Shown one piece after another: positions 1 through 64,000 of a stretch of 64,000 bases of DNA. The translations under genes were made by a program, and so were the position numbers. Position 1 is the stretch's first letter. Each line of letters begins with the position of its first letter. A model generated the notes under the pieces. It made no database searches. It was not told the origin of the DNA and saw only the letters and a list, made by a program, of their open reading frames with translations. The stretch comes from Podarcis pityusensis (Eukaryota). The stretch lies in assembly GCA_964106645.2 (NCBI GenBank), contig OZ067041.1. One strand, 5' to 3'.

Positions 1-2799
1 GAAGTGTCCGAGGTCAAAAGGCTCCCAGGAATCTGTCCTATACTGAGTCAGACCATTGGTACATCTAGCCCAGTATTAACTACCCAGAGCAGCAGCAGCT
101 CTCCAAGGATTTAGACAGACGTCTTTTGCAGTCCAGCTAGAGATTATTTTATTCTTATTTCAGACAATTTATACACTGCTTTATTGTGTATATATAAATA
201 AAAAAGTCAAAGTGATTTACAAAGAAACTCTTGGTCATCAGATGCCAGGAACCTAGGACCTTTTGCATGGACTGCATGTGCTCTAACCACTGAGCCAAGC
301 TCCATCCCTTTCACTATGCTTTCACTTTGCCACTATGCTTGACACCAAAGGGATTAAGGTCATGCATAATCAGGATTCCTAAGAATGCCTTTATGTAAAT
401 CGTACCCATTCGTTTACAGTAGGGCTCTTTTCTATTAGCTGTTCACAAATTATGTGTCAATTCTACACACAAAATGACTGAGATGTTCTTCTTTCACTTT
501 GTCATTTTTGTCCCATATCAATTCAGTATGGTTCCTGAAATGCAGTCTGTCATGGCTTTGTACTGAGAGGTCACTTAGGTGTACAGATGGTCTGAGATAT
601 GAAGCATGGGAAAAGAGAGGTTAAAAAAAAAAAAGATAGCTACTGTGCTGGAGGCTAAAGCCATAAACTAAGTTATACTGAATGTTCTCAGTGACTTTGA
701 GATACATGATCTCAGGAAGCTCAGCCATGCTACAACTGCTCCAGGTTGTGGTGGCGGGGGGAGGTATATCTCATTTCATAGAGAAGACCAGATGATTGTT
801 GGGTTTGGGCACAGAGCTGTGCCAATATTTTACATTGTGTGAAAATTTCAGGGTGAAGCCTTTTATTCCTCAGAGATTCAAAATGTGAACATTATTTGCC
901 CCAGCTCAGTATTCACACCTAGTAATTAAATGTAGAGTGTATTAGTACTTATAAAACATCTCAGTAACTCTTAGCAAAACTGTAATGTCGATCAGCATTA
1001 TTCCCATTTTACTGATGAGGGATTGAGGCACAATATAATGGTTTTCCTGAGTCCACCTAGTAAGTTCATGGCTGAAGAGAAATTTAAACCAGAGACATGC
1101 CAGTAGTTCATAGCTGAGAAACTTTGCTACACTAGCTCTCGGAATGTACCATGTGCTTTGTACATCGAAACACAGCGCTATCATTTCTACTTACAGCAAG
1201 AAAATGGACTGGTGATTTGATCAAGGAATGTCAATCCTGCATCTGGAAAACTACTCCCTTCAAAAGTAACTGCCTCCACCTTCCGTTAGCTTTCACATGT
1301 GTCTTTCTGTATGACTCTCAGAAAATGGAGAAGCCATTTGGTAGCTGGCTACTACATTGTACAGCATTCTCCATCCAATAAGTTTTCCCCTACCCTCTCC
1401 CATTCAATGGTCTGCTTATTTACAAACACCTATTATTGTCAAAGGGTTATCTTACATGCAGGATATATTCATTCAGGCTACAATCCTATACCTCAGGAAT
1501 AGGGAATCTGTGACCAGATGAGTTGAACTGGGCTTATTTCCAAGTTACGAAATCACAAGTCCAAATCGTTTTCCTGCTAGCAAGCACAGTTCCCATTACA
1601 TATGTGTTTCCATTTGCTTTAGTTTCCTTTCCTATATTCAGGAATTCTGTGCAACAGTTTTCCATGTAAGTCTGTGCAGCCACAATGAACCCAACACTGT
1701 ACTTTCTCTCATGTAGGCAAGTAGGAATTGCCATGATCCTTATGTAACTTGCATTCATCACTATGTAGCCGGCAAGGCATAAACCAGTGCAAGTGAGCCC
1801 CAAGGAAACCTTACGCAAACTTAAGACTGGTCTGAGAGTGTATCAATATGCTATTTTTTTCTTCTTTTAGTGATGTGTGTATGCATTTTTTAAAATGTGC
1901 TTACTAAAAAAAGTTATAAGAATGTACAGTTTGGCAAATTGAATTGAGAACATTGCATGTGCCAAGTATACTAGCACACAGCAGTGTTGCTACGTAATTG
2001 ATAATGTAATCATGCTTTTAGGTGAAAAGCAACATTGTAAAACCCCAGTGGCTTAGAATGTTAAACACTTAGATGGGTGGAATCTGATCCGTCATATCAG
2101 GTCCATAATGAGACTAATCTGAAATTGATTTTATATCAACTTTGATTATTATCAAAGTTTTCTCCAGTGGAGTTATGGTGGAAATTATATCACAAATGCA
2201 CGAGTGACGCAAATGTAAAAAGATAGGCTTTTTAAAATAACTGTATTTGAATTCAATCTGTAAGCTGCTAGACGACATTGGTTAATATGCAGGACGTCAT
2301 TTGAGCTTGGCTCACATGCCCCCAGGCATGTTTTAGCTTGGCTGAGGGACAACAAAGGCATCGCAAGCATGTACAGAGCTTGAACACTACCCAGCAGCCA
2401 TAACCAGCCCCCATATAGCTCAGATTCGGAACCATTTTAAAATATTTAATTTATCCTATTTATCCTATTTATCAAGTTTATATTCCACCCTTCCTCTCAA
2501 AGAAGCCCAGGATGGCAAACAGCAAAGTTAAACCAATATGATTTTAAACTCATGCTTTAGTTGAGATTCCTACACTGCAGGAGGTTGAACTAGATGGCCC
2601 TGGGAGTTCCTTCCATCTCCACAATTGTGTGGCTCCATGAAAATAAAAAACAAAAAACATATTTTAAATGCTTCAAAACAATTTAAAAGCCATCTAATTT
2701 CTTTGTAATTCAAAGTATTGAAAAACATTTAAAAGTTTTCAGATCGGTGAGCCCAAGGCTCCAAGCTTTCCTCAGATGTGATACGATGCAAAGTAACAT

Positions 2800-3078
2800 C
2801 AGGGGTGTAGGAAGAGGGGTAGGGGGGGTGCAGGCCCCCTGGCTGTCATCCCTGAGGGGGTGACAAAATGGCACACCGTGGGGGGGGGGCAGCACTTACC
2901 ACAGGGCCTGGCCTGCAGCGCGACCGAGCCGCGCGTCTCTCCTGGGAGTGACACGGTGGCTCGGGCCCCCACTCTGCCCGAAATGGCAGCGTGGGGCTTG
3001 CATCCACCAGGCGGACTCTGTGGGCAGCCTGCCCCGCCCCCGCCACTCCAGGTGCTGGAGCAGCTAGCTATGCCCCTG
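2800..3078. mobile_element. hAT MITE
   Basis: TIR CAGGGGTGTAG/CTATGCCCCTG; 8-bp TSD AGTAACAT/AGTAGCAT. Confidence 0.8.
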
Positions 3079-4275
3079 AGTAGCATCCATTCGCTTTTGA
3101 ACCCTCAGTGTCAAGAAAAGCAGCATGCAGTGATACAGATACAGATATATGATTCACCATGACTTATTTGGAAAAGTAACTCTATTTCTACATTAGCATC
3201 AGCAGCTGATATTATCTTGTCTTGGGTTTAGTCCCATTAAACTCAATTGGATTTCCTTCTGAGTAGGTAAACACAGGATTACGCTATGAGTAATGTAAAA
3301 TGCCATCATGTACACAACACAAAAAACACAGCCCAGATGCCAGAAAGAGCAGTATCACTTCATAAAAAAACAAGAGTCTTATACCAGCACCCATTTTAAA
3401 GCATATTGTGAGACAAGATCAAATTCAATATTTGTTTCAAACAGAAGTGCTATTATACTCTTCCCACTTGATGCAATGTTTGGAGCCTGCACATTTGTGC
3501 CAAGCTATTAGGAAAAAAATATTAAACATGAGGGGTCTGTGACAGATAAGCTTGAAATCGTTTCTTTATGTATGACATTTGTATGCCACCCCATGACATA
3601 AAGTTTGAGAAGTAAACAAGAATTGAAATAATAAAGTAGAACTATTAAAAATAAATGAAAGCCTTACTAGAAAATATAACTCATCATGTCCACAAAATTA
3701 AGCATAGATTCAGTGGGACAGCGGGAGCAGAGAATCTTAAGAAAGCACATATTGGAAAAGGCAGATTTTCAGGTAGCCTGCTCCCAATCCATTTAGGGCT
3801 TTCAAAGGTAAAACTTTAAATTGAGCTTAGAAATGGACTACCATTTCTACAACCAAGGTGCGGCTTCCGATTGGTTGCAGGAGCTTCAACTGGAAGCCGC
3901 GTCAGACATTCAGCTTCCAAATAATGTTTGCAAACCAGAACACTCACTTCTGTTTGGGAGCCAAAACGGATGAGTACCAAGGCGTTCGACAACCAAGGTA
4001 TGTTCCTGGGACATTTTTAAAAGCAGCCTCATGTTCAGTGCAATACAATACCCAAAATGGGAAGTTAACAGAGTATGATGAGTAATCATAACCAATCCAG
4101 GTAACGTTTTGGAGGCTTCTTAAGTCTCTGGTGACAATGTTGGGTCAGACTGCAAATACAAGCCTGCAAACCACTTTATTAGGTGGACATCATTACCTGA
4201 CATCAGGTAAAGCATTTCCTTTTGCAGACCAGCATGAATTAAAAATCAGATTCGGTGCCAAATTCAAACCTTGTT

Positions 4276-5174
4276 TGTAGCAGGGATCAACTGCGCTTAG
4301 GAGCCCTGATTGGGAGCTCCTGAGTGGAGCCAATCTGAGTTGGCCTTGCATTTGGAGCCAGACTTGGAAATCGAGTCCTCCTCACAAAGGGCATGTGTTG
4401 TGGTGAGATCATCAGAACTGACCTCACTGTTTGTGTGGGTGGGAGCGATTGGATAGCCACAACAACCCAATTGGTGGTCCCTCGGTTGCTAGGCAGATCT
4501 GGCCAATGAGGAATTTTGTGTATTAACCAAGGGGAATTTTGTGTATTAACCAAGGGACCTGCACGTTGTGTCGAGCTTCTTGTGCATCGGATCACCCACC
4601 CACCCTCCCTATATTTAGGGTCTTTCTATGACCTTGCTATGCCATCATGGGTCATCTGCTGTTGGGCAGGGGCACTGTAGGAATTTTCCCATTTGGCTGA
4701 TTGGCTGGTGCAACTTGGGTTTCGCCTGCCGCGTAGCTAATCGTCAAAACTTTGTAAGGTTTGGTGGTTAGGCATTGGTTCAAGGTGGTCTGGAGGGGGG
4801 GGGTTGGAGCACCTGTCCCTTCCAATGCGCAAAGGTATTCCGTTAAAGGAATCCAGGGATTCACCATGCTTTTGTCAACCCCTTTGGGGGGGTAAGGCCA
4901 CGCAAGAGTCCCTGGGAGCATTTGGGGTGAGCTTGAGTCTGATCCTGGACCATTACTCCCCCACGACGTTTACCTGTACTGACGATATGATGTGGCCCAG
5001 TCATCAGTGCTGCCCTGCTGAGGTCAGAGGCAGCTAGTCGGGAACTAATGCCTAAACAAACCACTCACTATCTGTAATCAATAAAGTTGTGGCCAAAATT
5101 ATGCCAATAACCTAAAACTAAATTCTGTGTCAATTGTGTCTTTATTTATTGGGAAGCTCCTGGGGATCTTAACA
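4276..5174 (+). mobile_element. LTR-like or DIRS/Ngaro-like terminal repeat
   Basis: Several CCAAT boxes, TATA-like CCTATATTTA at ~4608, AATAAAGTTGTGGCC at ~5080, 23-bp tandem duplication at 4510-4555; no TSD found; boundaries approximate. Confidence 0.45.
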
Positions 5175-8100
5175 CGCAAGCCATACATTCCAAGCTATGT
5201 TTACAGAGGAACAATCTAGAGTACTCTTTAAGGCTTCCATTTGTTGCTTTATAGCAGCGTTTAGAACAGGCTGAACATAATGCTGGAGCAAAAGACAAAA
5301 AATAGGTATAAGTGCATTTTTCTTTAAAAAATGTTTAGGGGTAGTCTCTTTTTTCCTACTCATCTTGAAATATTGCCCCTCAATGAGGCCAAACTTAGAT
5401 TCACAAAATGTTTAGAGGTATGCGTCCCCCTAGAAAAAAGGCACTGGGTATAAAAGGAAAATTCCTAGATGCCAAAATCCATGTTTGGGGCAAGTACTCT
5501 TTGGTGAGAAAACCCCTGAAGAGATTTAAAATCACAAAATATGTAGCAAAATAACACAGGGAAATATAAAGTTGATAGATCTTTAAAATATGGTTTTTCT
5601 AAGTGAGTTCCAAAATATTCCAATCTTCCCCCAGCATAGGAAAAGACCACACATTTTGTAAGTTAAAAATGGTTTACTTACAAACTCTCCAAAGGTCAGG
5701 TTCATGTGCTTTTCCATACATCGGTCAGAAAGGTTGCACAAGCGGTAAAACTTAGTTTAGTTCTAAAGTGGTGAAAGACCCTAAGTTATAGGGACACAAA
5801 AATGGCTTGTGCTGAGTTCATCAGGTAGACTGGAGGGGAATAAAGGCTAGTTCCTCCCAAGGTGAGAGGAACTAGATATAGCTAAGCCCAGCAGAATAGC
5901 TTACTCTATGATATTAACCCCTTCATCCATTAAGTAGACTTAAGCATGTTGGTTATATGAGGCTGGTTATCCCACAAATAATTCACCTGGGTGCATGAAA
6001 AGCATGCTCATCTTGTTAAGTCTTCATTTGTTCTCCCTCATAGCTGATTTTGTAGCGGCCAGATTGTTGTTAGGATACTGTGTGAGTGTGTTGTCCTGTC
6101 TTTAACATTTCTTTTTGTGGCTAATGCCATGCAGGGCAATAGCTCTGAGCATACAATAGCTCACAATGCTGCACCTTGCAATAACAGCTCTTGCTATTAC
6201 AATACACCAACCCACGCACTGTGAGTGGCATAGTGATAGTACAGCAGTCCTTACACTCCTTCCTGAACACCTATTTGCTGGCATGGCAACTCACCTGAGA
6301 GTGAGAGATATTTGTTTGGTTCTGTTTTACAATTACTAAGCTTTTTTGTGGATAAGACAGCTTTCTTTCTCAGAAGATCATCAATTTTCAAATTATAAGG
6401 TAACACGTGTAGAGTTATTAAGCAGTCACAAGCAGCGTCTGCAACCAAGGCTAGAGGATGAGCAGCCCCCTAGCATAATACGTAACTTTGGAAATATCTA
6501 ATGTTGTATTTAGTTTCTTCACTTAGATGCCATTCCAATAGATGATGCTTCCATTTCTTAAGTATTGCAGTTGCTTTGTGAATCATGAAAACCAGGCAAC
6601 ATTATAATTGACAAGGAACCCAGAGAGATTCACTGTTATCTGAGAGACTGACTACTGTATACAGAATTTAAATGCAGCATTTTAATTCAATCTACTCTAT
6701 TGGCCTCCTAGTTACATAACAAGGAAATGAATTCAGCATTGTAAGAGATATTCAGTGAATTGCAAGGGAAGGGAAGAACCACTAACTAAATAGAAGAAAA
6801 AATATGTAAGATCACATTTTCAATTGCTTTTACAAACCTATTTCAAGACAAAGATAAAAAAGAAATTCAATATGAATTTTCAAAAAGCCTCTTTTATTCT
6901 CTTATTAGATATACTAGAAAGTGATTAGCATCTCTATATTTTTCCCCTTAAAGCCGAAAGAGAACTATAAAGTTGCAGGTCATATCCTTTGTAAAGCCTC
7001 AAGTGATTTCTTCCACTTTCCTTTCCCTATTACAGACATTGTTAGAGAAAGTCTAATTCTAGAAAATCACTCACAAAAGTAAAAAATCAATGTCAGGTGG
7101 AACTTTAGGGAATAGACTGCAGAGAATCTCAGGCACCAGAATGGTTTGTATGTGACTGACAGATGAAACAGAAGAAATCAATAGGATGCTTTGAACAAGG
7201 TACCACAGGAAGCAATGAATGCATATTTCAAACTGTGTAATAGTTTATGCATGGCAAACAGTACCAAGGCAACTATCCAATTACTATCAAGGAATGCTCC
7301 ATTCAAGAACACACTGATGACTTTGATAGAATGAAAGAAGCCTTGATGTTTGAGAGTTGTCCTGGTAGCAGCACCTTTGCTAGCTGAGCAAAGTTAAAAG
7401 ATTTTTGACAAAATAGGCCCTCTTTCAACAACAGAATTTGAATTAAGATGACCATACTTCTTGTGTATGCATCAGAACAACTCTGGTGCAGTCTGCATGG
7501 GTATGGTGCATATTAAGAACATCTTAAACTAATATAGAACATGACAAATCAATTCATACAAGTCTAGTTTTATTTTGGAATCTTAAGGGGTCACCTATCT
7601 GTTTTTTTAAAAATAGTTTTTTAATTTGACGAAGAAAAAACAAAAATACAGGGAAGGAAGGGAAGGCAGGGGAACTCATCAGCTCACTTGCAAAAGATGA
7701 AACTCTATATTTTCTCAGACAGACTGGAAGCAGAATCTAGACTGTAATTCTAACCCCACTTACCCAGGAGTAAGCCCCATTTAATTCAATAGGACTTACT
7801 TCTGAGTGTACATGGTTAAGCTTCTTCTGAATGTCTGAAATACCATGATAGGTTCTTGGATGCATAAAATCCCTACCAGATTTCCTTGCACATAGGCATA
7901 TACATTTAAGTCATTTCCCTGCACTTACCCTTGTCACCCTCTGTCGTTCGTTCCTAACTATGCAACAACATGATTCTGTAACAAAAAGAATAAATGGCAT
8001 TTCAGTGCTAACTGAAAGTAGACTGTCAGATAGGAAAAAATGGTTGTGCTCCTTAAAGCTCATTTCAAGATGGGAGAGGGTTCAAAGGAGAGCTGTAGAG

Positions 8101-8299
8101 ATGACAAGTAGTGAATTGAGGACTAGATGAAGTAAAAAGGAGGAATGCAGTGAGCAGCTGTGTAAAGTCTTAGAAACATCAAAATGAGTATCACTCCATT
8201 CCTTACTGTGCCTACCTAAACGTAAGCTCTGTTGTGAGTAGACGCAATCTGAGTAACTGCAAAAAAGCCAGGATGTGGTCTTTAGTTTGGATTCTACAG

Positions 8300-8830
8300 G
8301 AAGCACTTCACTAGTAAGAACATTGCATGCCCAGCCACAGAGTCCCTCACCCGGTGCGCCTGACTATAAAGGGGGTAAATAAATGGACAAGCATCTGGGA
8401 TTTAAAATGGCCACAACTATATAGGAAGCCTTGGCATAGGCCTTGAGCGTATATCCCTCTCAGCCACATGCTGGGGAATTGAAGCATGACAGGGTCAATT
8501 CAGGGGTGGGTCCACTGAAAAAAGCAGGTTTATGCAGATGTCCCCCAAATACTGAGGGAAGCTGTATGGCCCGCTAGCCCTCTGCAACTGGCACTTTGGA
8601 CAGAGACTTCCCTCCAGACCCCTCTAACGGGGTACCCTGTTATCGCCGCCGCAGAGAACAGGGGGTGGGCAAGTCACCACTTCACCACACCCCAGTTGAA
8701 TGAAAGACTGTAGGATTCCGTCCAAGGCCTAAACCATCAAAGTTGTGACTATTGCTATGGGGAAGGCAAAACCTGCAGTGCAGGGAAAATTCCTTCCTGG
8801 CACCAAATATGGCGACCATCAATAGACCAC
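8300..8830 (-). mobile_element. Diverged relative of the 4276-5174 element
   Basis: Minus strand shares GGAATTTTCCC..GGTTT.GCCT.CC and AGTTGTGGCC blocks. Confidence 0.35.
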
Positions 8831-10954
8831 AGCAAAGCCCTCTTAGCTGAAAAGGAAATGGTTAAAGCAGTGAGGGAAGCACCACATTGGGCCTCAACCA
8901 CCACTCATTCACCGGGGAGAGATGGTAAGCGGCCATTGTTGGGAAGTGGATCAAAATAGAAAGGGAGGCATACTGAACAGGTGGAGGGGATATATGATGT
9001 GGCCACTGAGTACTGGTTACGTGAGCCTAACAGAAGGGTATATGTTGTCAATTCAGCCAGGTTTTCTTTGAGGGCGGGTCTGACCAACTTCCACTTTCAT
9101 TCCCCAAGCAAATCCCCATTCACTGCCACTGAGATGTTTTCCTTTTGTACAAAGCAGGTGTCACCTCATTCCCTTAATTGATCATCTATGTCAGTCAACC
9201 AGCTGGCACTTAATTACAGATGGTTAGCCATCTGTAAGTCATACTTTCTTAATGCATCAATCTGAATACACCGTCCAGTTTGAGGAGAAATTAGTCGAAT
9301 ATACTGTGTGTCATGAAAGGCATAAGGGGAACGCCCTTCCAAGCAATTTTTGGATGGACAGTTTTTAGGATCCAGATGAAACTACTTTTATTTTGTTTGT
9401 TTATATAAATATTTATAGGTTGCCTTTTAGGGCATGATGCTCACAAGAGGACATACATAAAATAATAAATCACTATGTAAACAACAATTTTAAAAACAAT
9501 CCCCAACCATTTCAGAAAAGCAGCATAAAGCTGATATAGAGGCAAGAAATGTTTTATAAAGACAGATGCATAAAACCAATGTTTTTTTAAAAATAACTTT
9601 AGAAGGTTAAAATTTTAAAATATGCTTATAATTAAAAAAAACTGTTCGTATTTTCAGTACCCTAACACTTACTACATTGTTGTATTTATTTCTAGACTTA
9701 TTTTCAATTATTCAGTCTTCAAGGAAGCTAATATCAAATTTTTTAAATACAATTTGACAAATTAAAAATACACTTAAACCAAACATAACTAAAATATGTA
9801 AAAGAGAATATTAGGTTTTATATATCTTTCACACACAAAAAACCCATACACACTTAAATACTTTATTTAACAAAATATATATTCCACTTGATTGTAACAA
9901 AACCTCTAAGCAGTTTGCAAGGAATATTAAAATTATCAATAAAAACAGTTAAAACAAGTAATTAAAACATTTTAAAGAAATTAAAGTCAGTGGTAAACTA
10001 GAAAGAGATTAAAACATGTCTATGTGCCTGCATAAGCTTGCCTAGACAAAAATGTTTTAAACAAAAATAAAGAATATAGCAAAGTTGCTTGCCTGGTGTC
10101 AATAGGCAGGGAGTTCCAAAGTCTTAAGTGCTGCCACACTAAAAGAATAATTTCTTACTAGTATGGAATGAGTAAAGTGTGGCGCCAGTAATAGGGCCAG
10201 TTCTGCAGAGTGAAATGGTTGAGTGGACAAATATAGGATAAGGTGATCCTTCAAGTCACATTAGCCAATCACATGGCAGTTTTTAATGGAGTTGGGGGGG
10301 GGGACCGTATTTTCAGGCTGCTCCCAATATTCTGTTGGGCTGGGTGTCTCTCTTGCTGTCAGAATTAGGAACATTGCCATGACAACAAAGAACCACCTCT
10401 CAAAGGCTGCCACTGTGCTTTGCTCTTTCTTCTTCATAGCTTGATAAGCATCTCAGTAACTGTATGTGAAAACAAAGAGATAAACATGCTTCCTTTGTGA
10501 CATTCCAATCAGAATTAATAAAAAATCAAGCCAACCACATTTTACAGAACCTATTAAATAAAAATTTGACTTAATTAAACTTGGGCGGTGTGGATGAGTT
10601 GAGCTTTAGAGACTGGGTCATACTGATTCATACATCTTTCTTCCCAAGATCTAGTTTCTTTTCCCCTCAAATATTACTGTTGACACGAAAACTTGAAATT
10701 TGGAGACTGACAAGATTTACTTAGGAATCCCAAAGCATTCAGTTGTCAAAAACTATCAGAGCCACTACAGTGGCTAACACTCATAGTCAAATGTGATCAG
10801 CAAGCACTATTAATTTTGTGAGTCCTCAGAAAGTGAGGAAATAAAAGATGGGGGCAGCAAACTTTTGAAAGCACAACCTGCATTTACTGGCTCCTTTCTT
10901 TCGTCTTTCAGATGAAGCAGATTCCCCATAGTCGTGCTCCAGGAATGACACTAT

Positions 10955-11272
10955 GACCATATTCACACCATATGCTTAAAGCACTTTGATTCCTTTTTAA
11001 ACAGTCATGGCTTCCCCCAAAGAATTCTGAGAACTGTGGTTTGTTAAGGGTGCTGAAATTTGTTAGGAGACTCCTATTCCTTTCACAGAGCTACAATTCC
11101 CTGTGAAGAGGGATTGATTGTTAAACCATGCTGGGAACTGTAACTGGGAGAATAGGTGTCTCCTGACAGTTCTCAGGACCCTTAACAAATCACAATTCCC
11201 ATAATTCTTTTGGGAAGCCCATGACTGTTTAAAGTGGTATCATAGTGTTTTAAATGTATTGTGTGGCTGTGA
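10955..11272. mobile_element. Palindromic non-autonomous element (relatives at ~31075-31320, ~45680-45878, ~49970-50210)
   Basis: Arms TTAAACAGTCATGG..TTTGTTAAGGG / CCCTTAACAAA..CCATGACTGTTTAA; recurs four times in the window. Confidence 0.7.
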
Positions 11273-12574
11273 CCTATATAATGAGATTTATTCATGCATT
11301 TCTTGAATATATGCTGCAAATAAAATGTGTAGTGGGAGCTGATGGGTGGGTGCCATGTATTTTAAATGTTAAGCAGTCTAGTAAAAACTACTATATAGTT
11401 TTGACAATTGTTTGTTTGCTTGCTTGCTATGCATTTGGGTACCTCTCAAGAGATGTCCAAATTTTGCATGATATTTCCTGAGATCAAAGTGCAGGTGTGA
11501 CATTTTGAAACAGGATAACAGACTAAACCTTTCAAAACTGTGCTAATTTTAACCATATTTTGCATGATGATTCATGACATCAATTTTTGGTCTATGTTTA
11601 GATTTTCATCACAGATTTCAAACCTGCACTGATTGTTTTGGTCCTTAAAATTCCCAAGCATTGCAACTACAAGGCACCTAGTTTTAAATAAATAAATAAA
11701 AATACAATTTGCTACTTGTGCATTTAGGCAGATTGTATTTAACCTCTCAATGTCCACTACCAGGCTGTGTATCTGACTGACAACTTTTACACCTAGCCCC
11801 ACGCACCTGTGTAAAGAAATGTCCCTATATTTATCCATGAAATGTTAGAGGGTATGTGATCACTACAGAGTAACCAAGGAAGTACAGACCAGTCTCAGTC
11901 AGGAAAGCAGTCATTCTCTCAAGCTTCTTTGCTGTATCCTTCACATCACAATTAAGGTCACTTTCTTCTTGACCATAAAACGGACACTTCTCTGTTGCAA
12001 TTAGTTAATGGGCACTTTTCTTTCTGCTGCTGTTCCCTCATTCTACTTCTTCATCCTTGACCCTTGTGCATCTCTGAAGTGCTGCAATTAGATTAGACAG
12101 ACCCACATGACTCTGAGCTAAACAAAAAGTCTGCAGTGTAGTTTTGACATTTGATGCATACGTTAATTTTATTTCTCATGTAAAAAAGAAATCTGGGGTC
12201 TAATGAGATTGGATGGCCTTGTGTATGAAAGAAATATGCAACCAGCAACAATACTGTGTATGAAAAACACACCACTATATTATCCTATCCAACAGTCACA
12301 TGTATAAGTTGAACAAAGAGGAAATCTCATTACAATTCACTAATGACTGGTATAACATAGTGGTTAAGCACTTGACTCATCCGTTGGAAGGTCTTGGATC
12401 AAATCTCAGTTTTATTTTGTTCTGTAGTGCTTCCACGTCCTTGTTTTCCAGAGTGGCTATAGCACAACAAAGAAGGGCAAAAATAAACTGGAACATTTGT
12501 GGTTTAAAAGTTTATAGGATTTCAGTGGGCAGATATGCACTGATTGGAAGCTAAGCAGTGTGACCAGCCCAAAA

Positions 12575-12880
12575 CTTCATGCAGTGCATAGTTAAACTAT
12601 GGAACTTGCTCGCACAATGATGGTCATCAATTTCAATGGCTTTAAAAGAGAATTAGACAAATTCATGGAGGACATGGCTATCTATGGCTAGTAGCCATGA
12701 TGGAGATGCTCTGCCTTCATGGTCAGACACAGAAATGCTTCTGAAAATGCTTCTTGTGGTTGCTGGAAATCACAAGAAGGGAAAATGCTCTTGTGTTTCA
12801 GTCCTGCTTTGCATCTGATTGGTCCAGGATGCTGGACTAGATGGGCCATCAGCCTGATCCAGCAGGTCTCCCTTACATTA
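12575..12880 (+). mobile_element. CR1 LINE 3' fragment
   Basis: GTTAAACTATGGAAC..GGCTTTAAAAGAGAATTAGACAAATTCATGGAGG..GCTGGACTAGATGGGCC, a typical CR1 ORF2 end and 3' UTR. Confidence 0.65.
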
Positions 12881-14442
12881 TTCTGGTCTTATCTTTGCTG
12901 GTGCAAACAGCATGATCATCCCAATAGCATAATGAGCACAAATAATCACGAATGTGCAATAAAAAAGACATCTGGAGCGGTCCCAACTATGGGTGTAGTC
13001 CCCCCAATCAAGTAAATAAATGGAAATACTTAACTAACTGACCAATTACATCACAGATAACTCGGTTCTTTCCCCCACAACATAAAGCCTGCTCCCCCTA
13101 GAATAAATCCTTGCTATGTCCATGGTCCCAACCTATTTTTGTAATAAAGCCACACTTTCTGTCCTTACTGTTTCATAACTAAGGAGGGACTGGAGCTCAG
13201 TGAGAGAGAGAGTGCATGCTTTTAGTGCAGAAGGTCCAACGTTCAGTTCTTGGCATCTTCACTTCTTATTTTTTAAGTATCTGGTAGCAGATGATGAAAA
13301 GACTTCTGCCGGAGACCCTGGAGAGCTGCTGCCTATCAGAGTGGATCACAACAGGTGAATTACTAGTATAAAGCAGCTTCCTGTGATTAATGTGTGGGAT
13401 GAAACATAAATTTGCTTAGGAGAACTATAATCCAGTGCACAGAATTGTATGTGATGGAACTGATGACAGACATCAGTGAGTGTGGTGTTCCATGATGGAT
13501 GGACTAATGGCGCAGTTTCTCCATGTGGTGCATGCTATGTTTGCAATTTTCTGCTACCTTTGGTGTGACATGGCATGTCTGAGCTGATTACCTTAAAGAA
13601 GAATGGTTGGCAGCTGGCTCTCATGGATGATACCCAAGAGAGAGAAGATATTATTTACATCCTGGCCACAGTATATCCTTGTCATCTGTCATGGAAGTGC
13701 TAGACCATAGAATGGATCATGCCCTGGGAAGCTTAACTCCCACCTGAATGCTTTGTTTTCTTCCAAAGCTATTTCAGGAATTTGAGAAGAGAAAGAGGTT
13801 ATTGTTCAGGGTGGAAGGAAGACAGAATAGGATAATGATGACAATTGTTTTTTTTTAAGGAAAACATTCACTTTTCACATGGTAAAGATAGCAGGAAAAT
13901 TGAAAGATGAGTTTTTCTGCTAAATCAGGAGTGGTAAACTTCCACACTGGACGTGAACTAGAGCCAGGTTTCATCTGGCCTTCTGGGGGCCCTCCCAACC
14001 ATCAGCTGTTCAGTGGGACATATGCAGTTGCAGATCCTTCCTCTGCAAAAAAAAAGAAAAGCTGTGCTAGGTGATAAAAGACAAGGGTGTTGGGAAATAT
14101 TTTAAGTGAATTTTTGTTCCTTGCAAATATATAAAAAGTAGTCGGTGCATTTTGCAATTGTATGCATGCAATTTTTGGTATGCAGTTGCCTTTTGAAATT
14201 TGAGGCTTTTAAATAGCTATAAGGTGGGTCTGCAGTTCAACTGTGCATTGACCTTATTTGTTTTCTTCTGCTGGAATTATTGTTATTATTATTATTTCAA
14301 TTTATATACTGCCCTTCATCAAAAGATCTCAGGGCAGTGCACAACATTAGAAACACATTACTAAACATCAGTGATGAAAACAAAATAAAAACATAGTAAA
14401 AGGTATACTGACAGACAGCCGAATTGTAAAATAATCATAATA

Positions 14443-14683
14443 CAGTGGTACCTCGGGTTAAGAACTTAATTCGTTCCGGAGGTCCGTTCTTAACCTGAAA
14501 CTGTTCTTAACCTGAAGCACCACTTTAGCTAATGGGGCCTCCTGCTGCCGCCACGCCACCGAGGACGATTTCTGTTCTCATCCTGAAGCAAAATTCTTAA
14601 CCCGAGGTACTATTTCTGGGTTAGCAGAGTCTGTAAACCGAAGCGTATGTAACCTGATACGTATGTAACCCGAGGTACCACTG
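14443..14683 (+). mobile_element. Tc1/mariner (pogo/Tigger-like) MITE, family A
   Basis: TIR CAGTGGTACCTCGGGTTA..TAACCCGAGGTACCACTG, TA on both sides. Confidence 0.9.
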
Positions 14684-16112
14684 TAATAACAGTCCTCTCC
14701 CTCCCCCCCCCTTCACAGGCCACAGATTACTTAATAGCCATAGGCCTGGGTAAAGAGGAATGTTTTTGCCTGGTGTCTAAATATCTGTAACAATGCTGCC
14801 AGGCGAGCCTCTCTGGGGAGAGCATTCCACAAAATATCCTATTGCCAATAAGAAAGAAAATAAAAAGGCCTACCTTTAGTTCCCACACAATTAAAATTAT
14901 AGTATTTCCCAGGTTAAAGGGCTTCACTATTCAGCAGGTTTTAACCCCACCACTGCTGTCTTTTAGAAATTGTCTCTCAACCAGTCAATAATTGTATTAA
15001 ATTCTGTGGTAAGAACACTGAAACCCTGAAGTATATCAGTTTGTTCCAAAGCCTGTTGAAGCTATTGGGATTATTGCCACACTAAGTTCAATAAGCTTTG
15101 AAACAGGAAGATGTGACAAACTAAAATAAATCTTAGTAAATTCACAACATGGAAAATGACCTTGAAACAGGCTGCATTTTTGCTTATACTGTACTTGTAC
15201 AGTAGTTGTGCTGTAACAAAGCTCCAGGGAAATTTACATACCCATCTGGATAAAAAATATAATTCATTTACACCTCGCCACGTGGGTGAAACATGCAAAT
15301 TAAAAACCCTTTTTTCTTGTGACAAATAGTGGTCGTCTTTCTATTTTTGCCTCTAGTGTGAATTATTGTTTCCCGTTCTTTGCTCTAATTGTTTAGGGGA
15401 AAACATACAATTTACACTTCAAAGAGTTGCTGTAAATGAGTTGGGCATTGTGCAATCGTGTGAAAGTTTTAATATTATATTGCTGAAACTCTGAAGACCT
15501 TCCACTCATTAAAGTGAAAGATTTTGCCTAGTTTTAATTTGGAAACTGGCAAGTTTGTATTTGCTTCGTCTAGTAGAAATGTGTCAAGTTTGACTGGAGA
15601 ACTTCCCCCCACAATGGCCGATCTGATCTACTCCAGTGTACACAACTGGAGCACTGCAATATTTGAGTGGGAAGATTGCCAATAGGTATCTTTAAAATTG
15701 CAGCTGTTATAGCCGTAAGACACTGTACCACCTTGTCACTTACTGTTTTGTTCCTTAGCTACCTTCCTATTTACTATCAGCAGCTGATGATTCGTTAGCA
15801 GCAGCTTTCCATTTGCCGCTAAATACCTCCACAGGGTTAGCCTGCTTCGATGTCACCTGGTATCTGCAGGCTGTCTTTACCACAACAGGAATAGGCTATA
15901 TAGCAGTGTCTTACCTTTGAGGTGCTTGAGGATATGAATCAGGGTTGCCACAGGGACATTTTGTATAAGCAAATGTAGCCTTCTTATCAGGTGGTGTGAA
16001 TGAAAAGAACCTGAAGATGCCAAGAACAGTTGTAGACCCATGATTGCACCCTGATAAGTAGGGAGTGATCCTATTTACAGCAGGGTTTTTTCCCATAGAT
16101 CCCAGTCTGCTA

Positions 16113-16499
16113 TGCATTGCAGTGAGCTTGGATAGCTCACTTGGTTAGAGTGTGGTGCTGATAATTCAAGACACAAGGGAGAAACATGCTATGAGGAAGG
16201 CAGGTTTGGCAAATCCACACCGTGATCAACTCCTGCCCGGAAACCAATGTCCCCACTGTGGAAGGATGTGTGGTTCCAGAATTGGCCTCCACAGTCACTT
16301 ACGGACTCATTGTTAAAACCATGTTTCTGGAAGACAATCTTACTCGGCTATAAGTGATTGCCAAAGAAGAAGAAGGTGCTGATAATGCCAAGGTTGCAGG
16401 TTCAATCCCTGTATGGGACAGCTGCATATTCCTGCATTGCAGTGAGTTGGACTAGAATAGATGATCCTCAGGGTCCCTTCCAACTCTACAATTCTATGA
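16113..16499 (+). mobile_element. tRNA-Ile-headed SINE with CR1-type tail, interrupted by an RTE insertion
   Basis: TAGCTCACTTGGTTAGAGTGTGGTGCTGATAA..GCCAAGGTTGCAGGTTCAATCCCTGTATGGGACA resembles tRNA-Ile; tail ATTCCTGCATTGCAG..TTGGACTAG..CCTTCCAACTCTACAATTCTATGA. Confidence 0.75.
16165..16374 (+). mobile_element. RTE-clade LINE 3' fragment
   Basis: Encodes NQCPHCGRMCGSRIGLHSHLRTHC*; (GAA)n tail; 11-bp TSD GGTGCTGATAA at 16154 and 16375. Confidence 0.8.
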
Positions 16500-18384
16500 A
16501 ACTAGTATCTGGATTGGCCACCTATTAGCTTCCCACACCCAATTACATTGGTTTTTAAAAGCAGATATAGTTTCCCATCATATCTTCTATTTTTCCTGCA
16601 GCTTGTTGCATTTTTTCTGATTTTAACATCTGCCTGTATTGTATGTTATTTTTATATTTATGTTATGTTGAAATTTTAAGTATTTATTGATTAATCGTAT
16701 ATGGAATTGATATCCACAATGCAGAGTGGCATAGAAATCTTTTAAACAAACAAGCAAACACTTTATATGCATCCTGTGCAAGTAGGAACACCCTGTCACC
16801 CTCATACAATCTCTATAATTTTCACATTTTGCCAGATCAGCTTATGAAGAAAAGGACTGTGATGCTTTGAATCAACAAAGAAAGGACCAAAGAAGAAAAT
16901 ACACATCTTTAATTAAAAGCAGTTCAAGTGCTAATGTTTCCTGCAAAAATAAATAAATAAATCACACTGCAGCAGAATTGATTGTTTGTTTTCCAATATT
17001 TAAATCTTTGTCAGAGCTCAAAGGCAGGGGTGCTACTTGCAGTTAAACCTTGTGATAAACTACCCTTGGCAACACTGTGTTGATTCATTATGTTAACAGC
17101 TAAGCATTTCTTATAATTTATGGTTACGATGCATTAACTGAAGTTTATAGTGCTATGTACAGAACAACAGTAGTAATTGTTCAATTCCACTTCCAGTAGT
17201 TTCATGCAAAAGTTGCAGGAGCTAAAGAAACTTTCTCATGGGTGAACCTTGCAGTCTCACAGCTGGATTGTCCCCATTCCCCACCTTGCTGCAGCCATTT
17301 CTGCCCTTTCTTGTCACCATTCCAGAGAGTTCTTCAACCCATGGGAGCATCTGGGGGGGGGGGACAGAGAGATAGGGAGGAGCCAAGAGAACCCCACTGC
17401 CAAGCAGATTATGCTCAGTTATCTTTGGATGTAACCATTTGCCTTTTCCACTTAAATGAAAGGGGGTAGCAGAACCCTTCACAGAACCTTGAGGAAGAGA
17501 CCACCCTGTCTACAACCCTATGCATGTTTACTCAAAATTAAGTCCACAGGATTGCCATCTCCCAGTTTACCTGGGGGGTCAGCCCATTAGACTTGCTGGA
17601 ACTTATTTCTGTGGAGAATTCCACTGCTTGATTCTTGTTCAACTTGGGTCTTGAATGACCTTTTGTTTTAGGAAAACTGAACCTATTAACGTTAGAGTCA
17701 GATTTATTTTTATTCTGAATACTGTAGTTGTGTAAATAGGACCAGATTAGCCATGCAATGATGATGTTTCTCTTCTGCTTGTGCACTGCATACCAATAAG
17801 CTTCCTGCTCAATTTAAAACGATGGTTCCTACATTTAACCTCACTTTATGACCTGGGACCAATGTATCTTAGAGAGTATCTCCCCCAATATGGACCAAAT
17901 TTAGGATCACTATCTAGGTTCTTTCCACCCAGAAAGTTAGACTGTCCTGCTTCTAATATGTGACATCCTTAGTGGTTGCCCAAGTTGTGTGAAATGATCT
18001 TCTGCTTATGTCTTCTTTGGAACATATGTAAGAGTCAATGTGTCATTAAATATATGACTTAATATCACATGTATATTTTTAAAACTGCAGTTAACATAGC
18101 TAAAGATACTGATCAAGACATGGACTACTGCAGGTGTCAATGGAGAATTTAACCAATGTTGTCAATGAGATCTTCATTCCTGATGAAAATTGCAGCTGGT
18201 GGGGGGGAAATAATTTTCATCAAGACTATGAGGGGAGAGACCTTCAGCAAGACTGTGGTGGGGTAAAGGGTTAAATTCCCCTTCTCTACCTACTGCTGCC
18301 TTAATGCTGATCTGCCCCCTACCCCAGCATCTATCTGCATTTTAAAAAATGCATGCACTGCAACATTAAATCATGTGTTTGAGA

Positions 18385-18600
18385 GCCACTGTAGTAAATA
18401 GAAGATTGGACTAGGACCTGGCAGACCAGACTTCCAATCCCCACTCAGGCATGACTCACTGGGTGACCTTCAGCCAATTACCCTCTTTCAGCCTAACCTA
18501 CTTCACAGGGTTGTTGTGAGGTTAAAATAGTAAGGGGGAAAATCATGCATGCCACCTTGAATTCCTTGGAGGAAAATCGGGGTATAGATATAATAATAAT
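18385..18600 (+). mobile_element. MIR/Ther1-like squamate SINE with (AAT)n tail
   Basis: Core CTGGGTGACCTT...CAGCCTAACCTAC.TCACAGGGTTGTTGTGAGG; related copy on the minus strand at ~21540-21760. Confidence 0.6.
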
Positions 18601-19062
18601 GTTGTTGTTGTTTAGTTGTTTAGTCATGTCCAACTCTTCGTGACCCCATGGACCAGAGCACTCCAGGCACTCCTGTCTTCCACTGCCTCCCGCAGTTTGG
18701 TCAAACTCATGCTGGTGGCTTTGAGAACACTATCCAACCATCTCGTCCTCTGTCGTCCCCTTCTCCTTGTGCCCTCAATCTTTCCCAACATCAGGGTGTT
18801 TTCCAGGGAGTCTTCTCTTCTCATGAGGTGGCCAAAGTACTGGAGCCTCAGCTTCACGATCTGTCCTTCCAGTGAGCACTCAGGGCTGATTTCCTTAAGA
18901 ATGGATAGGTTTGATCTTCTTGCAGTCCATGGGACTCTCAAGAGTCTCCTCCAGCACCATAATTCAAAAGCATCAATTCTTTGGCGATCAGCCTTCTATA
19001 TGGTCCAGCTCTCACTTCCATACATCACTACTGGGAAAACCATAGCTTTAACTATACGGACC
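18601..19062 (-). mobile_element. BovB (RTE) LINE 3' fragment
   Basis: Minus-strand ORF ..SILKEISPECSLEGQIVKLRLQYFGHLMRREDSLE..LMLGKIEG.RRRGRQR.RWLD..; (CAA)n tail; sits inside an (AAT)n tract. Confidence 0.92.
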
Positions 19063-20588
19063 AATAATAATAATAATAATTAATAAATAAAGTCACATGG
19101 CCCTTGCCTTATATTTTTATGGAACTAATAGAGAGAAAATGATTAAATATGATTTAGATTTCCGGCTAGCTTAGCATGCTCCTGTATTTATTTATTTTTA
19201 AATCAGTGCTCCACCTGTCATAGGAATTTAGGAGTAACCTCTTATAATCTCAAGCAGCTGGGTTTCTTTGTTCTTCAATTGAGACCTATGCTTCTGATTT
19301 TCTCTCTCCTTCTGTTCTTTGATATAAACATTCTTTTGATTTTTCTATTAATTTTTTTTTTTACCTGGTCTAGAAAGACTAAAGAAACTAACCAAATCAG
19401 ATGTAATTTACGATTTATTTGATATTGCCTATTTAATTCAGCCATGTTTATTAAAAAGGACTCCTTATGAATTCTTAATGGAAGTGTCTGCAATCACTTG
19501 CCCTGGCAATTTTAACACTTGAGTGCAAGGGGAAATGATTATAATGATTAGACTGCTGGCTCTTGTTTGATATTTTGTAAATCTTTCACTTTTTATAAGG
19601 CACCAACTTTTAATAACCAAATTTAATAACAATTCACTTCAAAGAGTAGAAGTAAAAAAACAAGCTTTTTTTAAAAAAAGAAACTTCAATGCACCATGAG
19701 CAAGTGATTAAAATTACTGTTTTACCTTGAGAAATCTGAAAGATAAACGTGGGTGACTGCTGTACTGATTGGTTTTCTATTAAGGCTCATTTTAACTGTA
19801 GCTGATTGCTAGTCAGGGAACTCTTATACATGTCTACTCAGAAGTAAGCCTCATTAAGTCCTATGGGATTTACTCCGAAGCAGGTGAGTGCAGGATTGCA
19901 GCCAGTTGCCCATCACTGGAAAGGACATACCTTACTGCAGCACACTTGAACTTTCCATTCTTTGGGAATTTTCATTGCATAATATAGCCAGATAACAGGA
20001 CTGATCTCGATCACTGTTAACTCTACCATGAAAATATATGAACTGGCCACTCCGGGCCACAGATTTTGAACAGAATAGAAGACAAAAGTGTGGAAGGGCA
20101 TGGGACTATGCACACCACCCTCAACATAAGCATCTCTGACCTCTTCAGCTCTACTCCTGAAGGGTTAGTCTGAAAGGGGTTTTTGTGTGTGCATTCAACA
20201 GAACACCCTTCAAATCTTCTGCAGTCAGGTATTCTGATATTTCAGGGTTTCCAGCAATGGGGAGGTCTCTAACTCAATGTTCAAAGAATCACTTTTCATA
20301 CCTTCCACCTCTGTATAAGATCAGGGTAGAGCTGGTTTGGGTAAGTTTCCAAGTATACATGAACAGGGCTAAATAGATATCCCAGTGATGTACGATCAGT
20401 AGAAGCCCCAGGAAATGAACAGGTGAAATAATGTGAAGTTAAGAAAGCCAAGAAATAGGGCAGGTGCTGCAGGAGTTGTTACAGGTCAAAGAACTGAAAC
20501 ATCATTGGACCCATGTGAATATCTGTGACATCGCAAAGATCTCCAATTTGCTCAATTCTTCCCTGCCACTCACCAGTGAATGTCTACA

Positions 20589-21008
20589 TAGGGATGAGGA
20601 GAAATTCAATTCAGTTCACATTTAAAGTCAAACCCGCCTAGTTTGCACTTTCCAAAATAATACACAGATTGAAACAACCACCCTTCGAAATTGATACTCT
20701 GCTAATTTTTGCAATGCAGTTCTCCATCCAAGTAGTTAGCACAAAAATGCAAATACTAGCGTAAACTGTGCATAAAATTCCTATATTTGTGAAAATAGCT
20801 TTAGAAATTAGTGGAAATTGCTTTGCATTAAAATGTGTATTTGGGGCCAAATTGCATACAGACATGCATGTTGTGAGAAATTACTGATGAATTTTCATGA
20901 GGAATTTTTTAAAAACACAAACTAATGCAGAAATGTGAAGAACTAAACTTGCGACTGGGAAAGCTAAAAACTGAGGGAAACAGAAACTGATAGATTTGGC
21001 CATCCCCG
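20589..21008. mobile_element. Old hAT (Ac-type terminus) MITE
   Basis: TAGGGATG...CATCCCCG termini; degenerate 8-bp TSD TGTCTACA/TGTTTACC. Confidence 0.55.
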
Positions 21009-24000
21009 TGTTTACCTAAAAGTATGTTCCATTGAATTCAGTAAGATTTACTCTTGGTGAATATGTTTAGGATTGCAGCCTTAATATTATGCCATTTTTA
21101 TTCCAAGTTGAAAATGTGTTTGGAAAAGTATGTTTTTGTGCCATTTAAAAAAAACTAAAAGATTCCATCAGTAGTCTTAAGGACAGTCTCCAGAGTGATT
21201 ATTCGGTTAAAGCATATTGCAAAAATTAATGAAGAGCTGTAGAACAGACACATAGCAGACATTGGAAATATAAACTTGGCAATTATGCAAGCATATAAAT
21301 TAGTAGGAAAGTATAGAACAAACACCAATTAAGTCATAACAATTACAGAGGGAATAGTAGAATGAACACTAGAAGGTGAAATGCTAAAGAAATGCTGAAA
21401 CATTTACATTCTGAACATTTCATGAATTTATACTGATGTGCATAGCTACAGGGCTCAATGTTTATTTATGCCAAATTGAAAAACTAGAAGGATGGTTTGG
21501 CCGTAAAGAAATTCAATGTGGAAGTACTTTTTAATTTTTTTTATTGCATTTCTATTCCATTTTCCTCCATGCAGCTCAAGGTGGTGTACATGGTTCTCCC
21601 CATTTTATCCCCTCAAGAACTCAGCCTAACCTACAAGAGGTAAGTTAGGCTGAGAGACCGTGACTGACTCATGGTCGGCCAGAGAGCTTCATGGCTGAGC
21701 GGGTAATTGAACCCTGGTCTCCCAGATCCTTGTCTTACACTTTAACCACTATGCCACACTGACTTACAGTCAAAGCACACTAATGCTGCAACTCTATACT
21801 AACTTACCTGTGAGTAAGTCCCATTAAGCTAAGATTCAGTGGAACTGACTTCTGAGTAGACAGGGATAGGTGTGTGCTGTTATTTGATAGCACACTGTAT
21901 TGATTTCACAGTTGTTTCTGAGGAAATGTGCACAGCCTGTATCACAATACAGGCTGTGTCACAATATAGCACTTTTTCATCCCTTTCTTCACAAGAAAAT
22001 AGTGGTGTAGGCAAAGTGACAATTTCCTATGAGATGTACTCTTTCTCACAGTGCACACTGAAGGGTTATATCATAAGCAATGATGTGCCTGTGTTCCAGT
22101 GCACCTTCAATATTCTGCATGAGGAAGGGAAGGTGTGCAAGCAGATGAATATATGCAAGCTCAATGCCTCTGGCTACTATACCATATCACAAACTTTTTA
22201 AAAACAACACTTGAACATCAAGAATGTTATCACTGGATAGTCATATTAAATTCAGCTTCTTAAAATTCAGTGTGCTGAAGTGTCTTGCAGAAAGTCAAAG
22301 GACTGTTGACCATTTATTTAATTAGAATTACTAGATCTAGGTTATACAGCATGTCTGTAGAAGCACTGGACTGAACAAAAGGAGAGTGTGGTTACAGATG
22401 GAAGTCTGTTGAACCTTATTTGCATACCACTTACGTAGTTATACTGTACTTCACACAAATCAGCTTTTTACTAAGGCCACATGTATTGTGTAACACAACT
22501 GTTCCTGATAGGGGTCGGAAACCTCTGGCCTGTGGACCAAACTTGGCTTGCCTGGCATTCCCATTTGTATTGCGAGGCCATTTTTGGAAGCCACACTCAC
22601 CTGCCATACATCTGGCATAATACATGACATCAGGTGTGCTGCGGGCTTCAAAAGAACATTTTGGGACATCAAGTGAGCATTCAACTGTTCCTTTGTTGGA
22701 GTAAGGAGGTGGAAGCGGTTTCTATTCAACAGAAACTGCCTCTCCATCCCAGCACTGCAGAGCTGTCTGAAAGCCGATTCCCAAACACCCCTCTCTGCAG
22801 TTTAAGGAGCAGCATGAGGCTGCCAGGAAAAGGGCTTTCAATCAGCCCTTTGTTGCTCTTTAAGTCTTTAAGCCAGGTGCGAGGAGACTACAGGGCTGTG
22901 GAATCTACTCTGATTTTTACTTGAACTCCAAGGTCCGTTGACTGGTGCCAGATACAAAATGGTGGCTCAGATGATGAAGCCAATTACCTACTGTATCCTA
23001 CACAGGCATGACGTGTATATTCAAGCACAAATCTACATCTGAGTTATTGCAGAGCAGAGAATATAATAGCCTAAGTTAGGGGGGAAGAGACTTTTTTGTT
23101 GGTCAGAAACTCTTGCCCAACTGTTGCATATTATCCAGCATTCTACCAGTAGAGTTTGAGGGACCTTCTATCGCCCCACTGACAAATAAACATTCCCTGT
23201 TTAAATTACTGGTGATAATTTTGTGAAGACAGTTATATTTCAGTGCACAGAGTACACACGAGCCAAGGACAAACCCTTTAGATAATGTCTTTAGTATACA
23301 TTATGCATATTTCTTTTATATATGTATAGAAGCTATTGTTGTCTTACTGCTGTGGGAAATCCATGAATTATAGCATTAAGAGCCAACATTATGAGGTTAA
23401 AAAATTGACATGCAAACCTGAATATGTGGGTTAATGAAATGTCTAACGAAAAAAGTCATATTAATTAGTGGATTCACAGAATTCTTCACAGCTATATTTT
23501 AGAAATGCCAAAGTGTAATGCATTAGCATGGTGGGTGGGCGGTTTGTGCCTTCATCTAGAGAGAATCACTCCAAGTGTCTTTGTCTTCAATCTCCTGTCC
23601 TTTTCTGTCATAATTTGTATGCTGAAAAGCACTGCCTCTTTTTGAAAATCTTTTGTGAAACAGAAATTGCAAGTAATGTTTATGGCCTTAGATATAATTA
23701 GGAGGGCTACAGACAGAGCTTTGTTTTTACTTTTATTTAAAAGATGGATTGAGTTTTCAAAGTTTCATTAGCATTGTCGTCTATGCTGGTAAGTGATTAT
23801 GGATTTTTCCCCTTCATTGGTTTCGGATTGGTATTTGGTGTCAGCATAATCTCTCTCTGAATCTCCAGATGGCAGACTTGTTGACTGCCTCACTGCAACT
23901 TGAATACCAGCATGAGTGTAGGTATCTAATCTCTTATCACAACACTTATCAACACTAAACTATTACCATTCTTCTTTTAGGAGATGGGCTAATTATCTGA

Positions 24001-24169
24001 ACATTCACAATCTCTACACCCTTTGGAAACATCCTCTTGTTATCCAGCCTGGATATCAGAACATGTGTAGGGTCAGCTCCAGATACCAGATTTTGGGGGA
24101 CCAAATCCTTTAAAGCCAGTCCTTCTGCCTGTTGCTAGATATGGGATAACCAGAGTAGCACATGATACA

Positions 24170-24560
24170 CAGTGTGCAAGAACCATTGCTATTTATTAGG
24201 TGACAAGTTGTTAAAAATGTTCCCATCAACCTCAGTAATATGCTGGAAATGTAACAAGGCTGAAGGAAATTTTGCTCATATATTGTGGAATTGTACTCAA
24301 ATTAAAGAATATGTGTGGGGCTGTGTCAGATTATTAGAGAAATTACAGGATCCAGTTTACCAATGAATCCTGCCACAATGCTTTCAGGTTATATTTAAAA
24401 GCTGGAGAAAGAATCTGACTGTTTTGGTAATGCAAATATTGAAAGTTGCTTGGATCTTGGTCATAAAAAACCCCTGAAGAACAAATATGGTTCCATCAAA
24501 TGATCAATGACTGAGGCAAAGTTAGGATATCATGGTGATGAATAATTTTTTTACATACAA
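24170..24560 (+). mobile_element. Decayed L1 ORF2 C-terminal fragment
   Basis: CWKCNKAEGNFAHILWNC zinc knuckle (CX2CX8HX4C). Confidence 0.6.
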
Positions 24561-26033
24561 TTATGAGAAGGAAGAATTCAGCATTGGTCAACCCCAGCTG
24601 TCAGCTGACAACATATCAACTAGCAGGCAGGCTGATTGATCAATGGATATATGCCCAATGTTAATGTCAAACCTATTCTTCTGTAATCAAAAAAATTGTG
24701 GCCGAATTAAATTCAACACTGGACTCCTTGTCTTTATTTGAAACTTGCTTCCCTACCCATGGCTTCACAGTGCCTGGGTCCTCAAGAGGATAACAAAATG
24801 CATGATCAAAACTTGTTTAAAGAAACCTGCAATTTTGACTCAGAATTCACCCTCCCTTTAACAAGTGTCTCCTAGTCTTGACTATACCAAGGAAATTGGC
24901 TATTATTTTCTTAGTCTAAGGATTGGTGCCTGCTGTTAAAATGGAACATAAAGTTCACCTCAATTCCCTAAGTGTAAAGAATATACTGTGGAGATAAATC
25001 GGGCTCTTATATCCCTATAAAAATTACAATATAGAAGGGCATGGGCTTTCAGCTGAGCCACTTTCGCAAGGACAAACTCTCAAATGTCAAGGTAAATCGA
25101 CCTTCTTTGATTGCCAATGGCAAAGCACTAAATGTAGCCATTGTAAATGGACACAACATTCAGCATGGACATGCTCTTGAGAATCCAGCCATTTAGGACT
25201 GACTCATGCTTAAAAATCAGGGTATGGTAAGGACACAGAACTCCCTGCTGGTGGGAACAGGGCAGTTTCTATTTCCTGCACTGCTATATATGCACCTTTG
25301 ATGGATCATGACCTTTCCTAAACCACAGCATTGTTTTTTCTCTTCTTCTCACCTTAAGGATGTTCAGCTAGCACAGAGGTAGTTTCTGAACATTCTGTGC
25401 TGACAGATGGGTTTTAACTGTCTCCTTACTAGTTAAACCTTATACATATGCTGCTGAGACATTTTCAAAACAAGTGGAAGAGAAATTCCTAAAACATACG
25501 GTACATTTCCCTTTCATTCTAATTTTAGTTTGCTGTTTTCTCTGTGAAGTATATTAGTTGCTATAGAAACCACTAGGGCCTAAGGGTGGGTGTGGTTTTA
25601 AGTATGAAGGCCAATACCTGAGTTATGGATCCCAAATTATGGTGCAAAATTATTTTAAAATGTTTTTGTTTGATATGAAATATTATGGGTGATATCCAGT
25701 GTTGGGGAAATGGACCTCTGCTTGTACTATGAGAATTTCCTTCCCTTTCCCCCCTTTCCCCTTTCCCTTCCTGCCACAGCCCTTGTCTCACCTCCCAAGT
25801 CTGATCCAGAGGGGAGGCCTTTGAAGCAGTCTTAGGAGGTGATGAGGGCTTCAGTAACTCCTTTTGGGTGAGCGGAGTCTGTTCCTTTCATAGATGGATA
25901 TAACTGGGTGACATGCTATATAACTCTATGCTGAAGCAAGCAAATAGGCAATAAACTGATGAATAAATAGATATGTGGACACACACAAATACTCAGCCTA
26001 ACCTACCTCAGAGACCAACTAAGTTTGTTCTTG

Positions 26034-26071
26034 GTATGAGCTTTCGTGTGCATGCACACTTCTTCAGATAC
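26034..26071 (-). ncRNA. Minimal type I hammerhead ribozyme motif in the Penelope pseudo-LTR
   Basis: Minus strand GUAU-CUGAAGA-A-GUGUGCAUGCACAC-GAAA-GC-UC^AUAC: core boxes, hairpin II, stem I GUAU/AUAC, loopless palindromic stem III. Confidence 0.7.
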
Positions 26072-26714
26072 ACTGAAACAGAAGTCACCAGACCTTTATA
26101 TATAGGGAGAGGGTGGGGAGGGGTATTACTCAGAAGGGTGGTGGGAATGGGTGATTGGCTGATAGGTGTTGACGACTGTTAACGACTGCAATTGCCCTTA
26201 CAGGAAAAAGCAAGGGATGAGATGACCAAAAATAGCTTTATCATGTATAATGAGATAAGAATCCAATGTCTCTATTCAGACCAGGTCTCTCCATGGTTTT
26301 AAGTTTGGTAATAAGTTGTAATTCAGCAACTTCTCTTTCCAGTCTATTTCTGTAATTCTTTTGTAATATGACAGCTACTTTGAGATGTTGTATAGAATGT
26401 CCTGGGAGACTGAAGTGTTCTCCTACTGGTTTCTCTGTCTTGTGATTCCTGATGTCAGATTTTTGTCCATTTATCCTTTGGTGTAGGGTTTGGTCTGTTT
26501 GTCCAATATAGAGAGCTGAAGGGCACTGTTGGCATTTGATAGCATACCCATTCCCACCACCCTTCTGAGTAATACCCCTCCCCACCCTCTCCCTATATAT
26601 ACAGGTCTGGTGACTTCTGTTTCAGTGTATCTGAAGAAGTGTGCATGCACACGGAAGATCATACCAAGAACAAACTTAGTTGGTCTCTAAGATGCTACTG
26701 GACATTTATCTATA

Positions 26715-26958
26715 CCGTATTTTTCGCTCTATAAGATGCACCACACCATAAGACGCACCTAGTTTTTGGAAGAGGAAAACAAGAAAAAAAATATTTTGAA
26801 TTTCAGATGCCAGAACTGTGCAGTGAAAGCAGCGATCTGTCTTGCTGTTCTGGCTTCTGGGATAGCTGCGCAGCCTGCATTCGCTCCATAGGACGCACAC
26901 ACATTTCCCCTTACTTTTTAGGAGGGAAAAAGTGAGTCTTATAGAGCAAAAAATACGG
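26715..26958. mobile_element. Tc1/mariner MITE, family C, inserted in the Penelope pseudo-LTR
   Basis: TIR CCGTATTTTTCGCTCTATAAGA..TCTTATAGAGCAAAAAATACGG, TA TSD. Confidence 0.88.
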
Positions 26959-28201
26959 TATATATATTTCTACTGTGTCAGATCAACACGGCTACCTACC
27001 TGAATCTACCTCAGAGAGCTGTTGTGAAGCTAAAATGGGAGGGGCCATGCAAACTATTTTGAACTTATAAAGATGGAATATAAATGTAATAAATAAGATA
27101 ATAAAAAGTAAATTAAATAAATAAATTGTCTCTCTTTCACACACACTCACCCTTATGTACATATTCCTGTAAAGTATGGTGGTGATGCTTCTTTGATCTC
27201 CTACTTTTGGCTGTGTGACTAGGCTCATCTGCTTTGCCACACCAAGCCTTCGCTGCAATAAGATCATTCCTTCACGACATGTCAGCTTTTATTTATTTAT
27301 ACTTCTGATTCTTGAAAGTGGCTTTGTCTCTTAAGTTTAGCTTTAGGGAGGAAGAAGTCTGTTATGACATGAACAAAGCAAAAAGACACACTCACCTTGC
27401 CGAATAGTTATAATCATGTCTTCTGCTGAGAACAGAAAGAATTAACAAGAATGCAATCTGTTAACAATCAGGTAGATTGGGTTTAATGTTTCTAATCATC
27501 TCCTTTCCACAATTGTTTGTGGCATATTGAATCTGAATGAAGGGAATAATTTAAGGGGATGTTTTCTGTTTTGTTGTGTTTACAATATATGTGAAAAGGC
27601 TGCCCTCTTCTGACAGAAGAGCTTTAATTTGTTAAAAAGGAATCATTCTCTTTCATTGTATAATTTGTACTTTGGAGTCCATGTTTTATTATCCATATAA
27701 TTTTGTATGGAATAAAACATTTTAAAATAAATGGGTATATTTGGGGGCAGGGACCTCCCCTCCCCTGTGCATTGTGAGAACTTTCTTACTGTCTTCTTTT
27801 AACTGTTCTCTGAGGCATTTGGTACTAAATACACAGAATAAAACACATGTATGTTTTGTTCCCAAGAATATCCATCCCTGGATTAAAAGACCAGTGCCAT
27901 ATAAACTGCTTTGGATCAGACCACAGGCCTCTCTAGCCCAGCATTCTGCTCTCACTGGCCATCTAAACACTCTTCAAATCCTACACACAATAGCACCTGG
28001 TATTCAGAGGTATAATATGACCATTATGACAAGTAGCTTCGATATTCTTATCCTCCACGGATATGTCCCCTTCCAAAGCCATTTAATCTGGCGGCCATTG
28101 CCACATCTTGTGGTAGTGAATCCCTTCACTGTGTGAAGAAATACTTCCTAAGAAGAAGAGGAGTCCTGCTGAAGTGGAGGTCAACAGGGTTTCAGGGAAA
28201 G

Positions 28202-28371
28202 GAGAGGCATAGGAAGGGGGGCAGGGGGCGGACTGCCCCTGGTGTCATCACTGAGGGGGGTGACATTTGGCATGCCACCCACCCACGATTCCCAAGCCTA
28301 TCCCGAGCTGATGATGGGGGGGGTGACAAAATATTCTGCACCTGGTACCACCTGACCTTGCTACGCCTCTG
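28202..28371. mobile_element. hAT MITE related to 2800-3078
   Basis: TIR (G)AGAGGCATAG/CTACGCCTCTG; perfect 8-bp TSD AGGGAAAG; shared TGTCATC.CTGAGGGGG.TGACA subterminal. Confidence 0.82.
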
Positions 28372-29020
28372 AGGGAAAGAATTCCTTTTGTGTGAGTGGA
28401 AGTCTATTTCCCTTGCAGACAGATGCAGTTGGATGTCACTTGATATAAACCTGTTCTCACAGTGGTCAACTAGATGTGAATGGGAAACCCAGAGGTAGGA
28501 TCTGAGGGTGACAGCACTGTCTCTTGTGAGACAGCACTTGTGATTTCCAGCAACTGCTATACAAAGGTATCCTTCCTTCAACAGTGAATGTAGAACTCCC
28601 TCTTGCTTTTGCTGAATCTTCCATCATTCAGCTTCATTAGATACTGGTACTAGTATTATGAAAGACAAAGAAGATCTTCTATCCAATTTTGCCACACCCT
28701 GCATAATTTTGTGGACCTTTATTATGTCCCCTCCCTCCTTCCATGTTCATTTTGATCATTATTCCTTTTGTTTAGAATGGTGGCCATCCAGAAGTGTCTG
28801 GGAGCTCATGAATATAGCACGGAAGTAGTGATCACCCCCTGCTGTTTAGCTCCAGTTAACCATCTCCTTAAATATCAAATTCTATTCTTAAAGTATATTA
28901 AAAAGCTGCAATCATGTCTCAAAGAAGTGAGGAAGCCACTTCTCCAGCTTGTTGTAACCAAAGACAGAATAGATCAAACCACTCAAACATCGTGCTTCTT
29001 TAAAGAACACATTACAAGTA

Positions 29021-29376
29021 CAGTGGTGCCTCGCAAGACGAAATTAATTCATTCCGCGAGTTTTGTCGTCTTGCGATTTTTTTCGTCTTGCGAAGCACGG
29101 TGTCGGGAAAGTTTTGGAAAAGCTTCAAAAATCACCAAAGTCTTTAAAAACCTCAAAAAAGGCTACCACACCGCGTTCTATGTGTTGCTCCTCGAAGTCA
29201 AGTCGCAACTGTATTAACGGTGTTAAGAAAAAGGAAACAAACTTGCAAGACGTTTCCGTCTTGCGAAGCAAGCCCATAGGGAAAAATCGTCTTGCGAAGC
29301 AGCTCAAAAAACAAAAAACCCTTTCGTCTAGCGAGTTTTTTGTCTTGCGAGGCATTCGTCTTGCGAGGTACCACTG
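29021..29376. mobile_element. Tc1/mariner MITE, family B
   Basis: TIR CAGTGGTGCCTCGCAAGACGAA..TTCGTCTTGCGAGGTACCACTG, TA TSD, repeated GTCTTGCGA subterminal motifs. Confidence 0.88.
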
Positions 29377-29389
29377 TATTGCTTTAGAG

Positions 29390-29524
29390 CAGGCATAGGC
29401 AAACTCTGCCCTCCAGATGTTTTGAGATTACAATTCCTATCATCCATGACCACTGTTCCTGTTAGCTAGGGATGATAGGAGTTGTAGTCCCAAAACATCT
29501 GGAGGGCCAAGTTTGCCTTTGCCT
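29390..29524. mobile_element. Palindromic hAT/Charlie-like MITE (relatives at ~36301-36435, ~44890-45010, ~50863-50960)
   Basis: CAGGCATAGGCAAACT..CCCTCCAGATGTTTTG / CAAAACATCTGGAGGG..AGTTTGCCT long inverted arms. Confidence 0.7.
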
Positions 29525-32088
29525 TAGAGAACGCTCATAATGAAAGTCATGTTTGAGCAGAATTTCCAATGTTATATTTTAAACAGCTCTGTGGCTGTTT
29601 TGAATGGTACTGTCTGACACATAAGAGGAGAGGAGACCTCTCCTCTTATCAGGTAAGACTTCTCCCATGACTGCGAAGCTTACACAGGAATCTTTCTAAA
29701 GAGTTAAAAGGGCAGTGACAGTCCTGAAAGGCACCAGCTACCTGCTCCCTGGCTCACATCCCCTATATATACTGAGGATTGAATCCAGAAGGTAGATCTC
29801 TATAAGTGAGAGTGGTGAAAATAAAGCAGCAGCCAGAGTCTAGTTGATAGTGATCCACCTATTAAGGTGCCTGATCATACTAACTGTTGATGTTAGGCAT
29901 AGGGTATTGTGTGTTTTGTTTTGTTTTACCCCTAAAGCCTTTTTATGAACACAGTGTGACTCTTTGGGAAATAAATTCTGGTTCATGTGCTGTGTGCAGC
30001 AAAATGAGCTATGACCTGGCATGATACAATCATGCCAGACAGTTTACTATGCATCACTCCTTGAAATGAAGAGTGTAGGAGCATAATTATCCTAATATAT
30101 CTCATGTTATGCTTAATTCCCTTTCAATGCCAGTTAACACTCATCAACCAAAGAATGAGCTTCATTCATAACTCTTGTGAAACTTTTTGTTCTCTTTCCG
30201 CTGTAACAAAACATAGATTTGTCTAAGACTATATTTTGACTCTTTTTTAAAAAATTGCGGGTGAGGGGGGAGATTTTGGCATAATAAATTTACTTGCAAT
30301 AATATTGTCGTATATGTCCCTTTCCACTTCCCTTGTAAAATGTTAAATATAAATCACTGCCACAATCTTCCCAAGCCCTTTAGCATATGGAAGCAGAACA
30401 GGTTTAAGTACTTTTCTGCAAATAAGTGCTAATGAGGTCTCTTCGTTATTGCTGCAACAAACTAGCTACAGATTCTACATTTACTCCAGGGATATACTGT
30501 CTTCAGATGAGCAAACACCTTCCATTATGGCTAAAATGGAACTAAACTTCATTTTAAAAAAAAATCAATTAAGAATTAGGGCTGCTGCCAAATTCCAGTT
30601 GTGCTACAGATAGGGTTGAGGTTTTTGATCCTAAGCTTTGTGGTCTGGAATTTCAGCAAAGATGGGACAAATTCCGAGTACTCTCCACACTTCCATTTGG
30701 CTCTGCTCCTGGGCTATGCATTGTGATTCTACCTGCCTCTGAAGAGATAAGAAAGTCAAATCTTCATCGTTCAAAACCCACACCATGTTCTGTAGAGGAG
30801 GGCTGCATACAATATTGCAACAGCAACAAAAGGTTGCCCATAGGAAGCCTGTTGCCACAGCAACACGCTAATATATAAGCACACTTCCCACATTATCATA
30901 GCTAAGTAGCATTAAGATGCCACAAGACTAAAGTGAGCATATGTAAGTCACAGCCCAACATTCAAATTTATTGCTCATATCATTGCCCTCCTCCTGATCA
31001 CACCCACCAACCATTACAGAAGCTCTGGTCACATCAACACCATATGTTTAATGGTCATATCAATACCATATCTTTAAAGCATTTTTCTACCACTTTAAAC
31101 AGTCATGGCTTCCCCCAAACTGTGATTTGTTTAGGGTGCTGACAGTTGTTTGGGATGCCTCTATTCCCCTTACAGAGCTATGATTTCCAGAGTTCCCCAT
31201 GAAGAGGAATTCATTATTAAACCACTCTGGGAATGGTAGCTCAGGGAGTGAGTGTGGGATGGACGGACATGAGTCTCTTAACAACTTTCAACACCTTAAA
31301 CAAACTACAACTCCCAAAATTCCACATTCCTGAAAAAATGTACTTCAAGTGTGCTCCATTAAATGTATCACATTTTAAGTAGCAACTTGCACACCGCTTG
31401 AAATAAACAAATCTTTATTAAATGTACATTAAAATCATAATATTCACATGCTGAAGAATATATGAGTCCCTGTTAGATGCCTGTTTAGGAACTGCAGACA
31501 TGGTGGGCTAACTGGAACATACAGGCTGGTCTAGGGGACAGAAACTCCAGGCCTCTTTCTCCCTGGCCATTAGGACTCCCTGCAGGACACATTCCCTCTT
31601 CCCCGAACACACTTTTTACTGGCCTTGCACTGCACCCTCCTCTTGCCTGTGGCCCTCAGGCTGGAAAAGGTTTCCTATCCTTGAACAGTGGACATATCCT
31701 CCAGCTGGGTGAACAGCCAGAGTCTATGGCTGGCATGTGCACTGGCAATTAGGGGAAAGGAATTAGCTTATGCATTCCACATAGCACCTTTATGCATTCC
31801 ATATCTATGGGTTTCAAACACCTGAAAGGGGCTAAACTTTTGCTTCTTTGTCTGGTTTTAATCATTTCTAATATCCCAAAGTAGCAACTTGATCCATTTT
31901 ATAGTCTCAAGTTTAGCTGGCTTTTGTGAGGCTGTGGTCTCCAATGTGCACAATGTGGTTCTCTCCACCAACAAGGCCTTTTCCAATAATGCACAGACCC
32001 AAAGAATAATCTCAGCGATCTTATCTTCCTGATTTCTGGCACTACCACATTTGCTGTTAAAAGCCGTTACATTTGTCTAACATACAGT

Positions 32089-32226
32089 CACAGAATAATA
32101 GAATTGTAGAGATGGAAGTGACCACGAGGGTCATATAGTCCAACCCCCTTGCAATGCAGGAATCTTTTGCTCAACGAGAGACTTGAACCCACAACCCTGA
32201 GATTAAAAGTCTCATCCTCTACCGAC
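32089..32226 (-). mobile_element. tRNA-Lys-headed SINE with CR1-type tail
   Basis: Minus strand GTCGGTAGAGGATGAGACTTTTAATCTCAGGGTTGTGGGTTCAAG resembles tRNA-Lys; followed by ATTCCTGCATTGCAAGGGGGTTGGACTA..CTACAATTCTA. Confidence 0.75.
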
Positions 32227-33154
32227 ATGAAATTTATTGTGGGGGAAAAGGGGGAATCCATTCAATGTTAGCCATGTCAGAATATGAGCTCATCGCAGCT
32301 GCAGACATCTAGCTTGTTGATATCATGTGATGGAGCTGACTGTGGGAAACAGCGTTCCAGTCAGATCACAGGGCAGTTTACCGGAAATTGCTCAGAGTGT
32401 AATTTGAGACTTTCCTCTTGTGATTGTACAGGAAGTCTTACTCACTTGTTTGCCGATGTCTGAAGTGAGCAGACACGTTTTATGTGATGCTGAAGAGTCA
32501 GAAATAAAACCATATAAATAGATGCTTCTGACTATCTCTTTCCCCTGCCGGGGGAGCAGGAAAGAGTGGGTGTGCTCTTCCCACGCTGGGAAGGGTCGCC
32601 TATAGAGACCTAGCCTGAGTTTGCTGGGGAATGTAGCCAGGGAGGTCATCGGAACTCAAGCCGGGTGCCTGGGAGGGTTGCCAGCTTCTCCCGATAGAGG
32701 CTTGAATTCCAACAAGCCATACTCAGAAAAGACCCACTGAAATTCATGGAAATGTGCATTAATTTCAGTGGATCCACTATGAGCACAACTTAGCTGGATA
32801 CAACCCAATGTTTTCATGTGCTTTGCTAAGCACATAGGGATGAAATTATAATTTCAATGGGACATCAGCAGCATTGTGTGCAAGACAGTAGTCTAAGTCT
32901 ACACAGAATATGATTCACAGTATCGATTTTCCTCTTGTTAATTAGAAATTGATTGCTGGTAGCATACACATCTTTATGCATCAAAATTATTTGATTTTCT
33001 TGTAGCAGTTCGCTGATCCTTAATCTGAGCCATAATCTTTGAAAGTTCAACCTTCTTGAAGGGAGCAAGTTTAACTCTATGCCACTTCTCGGTGCTGTCT
33101 GTGCTTAATGCACGCAGGCAGGTTTGAAAGATGCTATTGTTTCACACTTCAATA

Positions 33155-33230
33155 TCAATGGCATGGAATAGGTCTGAAGGTCATTTCAATATTTTCCAGC
33201 AGAACAAAATCATACCTACATAGCTGAATC
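33155..33230 (-). CDS. LIPI: LIPI coding exon 10 (IQLCRYDFVLLENIEMTFRPIPCH*)
   Basis: Acceptor ctacag|G; LCRYD motif typical of the LIPH/LIPI C-terminus; TGA at 33157-33155. Confidence 0.9.
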
Positions 33231-33338
33231 CTGTAGACAGAAAAGTGAGGTAATATATTATCAATAGAAAGACTACCTAATCTATTTTGTTTTGTTTTGA
33301 AGATGCTTTTGAAAAATGCACTGCTCTCCACCCATATA

Positions 33339-33791
33339 CCGTATTTTTCGCCCTATAGGACGCACTTTTTCCCCTCCAAAAATGAAGGGGAAATCTGTGT
33401 GCATCCTATGGGGCGAATGCAGGCTTTCGCTGAAGCGTGGAGAGCGAGAGGGGTCGGTGCGCACCGACCCCTCTCGCTCTCCAGGCTTCAGGAAGCTATC
33501 AGCAAGCCTGGGGAGCCCGCAGGAGTTCCCGCAGGGCTCCCTAGGCTGCGGATAGCAGCCTGCTTGCCCGGAGCACGGGGCGTGCCGAAGCAGAGCGCCC
33601 CGCGCTTTGGGCAGACATCCGCAGCCTGCTGCCCGGAGCGCGGGGCGCGCTGAAACAGAGCGTCCCGCGCTTCGGGCAGATATCCGCGGCTGGGGGAGGA
33701 ATAAAATTTTTTTCCTTTATTTCCCCCCCCCCCCAAAAAAAACCTAGGTGCGTCCTATGGGCCGGTGCGTCCTATAGGGCGAAAAATACAG
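33339..33791. mobile_element. Tc1/mariner MITE related to family C, with GC-rich palindromic interior
   Basis: TIR CCGTATTTTTCGCCCTATAGGACGCA..TGCGTCCTATAGGGCGAAAAATACAG, TA TSD. Confidence 0.88.
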
Positions 33792-35638
33792 TAACTACAT
33801 ACCATAACTAAATTGGAAGATGTCTTCATTCCAGCCTCAGAAAGGCAAGAAAACTCCCTATTCCATATATTTGAGGATGACACATAACAGCTAGGCACTG
33901 TGTTTGACCTCTGAAAAGGGTTTTTTTTTTTTTGCCATCTTCAGGTCTTCCTCTTTGTTCAGTCTCACACTTGGTACCACTGTACTCCATTTTGAACTGC
34001 ACTACAGATTTCAGCCTGTTTCTTAATTGCAACCTTCCCTCAGACTGCTTTCCTATATTTAGCAGTTGTCCACCTTTTGCACCAGAGGCCCCCTATTTGC
34101 AAAATTGTCACCTTCAAATCCTCTATTAATAGGATGCAGCTCCTATCTATTCCCCTTCTGCTTCCCTTTTCCATACTAAGCCACACACAGACCTGCTAGA
34201 TTATATAGTGCATGCTCACTTGCCTATTTAAAGCACTTTTACATATAATGTATGTAGTATTAGGAGGCTCTTAATCCTGCAAACTACTTAGAAGCCACCT
34301 AGGCTTTGAATTTTTTTACCTGAGCCTTCTTTTATTATTCTAATTAAAGGTGTCAGTTCTCAGGGATACTTGTTGGTTTAAACTCTCAAATGATCCCCCC
34401 ATGTATTCAAACTGAGCTTCTGAGTGGTCACTGGAAGGTCAGCCAGCATGCACAATGGCAGTGCAATTCCATGTATCCACCCCCCCCCCGGGTTCTACCA
34501 TGATTTTTAAGATCACCTGGGAATGTTCTCCTAAATACACCACAAATGGGCCAAATCAAGATGACAAGGATGTGCAGGGAGGAGTTGTTTTATATATCAA
34601 TTTTTTTCATAATGCTGCACCTGCACTGTACAATTGGAGAGCTGATCCACATTACTATTTTTTGAGGTGTTGATAGTCAGCTCAAACATTTCCCACCAAT
34701 ATTTGCATAGCGAAGTGTTCTTGGGGAAACGCCTCTTCCACAAAGCACTCACAAAAAGGAGTCATGTGACCTGACGGTCCTTTCCTCAAGGCTTTTTTTC
34801 CAAGTACATTGTGGTGAGAGAGGGAGGTTGTGTTAGCTCTTCCTCCAGTGCCTTTCCGCTTTGTACTTGATACTGTTGGCAGATCACAAATTAATATAAT
34901 TTTTGGAGCATTATTCTTTCATGCCTGTGCAATTCCTTATCTATTTTTGTTCTAATTTAATTAACATTTAGAGCTTGGTTAAGTACTGTTGTTTTTAACA
35001 TATCTCTGAGTGTTTATGCAATTACAGTAATGATGAATAACTACAGAAGCCATATGTGTGTGTTCACATCAATTTCACATATTTTACCCAACTGCAAGAC
35101 GCAATTATGCAATTATAGCTTATGATTGTGTAATAAGGAACTTTGTGCAATGTAATAATTCAATTGTCATTCCAGCCAGACTTGCATAATTGTATATGAG
35201 CAACAACAACAAAACATACACACACAATACAAATCACATAATATACACTTAAATAAGTTAAATAAGTATATAAATAAGTTCACCTGCTGTCCATATGAAG
35301 CATATACAGAACTAAAATCTTAGTGGTCACAATCCAATGCACACTTAAGTGTCACTGAAATGAATGGAATTTAGGTATGTCTAATTCTCTGCTGGATTGT
35401 GGCCAATGAATTCATGCCTGAAGCAAGTAATAGTTAGGACTAAAGAAAGTCTAGTGGAGTATACAAAATGCTGTGCAGAATGCAAAGGTAATTGGCTAAG
35501 GAAATTATTTTTCGAGCAGTCACAGCTCCCCCTACCATGACCTGAGCCTGGCTGTGAGGTTTAGAATGAAACCCTGGCCCAAGACGGCATTAACAAATAT
35601 GTACAATCTTCCCTTTTTGTATTATTATCCCACCATAC

Positions 35639-36149
35639 TGTAAAAGGATTTGTTGTTGGTTTAGATGTTGCCGGTAGGTCCCAAACAAGCCTGTTATGCA
35701 GTATTTGTGAGATGGGGGTCGCAGTAGACTGGGGACCTGCTGAACTAGTCAAACCAGACTCTTTGTAAGCTAATGACACCAGCTAGGGCCAGCTAAGCAA
35801 CCTGATTAGAATCTAAAAGAGCAGGCCATGTTGCTATGAAGACAACTGAGAGGTGGTGTTCTTCAGGAGGGAGTAGGCATCTTTCCCCAGCCCCCCACTT
35901 AGTTCCAGCAACATCATATTGTAAGTAGGAGAACTATAGCAGAGTTAGTGCATGTTTGGCTGGAAACTGGAGAGAAGGACTTGACTTCCTTGCTGTGCTG
36001 AATGAGCCCTTCAATCCTGTGTTCCACTCAAATATATGTTCAAATAAAACCAGATATCCACTAACCTTCATTCCAAGGAAGCGGAACCCCAGGTGAGTGT
36101 TGGAACCTCTAGAGTCCCTCACTACTCAGAGATGGGGGTGCATGCAGCA
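35639..36149 (+). mobile_element. Older solo LTR in LIPI intron 9
   Basis: TG...CA termini with 4-bp TSD ATAC (35635-38 and 36150-53); AATAAA at 36043-48 near the 3' end. Confidence 0.55.
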
Positions 36150-36859
36150 ATACTCTCACTGACCACTTGCACAGTCTTTAGCTTGGTGTTGCAGCTCAGC
36201 TGCCTGTTATGCATGTGCATGCATGTGCACATACTACTCTGATGGCATGGGGGCTATTCATTTCAATACTATTCTCATACTACCTAACCACCCTCTACTG
36301 CAGGGCGTAAGAAACTGTGGCTCTCAGGGTGCTGCTGGACTACAACTCCCATCATCCCTGACCATAGGCCATCCTAGCTGGGGCTCATGGGATTTGGAGT
36401 CCAATAGCATCTGGATGACTGCAGGTTCCCTGCCATTGTTCTACAGCACCCCATGGTCCATGCTGTTATTGAGCAGAAGACCTTGATGGGCTGCTCAGCT
36501 ATCTTTTTTGAAATTTCTGCTCCAAGTCCAATCAGGTTATAGTCATGTTGTCCTATTGCCATTGTGCAACATGCTCCCAATAACTTGTTCCCTGGCCCAT
36601 TTGTATAAAATTTCTCCACCTTTCAGTCATCTCCTGATCCTCGTAAGAACTATGTGCTAAAGAGCATTATAAAAGGAAGAATTCTGCAGCTGAAATCAAA
36701 GTTAGATCTCATACAAACTGCTACGGTCCTCTGCTTATAAGGTTGGCATTATTAACAGTCATGTTAAGGACTATACATAATAAGGTGTTCACACAGAGGC
36801 TTCCAAATAAGGCAATCAATACAGGTTTTGTTAGGTTGCAAGAAAAACTATATACTTAC

Positions 36860-37033
36860 CTTTGGGGATCTGAAAGAGATTTTAATCTCATTTGGAGGAC
36901 CCTAAGCTTGTACTTGGGGCCTATTGCATTCCTTGTAGAAAATGTCATGGCTATTTTGGATACATTGTCAAAATCCACGTCAAATCCAGCAAGCAAATGG
37001 GCTTGTCTATATTGGTGAAATGCAGCTGCTCCG
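36860..37033 (-). CDS. LIPI: LIPI coding exon 9 (SGAAAFHQYRQAHLLAGFDVDFDNVSKIAMTFSTRNAIGPKYKLRVLQMRLKSLSDPQR)
   Basis: Acceptor ccttag|C, donor AG|GTAAGT; 174 nt, phase 2-2. Confidence 0.92.
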
Positions 37034-37683
37034 CTAAGGAGATATCAGGACACATTATTAGTTCAACACCTATTCTGCGTCTTTACAACTTGTGGCTCTG
37101 CAAACCAAACACAGCCTCCCACCCATGTCTGCCAGCTGATAATCCTTGCTTGTTGCAAGGATTGCAATCCCAGGCAGGCAGCAAAAATAGCCAGTCTTCT
37201 GAGCCTGGCCTGAGTGGTGGTGAAGAAAGACATTTAAAATAGAGGGGCATCAGCAGATGGGGGAAATGTCAAGCATCCTGTATATTCATTCTCAACTAGG
37301 CATGCTTTCTCATACACACGTAATCAATAAGAGAAAAACACCAGTTATGTTCTTGGCGTTCCTTATATGCCTGGCATTATTTCCTAGCTTTGAACCTGCC
37401 ATATTTATTGGAACAAAGCCAGGTTGCAAACTCATCAACACTAATAAGACATGCTTATTTTTCTTTAGGCCAGCACCTTTGCCATTGCATCACACTGATT
37501 AAAAGACAAAACAGACACAAATATTTGTATTTTGCAGTGTTTCTATATATTTATCTTCAAACTGGCACTTCATTCCAAATGCAATTTACTGGGAAATAAG
37601 TATCACTTATCTCAATGGGACTTAGGTATACTTATGGCTGAAGTGACTTCTATAAAGAAAAGATTGACTAAAATAAGACCCAC

Positions 37684-37795
37684 CTATTAATTTTGGATTC
37701 TGTTGTATTTCCAGCATCATCTGTTACTTTGATGTTTATGAAACCTCTCCTACTATTTCTGTTCCAGGTAATAATATCCACAGAGTAATGATACA
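37684..37795 (-). CDS. LIPI: LIPI coding exon 8 ([37 protein letters not shown])
   Basis: Acceptor ccttcag|TG, donor AG|GTGGGT; 112 nt; start of the C-terminal PLAT-like domain. Confidence 0.93.
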
Positions 37796-37943
37796 CTGAA
37801 GGGAGAGGAGGAAAGAAAGGTAACTTAATGCAATAAAATATTGTGCTCAGCAAAAAATAACCTCAGCTACCCTTCCCCAAGTGGTGCTATGGCCAGGGAT
37901 TTCAGTTTGAGAGCACTCTTGAGACTTGTGATCTCTTTGCATA

Positions 37944-38169
37944 CAGTGGTAACTCGGGTTAAGTACTTAATTCGTTCCAGAGGTCCGTTCTTAACCTGAA
38001 ACTGTTCTTAATCTGAAGCACCACTTTAGCTAATGTGGCCTCCTGCTGCTGCCGTGCCGCCGGAGCACGATTTCTGTTCTCATCCTGAAGCAAAGTTCTT
38101 AACCTGAGGTACTATTTCTGGGTTAGCGGAGTCTGTAACCTGAAGCATATGTAACCCGAGGTACCACTG
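37944..38169 (+). mobile_element. Tc1/mariner MITE, family A
   Basis: Near-identical to 14443-14683; TA TSD. Confidence 0.9.
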
Positions 38170-39253
38170 TATTTGTAAAGGAAACATACACTGCAAACAT
38201 AGCATAGTAGAAGCAAATAGTGTCCGGTGGCAGGCATCCAAACCACTGATCTTGCCTTCAATTCCCAGAGAGCAACATGAACTTCTTCAACCCCCAAGCT
38301 GCATCCGGTTCAGCCAGAGTTCAAAACCATCTGTTCTGTACCTAGCTCCCCATCTCCAAACTGTCCCTCCCTCAGATTTTGATGGGTGAAAAAAAAATCA
38401 GACTATTAAGTGCCATTAAAATCCCTTTGTTGTGTAAACACCAATCAAGATTGCCGAGAGAGAGAAAAGATAACAATAGGTCCATGCTAACTGAGAAAGC
38501 AAAACTAAATGTTTGAAGCATTGTATTGTTGTAATATTGTATTACAGAATGTAGGTCTAATATCTGTGATTTTAATACTATCAAAGGCACTTAATATTAA
38601 GTTAGATGGTTTTAAAATGCTAGTATTCAGCTCATGATGTGGTGGTGTTTTATGCTTACTATGCATATTGTAAATGGGTGCCATTGCCATTCTAAGAGAA
38701 CAAGGGAGAAGTTCATGGTGAGCTTTGGCACCTCTTTTTCTAGAAAAATAGCACTGGTTATATGTACAAGAAATACTGTGGCGATGATACTGTAATCCCC
38801 CAAATCCCTGTTTCAGACTCCATGTAGCATGCAAGGATTGGCTGACACACATCAAATTCTCAAATTTTCAAACCCACAGAAATGTGAGCATCTGAAAATC
38901 ACATTGACATAACAAATCATGATGCAATGCATTGGAGCAAGCACCTAGCTAACTTGCTTCTCTTTCTTTGTAATTCTTAAATTAATATTTTTTTCTGATT
39001 ATCCAATGCAAATCCAGCTGAATCTCATTTCCAGCTCATTTGTCATCTTTTACCAGGTGCCCAGATAATTTCCTGTTTTCAGCGTTTTCCCCTTCCTACA
39101 CATAGATCTTCTGAGCATAAACAATACAGCAACAGAGAACGAAGTTTCATCAAGAGTGTGCCATGCTATCTGTACAGCAAAAAGCGGTTTGTTCATAATG
39201 TTATTAGATAATGAAAACTGGAGAAAGGGTACAGAGAATGGTTAATCACTTAC

Positions 39254-39349
39254 TGCAGAATGGGTCTTTGTCTGAAGTATCAAAGTAAGCTCTTGTCACA
39301 GGAGGGTTCTTTTCAATTAAACGGTCCTTCCACTTATCAGCATAATAAC
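39254..39349 (-). CDS. LIPI: LIPI coding exon 7 (GYYADKWKDRLIEKNPPVTRAYFDTSDKDPFC)
   Basis: Acceptor tttcag|GT, donor A|GTAAGT; 96 nt. Confidence 0.93.
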
Positions 39350-40013
39350 CTGAAATTTAAATTGGAATGTGTTCAGCAGAAAATTAACAAACAAAGAAAA
39401 GATAAAAATCATGAAGATTGGTTTTTGTTATATAACGTTCTGGGAAATCAAAACTAACATCAGCTCATAAGAACTTAGACTCAAGTAATGCACGCTGAGT
39501 TCTATTCAGTGGCGTAGCGTGGGGGGTGCCAGGGGTGCCGGCCGCACCGGGCGCAACTTCTGGGGGGGCGCGCTCGCTGCCTCCGGAATCGCCCAGAGCC
39601 CCATGGCAGCGGCTCTCAGCGCTCGCTGCGGAAGGCGCGCCAGGCAGCCCCTCCTCACCGACGGGCAGCGTTCGCCTGCGGGGCTCGGCCAGCGCGCAGG
39701 GCTGGCCGCATGGAGTTGCCGGGGAGCCGCCGCCGCCTGCCATGCCGCCCTGGCTGCTTCAGCCGCGTCCGACAGCCGGCTCGAGGCTCCTTCCGGCCAG
39801 GTCTCCCGATGGGGTGCTGCGGGCGGAGGCTTCGGCACCAAGCGCCACGCCGCCCACCCGCCCCGACGGGGCCCGCCCACCCGCGCCGGAGGCTGGCCAA
39901 CCCACTGGCCCCAGAGGCGCCCCCTCCCCGCGCCAGAAAGAAGCCGCGTCAGGGCTAGCCGGGCCGGGGAGGGAGACCGAGAAGGCTGCGCCGCAACGCC
40001 CAAAGACGCTGTG

Positions 40014-40364
40014 ATGGCCTGGGATTCCGATTCGGAGGATGAAACAGAGGAATCCCAGCCTGCACAGGAGTCCCCGCCTCCAGGGCCGGCTGAACTGGGG
40101 CAAGGCCTAGATGCTGAAGAGCCTGCACCTGTGGCAGTGCATCAGGAGCTGGCCCCAGGTGAAGCCCTTCTGGCCCCAGAGGGGCTTGATGACTCAGTGG
40201 CCACAGGTGAGCCTCCTCCAGGGCCCAGTAACCCTTCGGCCTCTCCTGATCTGCAGAGGCTTAGGGCAGAGAGGCGAAGGGAACTGGTTGCCCCCAGGAG
40301 GAGTGCTCGCCTTAAGGCCAGAGGAGGCGGGGCTCCTGGGGACCGGGACCGCCCCTGGCCTTAG
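40014..40364 (+). CDS. LTR-internal ORF, 116 aa, acidic N-terminus and basic RRSARL C-terminal region; function unknown
   Basis: ATG at LTR position 5; TAG at 40362-64 just before the TATA-like box; uninterrupted. Translation not demonstrated. Confidence 0.4.
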   Translation: MAWDSDSEDETEESQPAQESPPPGPAELGQGLDAEEPAPVAVHQELAPGEALLAPEGLDDSVATGEPPPGPSNPSASPDLQRLRAERRRELVAPRRSARLKARGGGAPGDRDRPWP

Positions 40365-40440
40365 AAGAGGATAAAAGCCCAGTCAGCCCGGCCCCAGGTT
40401 GCGGGAGCAACGTCGTTGTTGGCTTCGGACCTTCCTGTGT

Positions 40441-40700
40441 TCCTGATCCCTGCTCGGCCTCCTGTTCCTGACTATCCGGTACTCCTGTTCCCTGCTCGGC
40501 TTCCTGTTCCTGACTATCCGGTACTCCTGATCCCTGCTCGGCCTCCTGTTCCTGACTATCCGGTACTCCTGTTCCCTGCTCGGCTTCCTGTTCCTGACTA
40601 TCCGGTACTCCTGTTCCCTGCTCGGCCTCCTGTTCCCGACCATCCGGTGTTCCTGTTCCCTGCACAGCCTCCTGTTCCAGCGTTCCTGTTCCCCGCCCGG
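40441..40700. repeat. 42-bp tandem array (five full units plus degenerate ones) inside the solo LTR
   Basis: Unit TCCTG(A/T)TCCCTGCTCGGC(C/T)TCCTGTTCCTGACTATCCGGTAC starting at 40441, 40483, 40525, 40567 and 40609. Confidence 0.95.
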
Positions 40701-41009
40701 CTCTCTGCCTCGGACCTTGCCCCTCTTCGTGTGGACTCTGCTACACCCAAGGTACCTTACCCCCGGGACCAGCACAGACGCGCGTCTTGGCGCAAAGGGG
40801 CCCACGGCACCCAGACGCGGAAGGGACCCTCTCCCCCTGACCCGCCACTGAACTGCAATTCCCAGCTCCCTTGGCAAATCCCAGTGCCCAATCCCCATGC
40901 TTTATTTGAGGCAGGGGTCCTTTAATTGCAAAAACAACACCACGGAGGGCAGTAGTCACTACGAAATTTGCCCCAGAGTAGAGCCGTCAGTATTAATGAC
41001 CATGGTTAG

Positions 41010-41075
41010 GGGTTAGGGGGCGCAAATTACTTGCCTTGCCCCGGGTTAGGGGGCGCAAATTACTTGCCTTGCCCC
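41010..41075. repeat. 33-bp tandem duplication in the hAT right subterminal region
   Basis: GGGTTAGGGGGCGCAAATTACTTGCCTTGCCCC twice, exact. Confidence 0.9.
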
Positions 41076-41681
41076 GGGTGCTGACTACCCACGCTACGCC
41101 GCTGGTTCTATTACAGTCAGTGAGTTTATGCACAGGAAAATGGATTATACTTTGGCTCCTTTGTCACTCCAGCTATAATATAATATATATGTGCATTCCT
41201 TTCTGTCTTATTTCACTATTAGTCATCTTGCTTTACTGATTTACTAAGCTTGTGGCCCCATGCAGACGATGGTGTGGTGAAGAAGAGTACTCAGAGAGTA
41301 GCCACAATTGCCCTCAGTTCAGTTGGATTAGTTGGCTTAACTGCTTTTCTTTTGTCTTGTGCAAACCATAAGGACAAGAAGATCCCCAAAACAAGTCAGA
41401 TTCAGAAGGTAACTTAGAACCTATTTGGAAGACATCAACAGTAATTCCTGGTTCATGTGTAACAGGAAGTACAGTTACTTCCTGGTTTGATTTCTTGGTT
41501 TGCACCAGAAGCGGAGCAGAAGCAAAGGGGTGCTGTGCAAGTGTATGGAATACATGCATATAACTGGTCTATTAAGCTAATGTTTAATTATCTGTGCACA
41601 GCTAGTATCTTCATTATTGCACAACCAGGAAATTATCCATAGCGTGCTGTTTCCACTTGCAGGATAATTAATAGCTCTTAC

Positions 41682-41849
41682 CCAAAACTGGACATGGGAG
41701 TGGCTGAAAAGCTTCACAGTGCACACATTTTCCATTCCTATAATTTACGTACGAGTCACAAGGGTATCCAGTTACATTACAATTCTGTTTCAAGGATGCC
41801 ATGTACAAGAAAACAGATCTCTGATGATCACATTTTAAATACTGAGTGC
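41682..41849 (-). CDS. LIPI: LIPI coding exon 6 ([57 protein letters not shown]), catalytic His
   Basis: Acceptor tttaag|GC, donor G|GTAAGA; 168 nt; CDH motif and conserved cysteines. Confidence 0.95.
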
Positions 41850-41979
41850 CTTAAAGTAGAGAAAGTGTTACAAAAGAAACAATGAAGCAATACAATGTTA
41901 GTTTTATAAAAGCAATACTAATATTATTAAGCAACAACATTTTAAGTCCAATCAATATTTTCCTTTTACAGATTATCAG

Positions 41980-42158
41980 CCATGATTTTTTTTCTGGGGG
42001 GACACAGGGGTACACATACCCCTAAACATTTTGTGAATCTTTGTACTTTTGTCCATTTACTGTATTTATTTTTCCCGATTTGAAGTATAAAATGGTGATT
42101 CTCTTGAGTCAAAATGAGAGTACCCCTAAACATTTTGTTGGGGGGGGGGGAAGCACTG
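41980..42158. mobile_element. hAT-like MITE (related copy at ~5311-5446)
   Basis: Ends in GCACTG; 8-bp TSD ATTATCAG at 41972 and 42159; shared TACCCCTAAACATTTT motifs. Confidence 0.65.
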
Positions 42159-42469
42159 ATTATCAGTGTAAGACTAGGTTGTCATCTAAGCATATATAAA
42201 AGCTTGCCAAATTAATGTGAATCTTACCAAAAAAAAGGCTGCTTGTGAAATAGCGGTGGCATGTGTACTAAACAGTATTATGTTTTAAAGTGACAAATCT
42301 GACTTTTGCATCATTTTATGTTTTCCTACAATCAGTTCTTGCACAGATTCCCATCATGGGACACAATAGCCAACTCAAAAGAAGCTCTGTGTTTTATATA
42401 GCAAGTCTCACCCCTAGTCTATATTCTGATCCATAGGGATAACCACCACTGAGAATATGTGACCACAGC

Positions 42470-42542
42470 CATCCCTGGGTGGGCTCAAACCACCAACTTT
42501 CTGGTTAACTGCCAGACACATTGGCCCATTGCACCACAGAAA
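42470..42542 (-). pseudogene. Degenerate tRNA-Asn-derived sequence (SINE head or tRNA pseudogene)
   Basis: Minus strand TCTGTGGTGCAATGGGCCAATGTGTCTGGCAGTTAACCAGAAAGTTGGTGGTTTGAGCCCACCCAGGGATG aligns with tRNA-Asn(GTT) with CpG-decay changes. Confidence 0.7.
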
Positions 42543-42949
42543 TCACACACTGTAACTCAGCTTCAAAACCCAACCAATTTCATTTTCTAGTATTGCACAG
42601 TACATAATTAAAGTACAATACATAGAAAAGACTGTAAAGTTTCTTTTCCCACCATAGGAGAAAACCTTAATTAGAAGCAGCAGTCCCACCTCAAGGTGAA
42701 ACCTATATATTAAAATTGGTGCAGTCTTTTCGCTTCAAAAAAGAGAATGACACCATAAAGGGTGGATGTAAAGAATATCAGTCAGGAGGACCATTCCAAC
42801 ATCCTGCCAGGAAATATTTATTTAAATAAATATTATTTTATTTAATGATGCTAATATATTTGCCAGTTGGTTTGTGAAAACCCAGTTGACTCCAGAGCAT
42901 AACCCTTCCTGATGTTTTTATCTATTAGACTTAATTTATCTGTATTTAC

Positions 42950-43039
42950 CACTGAATATTGTTTTTGGGCATCCAGGTTGATCTGTTCCTCCATTTGGGT
43001 AGAAATCGATGTTTCCCAAAGGCTCCCTGTAGCCCAAAG
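42950..43039 (-). CDS. LIPI: LIPI coding exon 5 ([31 protein letters not shown])
   Basis: Acceptor ttcttag|CT, donor G|GTAAAT; DFYPNGG..QPGC motif; 90 nt. Confidence 0.95.
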
Positions 43040-44079
43040 CTAAGAAAAATAAAACGCATAGTGAAGAAAAATACAGATGTCATTTCACAATAAATGATAA
43101 CACTTTTCTCATGCATTTGTCAGAATGTTCAAAACGACAAATAAAAACTATTATTCATATTTACAAAGATAACAACCAATGAGATTATATCATGGAAATG
43201 TAACAAATGGATGCACAGAAGTTGACGGTGAGGAGGGATGTTCCTGCAGGCTCAGAAAAACTGGAACCAAGACACTCCCCAGGCTCCAGTGATACATAAC
43301 TAAGTGACAAGTGTGTGACAACTATGTGATCAATGCTTTGGGTAGAACATCCTACAGGTATCTTGCATGGGGCGAGTAGGTGGGTTATAAATTGGCCAAG
43401 GCTGGTCATGTTTTCCCTGGAATAGCAGATGGCCCTTTCCTCAGGCAAACATAATGACCTGCCAGATGCCATTATTGGGCCAGCCCTGATAAATTCTAAG
43501 ATTGTTCAGGGAACCAAACATAAAGCACGGAAGGCTCTCCTCATGGAGCCAAACTTGGCAGTGAGTCTGATTCCTTTTCAGCACCAGGTGAAGCCCTTTT
43601 TATTTCCCAGGCTTTTAAAATGCTGTGTTTCATACAATTTTTTAGACTGTAATCCTATGCAGAGACACGCTTGGAACTATCAGCCATTCTTGAGAGTTTT
43701 TATCTGAACAATCTAGTAAGATAAACATTACATTTTTCCCCTTTATTTAAGAAGAGGCGCGACTTCCTGTGAGTTCAAAGCAGTTGGTTTTTTTCACCAA
43801 AACCCACTGGGGATACTTACAGAGATTGGTTAATTGCACTGGCCAGGAACAAATGAACAGTGCAAGTAATTCTGCCTGAATGAATTGAGTTTGAACTAGT
43901 ATGTATTCAAGACCAGCCAGTAGTATTGCTTCAAAAGAATAAAAAACTGCTTTTGTTTTTTGGTTATGTATAAGCCTTTCAGAACACTTGAAATAGTTAT
44001 TTTTCTCCAGCAAACCAGATTAGGGGTGCAGGGAATCATTCTCCATTAGGATAATGGAAATCCAAAATGGTATAATTAC

Positions 44080-44181
44080 CATCAATATCAGTATGAATAA
44101 CATCAACAAATTGAGCATCAGTGTGATCCAATCTTTCACTGGGCAGCTTTCCTGTAAATGATGGCCCTGCTGGGTCAAGAC
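44080..44181 (-). CDS. LIPI: LIPI coding exon 4 ([34 protein letters not shown]), catalytic Asp
   Basis: Acceptor accag|GT, donor G|GTAATT; 102 nt, phase 1-1. Confidence 0.95.
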
Positions 44182-45228
44182 CTGGTATGAAAAATGAAAA
44201 AATTAGCTTATTATAATAGGAATTGTACACACACACATGTACGTATATACGAATCTGTAAATAGTATTTGAGTGGAAGCAGACCACAGGAGGATAAAACA
44301 CGCAAGTATATAGTCAACAAGCTTCCTCCCAACTGTTAAGCTTCATCAGCACAAAAGTAATATAAAACACACCCACTATTTAAACAAATGAGCTTTCTCT
44401 CCAATTTGCCCGTTCTCCTTCCAAAGGAAAGAAGGATGCAGGTCAGGATTATCAGAGAATGTAAATCCACTGATTGCAGCAATCACTTTCACTGAAGAGT
44501 CATAACAGTTGAATTCAAGGTAACTAAAAAATACTTAACGCTTTGTAAATTCTGACCCAAGTATTTGGGATTAAAGTGGTAAACTCTTGTTTCATATCCC
44601 TGAACATCTTTGCATTCATGATGTGTTTGCTGAAGGTCAGTGTTGACTGAGATTTCTTTAAACAACAGCAGACCTCCACTGGTTCTACTTTAAAAATGGT
44701 GGAAGGGCATCACCAGAAGCTGCCTTTTCATTGTTTAAGTCAGAAGTTGCCAACTTGGTACATTAATAATAATAATAATAATAATAATCTGACTGTTTAG
44801 TTGCTTGTTAGCCAAAGATCTCCAAGCAGCTTTCACAAAACATTTATAAACACAAACATACATTATACTTTTATAAAATAATGCAGAACACCACAAGAGC
44901 CAGATGTTGTAGATTACATGTCCACAACATCCCTGACCATTGGTCATGCTGGCTGGACCTGGTGGGAATTGCACTGCAAAACATATGAAGGGCACCATGT
45001 TGGCTGCCCCTGGTTTAAACTGTATCTTTTAGAAGGTGGTCAAATTTCAACTATGTGCATGACTATGGCCAACTCACTTAAACCCACCTCAGGCATTGTA
45101 CCTTATGTTGGGTGACTAAGCCAGCTTGACTTTGTTTGCTTTCTATGACAAATTGAATCATTCAGCATAGGGAAACAAGAATGAGAATAGAGAATAAAAC
45201 ACCAGAATGTCCAGTTTTTAACACTTAC

Positions 45229-45337
45229 CTGTAATTCTGCGAATTTTGCCATTGTATGCCTTCCCAACAAATCCAGCTATATGAGCCCCAAGGCTTACTC
45301 CAATCATATAAACAGAGTCAAGAGATGCTCCATTTGC
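45229..45337 (-). CDS. LIPI: LIPI coding exon 3 ([37 protein letters not shown]), catalytic Ser
   Basis: Acceptor gacag|GCA, donor G|GTAAGT, GxSxG nucleophile elbow; 109 nt. Confidence 0.95.
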
Positions 45338-46576
45338 CTGTCAGTAAATATGTATGGATAGAAGGTTATAGGAATGTGAACCACAGAGGGCAAAGCAGCT
45401 TTTATTCTTCCTTCTTAAATAGCCATGTTCCAGCTTTGGAAGTCCAAAAGCTTTTCAAGAGAAGATGAGACATGAAACAATTTCTTTAGCAACTTCAAAA
45501 GGAAGTTCTTTGTAGCAAAAAATTAATGTCTTTGTTGCCTCTTTAACGATACAAAAAATGCCATATATTTATTACTAGACAATATATATCCACATTAACT
45601 ATATTTCTGGTTATTTCTACGTAGCATGAGCAACCATTTTCTTCAGTGCAGTAAAGCAAGGGAAACAAGGAGACTATGACTACATTCACACCATATATTT
45701 AAAGCACTTTGATACCACTTTAAACAGCCATGGCTTCCACCAATTCATTATGGGAACTGTAGCTTGTTAAGGAGGCTGAGAGTTGTTAGGAAACAGAGAT
45801 ACAATTTTCAGAGTGATTTAACAATCAATCCCTTTTCCTGGGGAACTAGCTCTGTACTGTTTACAATTTCCCTTAACAAGCAGTGGATTTCTGGGATTTT
45901 GGGCAGAAGTCTTTCCTTGCCCTAGCTGGACATGCTAAAGATTGAACCTGAGGCCCTTTGTATGTCAAGCTCTTCCAATGAGCTACAGCCTGTCCAGGTT
46001 TGTTTACTTCTTGCCATTGTAGACCCATAAAAATGTGGGAGAGTACAAGACAGTTCAGTATTGCACATGGCAGCAAGTTCAGCAGCATGCTTCTGGAGGA
46101 GTTTGGAGCCACTGCATCGTCAAACATGAAAGCAGCCGCTGCTAGTTTGCTGTGGCTGATGTGCCTCAGCTCTAAGGGCTACTTCACACATTTTCATTTT
46201 TCCTAGAGGGCAAGAAATTTCATGTTATAAAAAAGTGTGAGAGCTATGCAGATCATGCACAGACATATTTTTTTTATATCTGTTTACAAATCCTGGGCAA
46301 GTATGATTGGCCATGGGTCTGTGGCACATTTACAACCGTGCAATTATTGCAGTGTTAGTCTGCATGTGAGTTCACACCTTTTTCTGCACAAAAATATTTT
46401 CCATATACACAAAAGCATAATGTGAACGGCAAAGCAAACAGTGAAAGTTCATACATCTCATTACACCCTTATACTAGGTACATTTACCAAGAACTAACCA
46501 AGGTCCTGTCACCCTTATAAGACAGTACACTGGATTAGATAGAGGTAAGAAGGCTGTTGTGCCCTGGCTTCCTTAC

Positions 46577-46953
46577 CAGCATTTGGTCAATAAGATTGTT
46601 CAAAATTCCTACTACTGTCTTGGCATTTTTAACAGCACTAGGATAATACACAGTCGTGGCACCCCGATTCCAATCTACCGTTATGACATTGCTGTCTTCC
46701 TTTTTAAGCAGAAGCTCTTTAATTTCATCAATCCATACTGGTGGGGAACCTGTAAGTCTGTAACCATGAATAATAATAATAGTTTGCTTGGTCAGATTTA
46801 GATGTGTAGAAGCCGTTAGATTGTTTTCACTGAGAATCTCTGCACAGTTTTGGTTTCTCCTTGTGTGCAAAAGCAGTTGCACTTTTACATCTGTACCAAT
46901 CACGGCATTGCCTATGTTAAGATCAGTAAATTTAGGGCATTCTTGTTCTGTAT
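46577..46953 (-). CDS. LIPI: LIPI coding exon 2 (DTEQECPKFTDL...IIHGYRLTGSPPVW...VDWNRGATT...IDQML)
   Basis: Acceptor ctttcag|AT, donor CTG|GTAAGG; lipase HG oxyanion and VDW motifs. Confidence 0.93.
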
Positions 46954-47112
46954 CTGAAAGATAAAATAAGTGAGAAATAAAACACTTGATCAGTTAACAC
47001 AATTCTTTTTAAAAACACAATTTACCTCAGCGACCTACAAAGTCTACAAGGAAGTTTACTTCATTACTCTCCTGTTTTAGCTTCCCAACAAACCTGTAAA
47101 GGAGCTTGGCCT

Positions 47113-47262
47113 CATAAAATTGTAGAATTGGAAGAGGCCTTGAGGGTCATTTAGTCCAACCCCCCTGCAATACAGGCATCTCAGCACGTGGTCTCCCATC
47201 CAATTTGAAACCATACTGGACCCTGCTTAGCTTTGCAAATGTGCTAGTGGTTTATTGCTGCA
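47113..47262 (-). mobile_element. 5S rRNA-headed SINE with CR1-type tail
   Basis: Minus strand AAGCTAAGCAGGGTC..TGGTT...TTGGATGGGAGACC (5S internal control region, 47233-47190), then CCTGTATTGCAGGGGGGTTGGACTAAATGACCCT..TTCCAATTCTACAATTTTATG. Confidence 0.7.
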
Positions 47263-48861
47263 TCAGAATCTGGAATTTACCCCAGGTCACCCAGCAAACA
47301 TCATAGCTCACATGAGAAAAGATTTGAACCTGGGCTGGCTGGTCCAAGTCTGCTCTGTTTAATACAACACAGCATCTGATTAAACAGGCCATATTTTGCA
47401 AATGTTTCAATGAGTTTTACCATTATGACAAGCTTACATCTTCTTCATCTTTTGTACCTAAAAATGCATTCAAATTACTGTCATTCAAACAAGCTCTATC
47501 ACAAAGAATGAAAGTTTCACCGTCCCTAACCTGTGTTAGTCCTTTTAATATAATGTGTGCATTTTTACGGTTAGAATGGTTGCTTTTAATACCTTTCTGT
47601 CATAAAATGTTCCTGTTGTGTCAAAGATAATGCCTGCAGGCTGAAAATACCTACAATGTAACCACTACAATACAGAAATGCATTGGACACATACAACTTG
47701 AATATGTTAAATGTAACACAGCAAACATAAACTGTTCCACAGTGTCAGTCAACATCAATGCAAAACCTCACATTGATCTTCTGTCATTTTGTGTGTCTGA
47801 GACACCCATATCTTTGTACAGATATAATTTATGATCTGTCTGAATGTGAGAAGTAAATAACTTTTTTTAAATGACATGCTTAGGCTCCTGTTCTAGGTTT
47901 GTTTGTTTCCAGCCTTTTTCCCAGACTCAAGGCAGATAAAAAACACAGTTAGAAAAAGCTAAAAATATATTAAGATAATCATTAAAAAGCAATTAAATGC
48001 TAATCAAAATAAAACAATATTTTAAAATGTATTAAAAATTCAAAAGCAACAATGATAAAAACATCACAGCACTAATTCTTTCCTTCAAAACAGTCAGTTC
48101 CTAAGGGCCTGTTTGAATAAAAAGGTCTTCACCTGCCAGTGGAAGGACAACAAGGAGGCAGCCAGTCTAACTTCTCTGGAAAGGGAGTTCCAAATCAGGG
48201 AGCAACCACTGAGAAGGCCCTCTCCAGTCCCCATCAAGCATGCCTGTGAGAGTGGCAGGACCGAGAGAAGGGCTTCCCCTGAAGATCTCAGGGCCTGGGC
48301 AGGTTCATATGAGAGAATAGTTTGTTGAGAGTAAGTCCCATGGAACTTATTTTTGAATAAGCATGCTCTGAAGAATCAAGGTCTGAGATGTTTATATTGT
48401 ATGAATCTGCTTTATACTGAGTGAGACCACTGGTCCATCCAACCAGTGGTGTCTTTTCTGACCGCAGCTTTCTAGCCTTTTAACTGTAGGTGCCAGGGAT
48501 TGATTCTGGAAACATTTGCATGCAACACACATACTCTATCACTGAGCCAGTCCTCTATACTATACACTATATTCAGCGGTAGAGCTACACTATTACATCT
48601 CAGCAGCAAGGGATTATTATTTTTTCCTGCTCTCTTTCGCCACACAAGGTCAATCTAGCTGCATTTTTTTGTCCAGAGGTCAAAGGCACCTTTATTTGTT
48701 TTACAACGAAGGAATAACCTTTGTACTGTTTGAGAAGGAGTCAAGTTAATCTGACAGGCACTGAGAATCATGACTCACACAATACCGTCTGAAAGTCTGA
48801 AATGTATGCTTCGTTTCCTTATAGCAAAAATACATGAGGAACTTGTAATTGGTTATCTTAC

Positions 48862-48949
48862 CTGCTCTCACACACCAAGCCACAAAACAGGTGAAGACAC
48901 ATAATCCCAACACTGGTGATCTTTGAAAAGCAGCGTGTAACCACCACAT
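48862..48949 (-). CDS. LIPI: LIPI coding exon 1 (signal peptide MWWLHAAFQRSPVLGLCVFTCFVAWCVRA)
   Basis: ATG at 48949, hydrophobic stretch ending VRA, donor G|GTAAGA; phase 1 matches exon 2 (G+AT = Asp). Confidence 0.8.
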
Positions 48950-49368
48950 TTCAGGATGGTGTTGCTTTCTCCTTTTAACATGCTGCCGTTTGCTTCAGTA
49001 TTCAATTAAGAGTCACTGATAAAATGGGTGTGGTGTGTAGAAGGAAGTACCTGGCAGAGTGAAACCCAGCCTTTATGCTTTTGCAATCTGGTGACTCCTC
49101 CTTTCCAACTAATTTATGTAGGCAGTTTCTGTTTCTTTTAAACTCTCTTGGACTTCTTGGAACCTTGTTTTACAGGACTCTGTATCTTGATAGCAGATAC
49201 TTGATGTAGAATGCAAGAGGCAACATTGCAGGTTCGGTGGGATGTGGAAGGGATTACTTCCAGGTTACTTGCTTAAAGAGTGTTCAGCCTAACCTGTTTG
49301 CAGAAAGATTAGACAACACTGGCGATTTAATGTGTATTTACCCTGATTTGTTTGTGGGGAGATTAGAC

Positions 49369-49780
49369 TAATAATAATAATAATAATAATAATAATGTAT
49401 TTATACCCCGCCCATCTGGCTGGGCTTCCCAAGCCACTCTGGGCAGCTTTCAACAAAATATTAAAATACCGTAATGCATCAAACATTAAAAGCTTCCCTA
49501 AGCAGGGCTGCCTTCAGATTTCTTCTAAAAGTCTGGTAGTTATTTTTCTCTTTGACATCTGGTGGGAGGGCGTTCCACAGGGCGGGCGCCACTACCGAGA
49601 AGGCCCTCTGCCTGGTTCCCTGTAACTCAGCTTCGCAGTGAGGGAACCGCCAGAAGGCCCTCGGCACTGAACCTCAGTGTCCAGGTAGAACGATGGGGAT
49701 GGAAATACTCCTTCAGGTATACTGGACCAAGGCTGTTTAGGGCTTTAAAGGTCAGCACCAACACTTTGAATTGTGCTCGG
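49369..49780 (-). mobile_element. L2/CR1-clade LINE 3' end with (ATT)n tail
   Basis: Minus-strand peptide RAFSVVAPALWNALP..FRRNLKAALLREAF; same 3' UTR at ~57024-57169 on the plus strand. Confidence 0.8.
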
Positions 49781-50455
49781 GTGTTATGTGGTCTCGGCGG
49801 TCTGTGTTAAGCAACAGTTCTCCCATCCTTTCCAGTACATTTTCCCACCATCTTCCTCACTGGAAGAAGTCCAGTCTTTTGAGGATGCAGGTTTCCTGTC
49901 CAAGAGGTTCAAATCAGTTTGCACAGCATATATTTGCCAAATTTGTGACCAAGTCCTCGCTGTGCCATTGAAAGCATCATCATGCCACTTTAAACAGCCA
50001 TGGCTTCCCCTAAAGATCCCTGGGAACTATAGTTTGTTAAGGATGTTGAGAGTTGTTAGGAGGACACGCCCCCCCCAGCTACAATTCCTAAAGTTCCCTG
50101 GGATTGTTAAAGCACTATGAGAATTGTAGCTCTGTGGGGGGGATAGTGGTCTCCTAATAGCTTTCAGAACCCTTAACAAACTGCAGTTCGTGGGATGGTT
50201 GGGGGGGGGGTCATCTAGAACTTTATAAAGATCAAAATTAAAAAGATGACAAAGAGGTCATTTTTAGCTGAAAGTCATTGTGACAATGCGTTTTATTTCT
50301 TCTGAAAAAAATCAGTTAATTTTCTAAAAGCAATTTGTGCTAAACCGATTTAAATGCGAATATAATTTATCTTAAATTATTTACACGCAGCTAAAAACAG
50401 CTTTGCTGATACTGTACTCAATTAATCCGAGAACTCCATCTCACTGAAATGCTAG

Positions 50456-50486
50456 TGCAATATCAAGATGTGCCACAAGATGGCAG
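50456..50486 (+). promoter_or_regulatory. Bipartite CTCF-like site (upstream motif plus core)
   Basis: TGCAATATC (50456-64), 6-nt spacer, TGCCACAAGATGGCAG (50471-86); matches the CTCF core CCACnAGRKGGCA with the ZF9-11 upstream motif. Confidence 0.6.
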
Positions 50487-51155
50487 ACAAAGTTTAGGAA
50501 GCCTCCAGTTATTTCAAACCCACCACCCGCGTCTCTATTACTGAAATATGTTTAATAATAGTTGCATGCCCAGAAAAAAATAATGAACATTAAACGCACG
50601 TACCAACACATTATACACCAAGCAATAACATATAGCGGATCATAAGGATTGTGACCGCAGGACAGCTGGTGGGAGGAGCAGGCTTGTTCAGCAGCCTCCC
50701 TCACTTTCTCGGGATTTTTTTCCCCATAAGGAAGGGTAACAGAAGGAAAGAGAAATTAGACTGCAGATCGGTGACAAGTTAGGAGGGCGGGGAAAAGAAG
50801 AACGAGGCGTTTAGAGAAACCAAGCATGGTGACGAGAGAGCATCCTGGGCAGTACTATGACGCCCTCCAGATGTTTTGGACTACAACTCCCATCATTCCG
50901 AGCGAGCATGGCCAATCGTCAAGGAGGATGGGAGTTGCAGTTCACAACGTCGGAGGGAGGGGCAGCTCGGGGCGCTGAAACAAAACCATAAAAAGCTGAG
51001 AGAATGTGTTTGCAAAAATAAAATAAAAGCACCGAGTTAAAAATAACCCTCGGGATTACTTGGAGTTGTGTAGTGCCAGTTTGTAGTGCCACAACGTTAA
51101 TGCACATAAGACACGCTTTTCTTACAGAAATACCAAGGAAAGGTGTTGTGAATCA

Positions 51156-51157
<2 letters not shown>

Positions 51158-51231
<74 letters not shown>
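51158..51231. repeat. Compound microsatellite (GT)18(GA)19
   Basis: Read directly; lies just upstream of the RBM11 CpG island. Confidence 0.95.
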
Positions 51232-51234
<3 letters not shown>

Positions 51235-51239
51235 CACTA

Positions 51240-51860
51240 CTCTGGACCACGCAATCGCCGCAGGAGGAAAAGAGCGCAGGGGTGACTTTGCCAATTCCGA
51301 CGGCGGAGAGGGCGGGGCGGTCTCCTTGCAGCTAGGGAAACCCCGCCCCTCTCCACAGTCCCGTCAGTCAGTTGCTAGGATACCCGGCAGGGTGGCGGCT
51401 TCTTAACGCCCGTCTGCTTAACAAGCGTTCGGTGTGCCGTAAAGCGCGCTCACCCTCGGCCCCTCTTTTGCCTGTCGCGCGCGTCCGCTGCTTTACGGCC
51501 TCTCTCGCTTAGCTTCGGCTCCGCGGCAGCCCCGCCCCTTCTCCCGCACCTGCCCCACCCACTTTCCATCTGCTATCCCAGCGCGCAGATGGAGCTGCCG
51601 CCTTGACTGGCTCTTCCCTGCGTCTCTCGCGCACAGCTGGGCTGCTGGCCGCTGTCATGACAAGCCCAGGGAAGGCAGACGAGCCGGACCGGACGCTTTT
51701 CGTGGGGAACTTGGAGAGCCGCGTGCAAGAGGAGATTCTCTACGAGCTTTTCCTGCAGGTGCAGGGGACGGCGGGGCGGGGCCACCTTGGCAGGTGGGCA
51801 GGGCGATCTGCAAGTGGGCGGGGCTGGCGAGCCGTCGGCTGCAGGGAAGAGGAATGCTTA
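51240..51860 (+). promoter_or_regulatory. RBM11 CpG-island promoter with GC boxes and an RFX X-box-like site
   Basis: High CpG density; GGGCGGGGCGG at ~51310, CCCCGCCCC at 51341 and 51530; GTTGCTAGGATAC at 51371-51383. Confidence 0.75.
51657..51758 (+). CDS. RBM11: RBM11 coding exon 1 (MTSPGKADEPDRTLFVGNLESRVQEEILYELFLQ)
   Basis: RNP2 motif LFVGNL, donor CAG|GTGCAG, within a CpG island. Confidence 0.92.
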
Positions 51861-52832
51861 CAAGGAGCAGCAGGTGGAAGATTTTTGTCAGGAGTTTTAA
51901 ATTCGCAGTATGAAGCAAGGCTTCAGTCCTTTTCCATTCCATCGAGGATGTGTGAAATGTACCAAGAGGTGCCTTAAACAAAATAAAATGGAAAGATAAA
52001 ATAGTCATCAGAAGCTAGGTTTGCCTGAAACAGGGCTTTATTTATTTATTTATTTTTCTTGTAAATATTCAGGAAGCTTGATATTCAGGGTGGCTGGTCA
52101 GTTCTCAAGGTGATTGAAAATAAAGGCAATACAAAATGAAAACTATGACCATGTTCTTAAAACCCAAAAGGGTTGTCACCTTTTTCTCCATGTTAGGACT
52201 GTGGTGCTTTTGGTACACCAGGCAAAAATTTAAAAAGTGAAGCTTTTTGAAGCACAGACGTAAAATTAGGTGAAATGCTACATTTATTTTCATGTGGCCT
52301 GCAAGCCCTTTGGGGGTTGGACTAGATGACCCTTGGGATCCCTTCCAACTCTAAGATTCTATTATTCTGTGTTCTCCCCATCTTCTCAAAAATTCTCAGA
52401 CAACCACTGAAAGCAATGGGAATGGAAGTAAAGGAAGGAAATGTGATTGATAAACATATTAAATGTTGGGAACTTCCCAGAGAATGGTTGCAATCTTAGG
52501 TGGAAAGGGCCTCTTTCTTTGTTTCCCAGGTGTCAGATAATTCATACATACTTACTATCAATCATTGCTTTCCAGTTTTAATCACAATTTAATCATGGTT
52601 CTTGTGTTTTGGCATGCCAAGCAACTGATAATAGCTTACCACACCCTTAACAATAAACACAAAATAAATGGGGGAAGGTTCATGGTTTCCTTATGTTTCT
52701 TCGTCAGGCTGCTAGCATCTTGTTTGGACTTATCCCCTCTTTCTACAGTGATATTGCTGGAAGACTTTTCCTTCGTTCCGTGTGCCTCATATCCTTCCCA
52801 TTTTGGTTTTCTTGCTTCTACATGGATACTTA

Positions 52833-53090
52833 CCGTATTTTTTGCTCTATAAGACTCACTTTTTCCCTCCTAAAAAGTAAGGGGAAATGTGTGTGCGTCT
52901 TATGGAGCGAATGCAGGCTGCACAGCTATCCCAGAAGCCAGAACAGCAAGAGGGATTGCTGCTTTCACTGTGCAGCGATTCCTCTTGCTGTTCTGGCTTC
53001 TGAGATTCAGAATATTTTTTTCTTGTTTTCGTCCTCCAAAAACTAGGTGCGTCTTGTGGTCTGGTGCGTCTTATAGAGCGAAAAATACGG
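52833..53090. mobile_element. Tc1/mariner MITE, family C
   Basis: Inverted copy of 26715-26958; TA TSD. Confidence 0.88.
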
Positions 53091-54090
53091 TATATTTTAT
53101 AAAGCAGAAATGCTTTCATCTCCAGTAGCACAGCACAAATAATCAATGACGGGAAAGTTCTGCTTGTTCCCACCTTCACTAAATTGGCACCTAATAGCTT
53201 TCTGATAACTTTGTTACATGCATATGATTCACCCATTCTTTGTACCATAGAGCTGGTAAAACAAAAATAATGGTAAATTAGATGTTTTAAAGCTTTAAAA
53301 ATCTAGCTGTGCCTGTAGCTTGCTTGAGCAGGTATTTTTATTTATTTATGAACAGGGAGATCTACATGTTAAAAAGAACAAGCACCAGAATACTTGATTT
53401 GCTACTTCCACTCCTTGAAGAACTCCATCATCTGCAGTAGGCAACCTTGAACACCAGACTGGAAAAATGTTGCTTCAGGGAAACTTGTCTTTTCTGGGGT
53501 GGGGCAGTGGGATAAAACAAACATTGATTCTCCTTGGAAAAGCTGAAGGCTTCAGTTATGACTCTGTCAGATGTGATGTTTACTTTTAAAACATTGGAAA
53601 ATGTATAGAGCCATTATGTTGAGCAGCAACTGATATTTGACACTATTGAATACAGGCAAAATACAAAGACATCTAGCTTGTTTTCTGTGAGTTGTCACAC
53701 ATTCTTATCACATGTCCCCTTTCAGTTTCTTCATCAAGACAGAAGTGGGTTTTATTGATTAATTCAGCAAATCTCTGTTTTCACAAGTTACTGCCTGAAT
53801 CTGTTATAATGAAGAGATGCTGAAGATCCATATAATTTCATTTTTACTAGTTTTTAATATATACCGATCCCTCAATCATATTTCACCAGTATACACAGCA
53901 GTTAAAAGAAGGAACACTGTATGTTTATAGTAAGAACATAAGAACACTCAGCTGTATCACACCAATGGCCAATGGAGTCAAACATCCTGTTCTCACAGTG
54001 GCCAACCAGATGCTTGTGGGAAACCTGTTTTCACATGGGCATTCTGCTGGATTTCATATAAAGCCTGAGGAGTAAATGTGAACAGGATTA

Positions 54091-54458
54091 AAGGTAAAGG
54101 TAAAGGTACCCCTGCCCGTACGGGCCAGTCGTGTCCGACTCTAGGGTTGTGCGCCCATCTCATTTAAGAGGCCGGGGGCCAGCGCTGTCCAGAGACACTT
54201 CCGGGTCACGTGGCCAGCGTGACGAAGCTGCTCTGGCGAGCCAGCACCAGCGCAGCACACGGAAATGCCGTTTACCTTCCCGCTATAAAGCGGTACCTAT
54301 TTATCTACTTGAACTTAAGAGTGCTTTCGAACTGCTAGGTGGGCAGGAGCTGGGACCGAAAGACGGGAGCTCACCCCGCCGCGGGGATTCGAACCGCCGA
54401 CCATGCGATCGGCAAGCCCTAGGCACTGAGGTTTTACCCACAGCGCCACCCGCGTCCC
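54091..54458 (-). mobile_element. Sauria SINE, full length, in RBM11 intron 1
   Basis: tRNA-like head with B box (GGTTCGAATCC), BovB-like 3' end GAGTCGGACACGACT, (ACCTTT)n tail; TSD AACAGGATTA at 54081 and 54459. Confidence 0.9.
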
Positions 54459-55174
54459 AACAGGATTACACATACACAAAAAGCCTGATTAATCATTCTG
54501 CTCTTTGGGCTATAGACTCATCTCTGCCTGACAAGAGCTTCTGCTCATTTGAAGAGTGTCAGAATTTCTTCCTCTTATTTCCCTTGCTAATCTAGCACAG
54601 AAAAAGAAGATCAAGATACGGTCTATTAACCAACAATTGGTTCAATCTCTTCTTGGATAGCTCTTATATTTACCTGTAGATCCTTCTGCAGTTTTACACT
54701 TCCTTGTTGTTTGTACCGTATAACTCATGTATAGCAATCAAATTTCAACTGCTCCAAAATGAACAGCCAGATGTGTAGAGTTCAAGTAACTCCTGTTCTA
54801 AACCACATGTACTGGTTTCAAGTTCATTTCTGGGCCCGGTTCATTGTGCTCACATTAGTGTTTAAATCCCTGAATGATTTAATCCCCAAATATTTGAAAG
54901 ACTGCTTCTTTCTCTACAGGTCTTCTTGGGTATTAATTAAGATCAGCAGAGGGAGCCCTCTTGGTATTTTCACCAGCCTCAGAAGTTCACGGAATGGCAG
55001 CCTTGAACAGGGCAGTCTCTGTGGCAGTCCCTATGCTGTGGGAATCCCCCCCCCCAAAGGAAAGGCACCTTCATTATGTAATTATGCTGAAGACACAGCT
55101 CTTGACCCTGGTCTTTGACAGCTGAGATTTATATATAGAGGACCTACCTTATTCTCTTGACTGTAACAGGTTTA

Positions 55175-55469
55175 AAGGTAAAGATAAAGGGACCCCTGAC
55201 TATTAAAAGTCCACTCTGGGGTTGCGGTGCTCATCTCGCTTTACTGGCCAAGGGAGCCAGCGTTTGTCCACAGACAGCTTCTGGGTCATGTGGCCAGCAT
55301 GACTAATCCGCTTCTACTTGCACTTTGACGTGCTTTCGAACTGCTAGGTTGGCAGGCGCTGGGACCGAGCAATGGAAGCTCACCCCATTGTGAGGATTCG
55401 AACCGCTGACCTTCCAATCGGCAAACCCTAGGCTCAGTGGTTTAGACCACAGTGCCACCCGCATCCGTG
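55175..55469 (-). mobile_element. Sauria SINE with internal deletion
   Basis: Same head and tail as 54091-54458; TSD GTAACAGGTTTA at 55163 and 55470. Confidence 0.85.
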
Positions 55470-55898
55470 GTAACAGGTTTACAACAGTGTTAATATTGTA
55501 TTTTAAAATTGCTGTAGGGCTCAGAGACCTTATGGTGAAAGGTGGGTAAGAAATAACAACAATTTATTATATTTTGGACTGCCTACATATATCCCCAAAA
55601 AATCCTTAAGTGCTTTGCTAGTTGCCACAGTCCATGTAAATTGGATTGATAAGCTAAATAGAATAAAATGTATGAATAAAATGTGAGATATGCAGACTTT
55701 GAATATGTCATGAAAATCTTTGTATATTAAAGTAAAATTACAGCATAATGGCATGTGTTTGTTGCAATGCTGAAATAGCTGGTACCCAATATTATATACC
55801 TTTTTTCCCCTTCTGGTCCAGCAAGCCTTAGAATCAGCAAACAAACAGCTATTTCCTTCCTGGGATTTATGAGAAAGTAATGCTTAAGTTTCTTGCAG

Positions 55899-56061
55899 GC
55901 TGGACCGGTAACCAAAGTGACCATATGCAAGGACAAAGATGGAAAACCCAAGACTTTTGGATTTGTCTGCTTTAAACACACAGAGTCAGTGCCTTATGCC
56001 ATAGCTTTGCTGAATGGGATTCGTTTATACGGAAGACCAATTAAAGTGCAATATCGGTTTG
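55899..56061 (+). CDS. RBM11: RBM11 coding exon 2 (AGPVTKVTICKDKDGKPKTFGFVCFKHTESVPYAIALLNGIRLYGRPIKVQYRF)
   Basis: Acceptor ttgcag|GCT, RNP1 KTFGFVCF, donor G|GTAGG; 163 nt. Confidence 0.95.
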
Positions 56062-57130
56062 GTAGGTTTAGCTACCTGCCAACAATTTTTTTTTACAAAA
56101 CCTGGGCATATAATGCACAATCATGATGTGAAAAGTGATTGTTACTATGTTAGTGGATCCATATTTAATGCATTAAAAAAAACAATTCTGAGAGTATAAA
56201 AATTCTCAAACTAATTGGTATATTGCATTTTTACCCTTTAAGACATCCCACTTTCGCAAGAAGGTAGAAAAAAAAATCCTGATATCACAGTAAAAATGTG
56301 ATCAGGTAATAGATATATTCTTTTGGGAATCAATAATAAATGAGAGCTGAATCTTACAATCTTATATCTTATATAATGTATACAATCTTATATTATTATT
56401 TTACAGTCTGTACTTTGTTACCCTCCTAGCAGAGTGCAACATTGTAATGTGTACACTTGAAACTGCTGGTCTTTTTCAAATTCCTTTAGTTCAGACTTTC
56501 AAAATGTCTTTATACAAAACTCCCCCCTCCCTCTATTATGTCCATGTAGCAGGTTGGATGCAGCATTGTTCTGTAATCTTTCTATCAAAACTATGGTGTA
56601 ATTTTCCCATTTTTTTCAATAGAAAACTTGAAATATGTAGTGGCTACCAATATTATAAATTAGTAATCTAGTTTTTCCTTGAAGAGTTGTCAGCCTGTTA
56701 TGTTATAATCTGCAAATCCTTTTTTATCACTGCTAATCTCTAGTGAATCTTCATGACCACTTGCAAGTTGAAATATATCAATAAATCACAGTTATTCAGA
56801 AACTTACCTTGGCCAGGATCCATATAATGTCTTGGTTTCACACAAGGACCTTGTGCTTTAGCCTGGGAAAACTTGTAATATTTGTTCTTTGAACGTATCT
56901 GGCCAACATGATAAATCATTAACTGTTTTTTAACCTTTCAGTCATTTCAATAGCAGTCTGCCATATGCTATTAAAGACTGCCGTTTGAGAAAAAAACTAG
57001 TCTAGAACCCATTTTTTTAATTGTTCAGGGAAGTTTTTAATATTTGATGTTTGATTCTGTTTTTAATCTGTTGGGAGCTTCCCAGAGTGGCTGGGGAAAC
57101 CTAGCCGGATGGGCAGGGTATAGAAAATAA

Positions 57131-57172
<42 letters not shown>

Positions 57173-57323
57173 TCATGGGGATCCAACTAAAGCTGCAGTC
57201 CTAATTTAGTCCATGACTAAAAAAAAGTCGCATCAAATTCAATGGGGCTTATTCCCCAGTAAGTGGAATTGGGTTTGCAGTCTCAGTCATAATCAGAGAA
57301 CCACTGGAAGCAACAGACAGGTA

Positions 57324-57563
57324 CAGTGGTACCTCGGGTTACAGACGCTTCAGGTTACAGACGCTTCAGGTTACAGACTCTGCTAACCCAGAAATAGTAC
57401 CTTGGGTTAAGAACTTTGCTTCAGGATAAGAACAGAAATTGTGCGGTGGTGGTGCAGTAGCAGCAGCGGGAGGCCCCATTAGCTAAAGTGGTACCTCAGT
57501 TTAAGAACAGTTTCAGGTTAAGAACAGACCTCCAGAATGAATTCTTAACCTGAGGTACCACTG
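57324..57563 (-). mobile_element. Tc1/mariner MITE, family A (opposite orientation)
   Basis: Same TIRs, TA TSD. Confidence 0.9.
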
Positions 57564-58019
57564 TATTCAGTGGGTCTGCTCTTGAGTATAGCCTGAATAT
57601 TACCCCGATTCTTGGAGACCAATAAAGAACTTACCATTGGGGCTTGCTATGATAAAAATGTTTCCCATATTAACTGCTGAATAATGTGCCCCTAAATGAA
57701 ATCATTTTCCATTTAAAAAGTTTGCATAAAAGTAGATTCGACTTTGTGAATGGAAGACTCCAGGAAAAGTTTGGCAGGATTGACTGGGTTTTTGGAGATG
57801 GGTGGAAATTGTATTGGATAGGTTATACACTTGGTTTTAACTTTAATAGGTGTTTACAATAAACTAATTATAGTAGTATGATTGCTGAATTTTGTTTCTA
57901 TATTGGACTTCTTTTCTATATTGTAAAGTATGTTAAGCGTTCAGAAAAAAAATGAAATCAACTCTCTTGACTAGACCAATTTTAATCATTTTTTAAATTA
58001 TTATTTATTCCATTCATAG

Positions 58020-58092
58020 GGAGTTCCCACTGTGTAGAGTTAATCAATCATTGCCAGAATGTGGAACATGATATACAGTCATCAACACACAG
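58020..58092 (+). CDS. RBM11: RBM11 coding exon 3 (GSSHCVELINHCQNVEHDIQSSTHR)
   Basis: Acceptor ttcatag|GG, donor AG|GTAATG; 73 nt, phase 1-2; begins GSS like mammalian RBM11. Confidence 0.8.
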
Positions 58093-58725
58093 GTAATGGC
58101 TTTTTTCCAGTATAAAAATATCATGGAGTTTAGTTTAGACACAAACTCTGTTCTGATACCCAATATTATGTGGTATATGTGCACTGAAAGTATAGACTAA
58201 CCTTCCAAAATGTTCAGTTTCCTACCCCCTTCTAGTGCCATATCAATTTTAGCTCCTTAAAGCAATAATCCAATCACATTTGCATTCTGAATTAGTTCCT
58301 AAATTATGTATAATGTTCAGCCACAAAATTTAAGCTGGGAGGGGCAAGAAAGAGTGGGAGGGTATGGGTAAGACAAAATATTCCCAGGCTGTCACAGTGA
58401 AGAGGTCCATATCCCATTATGGCAGTGGGATCCACACAGGACCCAGCAAATTCTGTGCTGGCCCTGCCCCCATTGTAGCAGTTGTCATTTGGGCAGGTGC
58501 ATCTGACCACTCCTCCCTGACAGTGGAGACTGGCAGAGATGGGCAGGGCTGGGTTGCTCTGCTAGACTTCAAATCTGTACAAATTTATCTGGGAGTAAAT
58601 CCTGCTGAACATGCAAAGGACTGTGTTGTAAAGAGCCCAAATCACATCTATATATGTATGTATTGAAAAATGAGTAAATCTATTAGCATTCACTCACCAT
58701 ATCTCCCTACTTGCTCTTTTTATAG

Positions 58726-58819
58726 GAATTTAGAGCCCTATGGTGGTACTCCATTACCTCTAAGTCCTTTTCAGGTGAATAATAGCCCACCACAGGATTA
58801 TTCTGCCTTTCAGAACATG
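58726..58819 (+). CDS. RBM11: RBM11 coding exon 4 (NLEPYGGTPLPLSPFQVNNSPPQDYSAFQNM)
   Basis: Acceptor tttatag|G, donor ATG|GTAAGA; phase 2-0; resembles recalled mammalian ..FPINN..PQEY..FQKM. Confidence 0.8.
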
Positions 58820-59673
58820 GTAAGATTGAAATAATGATCACAAATCTATCACAACAATAGAGACACTTCATAGGATGTGTAATGGAAGGGGGAACTGCCA
58901 AACACACAACTTGTGGAAACTCTTTCCCCCTTTCCCATGCTATGGCTTTAGTTATGAACCTGTACCCATACCTGAGCAGCCGCTTAGTGAAGCCAAGATT
59001 ATAGCTGGCAATCTGCCCCTCTGTGCCAGCTGTGCCAACATCCTTCCAGAAACAGAAATTGACTGGACTCTGCAACAAAACTCATTGTGCTAGGCTGTCT
59101 TTAGTATTGCCTAGCCATGTCCGGTAGATCCAGGCCAATGAGTTTGTAATCACTTTGCAGGTCATGCAGAGCTACAGCAAAATTTGCCTTTCTTCAAAAC
59201 AAACAAACAAAACACCCCCCACACATTTATGTCCTCTGCACTTCCAATATGAAGCATTCTTGGCTAGGACAGCACTGTGACAAATTCCAACAATCTATCA
59301 GCCTATAGTTGTGAACATCAATGATATAAATGGGATGGAGGCATTCTTTCATTGCTTACATTGGCATGTCTGCCTCACATAATTTTTGTGTCTATTTCAT
59401 GTTTAGACCCCCTTTAAAAACCTTATACATTAGTGTGTCGTGCTTCAACTGGAAATGGTTTTAGGAGCAGACCACAGTCATGCCAAACTTCATATCTATA
59501 ACCAACATGTGTGTGTAAGAATTACTTGATTTTTACAGGCTACCTAATAAAGGACTAGTGTAAATCAAAGCTTACATACTGACAGAAACATGTCCAGTAC
59601 CTTTCATTCTCTAGAACTAATGAAGCAATGTTCTTCCAAACTTTAAAATATTAATTTACCTTCTATTTTCTAG

Positions 59674-59961
59674 ATGACGTGTTTCTTAGCACACCAATAT
59701 ACCCCTTATAATCCAATGGGACAGCAATTTCCTTGCTATCAGATGGCATCACCACCGTCGTTTCCAAGTTTTCCTGTTCCAGCCTATCTGAATCCAGGAC
59801 TAACCTCTTTTGAATGTGTGTACCCAGAGCCAAAGAACCACACACAGTATCTGGTTAAGGAAGGTTCATCTAAAAGGAAAAGGTCTCAGGAAACTAGTGA
59901 CAGTGATAGTAGTGTGGGAAATGATAGGAAAAAAACAAAAAGAAAGTCAACAAAACTATAA
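59674..59961 (+). CDS. RBM11: RBM11 coding exon 5 (…YNPMGQQFPCYQMASP…KRKRSQETSDSDSSVGNDRKKTKRKSTKL*)
   Basis: Acceptor ttctag|ATG, phase 0; YNP, YQM and KRKR..TSDSDSS motifs and a basic NLS-like tail; TAA at 59959-59961. Confidence 0.85.
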   Translation: MTCFLAHQYTPYNPMGQQFPCYQMASPPSFPSFPVPAYLNPGLTSFECVYPEPKNHTQYLVKEGSSKRKRSQETSDSDSSVGNDRKKTKRKSTKL

Positions 59962-62249
59962 GAACATAAATATGTGTACAATGGTGTTGACTACATAGTG
60001 CCTATTTGCACCCTACTAAGAAATATGACATGGCTATTGTGGTATATAAGATTATTTATAACGGTTTAAGGTAAAGTATTATAGAAGTTACACTCTGATT
60101 AAAAGGGAGAAATAGCATTTTTTTTTAATTTTTTTAAAATCACCTTACTCCTTTACAGAAAAGAATATACAAAGCATTTTAATCTCATCTAGTAACTTTG
60201 TCCACAGTAAAGAGTGGCTGTCTTTAGCCTAGCTTGCAGTTATTCAAAACTGTTCATATAGTTTTTGGTCCTCGTGATTCCTTACATGGCTGCAGGAGTT
60301 CAGCCAACTGGAAATGCATAAATAGCATGTGGAGTTACCCTTTTCAGCTTTCCCACATCATGGTGGAGAGTGGGGCATTCAAACATGTAAATGAAACAAA
60401 ATACTTGTGTACATGGAAATTTAACATGTTAGGCTTAAGCTTAAATTAAGCACTTCTCTCAACTATGCTAGCTTTCCTTGTGGAAGTTGTTTGTTTGTTA
60501 TTAATGTGGAGAAACATGCATATATGTAACTGCTCACTTACTGGTTCAAAAGGGTCATATCACTTGGTATTTCTGCATGTTTGAGTTGGTTTTAAGGCTG
60601 CAGTTTGATTCACCTTGAGGATCTAAGTAAATTGGGAGTAAATTCTGTGGGATTTACTCCCAAATAAGTGCAATATGATTGCAGTCTCACTTGGAAATCC
60701 AAGAACTGTATTGGAACCAGAAGGATTTCATTCTGAGTAAATATATTTATGAAAAGAATGCCAAATCCATATATACAAGGGACACAAATACTGTAAGAAT
60801 ATTACTGGCTGCTATTGAAGGAGACATGAGAATGAAGTAAATTTTCTCTTAAGATATGCCTTGCTTGCAAAGTTGTTTGTGAATTCAAGGGACTAGCCTT
60901 GCAATTCTGGATTGCAGAGTATATATAGGCACACATTATTGGTTAAGTTCTTTCCCACATGCAAATGTTGAAAGGCTTGAATATTCATATGATGTCACAA
61001 TGTGATGCAGGTAAACAATAAAGCTTATTGCTAAAACCTGCTTTTGATACTTGGCAAGATATTTCTATTTCATGACCTATGCAGATATGTCTTATTCCTG
61101 TAAAACTGACAAGAGAGAACAATTGGTTACTTTTCTATTACTGACAGAAACTCCGTTATTCTCAGTTATTTTTAATATTTCAGTTACAATCTGGAGTCAG
61201 TCACCCATTTACATTCATACTTCTATCACATTGCATACAGTGTTTTTCTATGATGTCAGTTCATACATCTGCTGGTTCCATGCAGTTATGTGTAGAAATC
61301 AAGTTGTGTACAGTACATGCAGCTTTCTGTGAATCACATCACAGGTTGTAATCAATTGCACTGTTACAAGGAAATGCCTTCTCTTGTAGAACTGACATAC
61401 TGTATATTGGAAGTCCTGACCTTCCAAGTGCCATATACATATATTCCACAGGGCCTCATTACAAACGATGGTCAGAAACACTACAACTTTGGGAGAGCAA
61501 CCCCTCCCACTTTATCCCTATGTGCATGTTTAAGTATTACTTGTGAGGGGAGGCTGGGGAACAATCCTTACCTGCCTCCTGGCTGATCAGTGCATTTCTA
61601 GTCATCAATAATATCCTTGATAGGAAGAATTCTGAAGTTCCTACACACCAATTCATAGAAACGTTAAAAATGTTGCTGCATTTAATATGCACATATTCAG
61701 TTTTTTAAATGGTGATAAGTACCATTAAGGCCAAGCAGGATTGGAACTGTGGTGGGTGTAGGGGGAGTTTAACCCTCCCACAATCAGAATTAAAATCTCA
61801 TCTTCCTCCTTGCTCTTTGCATTGGGAGGGACTATTCCACTGACCAATGATGGTGATGTGCAACCACTATTCATAAACAGGTTGTGCTGGTTTCTTGGCA
61901 TCTGCCTGGGAAACTATGAAAAAGAAAAGCTAGATGAACTTACTTATTGCAGTAAGCTAGCCTGAAGGGAAGGATCCAGAAGCTTGCTGGCTATCTTTTG
62001 GAAGCATAGGTTCTAACATGTCCAGTTCTGTGGGAAACAGGGCAAGGTGTTCCGGCATGCATAGGCTCCTATGATGATTCTATTTGATTTCCATATTAAA
62101 ATTTGGATTGTGGATACTCTTTAGGAAAATCAGCCCAGTCTTAAGCGAGGTAGTATAATTTTTGAGTCCTGGGCCAATCACAAATAATTACTAAACTCTG
62201 AAAGCGCTGGGGGATGAATAACCCCAGGTGGCAAAAGCAGATCTTAGTC

Positions 62250-62910
62250 TAGTCCGGGGTGAGGAACCCGTGGACCTCCTGGTGTTTGGTGAACTCGAAC
62301 TCTCATCTCTCGCCCTTACTTCACGGCTGTGTCCTAACGCGTCGGAAGCAAGGGAAAAGGCGTGTGCTTCTCCCCCGCCATCAGAAGCAAGTCACTACTG
62401 ACGCGCGCGGGCGTGGACCTCAGGACTTTTGCTTTGGAGATAAATCGCGCATCTCCCCATTCACCTTTCTATTCACCGCTGTCTCCGGGCGGCTGAGTTC
62501 GGGAGCTCCGCCCCCGATTTACCGCCGGCGGCTGGATTGGTTCCTTTCGCTTCCGATCGGAGGAGCCGAGCCTGTCGATGCAGTCGTCGTCCCGGGGGGC
62601 TGCTGCTGCTAAGCGGAAAACATCTGTTGCTGAAGCTGCGCTAGGGACGACGGGCGCTGAGCCTCCGGGATCAGCCGGAGATATGCCGGGGGACTCGTGG
62701 GCCAACAAGCGGGGCTCCTACGAGCGCCTCCGGCCCTTCAACCAAAAGGTAATTGCAACGCCCATAGATGGGTTTTGCATGGTGTTCGGGGGGAGCGCGC
62801 ACGCGTAAAACTAGGTGATTCCAGGCGGTGGGGCTGTTTCAGGAAATCATTGTCCTTTAGCTTCCAAAAGCACTCTCCAGGCTCCAACACACACGCACGC
62901 GGAAGGTTGG
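62250..62910 (+). promoter_or_regulatory. CpG-island promoter of putative ABCC13
   Basis: CpG-rich; GC box CTCCGCCCC at ~62506 and reverse CCAAT (GATTGG) at ~62535 upstream of the exon. Confidence 0.7.
62683..62748 (+). CDS. ABCC13: Probable first coding exon of ABC transporter ABCC13 (MPGDSWANKRGSYERLRPFNQK); rest of gene lies beyond the window
   Basis: ATG in a CpG island; donor AAG|GTAATT at 62749. Peptide resembles the recalled human ABCC13 N-terminus (..GGSYQRVRGALDTQK), and position and strand after RBM11 match. An in-frame upstream ATG exists at 62578. Confidence 0.7.
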
Positions 62911-63354
62911 GCTGGGAAATCCTAAGAGACCCCGAGAATAAATAAAAAAAAGGTGGATGTGGTTTTTCTCCAGAAAGGCATCCTGTGTCCTCCAGCTAGT
63001 TATTCTGAGTATGCTTTGTGTTCAGATAGGTGCTGGGAAGGACCCCTAGGGTGCTGTGGTTAAAATGCTAAGATGCTCAAGGGGACAGGTTAGGATACAG
63101 GCTGCGTCTGGGCAAAGCATAAAGGGGGGGGGGGTCAAAGGCAGCCGAAGAAAATGAGCTGCTCCTCTCTGCACTGGCTGGGCCTGGAGGCAGAAGCTTA
63201 CACCTGTATGAATCAAGGTCTCAAGCAGCTTCCTAGCTTGATCGGGTGAGCCCTTTGCATTCTGAAAGTTTTGTTTTTCTGCTGACAGCTTGTAAGCATA
63301 AAGACCCAGAAGAGTTTATAAACAGATAACTTCTTATTTGTGATCTCACAAGTA

Positions 63355-63570
63355 CAGTGGTCCCTCAGGTTACAGATGCTTCAGGTTACAGACTCCGCTA
63401 ACTCAGAAATAGTACCTTGAGTTAAGAACTTTGCTTCAGGATGAGAACAGAAATCGTGTGGCAGCAGCAGGAGGCCCCATTAGCTAAAGTGGTCCCATTA
63501 GCTAAAGAACAGTTTCAGCTTAAGAACGGACCTCCAGAACGAATTAAGTTCTTAACCCGAGGTACCACTG
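63355..63570 (-). mobile_element. Tc1/mariner MITE, family A (opposite orientation)
   Basis: Same TIRs, TA TSD. Confidence 0.88.
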
Positions 63571-64000
63571 TACCTGGAAGTTGCACGCACCCTCAGATAT
63601 GGAAGACCTCCTATTCTCTCATGTTTGCTATCTGGGCGGTGAGAGTACTGGATGGAAAGGATAACATACTCTGAATGCCCTTAAATGAGTTGTTAGTCAC
63701 TTTGGCTCTTGACACAAAGGGCTGAAATAGAATTGAAGCAGATTAGTTGTGATCAGATTCCCTATCTGGAAAGGCACCTGAAAGGAGGTAGGGTTGGAAC
63801 TGAATTGGGGTTGAGGTGCTGCTTCTGCTGCTGGGGATGCTTAATTAATCCTTTTGTCCCATTCCATTGTCTTGATCAAAATCGCACACATCTGTACACA
63901 CATCCCAAACTGTTACTAACTCTGCTGATTCAAGTAATGGGGCTCTGAGAAGCTGAGATTTAAGGAAAGAATGTGCAAAGGAGGCAGGTTTCCAAATAGA

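Follow-up and report, generated by a model that had tools for sequence, protein, structure and literature searches.

The open frame of 116 codons at positions 40014..40364 of the window, the whole stretch of 64,000 nucleotides of Podarcis pityusensis DNA analysed here, is almost certainly the C-terminal tail of a chromovirus Pol. From its sequence, we lean towards reading the RRSARL motif in this tail as a putative integrase-borne tether to the H2A–H2B acidic patch, lying beside the chromodomain. The frame falls short of a new micro-protein system, yet it is more than a chance ORF.

Translation of the window from 40014 to 40364 gave 116 amino acids without a stop. As the original prediction had stated, the ATG is base 5 of the LTR, and the TATA-like GATAAA at 40370 lies 5 nt past the stop. 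RRSARL was found at 40296–40313, where it had been predicted, with a proline immediately before it. The predicted change from acidic to basic was also seen, the net charge being −18 for residues 1–75 and +7 for residues 76–116. The layout is that of an acidic N-terminal part, a Pro/Ala/Glu linker and a basic C-terminal part containing RRSARL. The features of the solo LTR and its tail are as follows.

40005..40009, + strand: left target-site duplication GACGC
40010..40776, + strand: solo LTR, 767 bp, TG...CA, from subfamily A of a young Ty3/Gypsy chromovirus family
40014..40364, + strand: U3-encoded last 116 codons of Pol (residues 1125–1240), an orphaned integrase C-terminal tail from behind the chromodomain
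40014..40052, + strand: acidic Ser/Asp/Glu segment, tail residues 1–13, with inherited changes that are partly conservative (D>E)
40245..40286, + strand: predicted basic helix ahead of the motif, tail residues 78–91 (AlphaFold2)
40296..40313, + strand: RRSARL, an HMGN/Dsup-like arginine-anchor motif as defined in PMC12487698 and PMC13347269
40370..40377, + strand: TATA-like GATAAAAG
40441..40678, + strand: 42-bp tandem repeat in 5.7 copies, where the LTR is no longer coding
40777..40781, + strand: right target-site duplication GACGC

In 20,000 dinucleotide resamples of U3, a 116-codon open frame appeared in a fraction of 0.028. RRSxR[LI] appeared within the 116-codon frame in 0.0007 of them and in any of the six frames in 0.004, and a residue shuffle gave 0.0003; these figures for the motif are too low, because it was picked post hoc. 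A Pfam profile search of the tail returned no family at E≤0.1, and an ESM Atlas search returned nothing at 0.9 or above (best 0.79). The basic helix is the sole helix in a single-sequence AlphaFold2 model (pLDDT about 64–72) that is poor overall, and the SH3–chromo–tail segment modelled in the same way had a mean pLDDT of 41.

The LTR at 40010–40776 had been called solo, and we agree, since its TG...CA ends are flanked on both sides by the 5-bp duplication GACGC. It is a leftover copy that most likely makes no tail protein. The copy number of the 42-bp repeat differs among elements, which have LTRs of 683, 725 and 767 bp. No pile-up of read starts indicating a transcription start was seen at the TATA-like box in the RNA reads of four runs. 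The solo LTR is nested in a GC-rich non-coding DNA transposon (window 39507–41104). Its inverted ends measure 17 bp and its duplication, GTTCTATT, 8 bp, and by these two properties we take the transposon to be hAT-like. Upstream of the tail the frame stays open to an ATG at 39603, giving a 253-aa ORF (window 39603–40364); this is because the ATG of the flanking transposon happens to be in frame with the LTR tail, an arrangement unique to this insertion site. Further along the window, 51657–51760, in a GC-rich stretch, is the start of an exon of an RNA-binding (RRM) gene, presumably RBM7/RBM11-like.

The LTR had been described as Gypsy-type, and Pfam domain order together with the chromodomain identifies the element as a Ty3/Gypsy chromovirus. 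In element L031, a Gag of 298 aa is followed by a Pol of 1240 aa (1927–5649) with the order protease–RT–RNase H–integrase–SH3–chromodomain, ending in the 116 aa. The chromodomain (PF00385, Pol residues 1054–1101, E 6.5e-15) has the group I aromatics Y, W and Y, as judged by eye. Paired TG...CA LTRs, a polypurine tract and a 5-bp target duplication were present in all nine elements examined. The family is very young: genome-wide, the best 40 DNA matches were 98–100% identical, all 150 scored protein matches were 100% identical, and among nine full elements the 5' and 3' LTRs were identical in eight and differed at two positions in one. A U3 pattern had 894 matches in the genome and a control pattern none, and copies of the LTR family are spread along many contigs. 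The flanks of 58 insertion sites had a mean GC of 0.49, a value that has no matched control. A search of the genome with the Rhineura protein returned solely this same young family, and a pattern for the 18-nt-deletion subfamily (UniRef P0179/P0180) had no match in the genome.

The subfamilies differ in how Gag and Pol are arranged. In subfamily A they occupy two overlapping frames (977–1873 and 1837–5649 in L031), and ahead of the Gag stop lies a GGGAAAC heptamer that is presumably a PEG10-type −1 slip site. In many copies of subfamilies B and C, a single Gag–Pol frame spans 1623 or 1594 codons free of stops (L100 1427–6298, L103 1494–6278).

The original prediction was of a separate U3-encoded accessory micro-protein, and it asked whether the ORF is separate from integrase. 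It is not. In full-length copies Pol passes the chromodomain and the polypurine tract and reaches 355 nt inside the 3' LTR, and the tail is in frame with Pol in 7/9 full elements. Among 113 distinct 3' LTRs it is in frame in 94; the frame is broken between chromodomain and LTR in 16, mostly at a G run, and within the tail in three. A Podarcis muralis protein of 1240 aa in UniRef, 99% identical over the searched region, contains the tail without comment. The ATG lies in the LTR terminus itself (TGTGATG); a Met stands at the matching place in Anolis, Rhineura and Salvator tails, and none does in the tails of the snake (DSVV) and of a second Podarcis family (EVDVR). A free micro-protein was accordingly rejected as the main reading.

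The spacing of a G run before the polypurine tract differs in 14/112 copies (for example L040–L043, L190, L191 and L203), which uncouples the tail. These changes are recurrent slips or assembly errors, not one lineage. A tail-less sublineage was considered and found no support: ten frame-shifted copies were comparable free of indel noise, and nine of these were nearest an in-frame copy. Since frame-broken copies are mostly nearest to in-frame ones, they do not form a lineage.

Four raw runs picked by species label gave 174, 147, 234 and 54 RNA reads on the element, with coverage of the internal region that in two bulk runs was almost exclusively in the orientation expected of sense RNA. No joint into the 3' LTR occurred among these 609 reads, at a depth so low that a rare spliced form could go unseen. 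Contigs from another four runs, which are only presumed to be RNA data, likewise never joined into the beginning of the 3' LTR, and those from three of the four span the chromodomain–LTR junction without interruption by more than 60 bases on each side.

Polymorphism and divergence indicate weak purifying selection on the tail. Among 171 LTRs (61 haplotypes), variants common to at least three copies were called inherited and set against private ones. Inherited variants comprised 27 synonymous and 46 nonsynonymous changes (pN/pS 0.61) and private variants 22 and 101 (pN/pS 1.63; Fisher p=0.004); for tail residues 77–92 the inherited pN/pS was 0.19. A dN/dS below 1 had been anticipated, and pairwise comparison of four subfamily copies gave 1.43 for one of six pairs and 0.44–0.62 for the other five. 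In those same five pairs, reading the tail in the +1 and +2 frames gave 1.2–1.8, and RT, RNase H and the integrase core gave 0.03–0.12 in five well-diverged pairs. The expectation that indels come in multiples of three was borne out as well: net U3 indels among eight subfamily copies were 0 or 30 nt, while R/U5 had many of all sizes (a ninth copy, whose LTR end was out of view, was left out). An LTR start was present in 29 of 30 loci sampled in genome order. The motif was in register in 27, at spacings of 259, 265 and 289 nt, although one of the 27 stops early; a shift was seen in two single copies. Four copies have RRSARF in place of RRSARL.

The same data contain a sign of a second constraint. 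Tail dS was 0.13–0.18 compared with 0.37–0.44 for RT, and the motif codons had no inherited synonymous change in this genome. Because of these two observations we consider that a promoter-level constraint on the DNA overlaps the tail, and the Podarcis genome alone therefore cannot show protein-level selection on the motif.

The original prediction also proposed a search for the motif in other LTR families, and this succeeded in some and failed in others. From 46 Anolis proteins, 35 with a full tail by anchor were reduced to 33 distinct tails (2 of the 11 dropped carry the motif), and 30 of these have it, as RRSARI in 19 and RRSLRI in 11. The Anolis tails are 85–97 aa long with a mutual identity of 45–100%. 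Their R-R-S-x-R-I order is almost invariant and the adjacent basic residues vary; the motif is not their sole conserved part, since one third of the columns are at least 95% conserved. Podarcis and Anolis tails can be aligned solely at the motif (BLASTP E=0.40). RRSPRL occurs in the frog Leptobrachium (clusters P0425 and P0426; 4/6 listed members with a readable tail), RRSQRL in another cluster, P0256, and RRSARI in an unnamed ENA protein, P0141. The element motifs all retain both anchor arginines and the serine, with A, L, P or Q at the free position, which is the one that differs between HMGN RRSAR and Dsup RRSSR.

A broader count was made in 278 clusters with one chromovirus-type chromodomain, kept from 374 hits of searches that had been seeded with motif-bearing tails. 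RRSxR[LIV] within 200 residues after the chromodomain was present in 10/278, compared with 0.48 in shuffles, and three permuted motifs of the same composition were present in none. The ten clusters represent about five lineages, five of the ten clusters belonging to one Anolis family, and 135/278 clusters have short tails of 30 aa or less. Public gene models (for example, Ranitomeya records) often splice a chromovirus chromodomain to unrelated host exons, so the motif counts are diluted. The strict motif was not found in the tails of snake P0213 and P0319 or of Rhineura P0051, nor in any of nine tailed members of the second Podarcis family; these tails end in other basic runs. Among 30 chromodomain-pattern loci in the genome, mostly of decayed older families, RRSxRL in frame with the chromodomain was seen only in L173, past a stop, and three decayed copies with a WEDA-type chromodomain pattern had no readable motif.

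Two further observations concern these tails. The older decayed families (L147–L176) apparently have an acidic tail running from chromodomain into LTR and ending in Ser-Pro and basic runs, and 11/30 of their loci (17/39 matches) lie on one 38-Mb contig, C19. RGRP, which we take to be an AT-hook core, occurs behind the chromodomain in 22/278 tails compared with 3.4 in shuffles, fish and Rhineura included (for example P0051, P0345, P0346, P0245, P0269 and P0274). RGRP and RRSxR do not co-occur in any of the 278 clusters, which is uninformative because about one overlap is expected.

A quick Pol tree of 27 rows (LG+G4; short and long-branch rows excluded) placed the squamate families, with tails of 119–196 aa, on one side of a branch with SH-aLRT 100. 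A single clade of all motif rows was rejected (p-AU 1.75e-122), and support for joining Podarcis with Anolis was insufficient (72). The rejection implies at least two origins of the motif, or repeated loss. In a quick tree of 61 rows, seven of them less than half filled, squamate branching was not settled.

We propose the following working of the tail. Genomic RNA would end in U3–R, so that translation of Pol would cross the polypurine tract and end at a stop shortly ahead of the TATA-like box. Mature integrase would then keep the tail, following SH3 and chromodomain. A leash may be formed by about 75 disordered acidic/Pro residues, and the short basic helix with RRSARL could place arginines into the acidic patch in the manner of HMGN2 and Dsup. 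Three-aromatic chromodomain (defined in PMC3605345) and anchor would together bind the nucleosome at two points, which may raise integration efficiency or bias the sites.

This tether reading takes over part of the original interpretation. An HMGN-like motif serving as an integration tether is strengthened by a selected frame and by the recurrence of the motif in Anolis and frog chromoviruses, but a separate accessory protein is not what carries it, given the fusion to Pol. Weakening it are the snake and other lizard families without the motif, and against it stands that the final two residues of the HMGN core (SA) are not retained in RRSARLKA. According to the cryo-EM work in PMC12487698, RRSAR of HMGN2 and PPRRSSRLT of Dsup use two arginines and a serine to contact the acidic patch, and PMC13347269 reports that yeast Dot5 RRSARIAT depends on the same arginines. 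Complex prediction for tail residues 72–108 with this genome's own H2A/H2B (score 0.02, mark 0.34, controls not folded) speaks neither for nor against binding; AlphaFold 3 is described as failing on the HMGN2–nucleosome complex in PMC12487698. For foamy virus, PMC9040877 describes an arginine anchor in Gag that serves chromatin binding and site choice, and reports that loss of this binding in PFV shifts integration sites (related papers: PMC12125541, PMC6282019).

More broadly, vertebrate chromoviruses may have more than once fused an HMGN-mimic acidic-patch anchor, encoded in the promoter half of the LTR, to integrase as a two-point reader. The slot after the chromodomain would then be a swappable targeting socket, holding AT-hooks elsewhere. 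The comparisons leave us close to evenly divided on this proposal, inclining slightly against it.

The basic end of the integrase tail could instead serve nuclear import or bind nucleic acids in general, with phosphorylation of its acidic/Ser-Pro sites as a possible switch. Such a role would fit squamate tails without the motif (P0213, P0449, P0051, L170), which also end in Ser/Pro and basic runs, and the SPRRSARL of subfamilies B and C, which we take to be a CDK-type site. Regulated import signals have an acidic-then-basic layout like that of the tail. Against such a role, lysine occurs just once in the tail and K[KR]x[KR], the classical import signal consensus, is missing; R-R-S-x-R-I is nearly invariant in Anolis amid varying basic neighbours, and permuted motifs of equal composition are absent (0/278). 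We consider an import segment rather unlikely, and we doubt to the same degree its corollary that RRSARL is one among several ways of being basic.

It is improbable that the tail is a tolerated read-through, with an incidental peptide and a conserved stretch that is really a promoter element about 60–75 nt upstream of the TATA-like box. The low tail dS and the motif codons without inherited synonymous change in this genome are in keeping with such an element, as are the position of the Pol stop near the LTR edge in many chromoviruses and the uncoupling of the tail in 16/113 copies. Yet indels keep the frame in both Podarcis and Anolis, inherited variants have a synonymous excess, the Ala/Leu swap that Anolis has at the motif's free position requires at least two base changes, and frame-broken copies form no lineage.

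Least likely is a free 116-aa HMGN mimic made from the ATG at LTR base 5, on spliced or read-through RNA, besides or instead of the Pol tail: this ATG has G at −3 and +4, the Anolis, Rhineura and Salvator tails share the Met, RNA reads cover U3 and host transcripts could read through hundreds of LTR copies, but the ATG is the LTR end and its Met is absent from the snake and second Podarcis family tails, reads and contigs have no joint into the 3' LTR and run on from chromodomain to LTR, and in a 5' or solo LTR, U3 sits upstream of the LTR's own start site.

The tail, read as a putative integrase-borne tether, can be set beside several known systems. MMTV sag and lentiviral nef also have coding sequence that overlaps U3; these are separate genes with their own spliced mRNAs, whereas the Podarcis frame is fused to Pol, has no joint at the low depth available and lacks a start codon kept in related tails. 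With vertebrate chromoviruses the element shares Gag followed by PR–RT–RH–IN–SH3–chromodomain, TG...CA LTRs, the 5-bp duplication and the polypurine tract. Relatives were found in Anolis, snakes, frogs and fish, and we take the group to be the Sushi/PEG10-related vertebrate chromoviruses. It differs in that the squamate clade adds a 3'-LTR-encoded tail of ~90–170 aa after the chromodomain and in that the tails of the Podarcis and Anolis families end in RRSxR[LI]. We did not find a squamate LTR-encoded tail after the chromodomain described in the literature covered. In plants, the Pol frames of CRM group A and of Beta Bingo elements enter the 3' LTR, whose coding part in CRM is a putative CR targeting motif (PMC3059260, PMC3605345). 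The Podarcis Pol frame enters the 3' LTR in like manner (355 nt; 94/113). In CRM group A the CR motif stands in for the chromodomain, whereas the Podarcis element keeps a chromodomain upstream of the polypurine tract and adds a second, linear motif in the LTR, a contrast with CR drawn from description only.

With HMGN, the tail has in common the RRSAR core, including the serine and the two anchor arginines, and the RRSAR portion modelled in the HMGN2 structure is complete. It differs from HMGN in matching the core RRSARLSA at 6/8 residues (RRSARLKA), in having no profile match and in being fused to Pol instead of a free small nuclear protein. The proline ahead of the motif resembles that in PPRRSSRLT of Dsup, and Dot5 RRSARIAT is close to Anolis RRSARIAA; with both proteins the tail shares RRSxR[LI], the two anchor arginines and a predicted disordered region, judged here by composition and a low-confidence model. 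In contrast to HMGN, Dsup and Dot5, the motif here is a putative anchor on a retrotransposon integrase. PFV Gag, KSHV LANA and HCMV IE1 have short arginine anchors of foreign elements on the acidic patch; these are carried by Gag or by nuclear proteins of viruses, and the available text of PMC9040877 does not term them HMGN-like, while the Podarcis motif is at the Pol C-terminus, adjoining the chromodomain. We conclude that the Podarcis element is a chromovirus and a member of neither HMGN nor CRM.

LTR-encoded integrase tails are already known from plant CRM; what is new is the recurrent HMGN-like motif on such a tail. In the literature covered, which largely lacked subscription journals, supplements and repeat-library annotations, we found no retrotransposon integrase described as carrying an acidic-patch or HMGN-like motif. 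For annotation, the apparent micro-ORF in solo LTRs of these families is merely an orphaned Pol tail, and the same stretch of DNA doubles as promoter region and integrase code. Few studies address insertion-site choice and access by vertebrate chromoviruses. The motif is six residues long and of a kind whose binding mode is solved, which permits a direct test at the peptide level, and young families with hundreds of copies make insertion maps comparable between motif-bearing and motif-less lineages. If the tether reading is true, a retrotransposon would for the first time be reported to have an HMGN-like motif, and mobile elements would join HMGN, Dsup and Dot5 among the few HMGN-like proteins.
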